Shown piece after piece: positions 1 through 64,000 of a stretch of DNA of 64,000 bases; position 1 is the stretch's first letter, and every line of letters begins with the position of its first letter. The stretch is taken from assembly GCA_016839585.1 (NCBI GenBank), contig JAEOTZ010000050.1, forward strand, positions 32,001 through 96,000, given 5' to 3'. This DNA is from Promethearchaeota archaeon. Its GTDB lineage: Archaea > Asgardarchaeota > Lokiarchaeia > Sigyniarchaeales > SOKP01. Position numbers and translations under genes: made by a program. The notes beneath the pieces were generated by a model. The model worked only from the letters and a program-made list of their open reading frames with translations. It made no database searches and was not told where the DNA came from.

Positions 1-25
1 CTGTTTTGTTCTCGTCAGTTTCCAT
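1..25 (-). CDS. 5' end of a gene running off the left edge (METDENKT...)
   Basis: ATG at 25-23 on the minus strand, open to the window edge, preceded by an AT-rich intergenic region. Confidence 0.35.
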
Positions 26-141
26 TAAAAATTATCTTTGACTTTTGTGTTTAATTTGTATTAGATCTACTATCCTTTATTATTTTTTAATCTATTTACA
101 AAATCCTATAATGATTATAGGATTATTTTGTATACTCCTTT

Positions 142-221
142 GGAATAATATAGAAAATCTTTTTTGGAGGTTTTAATACTTTTTTTACTTTATCAACCTC
201 AAAAGTTCACATTGGAACTGA
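142..221 (-). repeat. Degenerate copy of the 3' end of the nitroreductase gene (matches 1835-1920)
   Basis: ggaataatataga...ttttttgga.gttttaatacttt...atca.cctcaaaag...attgg.actga aligns with 1835-1920 apart from a short deletion and scattered substitutions. Confidence 0.8.
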
Positions 222-272
222 GAAAGCAGTTAACTAAATTTTGAAAGATGAAAATAAATTGATTAAAAGAAA

Positions 273-1613
273 TTATTTATAATTTCTTTTCTTTAGTGAA
301 ATTACTGTTATAATACCAATTACAAAGAAAAGCACTAATAAGTAATACCCAGATATTATTTGGTCTTTTTCTGTTTTTTCTACATTATATTTCACCAGAA
401 CCATATCATAAAGTCCTGCACCGAAACTATATGTGTATCCTGCAATATAAACATTGTCAGACCAATCCAATATCACTTCTTCGCTAACATCATTATTACT
501 TCCACCCCACATGTGCAACGATTTCAGCTCGCCGGAACTGCTATATTTCGCCAGAATTATCTCATCTAATCCCACCCCAGGATTGTCTATGTATCCCGTA
601 ACATAAATATTATCTGAAGAATCCACTGCCACTCCCCTCGCATATACATCATCAGTCACTCCCAAAGAACGATTCCATAACTGTATACCAGAATTGTCAT
701 ATTTCGCTATAACTATATTATAACTTCCCCCACCAAAACTTAAAGTGGTTCCTATTAGATAGACATTGTCAGAAGAATCCACTGCAACTCTCCCATCGTA
801 GTCTCGACTACCCCCACCCCATGTGCGATTCCATTGCTGCACACCAGAACTGTCATATTTCACTAGAACTATATCATCATTTCCTGCTCCAAAACTCCAA
901 GTATATCCCGCAAGATAAATATTGTCTGATGAATCAATACCTAATCCCTGGCTAAAATCAAGACTACTCCCACCCCATGTGTGATTCCATTGCTGCACAC
1001 CAGAATTATCATATTTCACTAGAATTATATCAGAACCTCCCTCCCCGAAGCTCTCTGTTCTCCCTGCAATATAAACATTGTCTAAAGAATCCAGGGTCAC
1101 TCCCCAGGCACTATCATCATTAATCCCGCCCCATGTCTTATTCCATTGCTGTATACCGGAACTGTCATATTTTACTAGAACCAAATCAAAACCTCCTGCC
1201 CCGAAATTGTCCGTATACCCTGCAAGAAAAATATTACCTGACGAATCTACTATTACTCCTCTGCCAGAATCAAGATTACTCCCACCCCATGTGCGATTCC
1301 ATTGCTGTATACCAGAACGGTCATATTTTACTAAAACCATATCTCTATCACCTGCTCCATAACTCCAAGTATCTCCCGTAAGATAAATATCGCCTGATAA
1401 ATCCACTGCTACCCCCCTGCCATAATCATTATCACTTCCACCCCATGTGCGATTCCAATCATTTACATTTGAATTGCTAGCAGAAATAAGGGGCAAAATA
1501 TTTTTAATTTCTTTATCATTACAATTATTAAGAGAAGTGGTATTTCCTTGAAATATACAACTAAAATGCAGGATTAAAATAAATATTATTAAATAGGTTT
1601 TTTTAATTTTCAT
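273..1613 (+). other. Internal ~165-bp repeat units of the beta-propeller gene (coding repeats)
   Basis: Recurrent ccccatgtgcgattccattgctg units encode WNRTWGG blades. Confidence 0.6.
273..1613 (-). CDS. Secreted SBBP-type beta-propeller repeat surface protein with C-terminal Loki-CTERM-like anchor
   Basis: N-terminal signal peptide; about 7 repeats WNRTWGG...D.G.GVAVDSSDNIYLAG; C-terminal ISGY + TM helix + KKRNYK. Confidence 0.85.
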   Translation of the reverse strand: MKIKKTYLIIFILILHFSCIFQGNTTSLNNCNDKEIKNILPLISASNSNVNDWNRTWGGSDNDYGRGVAVDLSGDIYLTGDTWSYGAGDRDMVLVKYDRSGIQQWNRTWGGSNLDSGRGVIVDSSGNIFLAGYTDNFGAGGFDLVLVKYDSSGIQQWNKTWGGINDDSAWGVTLDSLDNVYIAGRTESFGEGGSDIILVKYDNSGVQQWNHTWGGSSLDFSQGLGIDSSDNIYLAGYTWSFGAGNDDIVLVKYDSSGVQQWNRTWGGGSRDYDGRVAVDSSDNVYLIGTTLSFGGGSYNIVIAKYDNSGIQLWNRSLGVTDDVYARGVAVDSSDNIYVTGYIDNPGVGLDEIILAKYSSSGELKSLHMWGGSNNDVSEEVILDWSDNVYIAGYTYSFGAGLYDMVLVKYNVEKTEKDQIISGYYLLVLFFVIGIITVISLKKRNYK

Positions 1614-1818
1614 TTTAATTATTTCTTTAGATCTTCATTTTATTAATATATATCTAGACAAATTTTTTATAAAAATTTTATGTACCAAGAATACGAAAAA
1701 GTTGAATAAAGACTAGTTATAAATCATAATTATTAAATAACTGTAATTTTTAATTAAAAAAATAATACAAATTACTCAAATAAATTATCAAAAAAATTTC
1801 ACAATTTCTATGAAATAA

Positions 1819-2391
1819 TTAAGGATAACCTATGGGAATAATATAGAGAGGTTCAATCTTTTTTGGAAGTTTTAATACTTTCTTTACATTATCATCCTCA
1901 AAAGCTCCTATTGGCACTGAAGCTAAATCTAAAGCAACAGCTTCTAGATGTATATTTTGAGCGCAATGTCCAACTTCCATAAATACATATCGTATTCCTC
2001 TTTGACGATAATTCCAAGTTGTTCTTGAATATTCAGCACAAATAATAATATTCATATATGATTCAGCAATAGACTCTTGATCCCAAGACGCAGCTGCTAA
2101 TTTACCTTCTAATTTCTCCTCAGTAACTAATTCTAAAGAATGTCTATCAATATCATAGTGAAAAAAGCCTTTATCCTTTATTGTGACATAAATCTCTAAA
2201 GGATATGTTGCGCCAGCAGAGGGTACAGTTCTTTTATATCCCTTTTTTCCTTGTGTTGCCCATAGAATCTGTGAAATCTTCTCAATTTCAATACTTTTCT
2301 TTTTATAATGTCTTACACTCTCACGTTCATAAATACATTCTTCAAGACTTTTAATCCCCTTTAGTTTTGGCTTTGGAAGTTGGATTGCTAT
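1819..2391 (-). CDS. SagB/ThcOx-type nitroreductase family protein (about 190 aa; apparent ATA start)
   Basis: The frame is open 112 codons upstream of the track start: IQLPKP...SLEECIYERESVRHY...RTVPSAGATYPLE...MEVGHCAQNIHLEAVALDLASVPIGAF. Confidence 0.9.
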   Translation of the reverse strand: MAIQLPKPKLKGIKSLEECIYERESVRHYKKKSIEIEKISQILWATQGKKGYKRTVPSAGATYPLEIYVTIKDKGFFHYDIDRHSLELVTEEKLEGKLAAASWDQESIAESYMNIIICAEYSRTTWNYRQRGIRYVFMEVGHCAQNIHLEAVALDLASVPIGAFEDDNVKKVLKLPKKIEPLYIIPIGYP

Positions 2392-2500
2392 TTTTTAACA
2401 CCTTTAATTTAAGATTTTATAATCTAATAAAGAATATTCAATTAATATTTATTTCCTTGATAATAACAAGTTTTATTTTTATCAAATGAAATAAGTTCTT

Positions 2501-2854
2501 ATGGCATCAGAACCTATTTTGGAAGGCATGTTCCAAGAATGGAATGATTTAAATAAACAAGCCCAAGAATCTCTTGGACAATTTGATTTCTCTAAAATTA
2601 AGGAAATAAGAAAAAAACAGAAAAAACTTGAAGATTCTATATTTAATGTACTTAAAGATAATGCGCCAGATAATATTAAAAAGATATTACCTGAAGTTGG
2701 TGAGATGGAAGTTGGTTTTGAAAGTGAAGGTAATATTTTTTATTTTGTAATGTATGATCCTGAAGATGAGGATGATGAAAATCCAAAACTTATTGCAATC
2801 ACTCTTGATGCTAATAAAAAGGTTGATATGATTAAAGATTTTGAAATTGAATAA
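2501..2854 (+). CDS. Hypothetical acidic protein
   Basis: 117-aa ORF with natural composition filling the gap between genes. Confidence 0.7.
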   Translation: MASEPILEGMFQEWNDLNKQAQESLGQFDFSKIKEIRKKQKKLEDSIFNVLKDNAPDNIKKILPEVGEMEVGFESEGNIFYFVMYDPEDEDDENPKLIAITLDANKKVDMIKDFEIE

Positions 2855-2891
2855 CTAAAAGAAAAAAGAAAATAAATTAGAAATAAGTTAC

Positions 2892-4421
2892 TTAAAACTT
2901 ATCCGAATCATCATACCATTCTGGAAACCACTGATAATACTCTTTTGGGAATGCTTTCTTTAATCCCAAGTATGTTGCTTTAACTAATACCATCTTACCA
3001 GAACGGTCTCTATGGGAAACAACGAGCTTTTGTTTTTCAAGTGATTCTAAAATCTTTCCAATAGTAGACCTACTACCCCCGATATCTTCCTTTATATCAT
3101 CAATAGTCATATATATTCCTGGATTAACTTTATAATCGTGAGCAATAACTTTTAAAATATTTTCCTCGTTTACATCTAATCCTTTAAATTTCGACTCTCT
3201 TTTTGAGATAATGGGTGCATTAACCTCATCATTCCATCTTAATCTGATATGTTTATTATACATGGGTAACATTGAACTAAACCGATATATTATCATTTTT
3301 TGAACTTCTGTTGTACCTGCTGCTATTTCTCCTATTTTTGATTCTCTTAGTATTCTCTCTACAGGAAGGAATCTAGTGAGGCCATCCCCTCCAAGGACCT
3401 GAATCGCTTTAATCCCAACTTCTCGCACGAATTCTGTATTTACCATTTTTGCAATGGAAGCTTCAATCATAGGCTCTTTACCATCATCTAATAATTTGGC
3501 ACAATGATAAGAAAACAATCTGGCTAATTTTGCTTTAGTAATAATATCTGCAATTTCATTCTGAATTCCAGGGAATTGAATCGTAGCTCGATTAAATTGT
3601 ACTCGTCGTTTTGTATAGTAAAAGAGTAAAGAAACGATGTCTTCGAATAGCCCTCCAAACACAGTGGCACCAATCAACCTTTCAAAATTCAGTCCTGCCA
3701 TCATCACATTCCAACCTTTCCCTACGGTACCAATCCGGTTTTCATCTGGTATTCTTACATTTTCAAAGTCAATATATCCATTTGGTACGTTATCAAATCC
3801 AATTAATGGATTAATTTTTTCAAGCGTAAAACCAGGTCTCCCTTTTTCTACCATAAAAGAGGTCAAATGACCATATTGTTTACGAATAGAGGGATCTTCA
3901 TTAGTTTTGGCATATATAAAATATCTGTCTGAAACACCGGCACCTGTAATAAATCTTTTTTTACCATTTATTACCCACTCATCTCCATCTTTTTCTGCAG
4001 TCGTAAAAATATTTGCGGCATCAGATCCGGCAAAAGGTTCAGTGATACAGAGTGCACCTAATTCATTCCCTTTTGCGATTTTATGAAGCCATTTTTCTTT
4101 TTGCTTTTCAGTCCCAAATCTTAGAATTTGCTCTGTACCTGCCAGCATACTCACAGTAAAGACGTGCCCTACTGCATAAAGACGTCCTAATTGCTCAGCA
4201 ACTATACATGAGCCGGTAGCACCTAATCCCATTCCTCCATACTCTCTTGGAACACCTACTCCAAAATATCCCTCATCAGCAACTTTTCTCACCAATGGCC
4301 AAGGAAACTTAGAATTCCAAAAATATTCTTCAGCTTCTTCAAAATTATCTTCTACAAATTGAGACACCTTTTTAGCAACTTCCTTTTGCTCATCTGTCCA
4401 CCAAAAAAACGGTTCAATCAT
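2892..4421 (-). CDS. Acyl-CoA dehydrogenase with C-terminal winged-helix extension
   Basis: LCITEPFAGSD, INGKKRFIT, NFERL, QVLGGDG and GTTEVQK motifs, followed by about 110 extra residues with a wHTH-like pattern. Confidence 0.92.
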   Translation of the reverse strand: MIEPFFWWTDEQKEVAKKVSQFVEDNFEEAEEYFWNSKFPWPLVRKVADEGYFGVGVPREYGGMGLGATGSCIVAEQLGRLYAVGHVFTVSMLAGTEQILRFGTEKQKEKWLHKIAKGNELGALCITEPFAGSDAANIFTTAEKDGDEWVINGKKRFITGAGVSDRYFIYAKTNEDPSIRKQYGHLTSFMVEKGRPGFTLEKINPLIGFDNVPNGYIDFENVRIPDENRIGTVGKGWNVMMAGLNFERLIGATVFGGLFEDIVSLLFYYTKRRVQFNRATIQFPGIQNEIADIITKAKLARLFSYHCAKLLDDGKEPMIEASIAKMVNTEFVREVGIKAIQVLGGDGLTRFLPVERILRESKIGEIAAGTTEVQKMIIYRFSSMLPMYNKHIRLRWNDEVNAPIISKRESKFKGLDVNEENILKVIAHDYKVNPGIYMTIDDIKEDIGGSRSTIGKILESLEKQKLVVSHRDRSGKMVLVKATYLGLKKAFPKEYYQWFPEWYDDSDKF

Positions 4422-4735
4422 CCTTATTTATCCTCATCAATTTTACAATATTAAAATGTTCTTTAATTTTATAAGAAATAATAGTAAATTGTATTTCAAT
4501 TTTCTTTAATAATGCAGTTTTTAATCAGTTTTTTAAAATTATTTCGATAAGATAATATAAAATCCAATTGTCCTTAAAATAGAATCTTTGACAAAAAGAT
4601 TTAACTACTGTTATTTCTTTATTTTTAATATTTATACCCGATTACACTAAAAAATGAAGTGAATCTAAGATCTCTATTCCCGCATCTTTACGAGAAGGAC
4701 CAAGAACAACAAATGTTTTAGCTAAAAAAAGATAT

Positions 4736-6283
4736 ATGATTTTATATTTTATAATTATAACTTTAAGTGCTCAACCATCAATTTTATGGATTTGGTACTT
4801 CTGGCAGCATTTTCCTAAACTGGAGCTAATGTTTTATTTGCTTTTTCCTTTAGTTTTTTTTATAGGTATTATTCTTTTAATTTTGAGTTCTATTATAGTT
4901 GCAAAAGTCGCGGTATTTTTGGTAAATTTAATACATAAACCTAAAGAAGGTGTTTTTTTTAGAAACAAAAAGGATAAAGATTATTGTTATTGGAGTTTAA
5001 GATCTGTTATAAAAAAATGGCCTGTATGGCTAGCTCGTCAATTATCTTTACCTTTACTCGAATCTATAGCTTTTAAAATTTTAGGAGTAAAAACATCTTT
5101 TTCTAATTCCTTAAATGAAGGGTGGGTTGATTGTGAATTTGTTGAATTTGGTAAAAATGTAAAAATTGGTCAAGGTAGCCTTATAATGTCTAATATAATT
5201 GTTCAAGATAAATTAATCATAAAAAAGGTGATAATTAAAGATAATGTAATTATTGGTGCTCATGCTGTCGTTTTACCCGGAACTGTAATTGAACCAAATA
5301 CTATTCTTGATGTAATATCTATGACAACCATTAATCAATATCTTGAAAGTGATTCAGTATATCGGGGCGTACCTGCTAAAAAACTAGAGGAAAATAATTT
5401 AAGCAAAAATGTAGAAGCACTTAAAACCTTAATTTTTGAGGAAGCTATTGAAAAAGAGTTTAATGAAGAAGATTTAAGAGCATATGTAAAAGAATTATCA
5501 GTACCATTTCATTTTTACATTATTACCGGGTGGGTTATTATAGGATGTTCATTTATAATACCTGGATTTCTATTTATCCTATTTCTTTTTGGGGTGTTAA
5601 TTCCACATACCTTATCAACAACATTATCGTTAGAATCACTCTTGAGTATAGATGTAATTGTACTTTCATTATTAACTCCTTTAATTTTTATCGGAATATA
5701 TTTATTGCATTTATTTTTTGTTGCTCTATTTACAAAATGGTTCTATAAATTAGCAGATAAAAGAGGACCAGAGCAAGGCGTATATGATCGAAACTTAGAT
5801 GAATCTTCTACAGTCTTAGATTATTATCATTTTAGATCCTTTCTATTCAAATACCCAGTTTTCGCATTTATACGTTCTCCATTTCCGTGGTTAATAAATT
5901 GGGAATTAAAATTCATAAGATCTAATCAAGTTGGAAAAAATACAATTTTTGAGGAAGTTTTTTTCCATAGTCATATTGATTTTGGGAAAAATTGCTATAT
6001 TGGGACATTTGCTCATATTACTAATCATTTAGTTGATGGTGTATATGGGGAAGAAAATTTAACTTTTTTTGGAGCAGATGTTGGCAATAATTGTATTTTT
6101 AGTGCTTCAAATGGATCGCTGCCAGGATTGGAAATGGGAGATAATTCAACTATATTACCTATGTGTGCGACAATTAAATATGATAAGCTAGGAAAGAATG
6201 GAATATATGGTGGATTCCCTGCAAAAAAACTTGATATGAACGAAATTAAAGAAATTTTTGGAGGAGAATATGATGGAGAGTGA
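4736..6283 (+). CDS. Membrane protein with two TM + left-handed beta-helix (hexapeptide acyltransferase) modules
   Basis: Hexapeptide repeats (VIIKDNVIIGAHAVVLPGTVI; FGKNCYIG) and GxPAK motifs, each preceded by TM helices; true start is probably near 4654-4676. Confidence 0.8.
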   Translation: MILYFIIITLSAQPSILWIWYFWQHFPKLELMFYLLFPLVFFIGIILLILSSIIVAKVAVFLVNLIHKPKEGVFFRNKKDKDYCYWSLRSVIKKWPVWLARQLSLPLLESIAFKILGVKTSFSNSLNEGWVDCEFVEFGKNVKIGQGSLIMSNIIVQDKLIIKKVIIKDNVIIGAHAVVLPGTVIEPNTILDVISMTTINQYLESDSVYRGVPAKKLEENNLSKNVEALKTLIFEEAIEKEFNEEDLRAYVKELSVPFHFYIITGWVIIGCSFIIPGFLFILFLFGVLIPHTLSTTLSLESLLSIDVIVLSLLTPLIFIGIYLLHLFFVALFTKWFYKLADKRGPEQGVYDRNLDESSTVLDYYHFRSFLFKYPVFAFIRSPFPWLINWELKFIRSNQVGKNTIFEEVFFHSHIDFGKNCYIGTFAHITNHLVDGVYGEENLTFFGADVGNNCIFSASNGSLPGLEMGDNSTILPMCATIKYDKLGKNGIYGGFPAKKLDMNEIKEIFGGEYDGE

Positions 6284-7172
6284 AAAATCTATTTCAAGAA
6301 TCGAAGATATTAAATCGATCGATATAAAAAAAATACCTATAACAACTAATGTTTTTACTTGGAATTATGTGGGAGTAATTCTCTTCCTATTATTACATAT
6401 TTTATCCTTTATGATGCCTTCTGTGATGATTTTAACTTTTTATAGTTTTGCGATGGATTCGAATTTCTTTCACTGGCGTATTTTAGTTATAGGTGTTGAT
6501 ATTTTAGTATGGTGGGGATCTTATCTTCTTATTAGTTTGCTTTTTGGAAAGTTTATTTTAATAATTTTAAAACTACTTCATAGACCCAGAGAAGGTCTTT
6601 TTAAAGTAAATACTCATGATAGAGATTACTACTTTTTTTGTTTAAGAGTAACTGTGAAAAAATACATCTTTTGGATATGGAATAATTTTTGTTTTCCCTG
6701 GGTAAACAATTTTGCATTCAAAATGTGTGATATGAGAGCAGATTTTAAAAGTACTATGTTTGATGGTTGGAGTGACGTTGAATTTATTGATTTTGGAAAC
6801 AATATAATGATTGGACAAGCTGCCCAAGTTTTTTCAAGTATTATTATTAGAATTGATAATATAGACTATCTTTTAATTAAAAAAGTAATTATAGGAGATC
6901 ATGTTGTACTTGGAGCAAATTGTATCGTTACTCCCGGTACTATTGTTTGTAAAGGAACAACCTTAGGTGTGTGGACAGTTACTCATATTAATCAAATTTT
7001 GGACCCATATTGGATTTATATTGGAAATCCAGCCAGAAAATACCAACCTGTTCAAAAAGCAATTGAAGATAGTAAGAAACAAGCAGTAAGAAGAGTTGTA
7101 GATACAGGTGAAAGAACCCAATTTGATGTCCACCAATTCATACGAAAAAAAAAAGTCAACAAAAGTAACTAA
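6270..7172 (+). CDS. Membrane protein with one TM + left-handed beta-helix acyltransferase module
   Basis: Paralog of the upstream gene (HRPREG, DGWSDVEFIDFG, KVIIGDHVVLGANCIVTPGT, GNPAR); GGAGG RBS before ATG 6270; overlaps the upstream stop. Confidence 0.8.
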   Translation: MMESEKSISRIEDIKSIDIKKIPITTNVFTWNYVGVILFLLLHILSFMMPSVMILTFYSFAMDSNFFHWRILVIGVDILVWWGSYLLISLLFGKFILIILKLLHRPREGLFKVNTHDRDYYFFCLRVTVKKYIFWIWNNFCFPWVNNFAFKMCDMRADFKSTMFDGWSDVEFIDFGNNIMIGQAAQVFSSIIIRIDNIDYLLIKKVIIGDHVVLGANCIVTPGTIVCKGTTLGVWTVTHINQILDPYWIYIGNPARKYQPVQKAIEDSKKQAVRRVVDTGERTQFDVHQFIRKKKVNKSN

Positions 7173-7234
7173 GATTTAAATGGTAAGAAATGGAACGTTC
7201 AAGAAAAAATGATTAAAAACAGAGATAATAAATA

Positions 7235-7924
7235 TTAATAAAAATCTTCTTTATTTTCTTTTTTTTTAAGTGCTTTCTTTTCTAACATTTTTGAATATAC
7301 CTCCCATTTATCTATTTCACCTGGTTTTTTCTCAGAAATAATAAAAGTACAGCATTCTGCTCCTGTAGGAATTGTTTTTGTGAATTCTATTTGATATTCT
7401 TTATCTAATATATTAGAATCTCTAAATGCGTTTATAATTCCTTGTACTAAGTATCTTTGAACTCTACAATCAAAAGCTGAATACACATCTTGTAGTGGAC
7501 ACCATAAGATATCAAATGAACATTGTTTATCGTTATCTATTCGTGGATCTTCTATAGAGGTCCATGCTTGTGTGTTTATAATTGTTGCTAAAAAACTCAT
7601 CAATTCTATAGGGCTTATTTCTAATGGAATAGTAATATCCTTTATTATTTGTTCTCCTACCATATATCCAGTTTTTATTAGTGCTTCATTTACAGCTTTT
7701 TGACCTTCTATTCCAAATCTAGCTTCATTCTCTTTTAAAATATTAATTACTCCCATGGACATAAACAGCCCAAATTGGAGTAAGGATGTTGGATCAAAAT
7801 CTTTTCGGTTTAAAGCTTTTTCTTTAAATTGATCTAACGCTTCTTTAAAAGGTTCGCCTAATTTAGACCTATTCCAATTTGTTTCTGTACGTTTTCCTCC
7901 TTTTAATATACCTTTTTTTATCAC
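7235..7924 (-). CDS. ATC-hydrolase/V4R-like small-molecule-binding protein
   Basis: WCPL...FDC...TKTIPTGAECCTF cysteine pattern typical of the V4R/ATC-hydrolase fold. Confidence 0.55.
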   Translation of the reverse strand: MIKKGILKGGKRTETNWNRSKLGEPFKEALDQFKEKALNRKDFDPTSLLQFGLFMSMGVINILKENEARFGIEGQKAVNEALIKTGYMVGEQIIKDITIPLEISPIELMSFLATIINTQAWTSIEDPRIDNDKQCSFDILWCPLQDVYSAFDCRVQRYLVQGIINAFRDSNILDKEYQIEFTKTIPTGAECCTFIISEKKPGEIDKWEVYSKMLEKKALKKKENKEDFY

Positions 7925-8054
7925 TATTTATCTCTCATAAGTATAAATTTTATCTTTTAATATTCTAAATAATTAACTAACAAAGAAATAATTTAATATT
8001 TAAGTTAAAAATATTTAAAATTTAAAAATAAGTTGAGTAATGAGGTGAATTGAT

Positions 8055-8801
8055 ATCTACATAGTAGTGCTGCTACGACATGGAGAAAGCACTTGGAATA
8101 AAGAAAATAGATTTACTGGATGGACCGATGTGGATCTTTCAGAAAAAGGAATTGAAGAAGCGGAAGAAGCTGCTAGATTATTAAAAGAAGGAGGTTATAC
8201 GTTTGATATAGCCTATACATCTGTACTGAAAAGAGGTATAAGAACTCTATGGATAGTTTTAGATCATATGGATTTAATGTGGATACCTGTCTATCGTTCA
8301 TGGCGATTAAATGAAAGACATTATGGAGCATTACAGGGTTTTTATAAGGCTAAAATGGCAGCAGAAGTAGGTGAAGAGCAAGTACTTATTTGGAGAAGGA
8401 GTTATGATACCCCTCCACCCGCTCTTAAAACGACAGATCCCAGATATCCAGGAAATGATCCGATATATAAAAATTTAGATCCAAAGGATATACCACAAAC
8501 AGAATGCTTAAAAGATACAGTTGAGAGATTCTTGCCTTACTGGCATGATGTAATAGCACCAACTATTAAATCTGGAAAAAGAGTGCTGATATCTGCCCAT
8601 GGAAATAGTTTGCGTGCATTAGTAAAATATTTAGATAATGTATCAGAAGAGGAAATAGTGGGTTTAAATATTCCTACAGGGATTCCCCTTATTTATGAAC
8701 TTGATGATGATTTAAAGCCAATAAAACATTACTACCTTGGAGAAGCTGAGAAAGTGAAAGAAGCAATAGAAGCTGTAGCAGCTGAAGGAAAAGCAAAGTA
8801 A
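8055..8801 (+). CDS. gpmA: 2,3-bisphosphoglycerate-dependent phosphoglycerate mutase
   Basis: [39 protein letters not shown] and NIPTGIP motifs; start is ATC 8055 or GTG 8067. Confidence 0.97.
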
Positions 8802-8840
8802 ATTAATAGAAGATGATTTGAAATAAATTCAAAAGTAGGT

Positions 8841-9376
8841 TTGAATTCTAAAATCCATAGATATTTGGTTCTTATTCTATTTTTATTGTTACTTTTCTTA
8901 TCTTTTAATTACATCTCAATTGTTAATGTTAAAGCACAAAGTTATACAGATATTGATGTATCCACAGCACGGACATGATAAATAATAATGCCCAATTTCC
9001 TGATCTAATTGTTTTGGATGTAAGAGATCAATGGGAATATGATGAGGGTCATTTATGTGGTGCAATTTTGATACCGCTTGGTGAACTTGCAACAAGAATT
9101 AGCGAGCTTGAACCTTATAAGGATACAGAGATTATTGTATATTGCAGAATTGGTGGTAGACGTCAAGTTGGAAGCCAGACGCTTGTAGATCACAATTTTA
9201 CGAAAGTATACAATATGCTTGGAGGTATTACAGCATGGGAAGCTGCTGGTTATGAAACATGCTTAGATGAAAATGGACAAGTTATTAATTTTTCATTTGG
9301 AATATTCTTTTTAATATTGCTTAGTACAGTTTCAGTTCTTTTAGTATTATATAAGAAAAAATTAAATAGAAAATAA
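8841..9376 (+). pseudogene. Secreted, membrane-anchored rhodanese-domain protein with a frameshift near 8970
   Basis: TTG 8841 begins a signal peptide ...VKAQSYTDIDVSTA that ends at TGA 8976; the rhodanese (LDVR, GHLCGA, YCRIGGR, MLGGITAW) plus C-terminal TM continues in another frame from 8975. Confidence 0.75.
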
Positions 9377-9407
9377 AAAAAAAGATTTAAAATATTGATT
9401 AATTTTA

Positions 9408-9713
9408 CTACCAAGTCATTCCCATTAATTTAAAGCTATCTGATACACCTGTTAGTGGTTCAAATAGCAAATTAAAACCTTCAATACTGGTAAATGGCAT
9501 AAAATATTTATATATCTCCAATCCTGCCTCTTCAAGTTTCCCTCTTTCAGTGTAAATTATATGGTATTGCTTAAACCCATCTGTTCCTGCTGGTGTATTG
9601 AAAGCTCGCCATTTTGTTACAAAAGGTATCTCTCTGGGCCGTTTTAGATATATTTTTGCTATATCAGCATTTTTATGCATTGGATACCATACAGTTACCA
9701 TTATAATTCCCAT
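9408..9713 (-). CDS. Hypothetical protein (small alpha/beta family common in Lokiarchaeia)
   Basis: 101-aa ORF with MVTVWYP motif and GAGG RBS. Confidence 0.7.
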   Translation of the reverse strand: MGIIMVTVWYPMHKNADIAKIYLKRPREIPFVTKWRAFNTPAGTDGFKQYHIIYTERGKLEEAGLEIYKYFMPFTSIEGFNLLFEPLTGVSDSFKLMGMTW

Positions 9714-9876
9714 AATTAATCAAAACCTCTTTTATTTTTTTATAATTGGATACAAATGTAGGTAAATACTTATCTCAATTTTATTTAAAAGTTATGCATT
9801 TTGTACAAAAATTTTAAAAAAAAATATAAGCATTTGAGCAATTTTATAAAAATACAATAAGAGAAGATATTCTAAT

Positions 9877-10665
9877 ATGGTAAAAAAATCGTTCATTGAT
9901 AATCCTGCTATTTCCAATGTTGTTTTTTATCCTCGAAAAACACCAATTCCACAAAAGTTAGAAGCCAATATTGAAGTTTTACAATTTCAAATTAGTAAAT
10001 ACATAATAATTGGTGGATTTTTCTACTTAAACAATAAAGAATTGCCAACAATTCTACTCTTCCATGGAAATGGAGAGATTGCATTAGAATATCGCTACTT
10101 TTTAGACTTTTTTTTTGAATGTGATGTTAACTTAGCGGTTGTTGATTTTCGCGGCTATGGATTTAGCTCCGGTGAACCAATTTATAGTAGTCTAATAACA
10201 GATGCAATACCAATTTATGATGAATTTTATAAATGGATGCATAATAATAATTTAAACGATTCTCTATTTATCCTAGGTCGTTCACTTGGAAGTATTTGTG
10301 CTTCTGAAATTGGTGCTCATAATCCAGATGGTTTGCGTGGAATTATTTTTGAGAGTGGATTTGCAAGTGCTTATAATATGATGACCCGGTTATTTAGAGT
10401 TAGTAGCCCTGAAATCACTCCAGAATCCTTAAAAGAGTATTCCAATGATACAAGAATAAAGAAATTTAACAAACCCGTTCTAGTAATTCACGGAACAGCA
10501 GATTGGATTATTCCAACTGAAGAAGGAATACTAATATATAAAAATCTCCCTGAGATCGTTGAAAAGAATATAATCTTAATAGAGGGAGCTGGTCATAATA
10601 ATATATTCTCTTTTAAAAATGAGTATATTACTCCCTTGAAGGAATTTATCTCTAAATATAAATAA
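9877..10665 (+). CDS. Alpha/beta hydrolase (Bem46/ABHD13-17-like)
   Basis: FHGNGE, DFRGYG, nucleophile elbow GRSLG, HGTAD and GAGHN motifs. Confidence 0.9.
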   Translation: MVKKSFIDNPAISNVVFYPRKTPIPQKLEANIEVLQFQISKYIIIGGFFYLNNKELPTILLFHGNGEIALEYRYFLDFFFECDVNLAVVDFRGYGFSSGEPIYSSLITDAIPIYDEFYKWMHNNNLNDSLFILGRSLGSICASEIGAHNPDGLRGIIFESGFASAYNMMTRLFRVSSPEITPESLKEYSNDTRIKKFNKPVLVIHGTADWIIPTEEGILIYKNLPEIVEKNIILIEGAGHNNIFSFKNEYITPLKEFISKYK

Positions 10666-10790
10666 CCAACTCTTTTTATCTTCGCTTCTAAGAAATCTTT
10701 TTTTCTTCTAAAAATTGGACTAAAGATCATTTTATTACTTTTATTAATATTTGATATTAAGTTAAAAAGTGATCTAAAAAACAGATAATA

Positions 10791-11120
10791 GTGAAAAGTA
10801 TCTTGTCTAAATATGGTTATAATTATTGTACCTATTGTGGTAATAAGCTACCTGATCATAATAAGAACAAAGCGAATTTTTGTTGTTATTGTGGAAAACA
10901 ATTAAGAATTGAAAAGATTATGATATCAAATCAAAGAATTCAATGTACAATCTGCCACAAATATATCAATTATAATGAAACTAAAACCATAACTTGCTCC
11001 TATTGTGGTAGTAAATATCATGATTATTGCATATCATCTTGGTTGATAAAATATAATGCGTGTCCTTTGTGCCAAAATGTATTTTTAAATCCCAATCTTA
11101 TTCAATTAAATAAGGAATAA
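10791..11120 (+). CDS. Double zinc-ribbon + RING-variant (C4HC3) protein, putative E3 ligase
   Basis: CxxC...CxxC ribbons followed by CTIC...CSYCGSKYHDYCISSWL...CPLC. Confidence 0.75.
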   Translation: MKSILSKYGYNYCTYCGNKLPDHNKNKANFCCYCGKQLRIEKIMISNQRIQCTICHKYINYNETKTITCSYCGSKYHDYCISSWLIKYNACPLCQNVFLNPNLIQLNKE

Positions 11121-11143
11121 TAAAAAAAAGATTAGATAAAAAA

Positions 11144-11788
11144 TTATTTTATTTTTAGTATAAAAAATCCATTTTCAACAAACCAAGTTAGGTTTGCGAA
11201 GAGAAATAACCACTCAGCAAGAGTTCGGGGCTCAACAGCAACATCCTCATTTATTCTATTAACTATTAATAAAATCAAATATAAGATAAAGAAAAATGCC
11301 ACTATTATATTAAATATAACTTGCCATTTAGAGAAATCTGATATCTTACGTTCTAAAGCTGCATAACCAAAAAGATATAGGATTCCTGTAAAGAAAAAAA
11401 GTAATTCTGAAATGTAGTGCATTTTATACGCATCTTCTGCATTAAATATTGCTAAGCCTAGAATTCCTACTGCTGAAAGTACACCAAAAATACACATTAA
11501 CCAAGTTCCCAGTTTATAAGCTCCTTTTTCTAGCAGGTATTGAGTAAAACCAAATATAAAGAAGATCATTAATATTCCTGTGATAAACCATAGAGCATTA
11601 AAATATATCCATAAGTCATTCGATGATGGTTCTCCTAAGTTACTGATAAATGTAGACAAAAAGCTAAAATCAGGGTGTACTAAAATGGCAGGTATAAGCC
11701 CAATCATGAATATTATGACTCCTATAATAGCAAAATAACTTGCATGAATTTTTTCATAGATTTTATTTAGTTTTTCCATCGTTAACAA
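11144..11788 (-). CDS. DUF998-like multi-pass membrane protein
   Basis: About 6 TM helices; ISNLG, H...LLFF and LAEW motifs. Confidence 0.65.
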   Translation of the reverse strand: MLTMEKLNKIYEKIHASYFAIIGVIIFMIGLIPAILVHPDFSFLSTFISNLGEPSSNDLWIYFNALWFITGILMIFFIFGFTQYLLEKGAYKLGTWLMCIFGVLSAVGILGLAIFNAEDAYKMHYISELLFFFTGILYLFGYAALERKISDFSKWQVIFNIIVAFFFILYLILLIVNRINEDVAVEPRTLAEWLFLFANLTWFVENGFFILKIK

Positions 11789-12340
11789 CTTATTTTTATT
11801 TTTAACATATAGTTTTTATTAAAACTATATAGAATTTAGGTCATATTTATAATTATTTCAATTAAATGTTTTTGAAAAACTTCCTGTAGGGAAGTTAATG
11901 AGAAAATTTTACTTTCACCTTTAATTTATAACATTTAAAAATAATATAGAAAAAAAATAATAATTATTAGAATTCGAAAGAGGGAATAGCAAAATCATTC
12001 ATTGCGCTAAGACTTTTTGAGACCAAATCACTATTGTCGGGATTGGTTTTGGAAAATCGTTGTAAGAAAAAGAAACTTAACACGGGGATAAAGGTTCCAA
12101 GATATATGGAAATAGTTAGTAATAAAGAGAATAAAATTGCATTTTTAAAATTAGTTGCCTTTAACATGTTTAGATATAGGAAATTTATATTTAAAAAGTT
12201 AAGTATCTTTAGTCTTTTATTAAATTTTTTGTTGTTCTGCTAACCAAGGAGAAGAAGAAAGTTTTGAGAGATTACGGGCATATATTAAAAAATTGTATAA
12301 AGAGCAACAATAAGAAAAAAGTTGAATAATAAATATTAAT

Positions 12341-12409
12341 TTAAATTTTTTCTTTTAGTAACAATTCAAGAAGTTCATGCCTCAGAATCAAGTTTTTTGC
12401 AGATATGCA
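12341..12409 (-). pseudogene. C-terminal remnant of the local small-protein paralog family
   Basis: Translates CISAKNLILRHELLELLLKEKI*, echoing the ILxxEF motif of neighbouring ORFs; no start codon. Confidence 0.35.
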
Positions 12410-12431
12410 TTAATTGGTGATGATTTAGAAC

Positions 12432-12692
12432 TTAAACAGAATGTTTAAATTCTTCTAACGCATTTTCAAACTCATAAATTAATATAAGTTTGAATTCTGG
12501 GTCTTTTTTTTCAAAAGGAATAATCTCATTTCCGGTATAAATATCTGAAGGAGTTAATTTTTCAAAAATGGTAGAAAAAGGAATTACTAAAGTTGATATG
12601 TCAATAAACTCTTCAGGAGTATTAACTTGTTTTCTTTTCTCTATATTATTGATTCCTTTACTTATTAATTCTAAACTCAATTTCAATCTCAC
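12432..12692 (-). CDS. Hypothetical protein, paralog of 15161-15442
   Basis: Shares Y.GNE.IPF....PEF..IL..EF..A..EF with the 15161 ORF. Confidence 0.65.
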   Translation of the reverse strand: MRLKLSLELISKGINNIEKRKQVNTPEEFIDISTLVIPFSTIFEKLTPSDIYTGNEIIPFEKKDPEFKLILIYEFENALEEFKHSV

Positions 12693-12781
12693 ATTAATTT
12701 ATTTAACCATATTATAATATCAGTCGTATTTAAAAGAAAACTCTCGACAAATTTAGTAATAAAACTAAAATCGAATATTAA

Positions 12782-13066
12782 TTATCTCTTAAGATTTTTT
12801 ATTATCTCCCTCAAATATAATTTCATGAAGAATCTTTCACTTTTACAATAGTCCAGCTTTTGTTTATTAGTTAGATTTGAATTAGTTAATAAAAGAGAAT
12901 GTAGAATTTTTATTATTGCTAAATTCTCATTAGTAATAATTATCGAATCTCTTGTAATAATACAATTAATCTTATCATTTTCATTCTCGATTACAGATGA
13001 CCTTTTAAAATCTGGTTTTTGATGGATTAGATATGATTGTTTTATCTTTCCAACATTTAAACCCAT
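12782..13066 (-). CDS. Hypothetical protein
   Basis: Strong GAGGTGA RBS; 10 bp downstream of 13077-13397. Confidence 0.65.
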   Translation of the reverse strand: MGLNVGKIKQSYLIHQKPDFKRSSVIENENDKINCIITRDSIIITNENLAIIKILHSLLLTNSNLTNKQKLDYCKSERFFMKLYLREIIKNLKR

Positions 13067-13076
13067 CTTTCACCTC

Positions 13077-13397
13077 TTAAAATTTCTTTTTCATTAGGAA
13101 TTCTTGCTTCAATATATGTTTATGTTTAGTCGTCGACTTTACTTGTATATCTTTTTCTTTATTTGCAAAAATATCAACAGGAAAAGTATCTTTATACAAA
13201 TTAAGCATTAAAATTATAAGATTTGAGATATTATGATAACATTCTCTTGAATCCTTGTTGTTGAATAAATCAGCTACAAGTTTAGATAACAGTCGAAATT
13301 TTGTTCTTTGAATTCTCCTTTTATTTTGTGATTCCTCTGGTTTTAGAATTGTTTCTAAAAGATTCTCAACCTTCCTTTCTAATAATTGTGAATTCAC
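13077..13397 (-). CDS. Hypothetical protein, distant member of the P.DI...IL.xEF family
   Basis: 106 aa; FPVDIF...HILKQEF. Confidence 0.65.
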   Translation of the reverse strand: MNSQLLERKVENLLETILKPEESQNKRRIQRTKFRLLSKLVADLFNNKDSRECYHNISNLIILMLNLYKDTFPVDIFANKEKDIQVKSTTKHKHILKQEFLMKKKF

Positions 13398-13515
13398 TTT
13401 TCATCCAAGTCAGAATATTAGTTTAAAGGTAATTCTTTACCAAAATATAAAAAGAAAGAGGATTTTTGTTCAAGAAATACTGAATCTAATAGGCGATGTC
13501 ATAACATAGAACTAT

Positions 13516-13713
13516 CTACTTTAAATCTTCTTTTATTTCTCCATTTGGAAGTAAATTATCGGGGTGGGGTATACCTTTTTCTTCCATTTCGTATCTTACA
13601 CATTCAATATTACTAATTAAGCAATATTCTTCAATCCATTTTCTTTCAAGTTTACCACTTTCCACATAATATTTAATTGGACAGCAAAAATACCACTTAC
13701 ATACTTTTGGCAT
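13516..13713 (-). CDS. Small Cys-rich metal-binding protein
   Basis: CKWYFCCP...YC...CVRYEMEEKGIPHPDNLLPNG; likely start MPKVC at 13713. Confidence 0.75.
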   Translation of the reverse strand: MPKVCKWYFCCPIKYYVESGKLERKWIEEYCLISNIECVRYEMEEKGIPHPDNLLPNGEIKEDLK

Positions 13714-13858
13714 GCCTAAATACCTTTTTATATGAAATAAGAAAAAAAATCCTATCAATTCTGATATTTAATAAAAAGAATAATAAGCTTTATGGTTAAT
13801 AATATCAATTTATTAAAAAGAAGATTAATTTTTCAAAACATATCATTAAAAGACTTAA

Positions 13859-14218
13859 TTGAAAATGAAAGCAATTGGATTGGTTTTTTTGTACAATCGG
13901 ATAGAAGGTAATCCAGAAGAAGTTTCTAGAAAATTTAGCAAACACTTCCATCTGGTTAGTGAGAATTTAGTCACGGAAGGTTTAATTGATTTGCCTGAAC
14001 TAAAAAAGATAATAGATTTGAAACAAATTTATTGGGCAGGGATTAAAGAACGATTTTTAGAAATATTAGAAGATGAAAAAGCTATAGGAAAACTAGCATG
14101 GAAAGTTTTTAAAGATTTTTCTGGTAAAGAACCTTTTGATGAAGTTAAATCTTTAGTATATGATAAAAATGAAGTTCCATGGAAATTTATCTTGATGGCT
14201 TGCGTTCTTTATGAATAA
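13859..14218 (+). CDS. Hypothetical protein
   Basis: 119-aa ORF with natural composition. Confidence 0.7.
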   Translation: MKMKAIGLVFLYNRIEGNPEEVSRKFSKHFHLVSENLVTEGLIDLPELKKIIDLKQIYWAGIKERFLEILEDEKAIGKLAWKVFKDFSGKEPFDEVKSLVYDKNEVPWKFILMACVLYE

Positions 14219-14263
14219 TAAACTTAAATTGTGTAATTAAAAAGATAAGAAAAAAAAAAGGAA

Positions 14264-14986
14264 TTATTTTAATTTATTTCGTTTTCTTACAAGGAGTATG
14301 GAAATACCAATCATTACACAGATCAGTATGAATAAATTATAACTAGGAATCTTGTCTCCTCTTGTAGTGGACAGATCAGGAGCGAAATCCGCGTACTCAC
14401 AATCGAAAGGATACTGCCAAAAATGAGTATATAACAGACATTTCATATTACTCGGAATTTCCTCAACAGCATCAGGAATATAGGCAATTATTGAATGTTG
14501 TGAGACATCACTAAGGATATTTGCTGGGGTTGCTGTACTTGAATTTTCCCAGGCAGTACCATTCCAGACTTCAAAAGCTACATCGGTTCCTCCCAAACTT
14601 TAACATTTCTCTAATGTAACGAAAAGAGAGCCAAAATTTTCAAATTCTAATCTGTAATAAGGGACTCTACATGCATAATTAATCTCACCCCATAGCATAA
14701 ATCCTTCAGAAAAAGTAAGAGTAGTCCAATGACTACTATTCCAATCACCAAGATCACCCACTACAGTAAAGCTTACGTAGTTTCCAGTAATATTAAGTTT
14801 AACAATATCAATTTCATCATGAAAATCCCCAATAACTTTTTCATCAGTACTTTCGCAATATCGATAAACATCGTCTTCAGCATCAATGAATATATAATCA
14901 TAACCATTTACTACTGGTAAGAAAGATATTACTGATAAAAAGACAAGAATACCAAAAACAGCTAAAAGGATATTTTTTTTTGTCAT
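14264..14986 (-). pseudogene. Secreted protein with Loki-CTERM-like anchor interrupted by one in-frame TAA (14602-14600)
   Basis: The signal-peptide ORF and the anchor ORF (IPSYNLF-TM-RKRNK) are in the same frame: GAG AAA TGT TAA AGT TTG GGA. Confidence 0.8.
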
Positions 14987-15160
14987 TTTCTATCAATATG
15001 TATTTTTTTATTATAATCCTTTATTGGATTAAATAGACATAAGTTAAATGGTTATTTAAAGAATTTGGACTTTTCTTACTAAATATAAATTAACGAGTTC
15101 AAAGTGAAATATTAGTTTTTTTATAGGAAACTTAATTTTCCTATTAAAATCAAAAAATCT

Positions 15161-15442
15161 TTATATCTTTTTATTAAGATTTCTACTGAATTCCTTGATA
15201 GCACTAGAAAATTCATTTCTTAATATCATCCTAAATTCCGGATGTCTCTCTTTGAATGGTATCTTTTCATTTCCGAAATAAACCCAAGAACACTGCTTGC
15301 TTTTAGATAAAGAAGAAAATGAAACTACACAACTAGAAAGAGAAAAATAATGATCTACAGAATTATTATATCTGCTCTTTAATACATCATTGTAAAACTT
15401 TTCTATTCTTCCAGAACTCATTTTCAGCCAACTTTTTACCAT
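15161..15442 (-). CDS. Hypothetical protein, paralog of 12432-12692, translationally coupled to the RHH gene
   Basis: Its ATG directly follows the RHH gene stop; shared GNE.IPF...PEF motif. Confidence 0.7.
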   Translation of the reverse strand: MVKSWLKMSSGRIEKFYNDVLKSRYNNSVDHYFSLSSCVVSFSSLSKSKQCSWVYFGNEKIPFKERHPEFRMILRNEFSSAIKEFSRNLNKKI

Positions 15443-15892
15443 TTATTCTAATTTAACTACATAATTACCGTCAATTTCAAGATTTAGACCTTTTGCTTCT
15501 AATTCATCTCCATAATCCGTTATAATATCAATTAAAGTATCATAAGGTATCTCCATTTTATCTGCTAATTTTGATATTTCAAATCTTCTCATTCTCTTAA
15601 AAAGGTGAATTAATCTTTCAATCACTTTTTCCTTTTCTTCTTCTATTACTTCTATTTGTAGTTCTCTCCGTATATCTGAAAACTTAATTCCATAAGTATT
15701 CTGAATTATATCAGTATTAGCCCCTATCCATTTTTTCAATATTGTTCGAATGACCTCTGATTTGTTCTGTCCTTCATACCCAACTAAATTACTGATAAGT
15801 AATTCATCAAATTCATCTAGACTAACAGTAATTCTAGGTAATTTAGGTTTTTTACGTTCCTTTTCAGTATTAACATCAGAGTTGGAACTCAT
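15443..15892 (-). CDS. Ribbon-helix-helix (CopG/Arc-like) regulator with C-terminal winged helix
   Basis: PRITVSLDEFDELLISNL...NKSEVIRTILKKWI, then FEISKLADKMEIPYDTLIDII...LEIDGNYVV; likely start MSSNS at 15892. Confidence 0.75.
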   Translation of the reverse strand: MSSNSDVNTEKERKKPKLPRITVSLDEFDELLISNLVGYEGQNKSEVIRTILKKWIGANTDIIQNTYGIKFSDIRRELQIEVIEEEKEKVIERLIHLFKRMRRFEISKLADKMEIPYDTLIDIITDYGDELEAKGLNLEIDGNYVVKLE

Positions 15893-15938
15893 CGTTCTAT
15901 GTCGACAAAAATTTGTTCTACTAATTTTCATATGGGAA

Positions 15939-16001
15939 GATGCATTTATAAATCTTTGCATAATATGATCTGCATCTGCACTGCATCACAAGATTTAAAT
16001 A
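15939..16001. promoter_or_regulatory. Divergent promoter with two TATA-like boxes and clustered TGCA repeats
   Basis: TTTATAAA at 15945 and TTTAAATA at 15994; TGCA at 15941, 15957, 15971, 15977 and 15982; AAATCTT...AAGATTT inverted pair. Confidence 0.5.
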
Positions 16002-16085
16002 TGAAAAGGATCATAGTTTTAATATCCAAATAATATTGCTATAACACATCAATATTACCATAAAAAATGAATAAGTATCGAATGT

Positions 16086-16736
16086 GTGTGTGAAATGTTA
16101 GAACTTTATACACCTAATTATGAAATTCTTAATACAAAAGAAAGGATAACGGTTGATTTATTAAAAGAAAGCCAAGAATTTTTGGAGCAACTCGACATTA
16201 ATTTTGATTTGTTACTAGATACGATTACATTAATATATCGATATTTGAGGAAATGTGAAAAAATCCCTCATAACTTGTTTAAATTCCTAATTTCTGCATA
16301 TTACATAGTCTCAAGACACCCTTTAGCATTTCCTCTTCATGAATCAAAACAAGATTTTTGTGAGAAGTTTGGACTTCAGCCTAGCTCATTAGAATACAGT
16401 GTAGATAAGATCTCAAACAAATTAAACTTGGTAAAAATCTTGGATGACATGAATTATCCATATTTTCTTGATCCAGATTCTGATTTAGGTTTAAAGTTTG
16501 TGAAAAATATTGTTAAAACTACTGTTGAAAAATCTATGATGAAGTTTTTACTATATAATAAACCAATCAATTCACAAATCTTAACTGAACAATTAGTTTC
16601 AAAAATAATTTTTGAGGAGAATATCTTTCCAGAAGAACTCTTTCGACAATTTTACGAGATAACTTTCGAATTTGTAGAAGAAAAATTTCAAGATTATTAT
16701 GATTATGTTGAATTACAGCAAAAATATCTTATTTAA
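16086..16736 (+). CDS. Cyclin-fold (TFIIB C-terminal-like) protein lacking a zinc ribbon
   Basis: Helical pattern ...TITLIYRYL...FLISAYYIVSRH...SKQDFCEKFGLQPSSLEYSVDKISNKL resembles a TFB cyclin repeat with its HTH. Confidence 0.55.
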   Translation: MCEMLELYTPNYEILNTKERITVDLLKESQEFLEQLDINFDLLLDTITLIYRYLRKCEKIPHNLFKFLISAYYIVSRHPLAFPLHESKQDFCEKFGLQPSSLEYSVDKISNKLNLVKILDDMNYPYFLDPDSDLGLKFVKNIVKTTVEKSMMKFLLYNKPINSQILTEQLVSKIIFEENIFPEELFRQFYEITFEFVEEKFQDYYDYVELQQKYLI

Positions 16737-16770
16737 TTTTTTTAATTTAAATTTTTTTAATTTCCTTAAA

Positions 16771-17613
16771 TCAACTCTCATATAAGCTTATATTACTTAA
16801 AATTGAATCTACTTTGGAAAATAATCCTGTTATTAAACTCAATTCTTTTTTTGACATAAAAGCACGTTCAAAAACATTTTTAAACGCAAAAAATACATTT
16901 TCTTTTTTATGAGATCTTATTCTCAACTTTTCAATAAGGTGGTCTATAAATTTATAAAGAGTAAGACGGTTTTCTTTATTTGCATAAAGAATAGGGTGTT
17001 GTCCTCGTCCAATTGTTAATATGCTTATTTTTTTAAATATTTCATATAAAACTATTCCACAAGCGTGTGAAATATTTAAAGTAGGGTAATTAGGTCCTGT
17101 AGGGATTCTTAATAATATATCTACAAAGTTGATTTCTTCATTAGTTAAACCTCGAGACTCCTTACCAAAAAGTATAGCAATTTTTAATGGAGTTTCGGAT
17201 TTTGGAAATATTAAGTCTTCAGGGAAAATCGCTAATCTTCTAATATTTGAGTAGCTTTCGCCTTTGGCCGTTGTAGCAATAATTAAATCAAATTTTTTTA
17301 AATAATTTTTTAATGTAGGCAGATGATCTTCTTGATCTTGAATAGTTATTAATTCAGCATTAAAAAGAATATCTTTTCCATGCATAGCAAATCCTTGGGT
17401 TTCATAACTGAATATTTTCTCAATTTCTTCAATTGGATTAAAAATAACAAGCTTTTTAAAGTTGAAATTTTCCATTAGACGTGCTATAGATCCAATATTC
17501 CCTGCATGCTCAGGTTGAACCAATACTACAGAAAAAGATAAAGTTTCATATTCTTTTATTATATGTGTTTCTTGAAAAGTGTCAATTTCTCTTTTAATTT
17601 TCTTTTTATCCAA
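16771..17613 (-). CDS. trmJ: TrmJ/LasT family SPOUT tRNA methyltransferase
   Basis: VVLVQPEHAGNIGSIARLMENF, ILFGKESRGLTNEE and YPTLNISHA motifs. Confidence 0.88.
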   Translation of the reverse strand: MDKKKIKREIDTFQETHIIKEYETLSFSVVLVQPEHAGNIGSIARLMENFNFKKLVIFNPIEEIEKIFSYETQGFAMHGKDILFNAELITIQDQEDHLPTLKNYLKKFDLIIATTAKGESYSNIRRLAIFPEDLIFPKSETPLKIAILFGKESRGLTNEEINFVDILLRIPTGPNYPTLNISHACGIVLYEIFKKISILTIGRGQHPILYANKENRLTLYKFIDHLIEKLRIRSHKKENVFFAFKNVFERAFMSKKELSLITGLFSKVDSILSNISLYES

Positions 17614-17831
17614 TTTTGCTCACTCATTATTGGAATTTTTAAACTTTTTATCAAGGAGAGTTATTAAAAATTAAAAATCTTCCTTTATAATTTATATTAT
17701 TTATTAAGAACCGATTCAAAAAAATTGATATCGTTCATGAAAGATATTTATATTGAAATTACCATTAATTAGTTATAATATTAATTTTGAATAATTATTA
17801 CTTCAAAAGTATTAATTTTTAAGTATTTAAT

Positions 17832-18434
17832 GTGAGTCAAATGCCAGTATATAAAAACATCGGAGAGTATCTTGAATTTATCAATATAAGTAATGAAAAG
17901 TTCACATTATTTGAGTGGAAACCAGCTAGATCATTTAAAAGATATGATTTAGATTTAAATATTGTCAAACAAAATCCAGTTAACGATATTTTCTTTCATT
18001 TAACCAAGGGAAATATGAAAATTGTACATATCAGAAGAGATAATTTAATATATACTGTTGGTTCGAGAAATGAAGTACAATTTCAATTATTGGAAGCTTT
18101 ATTGGATCATGTAAGTTTTAAATTTCATGATATATATGATGTGGAGGTAATTTTGTCCTATGGAAATTTTTCTATTAATATTTTTAATGCTTTTAAAAAT
18201 GAAATTGAAGATATTATAGTACAGTTTGCAGATTTGGGCTTATTAAAAAGAATAAATGTTGAATGTAGAGTATGTAATAAAGTTCTAACCTTATTTGTTA
18301 AAAAAAATTTTATTGAAAATGCTGAATCTTATCCTGTTCCAATAGTATATGTTCATGAGGGGCACGCTATTTTATGCTTTATTGATCAAAATTTTGATAT
18401 ACGTGGAGTAGAATTAGTTAATATTACAGGGTAA
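17832..18434 (+). CDS. Asgard-type protein: longin/PAS-like N-terminal region plus C-terminal CxxC...H..H zinc domain
   Basis: CRVC...YPVPIVYVHEGHAILCFIDQNFDIRGVE C-terminal motif. Confidence 0.55.
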   Translation: MSQMPVYKNIGEYLEFINISNEKFTLFEWKPARSFKRYDLDLNIVKQNPVNDIFFHLTKGNMKIVHIRRDNLIYTVGSRNEVQFQLLEALLDHVSFKFHDIYDVEVILSYGNFSINIFNAFKNEIEDIIVQFADLGLLKRINVECRVCNKVLTLFVKKNFIENAESYPVPIVYVHEGHAILCFIDQNFDIRGVELVNITG

Positions 18435-18508
18435 TGATAAAGAAATTAATTAAATTAATAATAAAATATTAAGAAATAGTTATAAAATAACTAAACAATT
18501 TAATAATT

Positions 18509-19531
18509 ATGGCAGAAGAGAATTCCAAAGATTCTCCTTTTTTTGAGGAAATAATTAAAAAAACTAAAACTGGAATCACATTTCCAAAAACTCTAAGAGA
18601 TCTATTGTTTGAAGATGAAGAAGATATATTTTTTAGATTAATTGTACCAGAAGAAAAAGATAAAATAATTTTAGAATTTTTATCTAAAGAACAAGCAGAA
18701 AAGTTAACAGAAGAGTTTAAGGCGAAACCAAAAAAATTTCCCACAAAACCTAAGCAAAAACAATCTGTAAAAACGGGAAAATCAATTGGGTATTCACCAA
18801 GCTGGGGTGAATATTTCGTTTATGATTTCGATGCTAAAGATAAGGTTCAACCGATTTTAGAATCAGCATTTTACAAATTTGCAGAAAAACCTTTAAATCT
18901 TGAAGATGCTATGGGTAGAGTTAAGTATGCTTTAGTTTCTTTCCTAACTTCTACAAAAACAGAAAATGCAAAGTTATATTTTACTATAGAGAAATTCTTA
19001 CTAGATATCGTTGAGAAATTTGATTTACCTAATTTATTAGATTGGATTTTTGAAAAAATTATACCTAGCATTGAAAGTAAATTTCTCTATGAGTTAGCTC
19101 TTTTAGAATTAATCGAATCGAGTTTAAAATTTAAAAGATGGGAAAAGGCGGAAATTTATATTTTCCATGTGTTGAAAAATATTGATAGCTACACTGATTC
19201 TGAATTGTATAATATAATGAACAGTTTTAATCAATTAATCAGAAAGGTAAAATATGTTGAGAGATCTGATAAGATAGATATTTTACTCAAAGAAAAATTA
19301 TTAGAATATGGAGAAGGAATAGAAGATATAGATTATAAAATTCAAATTATAGAGTTCCTCGAAGATCTTAATTATATTGAGCTAGCATATGATCTAGCAA
19401 AAAAAATTCAATTGAGTTTGGCCCCAGAAAGTATGAAAATAGAAGAAGTTCGAAAATTAGTGAGAAGATTACATAAAGCTCCTATTACTGAGAATAAACC
19501 CCAATCTAGTATTGATTTTGATGAAGAATGA
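18509..19531 (+). CDS. AbrB/SpoVT-like N-terminal domain + alpha-solenoid protein
   Basis: KTKTGITFPKTLRDLL...FFRLIV...KIILEF swapped-hairpin pattern, a Lys/Pro linker, then helical repeats. Confidence 0.55.
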   Translation: MAEENSKDSPFFEEIIKKTKTGITFPKTLRDLLFEDEEDIFFRLIVPEEKDKIILEFLSKEQAEKLTEEFKAKPKKFPTKPKQKQSVKTGKSIGYSPSWGEYFVYDFDAKDKVQPILESAFYKFAEKPLNLEDAMGRVKYALVSFLTSTKTENAKLYFTIEKFLLDIVEKFDLPNLLDWIFEKIIPSIESKFLYELALLELIESSLKFKRWEKAEIYIFHVLKNIDSYTDSELYNIMNSFNQLIRKVKYVERSDKIDILLKEKLLEYGEGIEDIDYKIQIIEFLEDLNYIELAYDLAKKIQLSLAPESMKIEEVRKLVRRLHKAPITENKPQSSIDFDEE

Positions 19532-19534
19532 AAC

Positions 19535-20779
19535 TTATTCCTGTAATTCTTTATTTTTTTCTTCGTCAGGTTCTATTTTTTTAAGCTCTTCTTTAATCCT
19601 TTTGGTTTCTTCTTCTTTAAGTTTCTGTTCTTTTTGTTCAATTGCTTTTTGCTTTAGTTCTAACTCTACTTGAGATAGTTCCTTTTCTTTTTCAATTAAT
19701 TCTTCTTTTAATTTTAATACCTTTTCCTTCTCTAAGATTTCTTTTTCTTCTAATGCCTTCTCTTTTTCTTCTAATGCCAATTTTTTCTTTTTAATCTCTA
19801 TATCTTTCTTTTTTAGTTCCAATTCTTTATCAATAATTTCCGATTCTTCCTTCTTTAGCTTTTTTGGTATTTTTAATTTTGCAGGCTTTTCTTTACTTTC
19901 TATATCTTCTACCAATTCTTGTTCTTTCGTTATTATTTCCTCTTTTAATCTTAATGTCTCCTCTTTCGTTTGCATTGCCTTTTCTTCAATTTCTTTCTCT
20001 TTTTCTTCTAATGCCAATTTTTTCTTTTTAATCTCTAATTCTTTCTTTTTTAGTTCCAATTCTTTATCTAAAATTTCTGATTCTTCCTTTTCCAAATGTT
20101 TTTCCATCTTTTCTTCTTCTACAATTTCTCCTATTTTATCAATGGAAACTATGGATTTTAATATTGAATCTATGGATTTTTTTAAATCTTCATTCTCGGG
20201 AATATTTAGTATTTCTTTTGCATAATCAGTTAAAGTTCTAGTTATTACAGTTGGGTTATTCCTACCTATCGCTTTTAGAGTTTGAATAGCTTTTTCAACT
20301 ACAAAATCTTTATCATCTGATAATTTTAATATAATTGTTTTTATAAGAGCCTCATCATCAATATCAGTTTCTCCACCCGCCATGTATATTAATAATTGTA
20401 AAGCCGCTTCTCGGACATTAGGATCATTAGAATTTAATAAATCTTCACTATGAGGGAGGAATAAATCACATTCGTTTTCACACATAGTTTTCAGTAGTAG
20501 TAAAAATGTATATCTCAATAACGAGTCTTTTTTTGAAAGGTTGTTTAATAAAGTAGGTATATCAATAATTAAGTTTTCAATTAAAAATCTCAATACTGTT
20601 CTACCTCCATGAAGAGGTATTAATGTTTCTATAATATTTTCTAATCTTTCTATATAATTTTCTTCTGTTGGATTGCCCAAATAACGCGCGATTGTTTTTA
20701 CAGCATCATCAATTCTCCCATCTTTTATAAAATCTTTAACGATTTGAATTTCCTGATCTTTTTTATTAACCTCATTCAT
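19535..20779 (-). CDS. HEAT-repeat protein with long charged coiled-coil tail
   Basis: LLNSNDPNVREAALQLL and LSDDKDFVVEKAIQTL HEAT motifs; E/K-rich tail. Confidence 0.75.
   Translation of the reverse strand: MNEVNKKDQEIQIVKDFIKDGRIDDAVKTIARYLGNPTEENYIERLENIIETLIPLHGGRTVLRFLIENLIIDIPTLLNNLSKKDSLLRYTFLLLLKTMCENECDLFLPHSEDLLNSNDPNVREAALQLLIYMAGGETDIDDEALIKTIILKLSDDKDFVVEKAIQTLKAIGRNNPTVITRTLTDYAKEILNIPENEDLKKSIDSILKSIVSIDKIGEIVEEEKMEKHLEKEESEILDKELELKKKELEIKKKKLALEEKEKEIEEKAMQTKEETLRLKEEIITKEQELVEDIESKEKPAKLKIPKKLKKEESEIIDKELELKKKDIEIKKKKLALEEKEKALEEKEILEKEKVLKLKEELIEKEKELSQVELELKQKAIEQKEQKLKEEETKRIKEELKKIEPDEEKNKELQE
19758..20089 (-). repeat. Intragenic direct repeat (about 95 bp, two copies, period 237 bp)
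   Basis: KEESEI.DKELELKKK.[LI]EIKKKKLALEEKEK is encoded twice (about 19758-19852 and 19995-20089). Confidence 0.85.
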
Positions 20780-20804
20780 TATTATTAACCTCTTCTCTTT
20801 TCAT

Positions 20805-21761
20805 TTAATCTACCCAAATAATATAATAATCATTATAAATTCGTGTTATAAAATTAAAAATTAATCGCAAATCTCTAAATCTTAAAGGTAACCGCTTATT
20901 ATGTTCGATATAATTATTAGATTCTACACTAATATTCAACATTATTTCTAAATTTTCATTATCATCCATTTGTAAATGTATTTCTTCACAATACTGTGTA
21001 AGAGCATCTAGATCTTCTGCAAAAACATTCCAAAAATATTGATCTATTTTTGAAATATTTTCTTCTGGAAGTTTATCTTTAATTTTTAAAAGAACATCAT
21101 GAGGTACCATTGTTGAAACTGATACATATTTGGATGGAATTAACTTCATGCTTACCTCAGGAAAATAGATTTGAGCATATAATATGATTAAACCTAACAA
21201 TAATTCAAGACTAACAATATTTTCGCGATTAGCATTACAAAGGACATATTTTTCATTAATATTGATAACATGTATACGGTCATCATATTTGAAGATCATA
21301 TAATTATTCATTAATATGTATTTAAAATTCTCATTTCGATTTTGAATCCTATCATCGAATATCTTCAAAGCATCTTTCCATTTTTCGAAAGAAATAAACT
21401 GATTTAATTTACGATAATCTCCATGAAAAAAGATATCTAAAAAGTCTAATAGATATAAGTAAGTATCATAAGGTCTATATACAACAGTCTTATTTCTAAA
21501 ATCCCTTTCGATGACCCCTTTATGAACGCTATAACAAAATTTTGGTAGATCCTCTAATTTTAAGCCATTTTTTATTCTTAATTTCAATAAAAAGCGTCTA
21601 GCGCATAATGGTGTTAATGTACATTGAATTCTATCAATCTGACATTCTTCAAAACATAATTTATCAATTCTATTCATCAATAAGTCAATCAAATCTGATT
21701 TGTATTTAGTTTCTGATTCGTTTGCCAAATAATCTAATAGATGTTCTGGTTGTAAAGGCAT
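20805..21761 (-). CDS. Hypothetical protein with N-terminal Cys cluster
   Basis: CFEECQIDRIQCTLTPLC...FC; co-oriented with the HEAT gene. Confidence 0.7.
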   Translation of the reverse strand: MPLQPEHLLDYLANESETKYKSDLIDLLMNRIDKLCFEECQIDRIQCTLTPLCARRFLLKLRIKNGLKLEDLPKFCYSVHKGVIERDFRNKTVVYRPYDTYLYLLDFLDIFFHGDYRKLNQFISFEKWKDALKIFDDRIQNRNENFKYILMNNYMIFKYDDRIHVININEKYVLCNANRENIVSLELLLGLIILYAQIYFPEVSMKLIPSKYVSVSTMVPHDVLLKIKDKLPEENISKIDQYFWNVFAEDLDALTQYCEEIHLQMDDNENLEIMLNISVESNNYIEHNKRLPLRFRDLRLIFNFITRIYNDYYIIWVD

Positions 21762-21958
21762 CTTTTTAAATTAGAATATCAAAATTTTATTATAGATCTT
21801 ATAAAGAAACTAATTTTCAAGTCTAATATTTTTTATTAATTTTTTATTATTCTATAAAAATACTTAAACTTTTATTAGAAAGGAATTATAAAGAATTATT
21901 AAGAAGCATTACTTCTTTCTTTGTAGGATAGAATAGAATGTGTTAGGATAAGTAGAAT

Positions 21959-23524
21959 ATGTTAAGACAAATTCACATTTTTCTTAAAGCTGAACATTTA
22001 TTTTGTAAGGATTATGCAATGGCATTAAGTGGCGAGGAATTAAACAACGTTAAAGAAATTATCCAAGAATATATCGATATGCCAATGCCTAATAAAACAT
22101 TTAGTCGTCCGGTTTCAAATTTTCAGATATTTCATAGGGGAACCGGAGAATTGTATTTCTTATTTATAGCTGATTTAGTCGATTCACTTGATATATTAAA
22201 TGATATTATAAAAAGTACGATGGAAAAGTTTAAAGAGTTATTTCCTGATCCCTCTAAGATTAAAGAATCAAGTCCTTCTAAATATGAGTTTATGCGCTTC
22301 TTAGATTTGATCCAAAAAGATCTTCACTCGAAGATAGCAATTATAGGACCAACTGGTTCTGGAAAATCAACGCTCTATAACATGCTACGTAGTGGTGGAG
22401 AAAGATCAATAATGAATTTTGCAAAATCATCAATTTTTGAGATGGATGGTTTAAATTTTGATTTATGGGATTTTCAAATAAAAGATAATTTTTCTCCTTT
22501 ATGGTCTAAGTTCATCAGTGGATCTGATTTAATTATTCTATTATTTGATTTATCAAATTATCATTTGAAGGTAGTTAATCATTTTATAAATTTGCATAAG
22601 CTTGAAAGTAATTTTTCCAGATTATTAATGATTGCTAACAAACGAGATTTAGTAGATGATGAAGATATAGGAAGAATTAAGAATGAATTAGATATAGATG
22701 ATTTTATTGAACTTTCTCTAAATGATCCTGAAACTAAGCAAAATATCGATGGATTATTAAAAAAAGCTGTAGGTTTAAAGGAAACATTACCATCAAATTT
22801 TAACGAACTAATAAAAAAAGCTGATGAATTAGTTGCTGTTGGAAATAATGTCCAAGCATTAGCGAAATATAATGAATTAATCAATGTATGTAATTTATAT
22901 CAAGATTTTATGTATTTACCAAGTCTTCAAACAAAAGCAGATAATCTTAGAAAATTAATTGACGAAAAAGTAAAGATTAGAAAAGAAATGGATAGAAAGA
23001 AAGAATTTGCAATCCCTGCTAAATTAAAATTTGCAAAAAAAATAATGGTAAAACCTCTTCCTGGTACAAAACCTATACCAGAAAATTCTGTTCAAATAAA
23101 AGCACCTGATACAGCTCCTGAGACAACTAAAAAAATGGCGTCATTTAAACAACTAGAAAAGAAACCAAAAGAATTGAAAATTTTCAAAACTGAGGAAGTA
23201 TCTCCCAAACCTAAAAAACTTACATTAACTCCAAAAGATTTAAAGATCGTAATACCCACCGAAAAAGAATTGAAAATTAAAGAAACTAAATTGCCTACTG
23301 ATTTATTTCCAAAATTGGATGAATCAAAAGTAAAAATAGATGAAGCTAAATTAGGTGACTTCGCTAGCGAGTTACAAAAAATGATAACTGAGAAAGGAAG
23401 TTCCTTGAGTTTAAAATTATGCGAACAATTGATAACAGAATTACATAATTCCTTAGGAAGAACATTGACTAAGGAGGATATTAATCTAGCAGCAGATTTT
23501 TTTGTTAAACAAGAACAAATGTAA
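21959..23524 (+). CDS. Multidomain small-GTPase-like protein (longin-like N-terminus, degenerate GTPase, helical bundle, Pro/Lys linker)
   Basis: G1 GPTGSGKST and G4 NKRD; G3 degenerate (WDFQIK); N-terminal MLRQIHIF...LYFLFIAD longin-like pattern. Confidence 0.75.
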   Translation: MLRQIHIFLKAEHLFCKDYAMALSGEELNNVKEIIQEYIDMPMPNKTFSRPVSNFQIFHRGTGELYFLFIADLVDSLDILNDIIKSTMEKFKELFPDPSKIKESSPSKYEFMRFLDLIQKDLHSKIAIIGPTGSGKSTLYNMLRSGGERSIMNFAKSSIFEMDGLNFDLWDFQIKDNFSPLWSKFISGSDLIILLFDLSNYHLKVVNHFINLHKLESNFSRLLMIANKRDLVDDEDIGRIKNELDIDDFIELSLNDPETKQNIDGLLKKAVGLKETLPSNFNELIKKADELVAVGNNVQALAKYNELINVCNLYQDFMYLPSLQTKADNLRKLIDEKVKIRKEMDRKKEFAIPAKLKFAKKIMVKPLPGTKPIPENSVQIKAPDTAPETTKKMASFKQLEKKPKELKIFKTEEVSPKPKKLTLTPKDLKIVIPTEKELKIKETKLPTDLFPKLDESKVKIDEAKLGDFASELQKMITEKGSSLSLKLCEQLITELHNSLGRTLTKEDINLAADFFVKQEQM

Positions 23525-23711
23525 TGATTTTTTTAAAAATTTTTAAAATATACTTCTAATCTGTAATTTGTTTTTATTGTGCTTTATCCTCTTTAGATTG
23601 ATAATTAATTCAAAAAATATTACATTTAGGAAAAATAAAACTAAAATTTATTTGTATATCCTTAATTATCTTTTTTAAAAATTTTTATCATTACAATATA
23701 AAGTTTTTAAA

Positions 23712-25208
23712 ATGAATGCTATAGAAGAACTTAAGGAATATTTTGCTGAAATAATGAGACTACACTATATACAAGTGACATTGGGATGGGATCAAGAGGT
23801 AAATATGCAAAATTATAAATCATTAGAAGGTAGATCTAAGCAAGTATCTTTGATTGAAAAATTAATTCATAAAAGAGTAACTTCAGAAAAAGTCGGTAAA
23901 TTAATAAAGGAAGCAGAAGAACTTGCTGATCTTAATGAAATTGAAAGTGCTATGCTACGTGAAATTACTAGAGAATATAATCTTGCAACAAAATTACCTG
24001 AAAAATTAGTAACAGAAATTGCTGAAACTAGTATATTAGCAGCCAAAGATTGGAGAGAGGCTAGAGCTAAAAGTGATTTTTCAATTTTCCAAAATATCCT
24101 TGAGAAGAGTGTTGAATTACAAAAAGAAAAAGCAAGAAGGCTTAAGACTCATCCAGATATGTATTCAACTTTAATTGATTTATATGAACCTGGTGCCACA
24201 TATAATTGGATTGCTAATGTCTTTAATCCAATAAAACCGAAACTAATAGATTTTGTTAAAAAGTTAAATTATTCTTCAAATAAACCTGATGATTCAATAC
24301 TAAGGAAGTATTATGATCCAGATAAACAGTTTGAACTTAGTTTTGAGATAATTAAAAAACTTAATTATGATCTTGGGTATGGTCGGCAGGATAGATCTAC
24401 TCACCCATTTACATCATCACTTGCTTCTATGGATACGCGAATCACTACAAGGACATCAGAAAATTACCCTAATGAATGTATCTTTGGAACAATACACGAA
24501 TGTGGTCATGCACTTTATGAAATGGGCATTAAGAAAGAGCTTCATGATACAATTTTATGTAACGGCACTTCAATGGGAATTCATGAATCTCAATCAAGAA
24601 TGTGGGAGAATTTTGTAGGTCGTAGTAAGGAATTTTGGATGTATTGGTATCCAACTTTTCAAAAGTATTTCCCTGAAAATTTAAAAAACTATCCTATGCA
24701 AGAATTTTATAGAGCTGTTAATACTGTTCAGCCATCATTTATAAGAGTAAATGCTGATGAGGTAACATATGGTTTACATATTATTTTGAGATTTGAATTA
24801 GAAAAAGAACTTATAGATGGTAAAATTCAAGTAAAAGAATTACCACAATTATGGAATTCTAAATTTGAAGATTTATTAGGAATTATTCCCCCTAATGACA
24901 CTCAAGGAGTATTACAAGATATACACTGGAGTATGGGAAGTATAGGATATTTCCCTACATATTTTCTTGGAAATCTTTATGGAGCGCAGATATATCAGAA
25001 TGTTCTCAAAAAAATTCCGCAATTACCAGAAGATTATAGAAAAGGTGAATTTTCTAATTTATTGAATTATCTAAGAGAAAATGTGCATCAACATGGAAGT
25101 GTCTATAGAGCGAGTGATTTAATAAAAAGAATCACAGGGGAAGAATTAAACCCAAATTACTTTATGGATTATCTTGAAAAGAAATATTATCCAATTTATA
25201 ATCTCTAA
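23712..25208 (+). CDS. Carboxypeptidase M32 (Taq-like)
   Basis: HPF, HECGHALYE, IHESQSR, IRVNADE, QDIHW and GYFPTY motifs. Confidence 0.95.
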   Translation: MNAIEELKEYFAEIMRLHYIQVTLGWDQEVNMQNYKSLEGRSKQVSLIEKLIHKRVTSEKVGKLIKEAEELADLNEIESAMLREITREYNLATKLPEKLVTEIAETSILAAKDWREARAKSDFSIFQNILEKSVELQKEKARRLKTHPDMYSTLIDLYEPGATYNWIANVFNPIKPKLIDFVKKLNYSSNKPDDSILRKYYDPDKQFELSFEIIKKLNYDLGYGRQDRSTHPFTSSLASMDTRITTRTSENYPNECIFGTIHECGHALYEMGIKKELHDTILCNGTSMGIHESQSRMWENFVGRSKEFWMYWYPTFQKYFPENLKNYPMQEFYRAVNTVQPSFIRVNADEVTYGLHIILRFELEKELIDGKIQVKELPQLWNSKFEDLLGIIPPNDTQGVLQDIHWSMGSIGYFPTYFLGNLYGAQIYQNVLKKIPQLPEDYRKGEFSNLLNYLRENVHQHGSVYRASDLIKRITGEELNPNYFMDYLEKKYYPIYNL

Positions 25209-25313
25209 TTTTATTTTTTTTTAAATTTTATAATAATAAAACTGATAAAATATTCTGAAATATTTTAACTATTCATGAATGAGAAATCACACGATTAGGC
25301 TATTTGAGATAAC

Positions 25314-25904
25314 ATGTTATTGCAAGTGAAAAAATTTTCAGAAAAACTATTGCTTCCCTTAGGAAGAAAATTAACAAAAATACCTGCAAATTATTTTACT
25401 TTACTTGGTATGATCTCTGCCATCATAACATTTATTGGTTTTTATTTTCAAAATCTCCCTTTAATTATTACTTTCTTATTTGTTACTGAGTTTTTTGATC
25501 AATTAGACGGTGTAGTTGCCCGTCTTCAAGGACCAACAAAGATAGGTGCATTTCTAGATTCTACCTTAGATCGAATCGGAGATTTTTTTCTATTTTTTGG
25601 AGTAATCCTTGGTGGATATACTTCGATTGAAATAGGTCTAATAGTAATTATTGGTGCATTTTTAACTTCTTATACAAGAGCTAAAATTGAAGCACTTGGA
25701 ATAAAAAGTATGTATGGAGTTGGATTAATTGAAAGAACAGATCGTGTTCCAATTTTGTTTATAGGGGCTATTTTTCAAATTTGGTTTCCAACCGCTATAT
25801 GGTGGACGATGATAATTTTAGCGATAGGAACAAATATTACTGCTATACATAGAATTCTTTACGCCTATAGTAAATTTTCTAAAAAGGAACAAGATTTGGA
25901 GTAG
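25314..25904 (+). CDS. CDP-alcohol phosphatidyltransferase (archaetidylinositol-phosphate synthase-like)
   Basis: DQLDGVVAR...GAFLDSTLDRIGD signature; SYTRAKIE and ERTDR motifs. Confidence 0.9.
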   Translation: MLLQVKKFSEKLLLPLGRKLTKIPANYFTLLGMISAIITFIGFYFQNLPLIITFLFVTEFFDQLDGVVARLQGPTKIGAFLDSTLDRIGDFFLFFGVILGGYTSIEIGLIVIIGAFLTSYTRAKIEALGIKSMYGVGLIERTDRVPILFIGAIFQIWFPTAIWWTMIILAIGTNITAIHRILYAYSKFSKKEQDLE

Positions 25905-25936
25905 AATTTTTAGAAAAATAAAAAATATTAAGTAAG

Positions 25937-26602
25937 TTAGAATTGCTTTCTATTAAAGATAAATATATTTAACAGCATAATTATAGTAGTAACAGAATAT
26001 CCTATTATTGGAGTAACCACAACTGGTTTACCAAAATCTATAAAAAGAGGTAATAGAAAAATTATCGAAGAAAGTTGATTTCCCAAATAAACTGATAAAA
26101 TTGCTGCAGCTGCTACTGATGGGACTAATACTCCGAAAAATATTCCCATTGAACATGAAACTGCCATAAAAGCCATAAGAATTAACATAGATTCTAGGAC
26201 TTCTATAAAGTCATCTACAGTTACTCCAACATCAAACGCTTCTAATATTAACATAGCTAAATATGAAATAAAAACCGCTATTACTAGACATAAATAAACA
26301 GCAAAAAATTTAGCTAAAAGGAAATACCACCTTTTAACGGGTCTTACTAAGAATAATTCATACACATTATGATTTTTTTCACTTACTATTGATGTACTTA
26401 ACATAACAGAAGAAAGAGTACTACCTATACTTGATATTATCAATCCTATGGAAATGGTTATTAAAGGATCCTCTACATCTGCTTGTTGATATAAAAAGCG
26501 AATTAAGATAGCTAATGCTGGCATCCCAAACCATAGGATAATCATAACCTTTGATTTAATATATCCTCTCAACTCATCAAAAAAAAGTAATAAGAAAGTC
26601 AC
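25937..26602 (-). CDS. ABC-2 type transporter permease
   Basis: SIVSEK...LFLVRPVKR..FLLAKF; 6 TM; overlaps the ATPase stop. Confidence 0.85.
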   Translation of the reverse strand: MTFLLLFFDELRGYIKSKVMIILWFGMPALAILIRFLYQQADVEDPLITISIGLIISSIGSTLSSVMLSTSIVSEKNHNVYELFLVRPVKRWYFLLAKFFAVYLCLVIAVFISYLAMLILEAFDVGVTVDDFIEVLESMLILMAFMAVSCSMGIFFGVLVPSVAAAAILSVYLGNQLSSIIFLLPLFIDFGKPVVVTPIIGYSVTTIIMLLNIFIFNRKQF

Positions 26603-27546
26603 TTTAATTCACCCCCTACATACGATAGGTATACTTCTTCTAAACTCGGTTTAACGATACTAAAATTTCTTATCTTACAATCATTTTCTAGTAATAATTT
26701 TAGAATTTGATTAACAGTAGAATTTAAATTAATATCAGAACTTAAGTGTACAAGTTGAATATTTGAAGCTAAATTTTCTACTTTTTCAACCTCAGCAATA
26801 TTTTCTAAATCTTGGTATAACAACGTATTTTTAGCAACTTCAATTCTTATCATATTCCCTATGCGAAAATCACTTTGTAATTCATCAGGACTTCCTATTT
26901 TAAGAATTTTCCCTTTATGCAAAATTCCAATAACATTTGCTATATCTTGAACATCACTTAAGATATGTGAAGAAAATAGAATAGTCTTCCCACTTTTAGC
27001 AAGCGATTTGATTAATCCTTTTATTTGGTACCTAATGGAAGGATCCAAACCAGATAACGGTTCATCTAAAACAAGAATTTCTGGTTCGTGTAAGAGAGCT
27101 TGACATAACCTAAGTTTTTGGATCATACCCCCTGATAAATGTTTAATTTTTTTATATCTTACATCTTCAAGTTCGGTAAATTTTAAAACATCATAAATAC
27201 GATTTTCAAGATTGCCTTTACTCACTCCAGATAAACGACCAAAAGTTGTAAGAGCCTGGTTAACTGTTCTCCATTCTTGAAATCCTACTTCTTGAGGATG
27301 ATATCCTACAATTTTGTGAAGATCTTTAAAATTAGATACAGATATTCCATTAACATATACTTCCCCTTTATAATTTGGAATTAATCCGACTAAAATTTTA
27401 ATAGTTGTAGTTTTCCCCGCACCATTTGGTCCGATATATCCAAATATATCTCCTTTTTCTATTATAAAAGAGATATTGTTTAAAGCAAGAAGATCTTTAT
27501 AACTTTTAGAAACATTATGTAATTCAATACAGCTATTTTGGCTCAT
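26599..27546 (-). CDS. ABC transporter ATP-binding protein
   Basis: GPNGAGKTT, LSGGM, LVLDEP and SSH motifs. Confidence 0.95.
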   Translation of the reverse strand: MSQNSCIELHNVSKSYKDLLALNNISFIIEKGDIFGYIGPNGAGKTTTIKILVGLIPNYKGEVYVNGISVSNFKDLHKIVGYHPQEVGFQEWRTVNQALTTFGRLSGVSKGNLENRIYDVLKFTELEDVRYKKIKHLSGGMIQKLRLCQALLHEPEILVLDEPLSGLDPSIRYQIKGLIKSLAKSGKTILFSSHILSDVQDIANVIGILHKGKILKIGSPDELQSDFRIGNMIRIEVAKNTLLYQDLENIAEVEKVENLASNIQLVHLSSDINLNSTVNQILKLLLENDCKIRNFSIVKPSLEEVYLSYVGGELK

Positions 27547-27753
27547 TTCTTTAACATCTATACTATTTAAATATTAATTGATTTTAACTTCTCTGAATTT
27601 TTAAAATTATTATTCTATAACTATTTTTACATATATAATTTAAAGCTTTATTATCTAAAAAAAAATTAACAGATTTGTACTCAGAACAAATTTATATATA
27701 AAATCTGTCATAATTTATTCAATTAGATTTCTTATACAAACTGGGATACGATA

Positions 27754-28734
27754 ATGTTCATTAATGAAATTAATATAAAATTAGTTGTTTTTGGAGATGG
27801 TGGTGTTGGTAAGACTTCTATTATAAACTCTTATTTAAATAAAGGTTTCCCAGAAAGATATATTCCTACAATAGGAAGTAATATTTCTAGAAAAGAATAT
27901 AAATTGAAGGATTATTTTATTCGTATGAATATATTTGATATTGGTGGCCAACGTGCTTTTAATCCGCTAAACCCAGTATATTTTAACAATGTTGATGTAG
28001 CCCTATTAGTTTTTGATTTATCTAAGACAAAAGAAACACTTATAGAACTGCAAAAAACATATTTAAAGAAATTAACAGAGTCTTCTGAAGATTGCTTAAC
28101 TTATTTAATTGGAAATAAATTAGATTTAATATCAACAGAAGATGATTTAAAGGAAATTTCTGATCGATTTAGTATTAAAGAAATCCCATTAATTCTTATT
28201 TCTGCTAAAACGCAACATAAAGTCCAAGATCTTTTTGAATTATCAGTTTTTAATTTTTTGCAAGATTGGGATAATAAAATTGAAGATACTGATAGTAGAC
28301 TTTCAGAAGAATTTTTGGGATTTATCAGAAAAAGTGAGAATGATCTAAATGATTTATTTACAAATTTAACAAATATTGATTTACATGCTCTTAAAAAGAA
28401 ATCAACTACAAAGATCACAAAAAAAGTCTCAATTTCATCAGAAAGTGAAATTGAATTACCTGAATCTCTTGAGAAAATTAAAGATACTCAAAATCAAATT
28501 CCCAAATTCGATGAAATTAAAGAGAATATTATAAATGCTTATAGCAATAATTTAACAGCAATTAAAGATATAATTATAAATTTAAAGAACACTCCAATAG
28601 CTTTACTCAACGAGATAATTGATAAAACATCCAAAGATTTAAATTATTTCAAAGAGGATTTTGAGTTAAAGCTGCAATCAATATTAAAACTAGAAAAAGA
28701 GAAAAAAACAAAACACAATCAAAAGATTAATTAA
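27754..28734 (+). CDS. Rab/Ras-like small GTPase with C-terminal helical/coiled-coil extension
   Basis: G1 GDGGVGKTS, G2 YIPTIG, G3 DIGGQ, G4 NKLD, G5 SAK. Confidence 0.9.
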   Translation: MFINEINIKLVVFGDGGVGKTSIINSYLNKGFPERYIPTIGSNISRKEYKLKDYFIRMNIFDIGGQRAFNPLNPVYFNNVDVALLVFDLSKTKETLIELQKTYLKKLTESSEDCLTYLIGNKLDLISTEDDLKEISDRFSIKEIPLILISAKTQHKVQDLFELSVFNFLQDWDNKIEDTDSRLSEEFLGFIRKSENDLNDLFTNLTNIDLHALKKKSTTKITKKVSISSESEIELPESLEKIKDTQNQIPKFDEIKENIINAYSNNLTAIKDIIINLKNTPIALLNEIIDKTSKDLNYFKEDFELKLQSILKLEKEKKTKHNQKIN

Positions 28735-28757
28735 AAAAAGAGAAATGGTGAATAAGA

Positions 28758-29318
28758 TTGCCTAAAAAAGAGGTTATCAAGGAAATAACTCCAAAGTTAA
28801 TTCAGAAATTAGTAGACCAAGTAAATAAACTTGAAGAGAATATTGAATTAATCAATAACGAACTTAAAGAAAATGTTGAATTAATTAATGAAAATATTAG
28901 AAAAATAAAAGAGGAGATTACAATATATAAAGAACAAACTGAAGAAACGATTAGAACTCAAGAAGATATCATAATCAGTATGGTACATAAATTTAATGAC
29001 CAATTTTTATTAGAAAAAAACAAAATCATATCTGACTTAGAAGCAGTTAAAACTCAATTTGATGTAATGAAAATCTCTTTCACTGTTAACGAAAATCAAC
29101 TTTTAGAGAAACTAAGAACTATGATAAGGGGAGAGTTAAAAAATGTAATTACTGGTAAAGAAGATGAAATATTAATGAAATTATGGATTGATGAATTAAA
29201 ACAAATAATTTTGAATTTTGAAAATTTGAAAAAGGTTCATCCTAAAGAATTTAATTTACAAATTGAAGAGATTTCTAACACTATTGAAGTTTTCAAGCAA
29301 AAACTTCAAGGTTCTTAA
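28758..29318 (+). CDS. Coiled-coil protein, co-transcribed with the GTPase
   Basis: Heptad-rich; GGTGA-6nt-TTG start 23 bp after the GTPase stop. Confidence 0.75.
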   Translation: MPKKEVIKEITPKLIQKLVDQVNKLEENIELINNELKENVELINENIRKIKEEITIYKEQTEETIRTQEDIIISMVHKFNDQFLLEKNKIISDLEAVKTQFDVMKISFTVNENQLLEKLRTMIRGELKNVITGKEDEILMKLWIDELKQIILNFENLKKVHPKEFNLQIEEISNTIEVFKQKLQGS

Positions 29319-29353
29319 GTGAATCAAATAATGAAGAAAGATAAAATAATATG

Positions 29354-30496
29354 TTAATTTCGCAATTTAGGAGGAGGGACGTAGACTTTACGCATTCCTT
29401 CCAATAAAGATATGGCATTTTCAGGGCAGAAGTGAGCACAAACTCCACATCCTATACACCATTCTGCATTTCTCTCAGCTTTGTTATCATCATTTAATTC
29501 GATTGCATTAACAGGACATTTATTTATACAAATGCTACATCCAGTGCATAATTTTTCATCTATATATGATAAATAATTAGTCGAATTTATCATAGAGATG
29601 GCTCCTTTTCTCCACATCTCAAAAGTTGCACAACAACATTCACAACAATTACATATACTTGTTTCATCCCTTTCAATGTCTTCATGAGGATGAAAAGCTT
29701 TATGAACTAAACCAGCTTTTTCAGACTCTTTTATAATTTTTAGTGCTTCATCTTTAGATATCATTCTAGCAAATCCATGGTCACTTGTATAGCGCGCAGA
29801 TTTGCCAAAAGTAAAACAATTTTCTCTTATATTTGTTGTTTTACAAGGATTTCCTAATATATCTTTGTGATGCCGACAAAAACAATGACCCACTGCAATA
29901 TCTTCAAATTTATTTATAAGTTCTTCAACTTTTTGTGTAGGTAATACTTTTTCTTCTGGTATACTTATCTCTTTATTAATTAAAATCTTAAGTTCTTCAC
30001 CTGTTGTTGTTTTATCTAATATAGGTACAGTTCTATCAATTGGAGGGAAATTTTGATATATTGGAACTATATTATCATAATTTTTTTGAACAAAATTCCT
30101 TAACTCATCGAATAATTTAGCAAATAGCATAGCTAATTTTTCATTTTCTTCAGAAATTTCGAGTTTTTTCATAAAAGTATATTCAAATACTCCAACCATA
30201 AATAACGGCATTAATCTATATACCATTACTTCTTTTGAACTGGGTTGATTGAATATAAACCCTTTTTTAGTTAATTTTTTCACATGCATTTCTATCTCGT
30301 TTTCTGACATTTTACTACTTAATTTTAATTGCTCCATAGTTTGAGAAGACTTTTTTCTAAATGCCATTACAAAAGGTAAATGTTCTTCATCAATTAATAG
30401 CTTCAATAATTCAATCATAGTATCATTTATGGGAAATGGAATCAAACCAGCTTTAACAATGGTTCGTGCAGCTTTTCTATATTTTTCATCAGACAT
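29354..30496 (-). CDS. 4Fe-4S dicluster-binding protein with N-terminal winged helix
   Basis: CFCR...C...C; ICNCCECCC; two CxxCxxCxxxCP ferredoxin motifs. Confidence 0.88.
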   Translation of the reverse strand: MSDEKYRKAARTIVKAGLIPFPINDTMIELLKLLIDEEHLPFVMAFRKKSSQTMEQLKLSSKMSENEIEMHVKKLTKKGFIFNQPSSKEVMVYRLMPLFMVGVFEYTFMKKLEISEENEKLAMLFAKLFDELRNFVQKNYDNIVPIYQNFPPIDRTVPILDKTTTGEELKILINKEISIPEEKVLPTQKVEELINKFEDIAVGHCFCRHHKDILGNPCKTTNIRENCFTFGKSARYTSDHGFARMISKDEALKIIKESEKAGLVHKAFHPHEDIERDETSICNCCECCCATFEMWRKGAISMINSTNYLSYIDEKLCTGCSICINKCPVNAIELNDDNKAERNAEWCIGCGVCAHFCPENAISLLEGMRKVYVPPPKLRN

Positions 30497-30732
30497 TTTT
30501 ATCCCCTAAAAATAATTAATCAATATTATATTAATTGAAAAATAGAGTGAATTATGATCTTAATAGTCTTTCGATTAAGTTTTCGGATTTTTTCACCAAT
30601 TAATAATTACTTATAAAAATTGATAATAATCATTGGTTAATAATTAAAATTAAAATTATTTGGTAATCTAAATAAATCAAACTGATAAATAAATTAATGT
30701 ATAATTAGATTTCTTAAATGTGTTGAATATTT

Positions 30733-32052
30733 ATGGTTAATTGCTTAATTATTGGCCATGGTGCTAGAGAGCATGTAATTGGGGAATCTTTAGTACGTGG
30801 AGGTGCGACTTTATATTCTTTTATGAGTTTTAAAAATGCAGGTTTAGAAGATTTAAGTAAAGATATAAAAATTCATTCTGAAACAGATTTCAAAGAAATT
30901 GTTGAGTTCTGCAAAAATAAAAACATTGATTTTGTTGTTATAGGACCAGAAGCTCCTTTATGTGTTGGGATTGTCGATGCTATAGAAAAGAACAATATTC
31001 CATGTGTTGGTCCACGAATTGAAGCTGCGCAATTAGAAGGATCAAAAGTATTTACACGATTTTTACTTGAAAAATATAAAATTCCCTCTAATGTAAAAAG
31101 TAAGATGTTTGACTCGTTGAATGGTATAGAAAATTACGTTAAAGATATAGGAGAAGAACATATTGTTATAAAACCAGAAGGTTTAACTGGGGGAAAAGGA
31201 GTAAAGGTTTACGGAGATCACCTCTTTTCGAAAAAAGAAATTTTGGAGTATTGTCAAGAATTAATAAATAAGAGAAGTAGATTTCTTATAGAAGAGAAAT
31301 GCGATGGAGAAGAGTTTACATTACAAACTTTTGTAGATGGTAAAAATGTAGTAGGTTCACCTTTAGTTCAAGACCATAAGAGGGCATATAATGGTGATAA
31401 GGGCCCAAATACAGGAGGTATGGGCTCATATAGTATGGAAGATCATCTATTGCCATTTATTACTCAAGAAGATGTTAAAATGGCATTAGATGATATGAAA
31501 AAAACCGTAGCAGCTGTGAAAGCTGAAACAGGTGTGGAATATAAAGGATTTCTCTATGGACAATTTATGAAAACAGCAAAGGGGCTGAAAATGATTGAAT
31601 ATAATGCAAGATGGGGAGACCCTGAGGCAATGAATGTCCTACCGTTGCTTGAAGCTAATTTTGTGGATATATGTTGGAAGATTATTGATGGAAATTTATC
31701 AGGAAATATTCGTTATGAAAAAAATGCAACTGTGTGTAAATATCTAGCACCTGAAGGATATCCAGTATCTCCAAAAAAAGATCAAATTGTAAAAATTAAC
31801 AAGGAAAAACTAAATGATGTTGGCGCGAAATATTATTATGCTTCTGTATATCGGGAAGGAAATTATATTTATACGACGACATCAAGAGCAATGGGAGTCC
31901 TAGGGATTGCTAACACACTTGAAGAAGCAGAAAAAATTGCCGAACGCGGTGTTAGTTGTATTGAAGGCAAACTATTTCATAGAAAAGACGTGGGAACATT
32001 AGACTTGCTCCAGAAAAGAATTGATCATATGAATTCACTCTTGAATAAATAA
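30733..32052 (+). CDS. purD: Phosphoribosylamine-glycine ligase
   Basis: GHGAREH, GPEAPL, LEGSK, GLTGGKGV, QDHKRAY, GPNTGGMGS and GDPEA motifs. Confidence 0.97.
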   Translation: MVNCLIIGHGAREHVIGESLVRGGATLYSFMSFKNAGLEDLSKDIKIHSETDFKEIVEFCKNKNIDFVVIGPEAPLCVGIVDAIEKNNIPCVGPRIEAAQLEGSKVFTRFLLEKYKIPSNVKSKMFDSLNGIENYVKDIGEEHIVIKPEGLTGGKGVKVYGDHLFSKKEILEYCQELINKRSRFLIEEKCDGEEFTLQTFVDGKNVVGSPLVQDHKRAYNGDKGPNTGGMGSYSMEDHLLPFITQEDVKMALDDMKKTVAAVKAETGVEYKGFLYGQFMKTAKGLKMIEYNARWGDPEAMNVLPLLEANFVDICWKIIDGNLSGNIRYEKNATVCKYLAPEGYPVSPKKDQIVKINKEKLNDVGAKYYYASVYREGNYIYTTTSRAMGVLGIANTLEEAEKIAERGVSCIEGKLFHRKDVGTLDLLQKRIDHMNSLLNK

Positions 32053-32124
32053 ACCAATAAGAAAATTTTAATATTTTATAATCAACATATTATAATAATA
32101 TCCAAGCTTATTTTAACTTGAAAT

Positions 32125-32610
32125 ATGTCTACTTATTCTAAAAATGCTAATTTCAATGAACTAATTAGTGTATTATTTAATAGTGATGACTGGCAAAAAA
32201 GAGCCGAAGCTGCCAGAAAGTTAGGGCTTTTAAAAGATCCTCGCGCATCAAATTTACTGTGGAGGGCTATTAAATCAGAAAAAGAATATATTGTAGTTAA
32301 TAGGATAATCGAAGCAATGGGGAGAATAGGAGATGCAAAAGTTACTTTAAGTATAATTAATATTTTAAGAGAAGAATTAAAAAGACAAGAAATAGATAAA
32401 TTTAGGATTATTTGTATCTTAGAAAGTCTAACAAGGCTTAAAGATAAAAGGGCTTTACCTTATATTGGATCATTTCTAAATTCTCTAGATGTAGAATTAA
32501 GGGAGCTTGCTGAGGGTAGTTTTGATGCAATAGAACCCAATTGGCGGGAAATAATTAAGAAAGCAAAGAGGGAGAAATCTATTGAGGAAATATTTAAAGT
32601 AAAACTTTGA
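32125..32610 (+). CDS. HEAT (PBS-lyase-like) repeat protein
   Basis: RAEAARKLGLLKDPRA, IIEAMGRIGD and LTRLKDKRALP repeats. Confidence 0.8.
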   Translation: MSTYSKNANFNELISVLFNSDDWQKRAEAARKLGLLKDPRASNLLWRAIKSEKEYIVVNRIIEAMGRIGDAKVTLSIINILREELKRQEIDKFRIICILESLTRLKDKRALPYIGSFLNSLDVELRELAEGSFDAIEPNWREIIKKAKREKSIEEIFKVKL

Positions 32611-32741
32611 TCATGAAGATTTGTTTCGCTATTAATAGACTTTACTCAGTATTTATAACAAGCTCGCAATAAGAGATTTTTTAAGAAATTTAAATTCTTT
32701 TTATTTAAAGCAAAGTAAATGATATTAGAAAACGATAAAAA

Positions 32742-33845
32742 ATGTATAATGTTTGCTGCTGGGATTTGGAGGGACCAATTAGTGTTTTGGATTTTGCTTT
32801 AGAAATGGGGCCGTTATTAAGTAAAAAAAAAGATCTAAATCTTCATAAATATGATATGGGAGAATTCTTCTTCATGATTTCTACTTATGATGATTATATA
32901 ATAGATGTCCCAGGAGTTAAGAAAAAGTTAAAAATACCTGAGTATCAACCAGGCGATACTTTACGTTTAATGGCACCCATCTACGTTGCTTGTTTTTCTG
33001 AAAAAGATTTAATTAATTTAGCAAAACAGAATCTTGGATTGTTACCTGGATGTCAAGAATTAATGCAAATTCTTCAAAAAAAATGGGAGATATTTGTTAT
33101 TTCTACAAGCTATGCTCAATTTGCACATAATATTTCATCAGCATTAAAAATACCGAGAGATCATGTCTATTGTACTGAACTAAACATCCATGACTTAAAG
33201 GAAGGGTTATCAAACATAAATCATGAACTAGATGTTTTAGTAAGAGAAATTTTTCAAAATTATATAGATAATAATAAGGATCTTAATAGTGTCATAGAAG
33301 ATTTAAATGATTTCTTTTGGAAAAATAACAATTCTGATTATATTAAGGTCATGAATCAAGTAAAAGTTAGAGGGGGAAAACGGAAGGAATTAGCTGTGGA
33401 AGAAATTTCTAAAAGAACTGGTATACCTATATATGAAATGATTGCATTAGGGGACTCGATAACAGATATTAATATGCTCCAGAGAGTAAATGATGAAGGT
33501 GGTGTAGCAATTTCATTTAATGGAAATAGATTTTCTGTCAAATATGCAAACATAGCAATTAATACTCCAAATAGTATGGGTGTTTTACCTATTTTTCAAT
33601 TAAGGAAAAATCTGCATATGTTTTTAGATGAATGGGAGTCTAATTTTAATTATTTTAAAAAGGATCCTAAAAATATCTCTAATGGATTAATCTCAGAAGA
33701 ATGTAAAAAATATTTTATTAAAAACAATTTTGTACCTGAAATTGTTAATTTAACTAATAAATCAAAAGATCAATTTAGTGAAATAATTTCAAGGCAAGAG
33801 CAAATGCGAAAAAATGTGAGAGGGAGGGCAGGGTCTTTAGGATAA
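32742..33845 (+). CDS. HAD-superfamily hydrolase (EhaR/AF0444-like)
   Basis: WDLEGPIS.LD, YQPGDTL, ISTSY, GDSITD and SFNGN motifs. Confidence 0.8.
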   Translation: MYNVCCWDLEGPISVLDFALEMGPLLSKKKDLNLHKYDMGEFFFMISTYDDYIIDVPGVKKKLKIPEYQPGDTLRLMAPIYVACFSEKDLINLAKQNLGLLPGCQELMQILQKKWEIFVISTSYAQFAHNISSALKIPRDHVYCTELNIHDLKEGLSNINHELDVLVREIFQNYIDNNKDLNSVIEDLNDFFWKNNNSDYIKVMNQVKVRGGKRKELAVEEISKRTGIPIYEMIALGDSITDINMLQRVNDEGGVAISFNGNRFSVKYANIAINTPNSMGVLPIFQLRKNLHMFLDEWESNFNYFKKDPKNISNGLISEECKKYFIKNNFVPEIVNLTNKSKDQFSEIISRQEQMRKNVRGRAGSLG

Positions 33846-33848
33846 TTT

Positions 33849-34475
33849 TTATCTTTTGCCCCCATTATTAGATTTTTTATTTATAAAATATTTTTTATAA
33901 AATTTTCTTCCTGAGATTATCTGTTTCAATTTCCTTAGATCTCTAAATACAATAATTGCCCATAATATAATCCCTATTAGCAAAAAAGTAAAAGACGAGC
34001 TTAGAGGCGAGCCAAAAATTAACCCAAATGTTAAAAAATAAATAAGGAAAAAGACTGTAGAAAATAGACTAATTAAAATAAGATAAATTTTCCATTTAGA
34101 TCTTGAAACGAACTCATTTCTTTTTAAACTTTCATAGCAATTACAACAGATTAATGGGATATCAATATTATAACTTTCCTTAAAATATATTTTATGAATA
34201 ATAGTAAACATTCTATCAATGCGATTTCCACACAATTTGCATACATAATCTGATTTTTTTAATCTCTTCTGCTCAATATTATTAATTCTAGATTTTGAAA
34301 AATAGCAATCATTATTTTGATAATGAGAACAGGTTTTACATGTTAATAAAAGTTCTAATTTTCTCTCTTCAAAATGAGTTTTATTTGGCATTATGAAAAA
34401 TGGATAATTTGGGTGTTGTTGGCAAATAACCCTTCCTTTATCATCTATTTCAAAATTAGGTTCAATAAAAGGCAT
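33849..34475 (-). CDS. Cys-rich zinc-binding membrane protein
   Basis: CQQH, CKTC...C, CKLC...CCNC, then two TM helices. Confidence 0.7.
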   Translation of the reverse strand: MPFIEPNFEIDDKGRVICQQHPNYPFFIMPNKTHFEERKLELLLTCKTCSHYQNNDCYFSKSRINNIEQKRLKKSDYVCKLCGNRIDRMFTIIHKIYFKESYNIDIPLICCNCYESLKRNEFVSRSKWKIYLILISLFSTVFFLIYFLTFGLIFGSPLSSSFTFLLIGIILWAIIVFRDLRKLKQIISGRKFYKKYFINKKSNNGGKR

Positions 34476-34593
34476 TTATATTTAACATGAAGATAAGTTA
34501 TTTTATTTAATTTTATTTAAGAAATAAATTCTTGTTTGCTTTAATTATTATTATAGTATAATGCTATAAAATTATCTTTAATTATACTAAATT

Positions 34594-37500
34594 TTGAAAT
34601 TAAATGATAAGGAGTTATCAAAAATGTCAAGTTCATCCAAAACCACTTATAATATTAGTAAAATAATATCCGATAATATAGAGGATTTAATTTTTATATA
34701 CAATATAAACTTCAAATGTGAGTATACGAATATAAATATCGAATTAGAAGTATTACATGTTTCAAATGAGAATAAAAAATTGGAACAGATTATCCATCCA
34801 AATGACCTCATTCCTATGATTGAGTTATTGGAACGAACATTTAAACTTGGACATGCAATTGCCGAAATTAGAATTAAATATAAAGATAAAATTTTCAAAT
34901 GGTATGAGATAAAAACTAAACGATTTATTGATACATCTCGAGAAAATAAAGTTATCTTGTTTTCTAGAGAAATCACAAAGTTTAAAAAAATGGAACAAGA
35001 AATAACAGCTCGTCAAGAAAATTTCAATGAATTGACAGCAACTTTACCTGAAATAAGGTATTGGAAATTTCTTCAATCCAAGAAGGGTATCGCCGCTTAT
35101 CAAAAAACAAGAGAAATGTTAGAGTTAGTGATTGACAATATCCCACAATTAATCTATTGGAAGGATACAAATTTGAATTATTTAGGATGTAATCAAAATT
35201 TTGCTGCTTTAACAGGACTCAAAGACCCTATAAGTATAATTGGCAAAAATCATGATGATCTGCTGTGGATTAAGGAAGATCTAACAAAGATTCAAGAGAT
35301 TGAAAAAAGAGTAATGGCAAATAATCAAGCTAAATATCATACTATAGAATTTTTAGTTTTACAAAATGGTAACCAAATTTGGTATGAGGTGAATAGAATT
35401 CCACTCCATAATTTAGATGGAAAGGTTGTAGGAATTCTTTCCACTTATAGAGATATCACAATTCGAAGAGTAGCAGAACAAAAATTAAGAGAGTCTGAAG
35501 AAAAATACCGAAGTATTCTCGAAAATATAGAAGAAAGTTACTTTGAAGTTGATTTAAAAGGAAATTTTACTTTTTTTAATGATGCTTTATGTGATCTTCA
35601 AGGAATCCCAAGGAATGAATTATTAGGCTTAAATTTTAAGAATTTAGTAGATGAAGAAAATAGGAATAAAATTTTCCAAGTATATAAAAATGTTTATGAA
35701 ACTGAAATCCCTAAAAGTAATTTTCAATTTCAATTTTTGAAAAAAAATGGAGAACGAGTGATATGTGAATCTTCAATCTATTTAAGATATGATTCAAATC
35801 GAAATAAAATAGGATTTAGCGGCTTAGCACGAGATATTACAGATAAATTTCGCTTAGAGCAAAAAATAAAAGAATCTGAAAAGAAGTATAGAAACATCAT
35901 TGAAAATACTAAAGATGTGATTGTCATTACTGGACTTGATGGAAAATTTCGTTTTGTTTCTCCTCAATTTTCTGAGCTACTAGGTAAAGAAGTTAATCTA
36001 GAAACCAAATTATTTCAAGGTATTCACCCCGATGATATTCAACGTTTAAAAAAATCATTCTCAAAGGCTGTTAATGAAAAAAGTGTATTAATGACCAAAG
36101 AAGTTGAATATCGTACAATTCATCAAGATGGGCATTATATTTGGTTGTCAAGTTCTTCAAAAAATTACTATGATGATGATGGGAATTTAATTGGTTTTAT
36201 TACTCTATTAAGGGATGTTACTGACAAAAAAATAGCAGAAAAAAAGTTAAAAGAATCAGAAGAGAAATACAGACATTTATTTGAGAGCTCTCCATATGCT
36301 ATTTGGTTACTGGAATTAGATGGAACAATTCTAGATTGTAATTCTACAATGAATAATTTACTTTCTGCTTATGAAAGAAAAGATCTAATAGGAAAAAAGT
36401 TTTCTGAAGTATTATCGATAATTAAAAGACCTGAATTTCTTATAGACATATTAAAGGAGCGATGGGCAAAATTTGTCAAAGGAGATAAATTAGAGCCCTT
36501 AGAATTTCAGATTACTAGAGTCGATGGGAAGAAGTTATGGTTAGACATCCAGAGCTATCTAGTAAATGTTGGTGATAAGACTCTAATTCAGGCAATTATT
36601 CAAGATACAACTGAAAAAAAAAAGGCTGAACAAAACCTAAAAAAATCTCAAGAAGAATTAAGAATATTGAATAGATTATTAGAGCAAAAAGTATTAGAAA
36701 GGACTCTTGAATTGAGAAAGTCGGAGCAACAGTACCATACTACAGTTGATTCATTAGGTGATTCGCTGCATGTTGTTGATAGAGATTTGAGAATTATTTT
36801 AATAAATCAAGCACTTAAGAAATGGCTTGAAGAATTCAATATTGATACAAGTATAGTTGGTAGCAAGATTTCTGAAGCTTTCCCATTTTTGGCAAGCATT
36901 ATTTATGAAGAATACCAACAAGTATTTGACACTGGCATACCTCTTATCACCACAGAAACTACTATATTGCCAGAGATTGATGTAATTACTGAAACTCGAA
37001 AGTTCCCAACTTTTGCAAAAGGTAAAGTCGCTCAAGTAATCACTATTATACGTGATATAACAGAAAGAAAGAAAATAGAACAAAAATTAATTGAATCTGA
37101 AAGAAAATTAAGAGACCAAAACATTGAGTTAAAAAAATTAGACCAGATTAAAAATGATTTTATTACTATGGCAGCTCATGAGCTAAAAACACCTTTAATT
37201 TCTATTTCTGGTTATACAGATTATATTCTTCTCAAGCATAAAAACGCCTTAATTCCGGAAATATTTGAAGATTTGAAAACAGTTCAGAGAAATGTCAAAC
37301 GCCTAGAAATTTTAATGGATCAACTATTAGAAGTTATGAAAATTGATGAAGGTAGATTACAATTACAAATTGAAAAAACAAATGTAAGTAAAATAATTAA
37401 CAATTGCTTGGACGAATTAAGCTATCTAATTAATGAAAAAAATCTTGAGATAATCCTTAATATTGATTATGAGATAATATTAAATGTAGATCCCACACGA

Positions 37501-37824
37501 ATCTTTCTTGTTTTCACTAATTTAATTTCAAATGCTATTAAATTTACACCTGACTATGGTTGGATTGAAATTTCGGCTAAAAAAGAAAATGAGAAGTATT
37601 TTTTTGTAATTAAAGACAACGGAATTGGTTTAACTAAAGATGAAATAGGTAGATTATTCATAAAGTTTGAAAGGATAAACCATCCAATTGGGAGCAAAGA
37701 TACAGGAACGGGACTTGGTCTATATATTTCAAAGGGAATAGTTGAAGCCCATGGGGGGGAAATCTGGACTAAATCCGAGGGATTAAATGAAGGTACAACA
37801 TTTTCATTTTCTCTTCCTTTGTAA
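34594..37824 (+). CDS. Cytoplasmic multi-PAS sensor histidine kinase
   Basis: About 6 PAS/PAC repeats; AAHELKTPL, NLISNAIKF, DNGIG and GTGLGL boxes. Confidence 0.95.
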   Translation: MKLNDKELSKMSSSSKTTYNISKIISDNIEDLIFIYNINFKCEYTNINIELEVLHVSNENKKLEQIIHPNDLIPMIELLERTFKLGHAIAEIRIKYKDKIFKWYEIKTKRFIDTSRENKVILFSREITKFKKMEQEITARQENFNELTATLPEIRYWKFLQSKKGIAAYQKTREMLELVIDNIPQLIYWKDTNLNYLGCNQNFAALTGLKDPISIIGKNHDDLLWIKEDLTKIQEIEKRVMANNQAKYHTIEFLVLQNGNQIWYEVNRIPLHNLDGKVVGILSTYRDITIRRVAEQKLRESEEKYRSILENIEESYFEVDLKGNFTFFNDALCDLQGIPRNELLGLNFKNLVDEENRNKIFQVYKNVYETEIPKSNFQFQFLKKNGERVICESSIYLRYDSNRNKIGFSGLARDITDKFRLEQKIKESEKKYRNIIENTKDVIVITGLDGKFRFVSPQFSELLGKEVNLETKLFQGIHPDDIQRLKKSFSKAVNEKSVLMTKEVEYRTIHQDGHYIWLSSSSKNYYDDDGNLIGFITLLRDVTDKKIAEKKLKESEEKYRHLFESSPYAIWLLELDGTILDCNSTMNNLLSAYERKDLIGKKFSEVLSIIKRPEFLIDILKERWAKFVKGDKLEPLEFQITRVDGKKLWLDIQSYLVNVGDKTLIQAIIQDTTEKKKAEQNLKKSQEELRILNRLLEQKVLERTLELRKSEQQYHTTVDSLGDSLHVVDRDLRIILINQALKKWLEEFNIDTSIVGSKISEAFPFLASIIYEEYQQVFDTGIPLITTETTILPEIDVITETRKFPTFAKGKVAQVITIIRDITERKKIEQKLIESERKLRDQNIELKKLDQIKNDFITMAAHELKTPLISISGYTDYILLKHKNALIPEIFEDLKTVQRNVKRLEILMDQLLEVMKIDEGRLQLQIEKTNVSKIINNCLDELSYLINEKNLEIILNIDYEIILNVDPTRIFLVFTNLISNAIKFTPDYGWIEISAKKENEKYFFVIKDNGIGLTKDEIGRLFIKFERINHPIGSKDTGTGLGLYISKGIVEAHGGEIWTKSEGLNEGTTFSFSLPL

Positions 37825-37951
37825 TTTGGTATTCAAAGATAATTTTTCTTTTTAAATAGTTATTAGTAATCCATTATTCAGTTATCTTTTTTTTATTGAA
37901 TATTTGATAAATAAATTAGAAAGGAATATTTTTTTAAATAACGTAACTGAG

Positions 37952-40123
37952 ATGGCAATTCTAATAATAGCTGAGAAAAAAAAAGCCGCAGAAGCTATAG
38001 CAGAAGCTCTTGGACCAGTTAAATTTATAAAAAAAACAAAAAGTTTAAACATTTATTATATACCATCAAGAAATATTTATGTTTTACCACTAAGAGGGCA
38101 TCTCCTTGAATATAGAAACACAGATGCGTTCAAAGGTTGGACTAATATTAATCCTCGCGATATTATCACTAATCCAAAATCAATCAAGAAGGTACCAATC
38201 AAATATACAGGGGCTTATATTAAAGCATTAAAAGAATATGCAAAAATTTGTAATTATTGTATAATTGGAACAGATGCAGATATTGAAGGATGCAATATTG
38301 GGCTTATAGATGCATTACCTTTTGTTGTTCAAGAAAATCCAAACATCAGATTGTCACAAATGTGGCTTAGTTCACTACAAAAGCATGAAATAATAAAGAA
38401 ATTTAATCAAACAATTCAACCAAAGTATAATTGGGCAAAAACAGGTGAGGCAAGGGCAATTATCGATGCTGTAATAGGTTTCTCTGCAACAAAAGAAGCC
38501 ACTAATACTTTTAGACTACTTTTGAATAAACTTAATGCCAGATTTATATCAATTGGTAGAGTTCAGACCTCATTATTATACTTAATCTATTTATTAGAAG
38601 AACGAATTAAAAATTTTGTACCAGAACCTTATCTCACGATTGAAGCTAATTTAAATCATAAAGATGGAAAATTTAAAGCATACCATCAAAAAAATCCATT
38701 TCAAAAAGCAGATAAAGCTTTAGCGAAGATTATATTCAATAAAATTAAGGACGAAAAATTTGCTAACGTAATAAACAATACAACAAATTTAGTTAAAAAT
38801 CCTCCACCCACACCCCTTAACACTTCAAAAGCTCTTATTTTGCTTACAAGAGTTTTGAAGATTAATGCAAATCTTGCTTTAAAGACAATGAATTCTTTAT
38901 ATCTTAATAAAATAATATCATATCCAAGAACTGACAGTGATATATACAAACCAAATTTTGATCACATTCAGTATCTAAAGAAATTCATCACTCATTCTCA
39001 ATATTGGAATTACACCCAAAGTCTGCTGAAAAATAATAGAGTCAAACCAACAAAAGGAAAAAAAGACGCTGGAGATCATCCTCCAATAACACCTTTAGAA
39101 AGCTTGGAATCAAATGATTCTCGGTTTAAAACCAATATTCATAAAAGAGTTTATGATGTATTAGCCAGACATTATTTAGCACTTTTTGGACCTGATGCTA
39201 TTGAATCAAAAACTGTTTTAAAACTATCTATAAAAGATGAACCATTTATATCAAGGATTCTTGCTCTAATATCTGAGGGATATTTAGCAATAGCTCCCTT
39301 CCTTAAAAAAAATTATGATATACTTATAAAAATCGTCGAAAATAAAATTCCAGTGGATGAGATCTTTTTGAATGAAAAAGAAACTAAATCACCAGCAAGA
39401 TATACAGATACCTCGCTTTTAAAGTTAATGGAAAAGAATCATTTAGGAACAAAATCGACGCGCCCTACTATTATTCAATTATTACAAAAGCGTGATTTGA
39501 TTTATCGTAATAAAGGTAGATATATACTTACAGAACTAGGTAATTTTTTAATTGAATGCTTAAAAGAAATTTGGTTACCCTTTTTAGAACCGAATTTTAC
39601 TAAAGAGGTGGAAGTTCAACTAAATGAAATTAAAGAAAATAGAAAAAAAATGGAGGATGTAGTTAATATTGTCAAAAAGAAATTTTTAGAGTTATTTGAT
39701 CTATTTATTTCAAATAAAAATGAAATTATTAAACGTATCAATAGTTATAAAGTTAAGGATGTTACCTCTTTGCGTAAAAGTAAATCATTTCCACTTACAT
39801 CATCCATGTGTCCTTTTTGTAATGTGAATCCAATGAAATTAATAACTACGACTAAAAAAAAGAGATTCCTTGCTTGTTCTGATGATAATTGCAAAAGTTA
39901 TTTTTCTTTACCACAGAGGGGTAAGATAACCATTTTAAACTCAAAATGTCTCAAATGTGGATTTAATGTTTTTAGAGTTTATTATCGAAGAAATAATAAA
40001 GAATTGAGTTATTATTTTTGTCCTAATTGCTGGAATAAAAGCCTTAAAGAGGACTCAGGGAATATGTTCTGCTCCAAATGTGAGGAGTATAAGATTTTGA
40101 ATAATCAATGCGTTAAAAAATAG
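37952..40123 (+). CDS. topA: Type IA DNA topoisomerase with C-terminal zinc ribbons
   Basis: IIAEK, DADIEG, SIGRVQT, catalytic ISYPRTD, DHPPITP and GTKSTR motifs; C-terminal CxxC motifs. Confidence 0.95.
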   Translation: MAILIIAEKKKAAEAIAEALGPVKFIKKTKSLNIYYIPSRNIYVLPLRGHLLEYRNTDAFKGWTNINPRDIITNPKSIKKVPIKYTGAYIKALKEYAKICNYCIIGTDADIEGCNIGLIDALPFVVQENPNIRLSQMWLSSLQKHEIIKKFNQTIQPKYNWAKTGEARAIIDAVIGFSATKEATNTFRLLLNKLNARFISIGRVQTSLLYLIYLLEERIKNFVPEPYLTIEANLNHKDGKFKAYHQKNPFQKADKALAKIIFNKIKDEKFANVINNTTNLVKNPPPTPLNTSKALILLTRVLKINANLALKTMNSLYLNKIISYPRTDSDIYKPNFDHIQYLKKFITHSQYWNYTQSLLKNNRVKPTKGKKDAGDHPPITPLESLESNDSRFKTNIHKRVYDVLARHYLALFGPDAIESKTVLKLSIKDEPFISRILALISEGYLAIAPFLKKNYDILIKIVENKIPVDEIFLNEKETKSPARYTDTSLLKLMEKNHLGTKSTRPTIIQLLQKRDLIYRNKGRYILTELGNFLIECLKEIWLPFLEPNFTKEVEVQLNEIKENRKKMEDVVNIVKKKFLELFDLFISNKNEIIKRINSYKVKDVTSLRKSKSFPLTSSMCPFCNVNPMKLITTTKKKRFLACSDDNCKSYFSLPQRGKITILNSKCLKCGFNVFRVYYRRNNKELSYYFCPNCWNKSLKEDSGNMFCSKCEEYKILNNQCVKK

Positions 40124-40494
40124 AATATTTTAACCACCAATATTTTAACCACCAACAAGGTACCTCTATTAGGCTCCAATCCAGCAATCTTTTCATAATT
40201 CTCTAATGCACTGTCATGATCTTTTAACTCACTGAAAATATCAGCGATACTCTTCAAATATTCGGTGTTATCTGGTTCTAGCTCTAATGCTCTTTGATAA
40301 CCCTCTATTGCTTCTCTAGGTTTTAAAAGCATATTGTAGGCAAATCCTTTTTTCTCCCACTCGTAGCTATTTTGTGGTTGGAGTTTTATAACTTTTTGAA
40401 GAATAGTATTTGCCTTATTATATTCCTTATTATCAGCATATGCCTGAGCTTGTTTAAACAGGCTTGATATACTTTCCTTAGTTTCTTCTACCAT
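40105..40494 (-). pseudogene. TPR protein truncated at its 3' end
   Basis: Three TPR units end at EPN, followed by non-TPR text (LVVKILVVKIF) that runs into the topA end. Confidence 0.65.
40124..40155 (+). repeat. 15-bp tandem duplication (aatattttaaccacc x2) immediately after the topA stop
   Basis: Read directly from the sequence; coincides with the TPR truncation point. Confidence 0.8.
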
Positions 40495-40495
40495 T

Positions 40496-40648
40496 CTACC
40501 CTCTCCTTGATTTGTAGGTTTTAATCCTTGAATTCTGTAAATCGGTTCTTATTTTGTTGACTACTTTATTTTTTCTTATCTTCTCTTTTACCTGTTCTTC
40601 ATGCCATTTCCATGGAATTTCGTAGTCAAGACTCTTACTTTCAGTCAT
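40496..40648 (-). CDS. Possible 50-aa ORF or gene remnant (MTESKSLDYEIPWKWHEEQVKEK...)
   Basis: ATG 40648 to TAG 40496, ending 1 bp before the TPR start. Confidence 0.3.
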   Translation of the reverse strand: MTESKSLDYEIPWKWHEEQVKEKIRKNKVVNKIRTDLQNSRIKTYKSRRG

Positions 40649-40728
40649 AAAATATTAAAAATAAATCTGTAATTAGAATCAATAGTATATTCTGTTCAAT
40701 CTATTTAAAGAAAAAGAGAAAAAAAGGA

Positions 40729-40824
40729 GAGTACATTTTCTTTTTCTTTTTAAAGAACCATTAGTATTTATGTTTATGAAAATAATAAATTTGAGGTAAA
40801 GTTTATGGGAAAAGTTAGATATGT
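40729..40824 (+). repeat. Copy of the promoter/RBS and first 7 codons of the 42129 gene (pairs with 42061-42148)
   Basis: 42-bp exact match taataaatttgaggtaaagtttatgggaaaagttagatatgt (40783-40824 = 42107-42148) plus a similar upstream segment. Confidence 0.9.
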
Positions 40825-40923
40825 CGCAGATAATTAAAAAGAAGGGAAAAGAAATTGTGGTGTTCAATGTTGAAACGATGCTTGATCCTCAAGAACAATG
40901 CTAATTTCTTCAATCAATTATTA

Positions 40924-41829
40924 TTAATCAATTGAAATTTTAAATTGATATCTTTTTTTTATTAATCTAAAACCAATGGTTAATAAAAGGGTCATTAGAG
41001 GGACTGATATAAGAAATAATTCTACAGTAAAAATAGTAGGAATTGCAATATGTACATATGTTCCAATAAGTCCTATTATCATAAACGCTACACAAAAAGA
41101 TATCGTATCTAATAATAACTTATCTTTACCAGATTGACTTTTAATTACATTTGTCCTAATATCTTCATAATAGGCATTTGGATCAGAAATTTTATTGACG
41201 TAATAAATATTATTTAGTAGATATTCATTTAAATCAATTCTTGTTTGAATATTTGAAAGAATTTTTAAAAATTCTGAGACATCATCTTTATCTTTATCTT
41301 TAAATAATGGTAAATCAGATTTCTCGATATCTATATTTTGCAAAAATGAAGTACCTTCTTCCTTATTACGTTGCTTAATTAATTCAAAAGAAATTTTTTG
41401 ATTTTCTATCTCAGATTTGCTAAATACTTTTCTTTTTTTCATTATATTGGGAAGATCTATAACGATTTTTCTTTTTCGAGCTTTAAAACTTCTAATAGTC
41501 TCAAAATTAGGTTCTCTGATGGGTTTAAATACATGTTTTGTCTTATAAAATTTTAGAGTTTTTAATTTATTACTTTTTATTTCGCCTATACAACGCCAAT
41601 CAATATATTTTACTTTGGGTTTGCCCTTTTTTTGATATTCTGGGAAGTATATTCCTTTATTTGTAAATAATACATGCGAATTCCAGACATCGGGAAAGAC
41701 TCCCTCTGATAGAGGGTCTTCTTTATCAGAGATAACTTTATAAAATGTACTGTAGAGTATACTCTCCTTTTTAGAAACAAAATCTTGGAGATTTGAATAA
41801 TTTAAAGGAATATGGAAATCTGACATCAT
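40924..41829 (-). CDS. Hypothetical protein, PH-like N-terminal region and two C-terminal TM helices
   Basis: ESILYST...WNSHVLFTNKGIYF...YIDW pattern; C-terminal hydrophobic helices. Confidence 0.6.
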   Translation of the reverse strand: MMSDFHIPLNYSNLQDFVSKKESILYSTFYKVISDKEDPLSEGVFPDVWNSHVLFTNKGIYFPEYQKKGKPKVKYIDWRCIGEIKSNKLKTLKFYKTKHVFKPIREPNFETIRSFKARKRKIVIDLPNIMKKRKVFSKSEIENQKISFELIKQRNKEEGTSFLQNIDIEKSDLPLFKDKDKDDVSEFLKILSNIQTRIDLNEYLLNNIYYVNKISDPNAYYEDIRTNVIKSQSGKDKLLLDTISFCVAFMIIGLIGTYVHIAIPTIFTVELFLISVPLMTLLLTIGFRLIKKRYQFKISID

Positions 41830-42128
41830 TTATCCTATATGAAAAATATAAGTTATTGGTTAGAGAAAAATTCTCTTATATTATAGTTTTTCTAATCCTA
41901 GATATAATTCTCATGCTATATATTATAATTTTCCTTTAAATAATTTCATTATAATATCTTGATACCTATATCGGATATTATTGATAAAATTTCGCAAGTG
42001 ATGAAAGAGAATGGCAAAGAGATTACTATTATTTTGAGCTCAATCTATTAAAAAAAAAAAGAGCACATTTTCTTTTTCTTTTTAAGGAACTATTACTATT
42101 TATTTTTAATAAATTTGAGGTAAAGTTT

Positions 42129-42437
42129 ATGGGAAAAGTTAGATATGTTTCCTCTTGGCAGAACAAGTGGATTACTTCAAACGCTGGTTCTATTGACGAC
42201 TTTATTAAAACTTTTGAAGAGTTAGCGGAGATGTTTAGAGAATGGAAAGAAATGGGAATTAAACTTAATCCTAATAGTGGTATTGGGGACGATTATGCCG
42301 AATTTTATACCGATGATATGGAGGTGGCAATTAAGGCACAGTTTACCTTTTACAGCGGTGATGATAGGACTAAAGAATATCTTGAAACCAATACAGGAGA
42401 AATAGTGGAAGTACCTAAAGAAAAATTAGAAGATTGA
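42129..42437 (+). CDS. Hypothetical acidic protein
   Basis: GAGGT RBS; WQNKWITSNAGSIDDFI...DDYAEF. Confidence 0.75.
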   Translation: MGKVRYVSSWQNKWITSNAGSIDDFIKTFEELAEMFREWKEMGIKLNPNSGIGDDYAEFYTDDMEVAIKAQFTFYSGDDRTKEYLETNTGEIVEVPKEKLED

Positions 42438-42490
42438 GAATAATTTTTTATTTGGCAATATCCTATTTAATTATGTTAAAGGCGAATAAC

Positions 42491-43192
42491 ATGAATGAAG
42501 ATTTAAATGAATTGATTAGAAAAGCACAATATTTTTTAAATTCGGGGCAGATCGAACAAGCAATAGGATCTCTTCAAAAAGCTGTAAAAAGCGATCCTAA
42601 GTTTATTAATGCATGGCTTCTGCTTGGGAATATTTATTTTGCTATGAAACAGCATGTTTTAGTACAGAACAGAACCGATAAATTCTACAATAGGGAAGTT
42701 TTTTTTAGGTATGAGAATGTGAGTATAACTGAAAAGAACGCATATGATACAACCTTAGAACTGGGATGGGATACCTATAAAGATGGTAATCCTTCTGAGC
42801 CTGTTGTTCGTGATGCTTTTTGGCTTCACAGCAACTTTTTTCTTAATTGGTCGTTTGATTATGAAGAAAGACTAGCAGAAGTGAATCAGACCAAAATCTA
42901 TTATTATGATCGAATTGAAGAGAACTTAAATAAGGCAATCGAAGGATGTATAGCTGCTATGAACTCTATTGAGATTTATGAAGAGAGTGAGACGATGGGT
43001 GATGATAAGGCAATAGGGATAGATTTGGGTCTATTTCTAATATTTAATATCATTATAGGGAGTTTAATGTTTATATTTCTAAATATCAAAATAAGAGGAA
43101 AAATCTGTAAAAGATGTGATGGTAATTACCTCTTGTTGCTTTTTTATCGGCTCTTGTTCTATATATATTGCAAAGGCAATCAATTCTTTTAA
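42491..43192 (+). pseudogene. Chimeric ORF: TPR N-terminus fused to the C-terminal part of a secreted membrane-anchored protein
   Basis: The TPR (QAIGSLQKAVKSDPKFINAWLLLGNIY) changes abruptly to an N-glycosylation-sequon-rich segment and a TM anchor. Confidence 0.5.
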
Positions 43193-43306
43193 AACCTTTT
43201 CTTTCCAATGTTGATTTTGAAGTATAAGTGAGCTTTTAAACTCATAATTTAAAGTTTCACCTTCTTTCAGTTGAATTAATTTATCAATTTCTTTACAATC
43301 TGTCAT
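43079..43306 (-). pseudogene. 5' fragment of a Schlafen/AlbA_2-domain gene
   Basis: EGETLNYEFKSS...KVLKELIAFA stops just before the expected N-x-x-GG motif. Confidence 0.65.
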
Positions 43307-43519
43307 GACTAACTAAATTTAGAATTCCGCTTTACAACACTAAATAAATAAAAAAGATATATTTTTTTAGTTTTTCTATTTCAAAGAAATAAAAGAATTG
43401 AAGATTTGAATAAAAGTCATTTCTAATCTTTATTATAGTTTAATAGTAATTTATATATGACAGAATTTCTATAGATCTTAAGAAGTTAAAAAATTGAAAT
43501 TTTTGAGTTAAAGTGGGAA

Positions 43520-46500
43520 ATGAATATTGAACATCTTAGTTCATATCAAAAGGAAGTATATGGAATTCTGCTAAAGGAAAGCCCTTTAGCTGCTAGAGCA
43601 TATCTTGGTGCTATAATTACATATAACCAAGAAGATAATCCAGATAAATTTCATCAAATAGCAAACTCTCTGAGACATATTAGTAGTATTTTTGCTAGAG
43701 ATATTATCATTGAACGTGATCAAGAAGAATATGGGAGTTTATTGGACTTTTTTAAAAACTATTTAAAAGAAAATAATCTGGATCAGAAATACGAAGTTAG
43801 AATAATTGCAGAAGAGGATATAACTCATTTAAAAAAACTGGAATTAAAAGTGGCCAAAGATCCTGATATTTTACCAGTAACTTCAAGAACACATTTAGAT
43901 AATCTTATTAAAGAATGGTTAAAAATACATGATTTTTTTCTTGGTATTGCCCATTATGGTTATGAACAAATTGATGAGGAAAAGTTTGATATTAATTTTA
44001 AAAAGCTAGAAAGGATTTTAATGGAGCTTTTCAAATCATCAAAAGAGACAATAAGACAATTAACTGAATTATTAGAGATTAATAATCCAGAAGAGAAGCA
44101 CTTAGAAATATTAAAGAAATATATACTTAAACCAGCAGATTCCCAATTCTTTTTTATGAATCTACATAATCCTAACTGGTTTGATATACTTCAAAAACAT
44201 AATTACTTCTGTTTACCTAAAAAAGATGAATCTGGTTTATTAAATATTCATTTTTTCCCCCAGATACATTATTTGAAAAATATTTCAGAGATTATTCCAG
44301 ATAAAGTAATCATAATTCTACAAGAATTGTCAAATTCCGGAAATATTATTCTTTTTAGGGGTATAGCATTATGTATTTTAAAGATGCCAATTGTTAAAGT
44401 AAAGAATGCTATGAGTATTATTGAGACAATGGTTAAAACGCAAGATGTCTCATTATATTCTATCTTAAAGAAGTTACTCTATAAATTAATAGAGGTAAAT
44501 GATTATGAATCTGTACTAAGAATTATTAAAGAATTGTTTAACTCTAAGAACTCTCAACCTCCTAAATTATATGGTATAAAGGGTTTTGATATTTATAGAT
44601 ATTTACTTTCTGAATATAGAGATATCTTTGAAGTAATATTATTACATGGAGATGAAGAATCTATTATCGGTCTTTTAGAAATACTTTGTATTTGTCTTGG
44701 AGAACAAATAAAAAAGAAAATAATTAAGAATATTAAATTTGGAGATGATATTAATAACAGGACAACTGAGATTACAGATGAGATTTTAAAAGCTTCCGAT
44801 AACTCTGAACTATGGAGAGAGTCAATCGAGACTTTTCCTGACACTTATAAATCAGATGGTATAGAAAACAGATTAATAGATGAAATTAGGGATTATCTCC
44901 TCTCACTTTCTGAAAAAGATAAAAGCATTTTCTATAGAAGTTTTCAATTACTTTCAAATTTTAAATGGAATATATTCAAGAGATTACAACTGTTCTTAGG
45001 ATATAAGAAATTCGATATTTTGAAGGATCAAATTAGTTTAATTTTTGAAAATGACTTGTTTAAAGAGAAATTTCTATGGCCAGAGTTATATTTTCTATTG
45101 AAAAACTATTTTAATATATTTTCAGAAGAACAACAACAGGCATACTGTAATTGGATTAATGAGAAATTGTTAGATTTTAAAAATGAGAATATAAGTAAAA
45201 GAGATTTGCTCCGAATTATTGAACCAGTTTATGAATATTTACCCCTGAATTTTAAACTAACTAACACAGAGTTAGTTGACGAGTCAAAATCGTTCGAATT
45301 AATATATAAACACCCTCCAAATATTTTTCGGTATCATGGACCCATTCGGTTTTTCGATCCTATAACCGAATTTAAAGAAGATTTAGTTGGTAAGGATATA
45401 GATGAGCTTATAAACTTTATGAATGATTGGGAACCCACTGGAATGAGAACTTTTGAATCTCCAAATGATTTAGGATATGCTATATCTAAACTCATAATAG
45501 AAAATCCTTTAAAATACCTTAAATTTTTAGAAAGATTTAAGGATATCAAAGTCTTTTACCTTCCTCATATCATTGAGGGTTTCGGAAGAACTATCCATGA
45601 AAAGATAATATTTGATATTGAATTTTTATTATTTCAATTATTAGAAATTGTAAATTTTATTATATCTCAAAACGAACTTGACGAGAGTCTAAAAATAAAG
45701 ATCTTTAGTGAAATTGAAGAAACTCTTAATTACTGTGTAAAATATGAGGATTTGAATGTTAATGAAAAAATATTAGAGATTATAATCCAAATTACAAAAC
45801 TTCTAATTAAAATAGAGAACCCTTATTATATTAAATATGAAGAAGCTGAAAATTTTCATCAAGAATCAGTAATCTATTATTATACACAATTCAAAGGAAA
45901 ATCCATAGAAACACTAATTATTCTCAATCGTAAGTGTGTTGAAGAGGGTCATGAACCATATTTACTTCAAGAGATTAAGAAGATTTTTGAAAGTATATTA
46001 ATAAATTCGATAATTGAAAAAGAACTTTTTTGTTCGATGTTCGGTGAATGCTTATATAATCTCTTTTATTTTGATAAAGATTGGACAATCACTCAAATTG
46101 AGAAAATTTTTCCAACTGGAAGCGATAATCGGAGTAAATGGAACGCCGCTTGGGAAGGTTATATTATTTCACATAAGCAACAAGTTAATGAAGCCGCATT
46201 TAAGATATTAAAAGAACAATATATTCAAGCAATAAACAAAGTTCAGAGCCCGAATATATCTCTTAGAGCAAAAGAAGCGCTATCAACTCATCTCTTCTTA
46301 TTGTATCTTTATGGTTATATTAGTCTAGAACAAGATAGTTTACTCTATTTTTATTTTAAACAATCAGATATAGACACAAGATCGAGAGCAATGTGGGATT
46401 ATTACAAAAATATTTATCCTCATGCGAAAACCTTAAATGATTCAATATTACAGAAATATTTTGAACTATGGGATTTTCGGATTGAGTTAATTACTGAGAT

Positions 46501-46903
46501 GGTAAATTCAAGAAAAATCACCATTAAAGATGCGTTTAACGAGTTAAAATGGTATACAATATTATTTTCAGAAATAGAAAATCCCTCTGAAGAACACTTG
46601 TTAAGAATGCAGAAAATAACTAAATTAACTTATGTTATCGGGGAGTTATTTTTGGATAACATACTATATAAACTCGTTGATTATGTAACTATAAATTATA
46701 AATTGGTGTTGGAAATAATATTTGCCTACATTAAAAATAGAGAAAATCCTGCTTGGCTTTTTTTAACTAAACCTGACATTGTACGACAAATTCTTGAGGA
46801 TGTGTATAAACTTTTAGAAAATGATGAGGATCAGGCTATATATGAAAAAATTATGGATGAATTGCATGCAAAAGGATATGACATTAGTGGATTCTCTACT
46901 TAA
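43520..46903 (+). CDS. Large (1127 aa) putative defence protein: HEPN-like N-terminal domain + long alpha-helical region
   Basis: AYLGA...NPD...ANSLRH...HDFFLGIAH N-terminus, then FFMNLHNPNWF...YL and a helical solenoid. Confidence 0.6.
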   Translation: MNIEHLSSYQKEVYGILLKESPLAARAYLGAIITYNQEDNPDKFHQIANSLRHISSIFARDIIIERDQEEYGSLLDFFKNYLKENNLDQKYEVRIIAEEDITHLKKLELKVAKDPDILPVTSRTHLDNLIKEWLKIHDFFLGIAHYGYEQIDEEKFDINFKKLERILMELFKSSKETIRQLTELLEINNPEEKHLEILKKYILKPADSQFFFMNLHNPNWFDILQKHNYFCLPKKDESGLLNIHFFPQIHYLKNISEIIPDKVIIILQELSNSGNIILFRGIALCILKMPIVKVKNAMSIIETMVKTQDVSLYSILKKLLYKLIEVNDYESVLRIIKELFNSKNSQPPKLYGIKGFDIYRYLLSEYRDIFEVILLHGDEESIIGLLEILCICLGEQIKKKIIKNIKFGDDINNRTTEITDEILKASDNSELWRESIETFPDTYKSDGIENRLIDEIRDYLLSLSEKDKSIFYRSFQLLSNFKWNIFKRLQLFLGYKKFDILKDQISLIFENDLFKEKFLWPELYFLLKNYFNIFSEEQQQAYCNWINEKLLDFKNENISKRDLLRIIEPVYEYLPLNFKLTNTELVDESKSFELIYKHPPNIFRYHGPIRFFDPITEFKEDLVGKDIDELINFMNDWEPTGMRTFESPNDLGYAISKLIIENPLKYLKFLERFKDIKVFYLPHIIEGFGRTIHEKIIFDIEFLLFQLLEIVNFIISQNELDESLKIKIFSEIEETLNYCVKYEDLNVNEKILEIIIQITKLLIKIENPYYIKYEEAENFHQESVIYYYTQFKGKSIETLIILNRKCVEEGHEPYLLQEIKKIFESILINSIIEKELFCSMFGECLYNLFYFDKDWTITQIEKIFPTGSDNRSKWNAAWEGYIISHKQQVNEAAFKILKEQYIQAINKVQSPNISLRAKEALSTHLFLLYLYGYISLEQDSLLYFYFKQSDIDTRSRAMWDYYKNIYPHAKTLNDSILQKYFELWDFRIELITEMVNSRKITIKDAFNELKWYTILFSEIENPSEEHLLRMQKITKLTYVIGELFLDNILYKLVDYVTINYKLVLEIIFAYIKNRENPAWLFLTKPDIVRQILEDVYKLLENDEDQAIYEKIMDELHAKGYDISGFST

Positions 46904-47010
46904 TATTATAACCATTTTTGACACTCTTAATCAGTTCTATCCCTTGAAAAAATCCCCTAAATTCTTATCATCTCTTCTGATACATTCATTTTTATCATCT
47001 AAAAAATAAA

Positions 47011-47184
47011 ATAAAAAGTGATATTTTTTTCAAGTTAAAAAAATATGAGCAAGCGTTAGAGACATTAAATATCATAACTGGAATAGAGCTGGATTATGAA
47101 AGTATTAATCGATTAAAAGCTAAAATTTATCTATTAAGAGGAAATCTATTTAAAGAAAAAGAGAAGATCAATTTTTCTATCTGA
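47011..47184 (+). pseudogene. TPR remnant
   Basis: Translates IKSDIFFKLKKYEQALETLNIITGIELDYESINRLKAKIY...*; no start codon. Confidence 0.45.
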
Positions 47185-47274
47185 TTTAACGATTTATACA
47201 ATAAATTAAAAAATAATTGAGACAAAATACAATTATAAAATATTCTAACAAATTAATAAATCAGAAATCTAAGG

Positions 47275-47613
47275 ATGATTGTATCAAAGACTGACAATAT
47301 TCCTACTAAAAGGATCGTATCTATCTTAGGTAATATTTCAATAAGAAGAGCCGAGGCTTTTAGTGAGAATGAGGAGAAAGCCATGCAGAAATTGATTAGA
47401 AAAGCCGAAAGGATGGGAGCAAACGCAATTATAAATTTTTCTTATAGGGGTTCAGGCACTTGGGGTACCTATGGTTCCTGTAGTGGGCTTGCAGTAATAA
47501 TCGAAGATATTAACCCTGGTCATCAAGATCAAAATATGGTGTATTGTCGTAATTGTGGTAAAGTAATAGAGATTTTTGCTCGTTTTTGTAAGCATTGTGG
47601 TTCAAAACAGTAG
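47275..47613 (+). CDS. YbjQ/UPF0145 heavy-metal-binding domain + double zinc ribbon
   Basis: MIVSKTDNIP...AERMGANAIIN...GLAV; CRNCG...FCKHCG. Confidence 0.85.
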   Translation: MIVSKTDNIPTKRIVSILGNISIRRAEAFSENEEKAMQKLIRKAERMGANAIINFSYRGSGTWGTYGSCSGLAVIIEDINPGHQDQNMVYCRNCGKVIEIFARFCKHCGSKQ

Positions 47614-47654
47614 ATCTATAAAGTGAATTATGTAGAATTTGATTTCTTCTAATT

Positions 47655-47849
47655 TTAGGGATTGGTGAAATGTTCTACTTTTGCTCCTTTTCGCATGGCA
47701 AAAGTATCCAATTTCCCATAGATTTTATGATATTCCTCATCCTTTAGAAATTCTTCTAATTGCTCAGGAGAAGAAAAGTTCAAAATTATCGTCACACTAT
47801 TATCAGGTATATGTTTTCTTAGATATTTTTTAGCTGTTTTTTTAGCCAT
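47655..47849 (-). CDS. Small hypothetical protein
   Basis: 64 aa with AGGTTGA RBS. Confidence 0.5.
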   Translation of the reverse strand: MAKKTAKKYLRKHIPDNSVTIILNFSSPEQLEEFLKDEEYHKIYGKLDTFAMRKGAKVEHFTNP

Positions 47850-48069
47850 TTTTTCAACCTTACATTAAAGTCTAGACCTTACAATATAATTACCTTAAGA
47901 TCTTTATAAATATTGCGAATCATTACTATATAGGTACAAATCGGTATATTTATATATATTCATTGATATTTATACAATAATGGGTATAATAATATTTGAA
48001 AAGGTTATGGAATGGGTATAGAATCAGATAATAGTAAGAGTTTAGATATAAATTTGTGCCCTGAATGTA

Positions 48070-49029
48070 GTGGCACTACATTCAGGAGGTCATTTAACCC
48101 ATTCTTTCGATACTTATCAGGGTTCTTTTTCAGCACAGATGATTCGAGCTTTAATAAATTATTGCAATCTTAAAAAAGGCGCCATCATTTTAGATCCCTT
48201 TAGTGGTTCCGGTACGACATTGATAGAAGCCATTTTGTTAGGGTTTATAGTTATAGGAATTGATATTAACCCTATTGCCTGTTTAAGTAGTTATGTAAAA
48301 TCGCAGTTATTGGGTTATGACTTAGATGATCTTATCCAGGGCAGCAAGAAATATTTTAATTTTGAATATTACAATAAGTTTACTAACGCTCTCCAATGCA
48401 GCACATTCTTAAAATTAGAGATGAAAGAATTATTTTATCTTTTTTTGTACATCCGTGCTTTTTTAGCTCAGCAAAAATATGATATTGATTCTTATTTTGC
48501 TTTTAAGAGCTTATATCGAGATATTGTCAAGACGTTACAAGCGTTTGATCGGTTAAAGAATAGATTAGATATTAATTTAGGGAGAGTATCAGTTATCTGC
48601 GATAATAAACTTAATGTTTTAAAGCGGTTTAAAGCCGAGTCTATTGACGGCATTATTACTTCACCCCCTTATATTTCCATGGTTGATTATATTAAGAATG
48701 ATTTACCTGTACTTCAGAAATTTTTTCAGAAAGAAGATGTAAATATCGCAAAGAGCAATCAAATAGGTCGTAGGTTCAAGAATCCAGAGAAGACCCTTAA
48801 TATGTTTTGGAGCAAGATGAACAATTTTACCGGTGAGACTTATAGAATTCTTAAGGATCGCTCAAAATTAATTTTGGTTGTAGGGAAGAGTAATTTAATG
48901 GAAAAAAAGTGTATTCAGATCGCTCAGGATAATGGATTTATGCTTGATAAATCTATCCTAAAAAGATATCGTGATTTTAAAAAGAATTACTTGAAATATG
49001 AATATATTGTTATTTTAGAAAAGACTTAG
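48070..49029 (+). CDS. Orphan amino (N4-C-type) DNA methyltransferase
   Basis: Motif I DPFSGSGTT, GIDINP, motif IV TSPPY; 5' end appears disrupted. Confidence 0.85.
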   Translation: MALHSGGHLTHSFDTYQGSFSAQMIRALINYCNLKKGAIILDPFSGSGTTLIEAILLGFIVIGIDINPIACLSSYVKSQLLGYDLDDLIQGSKKYFNFEYYNKFTNALQCSTFLKLEMKELFYLFLYIRAFLAQQKYDIDSYFAFKSLYRDIVKTLQAFDRLKNRLDINLGRVSVICDNKLNVLKRFKAESIDGIITSPPYISMVDYIKNDLPVLQKFFQKEDVNIAKSNQIGRRFKNPEKTLNMFWSKMNNFTGETYRILKDRSKLILVVGKSNLMEKKCIQIAQDNGFMLDKSILKRYRDFKKNYLKYEYIVILEKT

Positions 49030-49124
49030 GATGGAAATAAGGCTAAAATAATAATTTTATCATAAATGTTAAATATTAATTCATCCAATATTTACCCAAT
49101 CCAATAATTTATGGGTGAAATAAA

Positions 49125-51854
49125 ACGAGAGAAAAAAGTAAATTAAAAACGATTATAATAGCTTTAGCGATAGTTTTCACATTTTATAATGTCTTCAATG
49201 ATCAGGATAGAACTATGGAAATTGGGGAAGAACCTAATTTAAGAAATCCAATAATATCAAGCTACTGGACGACAAATTTTATACATATTGATGGCAATTG
49301 GTCAGCTACAGCATTTACCTATGATTGGTGTAATGGCGATGGATCATGGGAAAATCCCTACATAATTGAAAACGTTACTATTGATGCAAGTAGTTCACCA
49401 ACAGGAAGCGGGATCTATATAAAGAATTCTAAAAATGATTATTTTATCATCAAAAATTGTACAGCTTATAATTCAGGGACAGATTATTATGACGGAGGAA
49501 TTAAATTGGAAAATACTAACAATGGGACGTTAATAAATAATAATTGTTCTAATAATGCAGGATGTGGGATTGTAATGATTTTAGGCTGTGAAAACAATAC
49601 TCTAAGAGGAAACACCGCAAATGAAAATAGTTATAATGGGATACGGTTAAATGATTTTTGTAGCAATAATTTCATTCTGGACAATACCATATACAATAAC
49701 CAATATCAAGGGGTATATATAACTGAGTATTGCGATTATAACGATATTTCGGGGAACATTATTAATGATAACCATGATGATGGGATACATTTAGATAGTA
49801 GCAGTTATAATACTTTCTTTGGAAATACTATAACTAATAATAATGGTGCTGGAATATTTATACATAGATGCAATCATAACACCATCTCTGGGAACACTGT
49901 AAATTACAATACTGGACCTGGGATTTATTTATCTAATGGGAATCCCCTCAATAATGATCACCATAATGTCTCGGAAAATACCATTAACTATAATAACGTC
50001 GGAATAACTCTCTATGTCAGCAATTTAAATATGATCTACCAAAACACTGCTAATGACAATCCAAATTTTGGTATGACTTTATATGATTCTGATAACAACA
50101 CTATTTTGGAAAACAACTTTAACCATAGCGATTATGGGATATATTTATCGGAATGCGAGTATAACAACATTTCCGGAAATATGGTAAATAACCATAGAAC
50201 CTATGGAATATTATTTGATAGTTGCTATAATAATACTCTCATGGAAAATACCTTATACAATAATTTTAATGGAATATTTTTAGAATATTCTGATGATAAT
50301 TCCCTAGTGGGAAATACTGCGAATAGTAATGGATGGAACGGAATACATATATATGAAAGTTATAATAATAGTCTCTTAGGAAACACTGCAAATAATAATC
50401 ATAATAGAGGAATATACTTATTTCACTTCTGCGATGGTAACAATATTGTGGGAAATATTTTAAATGATAATTGGTTATTTGGTATAGATTTATCTGATGA
50501 TTGCGACAATAACATCCTCTTAGGAAATACTGCATATAATAACACAGATCATGGGATACATTTGGAAGCTCATTGTGATAATAATACAATCTCGGGAAAT
50601 TATCTATTGAATAATACGGGATTAGGTTGTTTCATAAATAACCTATGTAATGATAATCTAGTTTACCTAAATAATTTCATTGGAAATAAGTACAATGCTA
50701 GGGATGATGGAACCAACAATCGATGGGATAATGGGACAATTGGTAATTTCTGGGATGATTTCACGGGAATTGACGCGAATGATGATGGAATTGGGGATAC
50801 TCCTTATGACCTCCTTCCAATAGGAGGAAGTATGGATAATTTCCCAATATGGGATGATGGACCCCATGTTATTACCATAATCTCACCTAAATTTGGGGAT
50901 GCGTATGGAACAATTGCTCCAAGTTTCAATGTCTCGATAAACTTTCCAGTTTTAGATACTTCATGGTATACCGTAAATAATGATATTACAAAATACATCT
51001 TCAATGGATCTTCTGGAACAATAAATCAAACTGCCTGGGATGGTTGTGAAGATGGAATTGTATTAATTAGATTCTTTGTAAATAATACTGTTGGAAACTC
51101 TAGTTCTACTGAAGTCTTTGTCTTTAAAGATACAAAGATACCAATTATTAATATTATTTTTCCAATTAATAATTCTATATTCAGAGAATCTCCTCCAGTT
51201 TATTATTTATCAATAGAAGAAGTAAATTTGAATGTAACTTGGTATACGATGGATGGAGGTATTACTAATATAACTTTTACAGAATTAACGGGGATAATAA
51301 ATCAGACCTTATGGGAAGCGATTCCAAATGGTCAAGTGACCATCAGATTCTATGCTAGAGATGTTGCCGGTCGTATAAACTATGGTGATGTATTTGTCAT
51401 AAAAAATGTCCCTTATCATCTATTATACGTGGAAATTATTGATCAATCTTTCTCTAAAGATGAGTTTAATATAACATTTTATATTTTTGATGAAAATGCT
51501 CAAGGGATTACACCAAATATAATTCAAATGTGGTGGAATGGAACTGATGTAAGTGATGATGTTCAAAATCTTGGGAATGGTTATTTTTTCGTATCATTAA
51601 ATCCTATAACCGTAGGTCCTGGAGATGATCCTATATTGCTTTCCATGATCATTTCTGCTGACGGATATGAAGAAAAATCCTTCGAGACATATATTACGGT
51701 AGATCCAGCCACTTTGGAGAAGGAAGCTGGTGGTAGAGAAGAATTTCCCCTAGTTATCATTATTACAATCAGTTCAACGATAGGGGCTATAGGAGCAACT
51801 GTAATTTCAATAGGAATATGGCGTAAAAGAAGATCGCCAAAAAAAATGAAGTAA
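49125..51854 (+). CDS. Surface glycoprotein with NosD/parallel beta-helix repeats, Ig-like domains and C-terminal TM anchor
   Basis: Many GI.L....N.I.GN repeats; GNFWDDF.G.DANDDGIGD.PY; TM + RKRR; an in-frame signal peptide lies upstream of the track ATG (49215). Confidence 0.88.
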   Translation, partial: TREKSKLKTIIIALAIVFTFYNVFNDQDRTMEIGEEPNLRNPIISSYWTTNFIHIDGNWSATAFTYDWCNGDGSWENPYIIENVTIDASSSPTGSGIYIKNSKNDYFIIKNCTAYNSGTDYYDGGIKLENTNNGTLINNNCSNNAGCGIVMILGCENNTLRGNTANENSYNGIRLNDFCSNNFILDNTIYNNQYQGVYITEYCDYNDISGNIINDNHDDGIHLDSSSYNTFFGNTITNNNGAGIFIHRCNHNTISGNTVNYNTGPGIYLSNGNPLNNDHHNVSENTINYNNVGITLYVSNLNMIYQNTANDNPNFGMTLYDSDNNTILENNFNHSDYGIYLSECEYNNISGNMVNNHRTYGILFDSCYNNTLMENTLYNNFNGIFLEYSDDNSLVGNTANSNGWNGIHIYESYNNSLLGNTANNNHNRGIYLFHFCDGNNIVGNILNDNWLFGIDLSDDCDNNILLGNTAYNNTDHGIHLEAHCDNNTISGNYLLNNTGLGCFINNLCNDNLVYLNNFIGNKYNARDDGTNNRWDNGTIGNFWDDFTGIDANDDGIGDTPYDLLPIGGSMDNFPIWDDGPHVITIISPKFGDAYGTIAPSFNVSINFPVLDTSWYTVNNDITKYIFNGSSGTINQTAWDGCEDGIVLIRFFVNNTVGNSSSTEVFVFKDTKIPIINIIFPINNSIFRESPPVYYLSIEEVNLNVTWYTMDGGITNITFTELTGIINQTLWEAIPNGQVTIRFYARDVAGRINYGDVFVIKNVPYHLLYVEIIDQSFSKDEFNITFYIFDENAQGITPNIIQMWWNGTDVSDDVQNLGNGYFFVSLNPITVGPGDDPILLSMIISADGYEEKSFETYITVDPATLEKEAGGREEFPLVIIITISSTIGAIGATVISIGIWRKRRSPKKMK

Positions 51855-51972
51855 GTTATATTACCAATTTAACCAATTTTTTTTTAATTTTTAACTTATT
51901 TTTTTTTATGTATAATTTTTCTGTATATTTAAATACTTATATCATATAGATATAGTATAGCGTATCAAAGAG

Positions 51973-52062
51973 TGGTGAGATTACTTTTTGGGATATTAGC
52001 TTTTTTTAACGAGCAACTTTGTTGGCCCAAACAAAGTTCTTAAACAATATCCCCTCTCACCA
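51973..52062 (+). ncRNA. Candidate structured non-coding element (nested three-helix hairpin)
   Basis: TGGTGAGA/TCTCACCA, GGGATATT/AATATCCC and AACTTTGTT/AACAAAGTT nested inverted repeats; TTTAAATA at 51928. Confidence 0.45.
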
Positions 52063-52308
52063 TAGTTTGTCCTAATATCATACTTGGAGAATTTGACTAA
52101 ATAATAAAAAATTCATTAGTAACCTTTTCTCTTATAATAAATCGCAAATATTAAAACCTATCTCAATTGGACTTTATTCTAATATTTATTTTCGCCTGCC
52201 CATTTACAGGCCAAACATAGTTCTGGTATTATCATTTTTTCCCTAGTGGTAATAATTCATTTTGTCTTATCTAAATTTATAATCCTCTTATATTTAAATA
52301 TTTTTACT

Positions 52309-52332
52309 ACAGTTTGATAAATATCAAACTGT
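52309..52332. promoter_or_regulatory. Perfect 11-bp inverted repeat (operator- or terminator-like)
   Basis: ACAGTTTGATA-aa-TATCAAACTGT next to TTTAAATA at 52293. Confidence 0.5.
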
Positions 52333-52352
52333 TTCTCATGGTTTCGGATAAT

Positions 52353-52700
52353 TTATGGGATGCTGTATTCTTTAATTGTATTTTTTTCAATAATTTTTAT
52401 TAATTTAGGAGTTATGTCAAAATTTTCTCCCCCTAATAACACTCCAGTTTTAGAAAAGAAGTAGATTCTAAGGTCTTTATCATATTCTACTTGTACTAAA
52501 TAATGAGGATGGGAAGTTTTAGCAATAATTATTCTTTTAAATGGTTCTCCTTTAATAAAGACGGTCTCATCTTTAATTCTTAAGATTTTTATATTTGACG
52601 GTTTTTTCTCCCTGTATTCTTTTTTCCCAAACTTAACAATTTCTTTTAAGACCTTTCTACCAGATATCATAAATATCTCTAAGATCGAACTTGAATTCAA
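52353..52700 (-). CDS. Hypothetical protein coupled to the CoiA-like gene
   Basis: Its start overlaps the upstream stop by 4 bp. Confidence 0.65.
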   Translation of the reverse strand: MNSSSILEIFMISGRKVLKEIVKFGKKEYREKKPSNIKILRIKDETVFIKGEPFKRIIIAKTSHPHYLVQVEYDKDLRIYFFSKTGVLLGGENFDITPKLIKIIEKNTIKEYSIP

Positions 52701-53557
52701 TTATTTATAAAATCATCGATTTTAATTTCTATTTGCTCTCGAAAGTGATTCTTATCGTCTAGCATATGTCCATGTTTTAGTATCTTTATACCTTTTTTCC
52801 ATTTTAAGGCATTGTAAGGGATATAATATCCATATTTTTCTTTAAAGTGTGAGATAATCTCTCTTGTTGGAATCCTAAGATTTATAAGTTCTTCTCTTTT
52901 CTTTCTCTCTTTTAACTTTTTTTTACAGACATTAGTAATATATTGATTTATTTCTTTAATGCACGACCATTCAACATTCACATCTCGAAACCGTGCCAGT
53001 TTATATTTTTTGCCAGTAAATACCAATTCTAAGGAAGGGATTGAACCACAGATGACACTTCTCTGTTTTTTATACCGTACATAACGCATCATCCCATTGC
53101 CATCCATCTTATATTGAAAATACTTGGTAAAATGTAAGGGATAGACAGGAGTTAATAGGCCATCCTTAGTCATGTTCATGCAATAGACTCGCCCCTTATA
53201 CATTTTTTGCAATTGTTCCTCCTCTATGGATACCAGAATTCCATCTTGATTTATTGGCAATTTATTATAGGTAATACCGTTATGAATCCATAAAACATAG
53301 ATCCCTTTTCGACTATAATCTAAGGTACGTTCTTTAAGCTCTTCTGGGCTTATTTTGGTATGTTGGAATTCAATCACGAATTTCTTACCATCAGATAACT
53401 CACCGTAAAGGTCAGCTCTGCGATTGCCAATCATCCGTTCCAATTCGATTTTTGTTATATTATTGTCGTTCGGAAGATTATCCTGAAAATATAACTTCAT
53501 TCTCATATGTTCAATAGATTCAGATTTCTTTTCTTCGGACTGATTTGATATTTCCAT
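52697..53557 (-). CDS. CoiA-like PD-(D/E)XK nuclease
   Basis: ESIEH..MK...E.MIGNRRADL...VIEFQH..IS...ERT.DY...GIYVLWI. Confidence 0.8.
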   Translation of the reverse strand: MEISNQSEEKKSESIEHMRMKLYFQDNLPNDNNITKIELERMIGNRRADLYGELSDGKKFVIEFQHTKISPEELKERTLDYSRKGIYVLWIHNGITYNKLPINQDGILVSIEEEQLQKMYKGRVYCMNMTKDGLLTPVYPLHFTKYFQYKMDGNGMMRYVRYKKQRSVICGSIPSLELVFTGKKYKLARFRDVNVEWSCIKEINQYITNVCKKKLKERKKREELINLRIPTREIISHFKEKYGYYIPYNALKWKKGIKILKHGHMLDDKNHFREQIEIKIDDFINN

Positions 53558-53732
53558 TTTCCTATTTTCTTTGCTTTTTATCTTTTTACAAGTAAATAAA
53601 GTATAGAGTATTTAAACTTCCCAGAAGTGCCAAATTATTAATTTTTTTTTCCCTTTTTTTTTAAATAAAGGAAGATCTTTCTAATTAGTACCCCCCATTA
53701 ATTTTTAATAAATGATTTTTCAAAGGATAAAA

Positions 53733-55637
53733 ATGGCTGAGAAAGAAAAAGTTCAGGATAAGAAAGAAAAGATAGAATATCTTGTTAAGGAGATTTCTCG
53801 CCATAGGTATCTTTATTATAATGCTCAGCCAGAAATTTCTGATGCAAAGTATGACGCTTTAGAAGATGAGTTACGAGGACTTGATCCAGATAATCCAATA
53901 TTATTTAAGATTGGTGTGGATTCTTCCGAGCTTTTCACAAAACGTGAGCATATTATACCTATGTCTTCTCAGGATAAGGTTACAAACCCCCCTGAATTTA
54001 CTAAATGGGCAAGAAAATGCAATTATACAACTTTTCTCATCCAATTTAAGTTAGATGGCATAAGTATAGAATTACAGTATGAGAATGGAGTTTTAAAGTA
54101 TGCTATTACTCGTGGTGATGGAAAAATTGGAGATGATGTATCCGCTAATGTAATTAAAATGAAAGGATTTGTTCCTAAGTTGAAGGTTTCTTTTTCTGGT
54201 GCGGTTCGAGCTGAGATCTTAATGTTTCATGATATTTATGAAGAGAAATATAACCAAATGCAAAATTGCAGAAATGCGGCAGGAGGCATAGTACGAAGAA
54301 AAGATGGAGTTGGGAGTGGAGATCTCAATTTAGTCTATTACGATGCAATTGCCTTAGATGATAAGGTTCAATTTGAAAGCGAGATTAAGAAAGTAAAGTG
54401 GTTACAAGAACAGGGATTTCCCACTATTAAGACTAAGATTGTACATTCTGTGAAGGAAGTAATTGATACCCGTGAATATGTGATGGATTCGCTTCGAGAT
54501 ACTTTAGAGTATGATATTGATGGGCTTGTTATTAAGGGAAATACTATCGATTTAGAAGATATGAAGAGAGTAAGACCAATGACTCAGATTGCATTTAAAT
54601 TTCAAGCAGAGGAGATTGAGACTGTTTTATTAGATGTAGAATGGAGTTTGAGTGGACATAATTATACTCCTGTTGCGATTGTTGAGACTGTAAAATTAAT
54701 GGGAACGAATGTGAGCAGGGCAAGTTTAGCAAATCCTAATTTAATTGACGAGTTAAAGTTGAAGATTGGCTCAGAAGTAATGATTAGCAAAAGAGGAGAT
54801 ATTATTCCAAAAATAGAGCGGGTATTAGGAACACCCTCTGATGCTAAAGATATTGTCGTTCCAGATACCTGTGAGGTATGTAAAACTCAATTAGTTAATG
54901 AAGGGACTCGATTGTATTGTCCTAATGAATTGTGTCCCAAACGGTTATACCATCGTCTTATAAAATGGATAAGTAAGCTCAATGTGAAGCATTTTAGCGA
55001 AAAGTTAATGCTCTCTAAATTATTTGATACAGGTAAGTTACAAAAAATTGTCGATTTTTATGATTTAAAAGTGTCAGATCTGACTATTTTTGAGGGTGTG
55101 AAGGAAACCTCTGCCAAAAAGGCATTGGATAATTTATTTCGGGTAAAAGAAGTTCTGTTAGCCACCTTTGTTGCTGGATTTGATATTGAAAATATGGGAG
55201 AACAATTAGTACAGAGGGTAGTAGATGCTGGTTTTGATACTTTAGAAGATATTAAAGACGTTTCCGTTTATGAGTTATCAAGGATTGACGGATTTGCTGA
55301 AACTACTGCTCACTATTTAATTAATGGGGTGAACACTCTCTATCAAGATATGTTAGATGTATTAAATACCAATAAAATTAAAATAAAGGGAAAAAAGATG
55401 GGAGGAAAGTTAGAAAGTTTGAGTTTTTGTTTTACTGGAAAGCTTAATACTATGAATCGAGCAGAGGCAGAACACCTTGTAGCTGAACATGGAGGAATTG
55501 CTAAGAGTGGGGTTGTAAAAGGGCTGTCATACTTAGTGACCAACTCCACAGAGAAGACTGCTAAATATGTAAAGGCTCAAGGACAGGGAACAAAAATAAT
55601 ATCAGAGCAAGAATTCCTTGATATGATAAATAAATAA
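53733..55637 (+). CDS. ligA: NAD-dependent DNA ligase
   Basis: YY...PEISDAKYD, KLDG adenylation site, TRGDG, RNAAGG, DIDGLVIK, zinc finger, HhH repeats and BRCT (FCFTGKL). Confidence 0.96.
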   Translation: MAEKEKVQDKKEKIEYLVKEISRHRYLYYNAQPEISDAKYDALEDELRGLDPDNPILFKIGVDSSELFTKREHIIPMSSQDKVTNPPEFTKWARKCNYTTFLIQFKLDGISIELQYENGVLKYAITRGDGKIGDDVSANVIKMKGFVPKLKVSFSGAVRAEILMFHDIYEEKYNQMQNCRNAAGGIVRRKDGVGSGDLNLVYYDAIALDDKVQFESEIKKVKWLQEQGFPTIKTKIVHSVKEVIDTREYVMDSLRDTLEYDIDGLVIKGNTIDLEDMKRVRPMTQIAFKFQAEEIETVLLDVEWSLSGHNYTPVAIVETVKLMGTNVSRASLANPNLIDELKLKIGSEVMISKRGDIIPKIERVLGTPSDAKDIVVPDTCEVCKTQLVNEGTRLYCPNELCPKRLYHRLIKWISKLNVKHFSEKLMLSKLFDTGKLQKIVDFYDLKVSDLTIFEGVKETSAKKALDNLFRVKEVLLATFVAGFDIENMGEQLVQRVVDAGFDTLEDIKDVSVYELSRIDGFAETTAHYLINGVNTLYQDMLDVLNTNKIKIKGKKMGGKLESLSFCFTGKLNTMNRAEAEHLVAEHGGIAKSGVVKGLSYLVTNSTEKTAKYVKAQGQGTKIISEQEFLDMINK

Positions 55638-55733
55638 TTTTTCTTATTTTTTTTTTAATTTGCATAATAATTTATATTTATGTATCTTATACCATTTTAA
55701 TACTAAGCTCAGCAAAAGAAAAGATGATTACTT

Positions 55734-56696
55734 TTGGGTAAGAATAAAGAGAATATCGGTGATATTTTAATTAAAGCGATGGATTATCTTAACAATGGTA
55801 AATTTAAAGATTCCATTGTTTACTGGGAAAAAGCATTAGCGTTAAATGCCAAAAATCCAACAGCGTGGGTAATGATGGGACAAGCATATGAAGGTCTTGC
55901 AAATTGGAGTAAAGCAATTGAATGTTATGACAAAGTTTTAGCAATTAATCCTCAACATCAATCTGCACAGTGGTTTAAGGAGATAGCTTTAGAGAAATTA
56001 AATCCCCCTAAGAAAGTTGAGAGAGATGAGCGTCTACCAAGTAAAGGGGTACTCTCACCTTTAGCAGATAAAGTTCTGGACGCTTATCTAGTTGAAAAAA
56101 CAAAAGAATATCTGGATGATTTTGTAAAGACAGAAGAGGGAAAAAACTTTATGCAAAAGGCAAAGTCATATTGGGATCAAATCCCTTATGAAATGAAAGA
56201 GACTATTCGTCTTATTCACGAAGTCCCTGATCCTTCTGAAAGAGCTGATTTATTAAAATTATACAGAGAGTCAGTAGCAGCTCAGCGAACTGCTGATACA
56301 TTGTTTGTCTATGAGCGATTAGCTCTTCATTTGACTAATAATGAATTTGTATGGAATATGTTTGTTAATGCTACCATTAAATATAAAATGGATCCTACTA
56401 AATGTCTCGAAATGCTCAATGGAGCACTAAAAGGCAATCCTAAAGATCATCTCAAATGGGGACTTCTTGGTCTTTTGGATTTAGCACTTGGTAAATTAAA
56501 AGATGCTCTTGATTGTTTCAATAAACAGTTAGAACTTGAACCCGATAACTTAGATCCTTATAGCCGCATTAGTATGGTTTATGAACTTGAGAATAATATA
56601 CCAAAATCAATTGAATATTTAGAAAAATATGTTAAAGCATTTCCAAATGATTCCCTTGCTCAAAAAGATTTGGAAAAGCTAAGGAGAAGAAAATAA
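55734..56696 (+). CDS. TPR-repeat protein
   Basis: AWVMMGQAY...AIECYDKVLAINP and ALDCFNKQLELEPD repeats. Confidence 0.85.
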   Translation: MGKNKENIGDILIKAMDYLNNGKFKDSIVYWEKALALNAKNPTAWVMMGQAYEGLANWSKAIECYDKVLAINPQHQSAQWFKEIALEKLNPPKKVERDERLPSKGVLSPLADKVLDAYLVEKTKEYLDDFVKTEEGKNFMQKAKSYWDQIPYEMKETIRLIHEVPDPSERADLLKLYRESVAAQRTADTLFVYERLALHLTNNEFVWNMFVNATIKYKMDPTKCLEMLNGALKGNPKDHLKWGLLGLLDLALGKLKDALDCFNKQLELEPDNLDPYSRISMVYELENNIPKSIEYLEKYVKAFPNDSLAQKDLEKLRRRK

Positions 56697-57062
56697 TCTC
56701 TTACACCACTATCTCTTCAATCTCAAGACACTTTTCTTCTTATCAAAAATTTTGCCCAATAACTCTATTGCCATTATTTTAAAGTTTGATACCGATGAGC
56801 AAAAGTCTAAGCTACTTAAAAGCCCAAAGTTTCAGTAGGAGGAAATTACGAATACTTTACTGATTCATAAAAGGTTTAAGATCTAATTAATCAATTATCA
56901 TAATACGAATGATAAAACAGCATATGGGGATCAGAAATTTACAGGTAAGTGGAGAGAAATTTAATATATTTCAAGATTGGAGATGATTTAAGATTATATG
57001 GCTGTTAAATTTAAATAGGAGAATTAATAAGTCATTGTTAGATAACAAAGATTTTATTAGTA

Positions 57063-58415
57063 ATGAAGAAATTTAAAATAAATAACTATATTACCCTAAA
57101 ATTAGAGGATGGCACTACTAATCTTTATGTAAATGGTGAGCTTTTCCGACAATGTAAATTGCTATTATTAAATATCTCGATTAATGAGGATTTCAGCCAG
57201 GTACAATCTATTGATGAGATAGCAGAAAAAATGGGTTGGACTCCTTTAGGACAGATGTCTCCACATATTAGACTTGAAATCCGAAAGAAAATCTCCCCCG
57301 TGACTGAATTTTGGGCACATTGCTCAAACATACAAGCATGGGTTGAAGATAATTATAATCCTAATATACTTCATCACAGTCTTGCCTTTCCTTTGTTAAG
57401 AAAGTTAGCTGAAACAGGAGATTTGCAAGCTAAAGCTCGATTTAAAGAGGATGTGGCAAAAAGATTAGAAAGTTCAACTCCTCAAGTTATGCTATATCTA
57501 ATTCAAGAGAGATATTTAGAAATCTTTACTAAGGAAGAATTAGAATCTTTGATCCTCAATATTGATTTTAATAATCCTTCAGAAGACGAGTATCTCAAGT
57601 ATGTTCCAAGTATTTTTACCTATCTTTATGATTATAATTTATCAAATAAAGTTAAAGTGATCTTGTTTGAGCATTTGGCTAAACAATTTTATGGGAACTT
57701 ATTTGAAGAATTAAAACAAATTCTATTAAAAAAATACCAAAAGGAGACTCAAATACTATTGGATAAATTATCTCAGGGGATCAAAAACACTAATTTACGA
57801 CGGATTAAGGAATATTTCTATTTTTTTAATATGGAAGAAAAGATCAAATTGTTTCGTGAAGCTTTATCAAGTAAGTTTTTTCATGTCTTATTTGAGTTAT
57901 TAACCGAAAATCCTAGTTTAATAGATCACCTTGAAAAAAAAGACATACCAATTCTCGTAAAAGAAGCATTTATGACAGGAAATCCCTCTGTTATATCACT
58001 CCTAGAAGATGAAGGACATTTAATTCATCTTAGCCATGAACAAATAGAAGAAATAATGGAGAATATTTCTAGTTTTGGATTGTCAAAAAATATTATAGCA
58101 GAAATAGAAGATTGGTATTCTTGGTTAGAGAAAGGATATGTACGATTTAGGAGTTGTTATATTTATAGATATGACGTACAAATACTTCAAGAAATTGAAA
58201 GAGTTTTAAATATTAAATTAATTTACACTCCACATGATATTGCGCTCTCGAACTATATGTTTGAAATTGATGATGAGGGAAGAGTATCTAAATTATTCAT
58301 AACGGACACCATAAAAAGAAAGCTTGATATTCCAGACTCTCTTGTCGAGAGAATTTATACTCTAGAAAATCTTAAAGAATTACATATGAAACATCAAACA
58401 ATTATGATTAATTAA
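57063..58415 (+). CDS. Lokiarchaeal expanded-family protein (EFWxHCSNxQAW domain, usually fused to LRRs)
   Basis: FKINNYITLKLE...YVNG..F.QCK.LLLNI...SIDE...EFWAHCSNIQAW...LAFPLLRKL. Confidence 0.75.
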   Translation: MKKFKINNYITLKLEDGTTNLYVNGELFRQCKLLLLNISINEDFSQVQSIDEIAEKMGWTPLGQMSPHIRLEIRKKISPVTEFWAHCSNIQAWVEDNYNPNILHHSLAFPLLRKLAETGDLQAKARFKEDVAKRLESSTPQVMLYLIQERYLEIFTKEELESLILNIDFNNPSEDEYLKYVPSIFTYLYDYNLSNKVKVILFEHLAKQFYGNLFEELKQILLKKYQKETQILLDKLSQGIKNTNLRRIKEYFYFFNMEEKIKLFREALSSKFFHVLFELLTENPSLIDHLEKKDIPILVKEAFMTGNPSVISLLEDEGHLIHLSHEQIEEIMENISSFGLSKNIIAEIEDWYSWLEKGYVRFRSCYIYRYDVQILQEIERVLNIKLIYTPHDIALSNYMFEIDDEGRVSKLFITDTIKRKLDIPDSLVERIYTLENLKELHMKHQTIMIN

Positions 58416-58597
58416 AAGGCATTATATTTCTTATTAATATTAATAAGAGCTAAGAAAACTTAGGATAGAGGAAAAAATATGAGATAACTTTTTATCTCAT
58501 TTCACTTCATTATTTTGGTATGTGCTTGATTATAAAATCTATTATTATGGCTTAAGCACTTAATCGCTGTTCGCAGAGGAGCAAGAGCCTTAAAACC

Positions 58598-58933
58598 TCA
58601 TAAAACGGATGGAGAATAGCGTTTTGCTGCTCTTGTTAACCCAACATAATTATCTGAAATTTTATAGTACATTTTATCATTTATTACTTTTCTCTCTAAA
58701 TAATTATTTTTTATATAGTGGTTTAAAGAATTCACCATAGTACCGAGCACAACTGCTCCCATATAATTTTGTTTCTTCTTAGTAATCCTTATTAAATCAA
58801 GTTCAGAATGCCACTGACCATCAAGTAAAGCCATCAATATTTCATTTTTCACAGGAATCTTTATATCCTTAATTTTATTGAATAAATTTGAATAATTTGG
58901 TTTATAAAACTCATCTTCTTTAAGATCTTCCAT
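58598..58933 (-). CDS. Winged-helix protein
   Basis: EILMALLDGQWHSELDLIR...GAVVLG...YLERKVINDKMYYKISDNY. Confidence 0.65.
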   Translation of the reverse strand: MEDLKEDEFYKPNYSNLFNKIKDIKIPVKNEILMALLDGQWHSELDLIRITKKKQNYMGAVVLGTMVNSLNHYIKNNYLERKVINDKMYYKISDNYVGLTRAAKRYSPSVL

Positions 58934-59036
58934 TTTTAGATACCTATAAAACGAGTTGTAATCTTAAGAATGAATAAAATATTCAGTTATTTAACAAAAT
59001 ATATTATCACCATAACACATTTAATAGAAAAAGGAC

Positions 59037-60158
59037 CTATAAAAGATTTGGTGGGATCCCCTCATTAAAATATTTAGCACGCGTTATCCAATTTTCTGAA
59101 AATTCAGGGATCATAGCAAGTATTGAACCACCTATCCAAACAGAATAAGTTCTTTCAGTTGGTGCAATAATTCTAATAACTTGATTTTTTTTCTTTCTCC
59201 TCGCCAATTCAAGTTCTAATTCTTGGTAGATACGTGACTTAAGGTTTGGAAACATACTTGAACCCCCCGATAAAAAAATATTATTTAATAGATCAGGGCG
59301 AATATCCAAATCACAGGTTTCTACCACCTCCATGATTGCATGAGGTAATGAATCTTCTTCTAATTCTGAAGATGGATTGAATAAAAGTTCTGGAATCATA
59401 AATCGTTCCTGATTCAGTGTTATAGTAGAACCATCTGGTAAAGAATAATCTTTTGTATATTGTTCACTCCTATTTAAATCTTCCTTATAGTCTAATGAGA
59501 CAAAACAAGCTTTTTCCTTCAACACTCTGACTAATTCTCTTCTGATAGAAGAATCTACAGACCATCCAATAGATTCTAAAATTGTTTCCATATAACGAGT
59601 TAATACTCTCCCCCCAATATCTAAAATCTTTACGGCATGTTCTATTTTATAACCCTGATAAATGGGTACTATTCTGGTATTGCTATCACCAATTTCAATA
59701 ATTAAACCGGTTTGAAAACCTCCAGAATATAATGTTAGCATAGAATCTAATACTGGATAGAACGCCATACACTGATAACGTTCTAAAAAGAGCTCAAAAA
59801 TTCTTTCTAAATCATTATATGGAAATAATGGATGTATAGCGAATAATACATTAACAAGACTAGGATCTACTCGTAAGTTATAAAAGATATAGTCAATAAT
59901 ATTTTCAAAATGTTTCCAATCAACAATTATCCCCTTTTCAATAGGTTGAAATACTTTATATAAGCCAATTGATTGAATCTCATCACCTACATATAATTCT
60001 TTTTCCTCTAAATCCTTCAAACCATATTGAGTATCTAAAGATTGATATTTTGGCGTTCCAACTATAGTCAAAAACACTTGAGATGGTGTATCCTCTCCTG
60101 CAAATCCAATTTTTGAAGAAAATTGACCGATATCTAAAATAACAGTAAAATTTCCCAT
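59037..60158 (-). CDS. Asgard actin-related protein (actin family, 373 aa)
   Basis: DIG...KIGFAGEDTP..VF.TIVG.P, YVGDE, VPIYQG, GGR.LT.YM, KEKACFV, Y.LPDG, ERF.IPE.LFNP, LSGGSSMFP and ER.YSVWIGGSILA actin motifs. Confidence 0.95.
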   Translation of the reverse strand: MGNFTVILDIGQFSSKIGFAGEDTPSQVFLTIVGTPKYQSLDTQYGLKDLEEKELYVGDEIQSIGLYKVFQPIEKGIIVDWKHFENIIDYIFYNLRVDPSLVNVLFAIHPLFPYNDLERIFELFLERYQCMAFYPVLDSMLTLYSGGFQTGLIIEIGDSNTRIVPIYQGYKIEHAVKILDIGGRVLTRYMETILESIGWSVDSSIRRELVRVLKEKACFVSLDYKEDLNRSEQYTKDYSLPDGSTITLNQERFMIPELLFNPSSELEEDSLPHAIMEVVETCDLDIRPDLLNNIFLSGGSSMFPNLKSRIYQELELELARRKKKNQVIRIIAPTERTYSVWIGGSILAMIPEFSENWITRAKYFNEGIPPNLL

Positions 60159-60268
60159 ACCTTATTATAGTTTAAATTTATTTTTAAGATAAATACCCTA
60201 AATAACTATATCTAATATAATATTATATTAAGTCTAAGATATTAATTACTTTTACACTAATAAAATTT

Positions 60269-60490
60269 TTAGTGGTGTGTAATTAATTCTTTTTGCTCTT
60301 CTCTTGCATAGCCTCCTAACCCTGTTGTAGCTATAGTAACACTAATATTTGAACCTAAATCATGATATTTGAGAATAGTAACTCCACAAGAAATTAATTC
60401 ATCATCTGGATGACCAGCAAAAATAATTATCCTTTTAGGAACAACTATTGGAATTTCATTTTTACTTATCAAAAAAGGTTTATCTGACAT
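60269..60490 (-). pseudogene. 5' fragment of a PIG-L family deacetylase
   Basis: IIFAGHPDDELISCG.TI...IATTG.GG, truncated after about 73 aa. Confidence 0.75.
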
Positions 60491-60632
60491 GTAATTTACA
60501 AGTCTCAATTCTTAATTAAAAATTTTATGACACATGATGAAATAATCTATAAATTTAGAATTGTGTAATAAAATATTAAAAATGAGACAAATATAAATTG
60601 TAGAAAAAGAAATATTAGTTTCTTTGAGTTTC

Positions 60633-61334
60633 TTATTCTCCTCTCATTATCTTTTTTAATCGGTTTAATTCGTCTAACATTTCATCACGGAGAGAACTTA
60701 ATCCACCACCAGCTTTAGGAGCCATTGCAGTCATTGCTCCACCAGACGGTGTTGGAGGGCGAGCACCAGTTGGTGCCGCAGGAGGGCTGGGTCTTTTAGC
60801 AAATGAAGGTGGTTTTGCAGGTGGACCACCAGTAGTTGGTGCTTTTGGAGGAGTAGCTCCAGGAGTTGGTGCTGGAGGTAATTTTGGAGCAGGTGGTAAA
60901 TTGCCACGTATAGGAGGACCACCACTAGGCGCTTTAGGAGGAGCCCCAACAGTTGGTACTGATGGAATATCTCTCTTACCTGGACGTTTTGGAGGACTAC
61001 CGGCTATAGGGGGAGCACTAGGAGTCGCTGCTGCTGTTGCAGGTACAGGTGCACCCTCTTGACCACTTCCACTTAATAAACTAAATAATGTACTTGCAGC
61101 TTTCGTTTTTGCAGTAGTACTAGCTGGAGCAAGAACTTTTTTAGAGGAGGTACTCACAGTCGTAACTTCTTCTACAATATAAATCTCCTTTAAATCTTTT
61201 TGAGCTTTTGCTAAAGATTTAATAAAATCATTTATTCCTTTTACAGTTTCTCCTAGATCATCAGCGAGAGATGTTAAGCCTTTTTTCATAAAGTTTATAA
61301 CGCGTTCGATTTTTTTCTGTTCTTTTGAAACCAC
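60633..61334 (-). CDS. Coiled-coil + proline-rich + C-terminal WH2/VASP-like helix protein
   Basis: N-terminal amphipathic helices; about 110 aa of Pro/Ala/Gly-rich sequence (PPAPKLPPAPTP); C-terminal LRDEMLDELNRLKKI. Confidence 0.8.
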   Translation of the reverse strand: MVSKEQKKIERVINFMKKGLTSLADDLGETVKGINDFIKSLAKAQKDLKEIYIVEEVTTVSTSSKKVLAPASTTAKTKAASTLFSLLSGSGQEGAPVPATAAATPSAPPIAGSPPKRPGKRDIPSVPTVGAPPKAPSGGPPIRGNLPPAPKLPPAPTPGATPPKAPTTGGPPAKPPSFAKRPSPPAAPTGARPPTPSGGAMTAMAPKAGGGLSSLRDEMLDELNRLKKIMRGE

Positions 61335-61625
61335 GTTTTATTCAATTCCTCTCTTGTTTTTGAAAAATAGATGATAATTTATATTACTATTATAATTGAT
61401 TATATCTTTATTATATTAATATGTATTTATATTTTTATTCCATCCGTAAATAAAATTTTAATCCTTAGTATTACCAAATTCAAAAAAAAAAACATTAATT
61501 ATTATAAATCCTAAATCTAAAAATATTATATACTATATTTCATTGTATTTATTAAAAATTATAAATTAATTAAATTTTTTAAAATAAGATATTCTTTAAC
61601 TTTTTTAATATTAGGTGGGTTAAAG

Positions 61626-61892
61626 TTGCCAAAAAAGGAACTTTTCATTAAAAGGGTGTATGAGATTGTTAATGAACTAAAAATTCCATTAATTGATGAG
61701 CGTGTATACGACAAAGTGGGTTTTAGTACGTCATCAGCAATCGCAAATGTTATCTTCAGATTTGAAGAAGATGAATCTGTAATCAGAGGGTTTCTGGGAC
61801 TTGCTGAATACTTTCATACTGTTGTGATTAAAAAACGCGATGAATTTTACATCCCACATGCCTCTATCTTGTTCCATTTGATTAGTTCATAA
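61626..61892 (+). CDS. Hypothetical protein
   Basis: AGGTGG RBS then TTG; 88 aa. Confidence 0.7.
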   Translation: MPKKELFIKRVYEIVNELKIPLIDERVYDKVGFSTSSAIANVIFRFEEDESVIRGFLGLAEYFHTVVIKKRDEFYIPHASILFHLISS

Positions 61893-62002
61893 AGATTCTT
61901 TATTTTTTTTACTTTTCTTTTATTATCATATGAATTAAGTACTTCAGAATTAAATTTTTGTTAGATAGCATGGAAATTTTTTAATATTGAATTAATCAAG
62001 AG

Positions 62003-62713
62003 CTAAATATTTGAGATGTAATACTGGGAATTATTTAATATTTCCATTACTTCCTTCTCAGGAACATCATACCAATTTTTGTATGCATCAGCAACAGCAA
62101 ACCACATGACATCTCGAATATTAGGGCAAAAGATCTCATCCACCTCTAGAATAATTCTTTTAACTGTTCTCGAAGGAGCAGTTGGTACAGCTATAAAAAT
62201 TTTAGTAGGGTTATACTTTTTTATCATTTTAATTGCCGCTAACATCGTAAAACCTGAAGCTAATCCATCATCAAATATGAAAATATATTTATTTTGAATA
62301 TTTTTCTTATAATGTTCTTCTAAATTTACATCTTTATTATAAAATTTCAGTCTTTCTTGAATCTCCTGTTTTGTTAAATCAATTGAATCTTCTACTGCTT
62401 TTTCAGAAAGCCCCAATCGATTTAGTAGAGGTTCATTAATTAATATAGTGCCATCTGTAGTAACAGATCCAAAGCCTGCTTCTGTATTAAAAGGTATTTT
62501 TATTTTTCGTACGATTAAAATGTCATATTTGATGTTAAATTTGGAGCAAAAACCCTCACTTACAGAAATTCCTCCATTAGGAATGGCAAAACAAAAAAAA
62601 TAATTGGAATCTTGATTAATAAGGCTATTTAATACTTTAGCTTCCTCTTTAATAAATTCTGCTAAAAATTCTCCTGCTTTAAATCGAGATTCATATTGAT
62701 GTAATTTCATCAA
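62003..62713 (-). CDS. Type I phosphoribosyltransferase-like protein
   Basis: AIPNGG, VRKI.IP.N.E.GFG, PRPP loop IFDDGLASGFTM, AVP. Confidence 0.88.
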   Translation of the reverse strand: MMKLHQYESRFKAGEFLAEFIKEEAKVLNSLINQDSNYFFCFAIPNGGISVSEGFCSKFNIKYDILIVRKIKIPFNTEAGFGSVTTDGTILINEPLLNRLGLSEKAVEDSIDLTKQEIQERLKFYNKDVNLEEHYKKNIQNKYIFIFDDGLASGFTMLAAIKMIKKYNPTKIFIAVPTAPSRTVKRIILEVDEIFCPNIRDVMWFAVADAYKNWYDVPEKEVMEILNNSQYYISNI

Positions 62714-62917
62714 TACTAAAAAATAATATAATAATAAATAAAGTTAATCTAACATAGTTAGATTATTTAGTTTCTCGAAATTATAATAGAAATAAAAGAT
62801 TTAACTCTACCTTTTACATTTTTTTATAAAGTACCAATAAATATAAAAACCAAAACAACCTCTTATTTTCTTAATCAAACTTTAAAATTTAAAATATAAG
62901 AATATATTTGATGTTTT

Positions 62918-64000
62918 ATGAGAAATTTCAAAAAGAGTAAACTATACGTGTTAATTCTGTTAATTACTATTCCTACACTATTAGCATTAAGCTCACTAAT
63001 GACAAATGTTCAAGGAGGTCCTGACGATATACCTGTCGCACATCCTAACAATGGATGGCACTGGGATGTTGAAACAGGAGATCGGATCTATTTTGAAGGA
63101 GAATTCATCTTAACAAATGCTAGTACAGATGAAATCTATATGATGTTTAAGGATATCTGGATTTATAACATAACTTCTATTAAAAATGTAACAATTGATG
63201 CTGGTTTTGGAGTAAGGGATTACTCTCAAGTGAACGCCACAAGTTGTTATTATGATCTTTCTGAGATAGAAGCATATGATGATCCCCAAGAACTTGCCCT
63301 CTTCGGATATAATGCTTCTGATCCAATTAAGCATAAATATATGGCAGGTCACAATGGAATGCCTTTTTTACTTCCTTTGAACGACTCAGTTATAGAAGTA
63401 GATATTTTAGCAGATATATTAAATGAATCATTTTATGGTTCCCCAATGTATCAAATGGCATTCAATCGTTTTGATTATTATGAATCAGGATCAAATAGGA
63501 TATACTTTTATAATACATCTGAATTTTATTTCACTGAGGGGTATTATTTTGATAATGGAACAATGGAAAAAGGGTCAGCATTCTTAACTGCTAACATGGG
63601 TGCAGGTCCGATATACATAAATGCTACAATGAAACAGGTCTTCGATTATAATGTCACGGATGAGGTTGAGTGGGGTGTAAATGTTGGAGATACCTTTTAC
63701 TATGATGCAATTGAAAATGAAGATACAGTTAATGACGCTATGGATTGGAAACTAAATATTTCAGGCTTTTCTGATATTTTATTAAATAAAACTAAAAATG
63801 GATTCTCAGAGGAAGAACCAGTTTACATGGTATATCAAGCTGTTTATGCTGAAAGGTCCATGTGGAATGGAACTGATTATGAATATTTCGACAATGTAAT
63901 GGTAGGTACAGCTAATAATTTTTATCCTCAATACTATGATGATGCAGCAGAGGATGGAGTAATGCCTTTCATCTGGCCCATTAATGTTCCAAAGGAACAC
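62918..64000 (+). CDS. Secreted surface glycoprotein, partial (runs off the window; absent from the ORF track)
   Basis: MRNFKKSKLYVLILLITIPTLLALSSLMTNVQG signal peptide; repeated W.V..GD..Y modules; open to 64000. Confidence 0.85.
   Translation, partial: MRNFKKSKLYVLILLITIPTLLALSSLMTNVQGGPDDIPVAHPNNGWHWDVETGDRIYFEGEFILTNASTDEIYMMFKDIWIYNITSIKNVTIDAGFGVRDYSQVNATSCYYDLSEIEAYDDPQELALFGYNASDPIKHKYMAGHNGMPFLLPLNDSVIEVDILADILNESFYGSPMYQMAFNRFDYYESGSNRIYFYNTSEFYFTEGYYFDNGTMEKGSAFLTANMGAGPIYINATMKQVFDYNVTDEVEWGVNVGDTFYYDAIENEDTVNDAMDWKLNISGFSDILLNKTKNGFSEEEPVYMVYQAVYAERSMWNGTDYEYFDNVMVGTANNFYPQYYDDAAEDGVMPFIWPINVPKEH

Follow-up and report, generated by a model that had tools for sequence, protein, structure and literature searches.

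PRP, a proline-rich protein of a Promethearchaeota archaeon, is, as judged by sequence comparison, a member of a previously undescribed Asgard-wide protein family. We infer a docking function for the C-terminal helix of the family, and it is likely that its members are adaptors or tethers that present this helix. The whole statement, an adaptor with a docking helix and an actin-family protein as its candidate partner, is tentative, and we hold it to be possible rather than probable. The window is the whole stretch of DNA analyzed (64,000 nucleotides), and the coordinates in Table 1 refer to it.

The PRP family and its end helix

All 210 homologs of PRP came from Promethearchaeota and were annotated as hypothetical proteins, and none carried a Pfam domain. 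The family profile matched 176 of 301 genomes sampled from the phylum. Pfam scans of PRP, its last 44 residues, its first 70 residues and ten distant motif proteins found no domains. When PRP or the motif profile was searched against PDB sequences, the only matches, to eS19 and the GCN4 zipper, were non-significant. In the ESM Atlas, the feature search led only to the unnamed Promethearchaeota cluster of the family itself.

An AlphaFold2 model of PRP was built with 43 homologs. Together with the family alignment, it confirmed the architecture of a helical head, a Pro-rich spacer and a conserved end helix. Domain matches showed homology of the head helix to a coiled-coil segment of membrane-bound relatives, located after their TM anchor. 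A weak helix was predicted at residues 74-87, and A79, A80, L83 and L87 of the mid motif were invariant across the order. The model gave a disordered Pro-rich stretch at residues 88-211. P147, P150 and P153 of the spacer were invariant, and its length and repeat composition differed between lineages. In the model of the free chain, the end helix was unbroken over residues 212-231 (pLDDT 86-95), LKKI (L226-K-K-I229) included. PRP ends with GGGLSSLRDEMLDELNRLKKIMRGE, as quoted in the preliminary description. In the family, the arm comprises 100-130 disordered residues, and the end helix has 16-20 residues, is amphipathic and is nearly invariant.

Table 1. Positions of the genes and of the PRP segments in the window
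Feature	Position	Strand	Description
PRP (proline-rich protein)	60633-61334	-	233 aa; GTG start, TAA stop; ORF listing
PRP N-terminal long helix, presumed assembly/anchoring head	61188-61325	-	residues 4-49; AlphaFold2 pLDDT ~95
PRP mid motif A-A-S-T-L-F-S-L-L-S-G	61068-61100	-	residues 79-89
PRP proline-rich disordered spacer	60702-61067	-	residues 90-211; low pLDDT, without secondary structure
Conserved L-P-P-x-P-K-L-P-P inside PRP spacer	60873-60899	-	
PRP C-terminal docking helix (putative)	60642-60701	-	residues 212-231; AlphaFold2
Truncated PIG-L family deacetylase gene	60269-60508	-	N-terminal 79 aa; Pfam PIG-L
Actin-related protein (ARP), divergent	59037-60158	-	373 aa; Pfam Actin
ORF downstream of ARP	58598-58933	-	111 aa; ORF listing
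C1 companion gene	61626-61892	+	88 aa; divergent from PRP; conserved neighbor

The core of the end helix is L215-R-x-E-M-L-x-E-L-x-R-L-K-x-I-M230. L215, M219 and E222 were invariant phylum-wide, and E218, E222, R225 and K227 were invariant or nearly so. Sequence comparison thus extended the conservation of the C-terminal motif well beyond the orthologs, to the whole Asgard phylum. With the end-motif profile, PRP scored 42.9 bits and the second-best ORF of the genome (3.45 Mb) scored 16.7 bits, which indicates that the motif is far beyond chance. Across the phylum, the identity of the core was 50-94%, compared with 67-80% for Lokiactin, 26-49% for the Vps4 MIT domain and 33-57% for C1. The core is therefore about as conserved as Lokiactin and far more so than MIT or C1, which is consistent with a partner whose surface hardly varies.

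The end helix closes soluble proteins, membrane proteins with one TM segment and membrane proteins with about ten. It was also found in Ras/Roc-GTPase fusions and in one TIR fusion, and all the named proteins that bear it were Asgard proteins. Some proteins carry two or three copies; in one, three copies stand at a regular spacing of 42 aa with flexible linkers of 22 residues. These occurrences point to a portable module, putatively for docking, that is reused in other Asgard proteins. That a single protein repeats the docking helix suggests a polymerising or multivalent partner. The fused forms came from an exhaustive search of representatives; the homolog search with PRP residues 185-233 against longer proteins was empty. 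The neighborhoods of two fusion proteins gave no partner candidate. The Cys-rich domain (CPxC...CCxC) that follows the helix in fusions was considered as its universal receptor and rejected, as no family other than f1 had it among the 301 genomes sampled.

Gene neighborhood of PRP

The ORF listing confirmed the four co-oriented minus-strand ORFs of the preliminary description (Table 1). The PRP start codon is replaced by ATG at the same position in one relative of the genus. ARP was co-oriented downstream of PRP in every sampled genus of family f1 (n = 9). The order PRP-(PIG-L)-ARP was kept in 20 of the 22 genomes of the genus and at all 20 loci from eight other f1 genera. In family f2, PRP and ARP were 43-100 kb apart or on separate contigs, and of 37 motif genes outside f1, none had an actin-family gene at a distance of up to about 7 kb. 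The proposed linkage of PRP and ARP thus holds throughout f1 and does not hold outside it. T-rich stretches follow the stop codon of PRP, and a TATA-like, AT-rich stretch precedes the start of ARP. These stretches suggest that PRP and ARP are transcribed separately. Membrane-anchored members of the family adjoin housekeeping genes, encoding RpiA, a PIN-ATPase-KH protein and a tRNA splicing endonuclease.

ARP matched the actin fold over its full length (Pfam Actin, E 4.8e-88, residues 5-367), and its best PDB matches were actins (about 1e-85). It was 43% identical to the Lokiactin-type actin of the same genome. Alignment of the two showed that the canonical ATPase residues of ARP (S14/G15 loop, Q137, D154 and H161) are changed. 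The P-loop reads D-I-G-Q-F-S-S-K, with Q-F where Lokiactin has T-G, and the other substitutions are Q137D, D154E and H161R. Orthologs from other genera shared these substitutions. Among the genomes searched, clear ARP orthologs were limited to three families, all of one order.

The 79-aa ORF between PRP and ARP matched Pfam PIG-L with E 4.5e-8, but only at positions 2-45 of the 129 in the profile, so its catalytic domain is incomplete. A full-length PIG-L gene of 248 aa occupied the same position at 15 of the 20 loci from other f1 genera, and such a gene also adjoins PRP in family f3. The remnant had been taken for a later intruder; the relatives instead indicate an ancestral member of the cluster that has decayed here. 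The 111-aa ORF lay downstream of ARP, not always adjoining it, at 17 of the 20 loci of other f1 genera, and was duplicated in one f1 genus. It had been labelled a wHTH protein. It had no Pfam match, and its PDB matches to TFIIF-alpha winged helices were weak (E 0.4-0.7).

C1 is the deepest conserved genomic neighbor of the anchor-less family members. It adjoins PRP in families f1, f3, f5, f6, f7, f16, f23 and f25 and was found solely in lineages with the TM-less form. C1 and the TM anchor are therefore complementary in distribution. C1 had no Pfam match. Its AlphaFold2 model (pLDDT 92) gave no convincing match in fold searches, with E above 0.2 in Foldseek against the PDB and Z of 4.4 or less in the wide VIA-align search, and it matched only unnamed or DUF clusters in the ESM Atlas.

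Candidate partners of the end helix

We prefer the explanation that the family consists of adaptors or tethers, spread across Asgard archaea, and that PRP is its soluble form. The head would serve to fix the position of the protein; some lineages have a membrane anchor in front of the head, and in the anchor-less forms the head probably works with C1. The proline-rich arm would be a flexible spacer, and the end helix would be a docking peptide that catches a very conserved cytosolic partner. The candidate partner is an actin-family protein, which may be gripped via its hydrophobic groove, as for the arcadin-2, ParR and WH2 helices. Such groove binding would have been reached independently, not by WH2 descent. 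In family f1, the PRP gene may secondarily have come to lie upstream of the catalytically altered actin paralog, and this paralog may be a lineage-specific client.

The PRP-(PIG-L)-ARP order in f1, the conservation of the helix core at about the level of Lokiactin and the precedent of arcadin-2 in archaea are hints towards actin. Because the end motif is phylum-wide and clear orthologs of ARP were limited to three families among the genomes searched, ARP cannot be the general partner of the motif. The PDB profile search with the motif returned no actin-binding chain, its best, non-significant match being the GCN4 zipper. Profilins from Loki and Odin reportedly do not bind the polyproline of VASP (PMC8410842), which makes a profilin-recruiting role of the arm doubtful in this lineage. 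The text of a Lokiactin co-immunoprecipitation study names gelsolins, a profilin and an Arf GTPase, and no PRP-like protein (10.1101/2025.11.30.690169). According to that preprint, Asgard actin seems to be regulated mainly by profilins and gelsolins.

It is possible, though short of probable, that the end helix docks on a conserved Asgard hub other than actin, such as a small-GTPase or membrane-trafficking component or C1, and that the actin neighbor in f1 is coincidental. The deepest conserved neighbor is C1 and not actin, the helix is embedded in Ras/Roc GTPase fusions, the membrane-anchored versions lie among housekeeping genes, and the motif genes outside f1 have no actin gene nearby. Against this, the neighborhoods examined gave no candidate for such a hub, and the Cys-rich domain of the fusions is limited to f1 in the sample. 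C1 was not found in the lineages whose TM-anchored members keep the same helix, which rules it out as the helix's universal ligand.

The end helix could also serve self-association: as a short leucine zipper, comparable to the tetramerisation helix of VASP, it would bundle copies of the family or related proteins. This is unlikely. The hydrophobic face is heptad-like, the isolated helix has a high pLDDT in AlphaFold2, and the motif profile matched only GCN4 segments in the PDB (E-V-A-R-L-K-K-L, E ~0.5). Zippers mostly keep the heptad pattern alone, whereas here the charged residues E218, E222, R225 and K227 are near-invariant phylum-wide, and a conserved R/K stands at an 'a'-type position. The head helix is already a likely oligomerisation element, and three tandem copies on 22-residue flexible linkers fit multivalent capture better. 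The preliminary description had raised the VASP-type helix as an option; no VASP_tetra (PF08776) match was found in Pfam up to E 10, and the PDB profile search did not return a VASP chain.

It is very unlikely that the helix is a motif of the MIM1 type, recruiting the MIT domain of the ESCRT ATPase Vps4, and that the family is a membrane-remodelling adaptor. MIM1 motifs are C-terminal behind a flexible linker (PMC7240154), as is the PRP motif. The Vps2/24/46-type ESCRT-III protein of this genome, encoded beside Vps4, ends with ...E-L-E-K-E-L-N-R-L-K-S-D-E and has E-L-N-R-L-K in common with PRP. The six positions that Asgard MIM1 helices conserve (E-Phi-x-x-E-Phi-x-x-Phi-K/R) correspond to E218, M219, E222, L223, L226 and K227. 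MIT-like Vps4-sized ORFs were found by Pfam search in all five f11 genomes, so family f11 does not contradict the reading. However, a MIM1 profile from 15 Asgard ESCRT-III tails gave PRP 3.9 bits (rank 43 among the ORFs of the genome), and the PRP motif profile scored the ESCRT-III tail below 4 bits. By these reciprocal profiles the likeness is at chance level. MIT domains (26-49% identity) and MIM1 tails vary much more than the end helix. PRP was never seen in a Vps4/ESCRT-III locus and had no Snf7 match in Pfam; the two Snf7 genes of the genome are on other contigs.

The preliminary description had proposed a WH2-type nucleation-promoting factor like WASP/WAVE/Ena-VASP, forming a two-gene module with the adjacent ARP. 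We now consider this the most improbable of the readings. The head, Pro-rich region and end helix stand in the matching order, and ARP is co-oriented downstream throughout f1. In addition, R-D-E-M-L-D-E-L ... L-K-K-I of PRP presumably resembles R-D-A-L-L-D-Q-I ... L-K-x-V with a 3-residue deletion. However, neither whole PRP nor residues 190-233 matched WH2 (PF02205) up to E 10 in the Pfam-A hmmscan, in which many matches above E ~0.1 are lost to the HMMER filters. WH2 needs a short amphipathic helix and behind it a non-helical linker and an extended L-K-K-T/V element, whereas LKKI lies inside one continuous predicted helix and the linker is 3 residues short, without Gly. The element varies between lineages (LKKI, LKKL, LKEL, LREI, IKEI, LKSI or LKRL); its fourth position is I, L, F or Y, never T or V, and a conserved M/F follows. 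The D of R-D and the K-K-I also vary in other lineages. The WH2 identity of the motif was therefore not borne out. The two-gene module fares no better, as the end helix is phylum-wide and clear ARP orthologs occur, among the genomes searched, in three families of one order, the two genes are distant or on different contigs in f2, an unrelated PIG-L gene lay ancestrally between them, and there are signs, read from the DNA only, of separate transcription. 'WH2 plus ARP module' should not be propagated as an annotation.

Wider meaning and known systems

The adaptor or tether with a docking helix, which remains our preferred reading, would have several consequences. The most far-reaching form of it, in which the end helix is a pan-Asgard ligand of the actin groove and the family couples membranes to Lokiactin filaments or monomers via TM-anchored or C1-assisted forms, is doubtful. 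If it is true, nucleation would fall to the tandem-helix relatives, and the Ras-GTPase-helix fusions would assemble actin as minimal factors switched by the GTPase. Archaea would in that case have their own, independent counterpart to the WH2, VASP and MIM machinery of eukaryotes, or a forerunner of its logic. More generally, this nearly universal unannotated Asgard family, with a membrane anchor or small companion, a long proline arm and a helix conserved at the level of actin, could be a missing adaptor of the Asgard actin system or of another conserved Asgard machine. Even without an actin partner, a portable helix of tethers, GTPase fusions and tandem arrays would be a new Asgard interaction hub. 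A 20-30-residue peptide of the end helix would give a direct experimental handle on the partner.

WH2 proteins (WASP/WAVE and MIM/ABBA) have their parts in the same order as PRP: the head, which is membrane-associated or oligomerising, comes first, then a proline-rich region, and last an amphipathic helix with an L-K-K-hydrophobic element. In MIM/ABBA, these are a membrane-binding head, a Pro/Ser-rich middle and a C-terminal WH2. The tandem helix copies of PRP relatives recall the tandem-WH2 nucleators. PRP differs from WH2 in the lack of a profile match and of a Gly-containing linker and in the predicted helical state of LKKI. Presumably, the Ena/VASP EVH2 region (F-actin-binding G-G-G-L-M-E-E-M... 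segment, tetramerisation helix) is also alike, in that a Gly run and then L-x-x-E-M-...-L-x-R-x-K follow a proline-rich region. Besides the missing VASP matches, PRP differs from Ena/VASP in having no EVH1 domain.

With the MIM1 of Asgard Vps2/24/46 and the MIT domain of Vps4 (PMC7240154), PRP shares an extreme C-terminal amphipathic helix behind a flexible linker and the E-Phi-x-x-E-Phi-x-x-Phi-K/R skeleton. Unlike these ESCRT-III proteins, PRP has no Snf7 core, and its helix is longer, has the extra conserved hydrophobic residues L215, L220, I229 and M230, and is far more conserved than MIM1 or MIT.

In arcadin-2 of Pyrobaculum (PDB 5LY3), a regulator of crenactin, an unstructured, non-conserved linker leads from the protein core to a small conserved helix at the C-terminus, and this helix binds the groove of crenactin (PMC5173319). 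Its 17-residue end peptide alone carries the activity, via the hydrophobic groove of actin (PMC5173319). PRP likewise ends in a conserved helix that follows an unstructured linker, and in family f1 its gene, as that of arcadin-2, lies beside an archaeal actin gene. PRP differs in its much longer proline-rich arm, its membrane-anchored forms, its phylum-wide range and its linkage to actin in f1 only, and its binding to actin is putative. ParR also binds the groove of an actin fold, that of ParM (cited in PMC5173319). The proteins of the ParR and FtsZ systems are unrelated to PRP, and the analogy is one of design alone. In the C-terminus of ParR with ParM, and in the C-terminal peptide of FtsZ with ZipA and FtsA, the same logic is seen, a long disordered spacer and a short conserved terminal peptide for a cytoskeletal or membrane partner.

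Gene order around PRP and ARP

The window belongs to an Asgard (Promethearchaeota) genome of 3.45 Mb with approximately 29% GC. The preliminary description reported four minus-strand genes in a row, and the ORF listing indeed gives four co-oriented minus-strand ORFs, among them a Pro-rich protein (PRP) and an actin-related protein (ARP).

Features of the PRP-ARP locus and neighbouring ORFs (window positions)
Feature	Position	Strand	Description
PRP	60633-61334	-	ORF, 233 aa; no Pfam family
PIG-L stub	60269-60508	-	79-aa ORF; Pfam PIG-L positions 2-45 of 129 (first third)
ARP	59037-60158	-	373-aa ORF; Pfam Actin, E 4.8e-88
111-aa ORF	58598-58933	-	no Pfam family
C1	61626-61892	+	88-aa gene, divergent from PRP
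641-aa ORF	53712-55637	+	appears to resemble bacterial-type NAD-dependent DNA ligase, by translation alone
450-aa ORF	57063-58415	+	unassigned by Pfam (E up to 0.1)

Within the genus, ARP was co-oriented with PRP on the same contig, 129-1,096 bp downstream, in 20 of the 22 PRP-holding genomes, and the two genes were on different contigs in the remaining 2. Families are numbered here as in a 301-genome sample of the phylum, f1 being the family with this gene order. The order of C1, divergent PRP, PIG-L where present, and ARP was kept in 20/20 loci from eight further f1 genera, with C1 missing in three. In these loci, the 111-aa ORF followed ARP in 17/20, and PIG-L was full length (248 aa) in 15/20 and missing in 5. 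The PIG-L gene of the window (60159-60508, minus strand) is without about two thirds of its length, and 110 bp separate the stop of the stub from the ARP start. Because relatives carry full-length PIG-L at this place, the stub derives by decay from an ancestral gene of the cluster and is not the later intruder proposed before. As read from the sequence, T-rich runs follow the PRP stop and a TATA-like, AT-rich segment precedes the ARP start, suggesting separate transcription of PRP and ARP.

The linkage of PRP to ARP held throughout the sampled f1 genera but not outside f1. In f2, the sister family, three genomes place the ARP ortholog (48-56% identical) at 43, 70 and 100 kb from PRP, and the remaining genomes carry it on different contigs; f3 retained C1-PRP-PIG-L without ARP, and no clear ARP ortholog was found in f4. 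The surroundings of 37 genes with the motif outside f1, 480 kb in total, contained no actin-family gene.

Of the four actin-family genes in the window's genome, the best match is the Lokiactin-type actin on contig 10, to which ARP is 43% identical. In the alignment with Lokiactin, Q-F replaces T-G in phosphate loop 1 of ARP, together with Q137D, D154E and H161R, and all these changes are kept in ARP orthologs. Since changes at ATPase positions are conserved, ARP is, on the evidence of these alignments, a genuine, constrained actin-related protein with predicted alterations at catalytic positions. The actin C-terminal H-R-C-F is absent from ARP, and its D-loop is slightly longer in the window's genus only. 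Elsewhere in the 301-genome sample, the best actin of f21 and f24 was just 53-54% identical to Lokiactin, and neither the PRP motif family nor a Vps4 MIT match was found in them; both families may represent Asgard archaea whose cytoskeletal and ESCRT repertoire is reduced.

A pan-Asgard family of probable adaptors with a portable end helix

PRP was modelled by AlphaFold2 with 43 homologs. Residues 4-49 form one long predicted helix (pLDDT ~95), a weak helix spans the conserved A-A-S-T-L-F-S-L-L-S-G (74-87), the Pro-rich stretch 88-211 with its invariant L-P-P-x-P-K-L-P-P is disordered, and residues 212-231 form a single continuous helix (pLDDT 86-95). Order-wide invariant C-terminal positions are L215, R216, E218, M219, L220, E222, L223, R225, L226, K227, I229, M230 and G232.

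The whole-protein search returned 210 relatives, each an unnamed protein of Promethearchaeota, and the ESM Atlas gave the same unnamed cluster. The family profile matched 176/301 genomes across the phylum. Beyond the order, matches were restricted to the end helix and the Pro-rich segment. The ORFs concerned measure 141-573 aa, and their extreme C-terminus follows [S/T]-[I/V]-x-x-L-[R/K/Q]-x-E-M-[L/M]-x-E-[L/M]-x-R-L-K-x-[I/L/F/Y]-[M/F]. The arm and helix are carried by soluble proteins resembling PRP, by proteins with one N-terminal TM helix and a coiled coil, and by proteins with about ten TM helices and the same coiled coil. The PRP head helix aligns with the coiled coil found in anchored proteins, so anchored and anchor-less forms constitute one family.

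An exhaustive profile search with the last 42 PRP residues against 1.84 billion representatives yielded 78 proteins (E ≤ 1e-3), and all named members were Asgard. The fusion contexts included TM-PRP-TIR, three tandem helix copies at 42-residue spacing, a CPxC...NH...CCxC domain preceded by two or three helix copies, and a Ras/Roc-type small GTPase followed by a PPPP stretch, the helix and this Cys-rich domain (the metagenomic relatives P0124, P0177 and P0196; L129:7832-8965). One GTPase-fusion locus has a second small-GTPase gene 2 kb away, and the three tandem copies are those of P0123 (labelled Odinarchaeota), nearly identical and N-terminal (residues 13-120), ahead of an unannotated helical domain. 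The window's own genome encodes a 153-aa protein (G000:C3:22021-22479, minus strand; L132:2022-2480) with a second, degenerate helix, L-L-R-D-E-M-L-N-E-L-N-N-L-R-N-L-I, before the Cys-rich domain. This domain occurred in 1-7 copies per genome in f1 only (301-genome sample); many matches carry one flagged in-frame stop, probably from the alignment overrunning the natural stop. Recurrence in several protein contexts indicates that the helix is a portable module. PRP belongs to a real pan-Asgard family of probable adaptors, and full-text literature searches found no description of it.

C1 is the neighbour of anchor-less members in eight or more families, which belong to several classes of Asgard archaea. 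In the 301-genome sample it was found in f1 (62/68), f2 (6/7), f5, f6, f7 (4/4), f12 (3/5), f16 (16/19), f23 (6/6) and f25 (3/3), and not in f9 (0/28), f26 (0/21), f31 (0/11), f17 and f20, where the PRP-family member is membrane-anchored. Its range coincides with the anchor-less form and is complementary to the TM anchor. The AlphaFold2 model is a small alpha/beta domain (pLDDT 92) with no convincing match in the PDB or Atlas. From this distribution, C1 would act together with the soluble form's head, possibly in place of a membrane anchor. Genes of anchored forms adjoin RpiA, a PIN-ATPase-KH protein and tRNA splicing endonuclease, housekeeping neighbours that are uninformative on function.

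Possible partners of the putative docking helix and known look-alikes

A role with actin is the leading, though tentative, hypothesis for the PRP family, with actin as a possible partner of the putative docking helix. Across the phylum, the 16-residue helix core shows 50-94% identity, a level similar to Lokiactin (67-80%) and well beyond that of the Vps4 MIT domain (26-49%) or C1 (33-57%), which indicates that the receptor surface is probably very conserved. The presence of several helix copies in single proteins hints at a partner that is multivalent or forms polymers, and the entire family f1 retains PRP upstream of an actin paralog. However, actin linkage is lacking outside f1, binding to VASP polyproline is reported to be absent for Loki and Odin profilins (PMC8410842), and the text of the Lokiactin co-IP study (10.1101/2025.11.30.690169) contains no such protein. 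The conserved surface may instead belong to another, non-actin hub, a reading about as probable as the actin one.

It is rather unlikely that the helix serves for self-association. The best PDB matches of the motif profile were GCN4 zipper segments, none significant, with no VASP chain, and PRP did not match VASP_tetra (Pfam, E up to 10).

Binding to the Vps4 MIT domain is very unlikely. The Vps2/24/46-type ESCRT-III protein of this genome has a tail ending in E-L-E-K-E-L-N-R-L-K-S-D-E, and the six MIM1 positions conserved among Asgard tails (MIM1 in Asgard being described in PMC7240154) fall on conserved PRP positions. Nevertheless, reciprocal profiles scored at chance level (MIM1 on PRP 3.9 bits, rank 43; reverse <4 bits).

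A true WH2-ARP module, as in the preliminary description, is highly improbable. PRP had no match to Pfam WH2 at E up to 10, LKKI lies inside the predicted helix, the D of R-D and K-K-I differ between lineages, with neither T nor V ever occupying the fourth position. Full-text literature searches located WH2-like elements of Asgard only within gelsolins (PMC9433394; 10.1101/2025.11.30.690169). The conserved end helix and the f1 linkage to ARP stand; PRP is neither a recognisable WH2 protein nor a partner dedicated to the ARP beside it.

WH2, VASP and MIM1 are look-alikes among amphipathic helices, and a relationship to PRP is demonstrated for none of them. For the actin hypothesis, arcadin-2 would be the archaeal precedent by analogy: its conserved terminal helix, beyond an unstructured linker, plugs the crenactin groove (PMC5173319).
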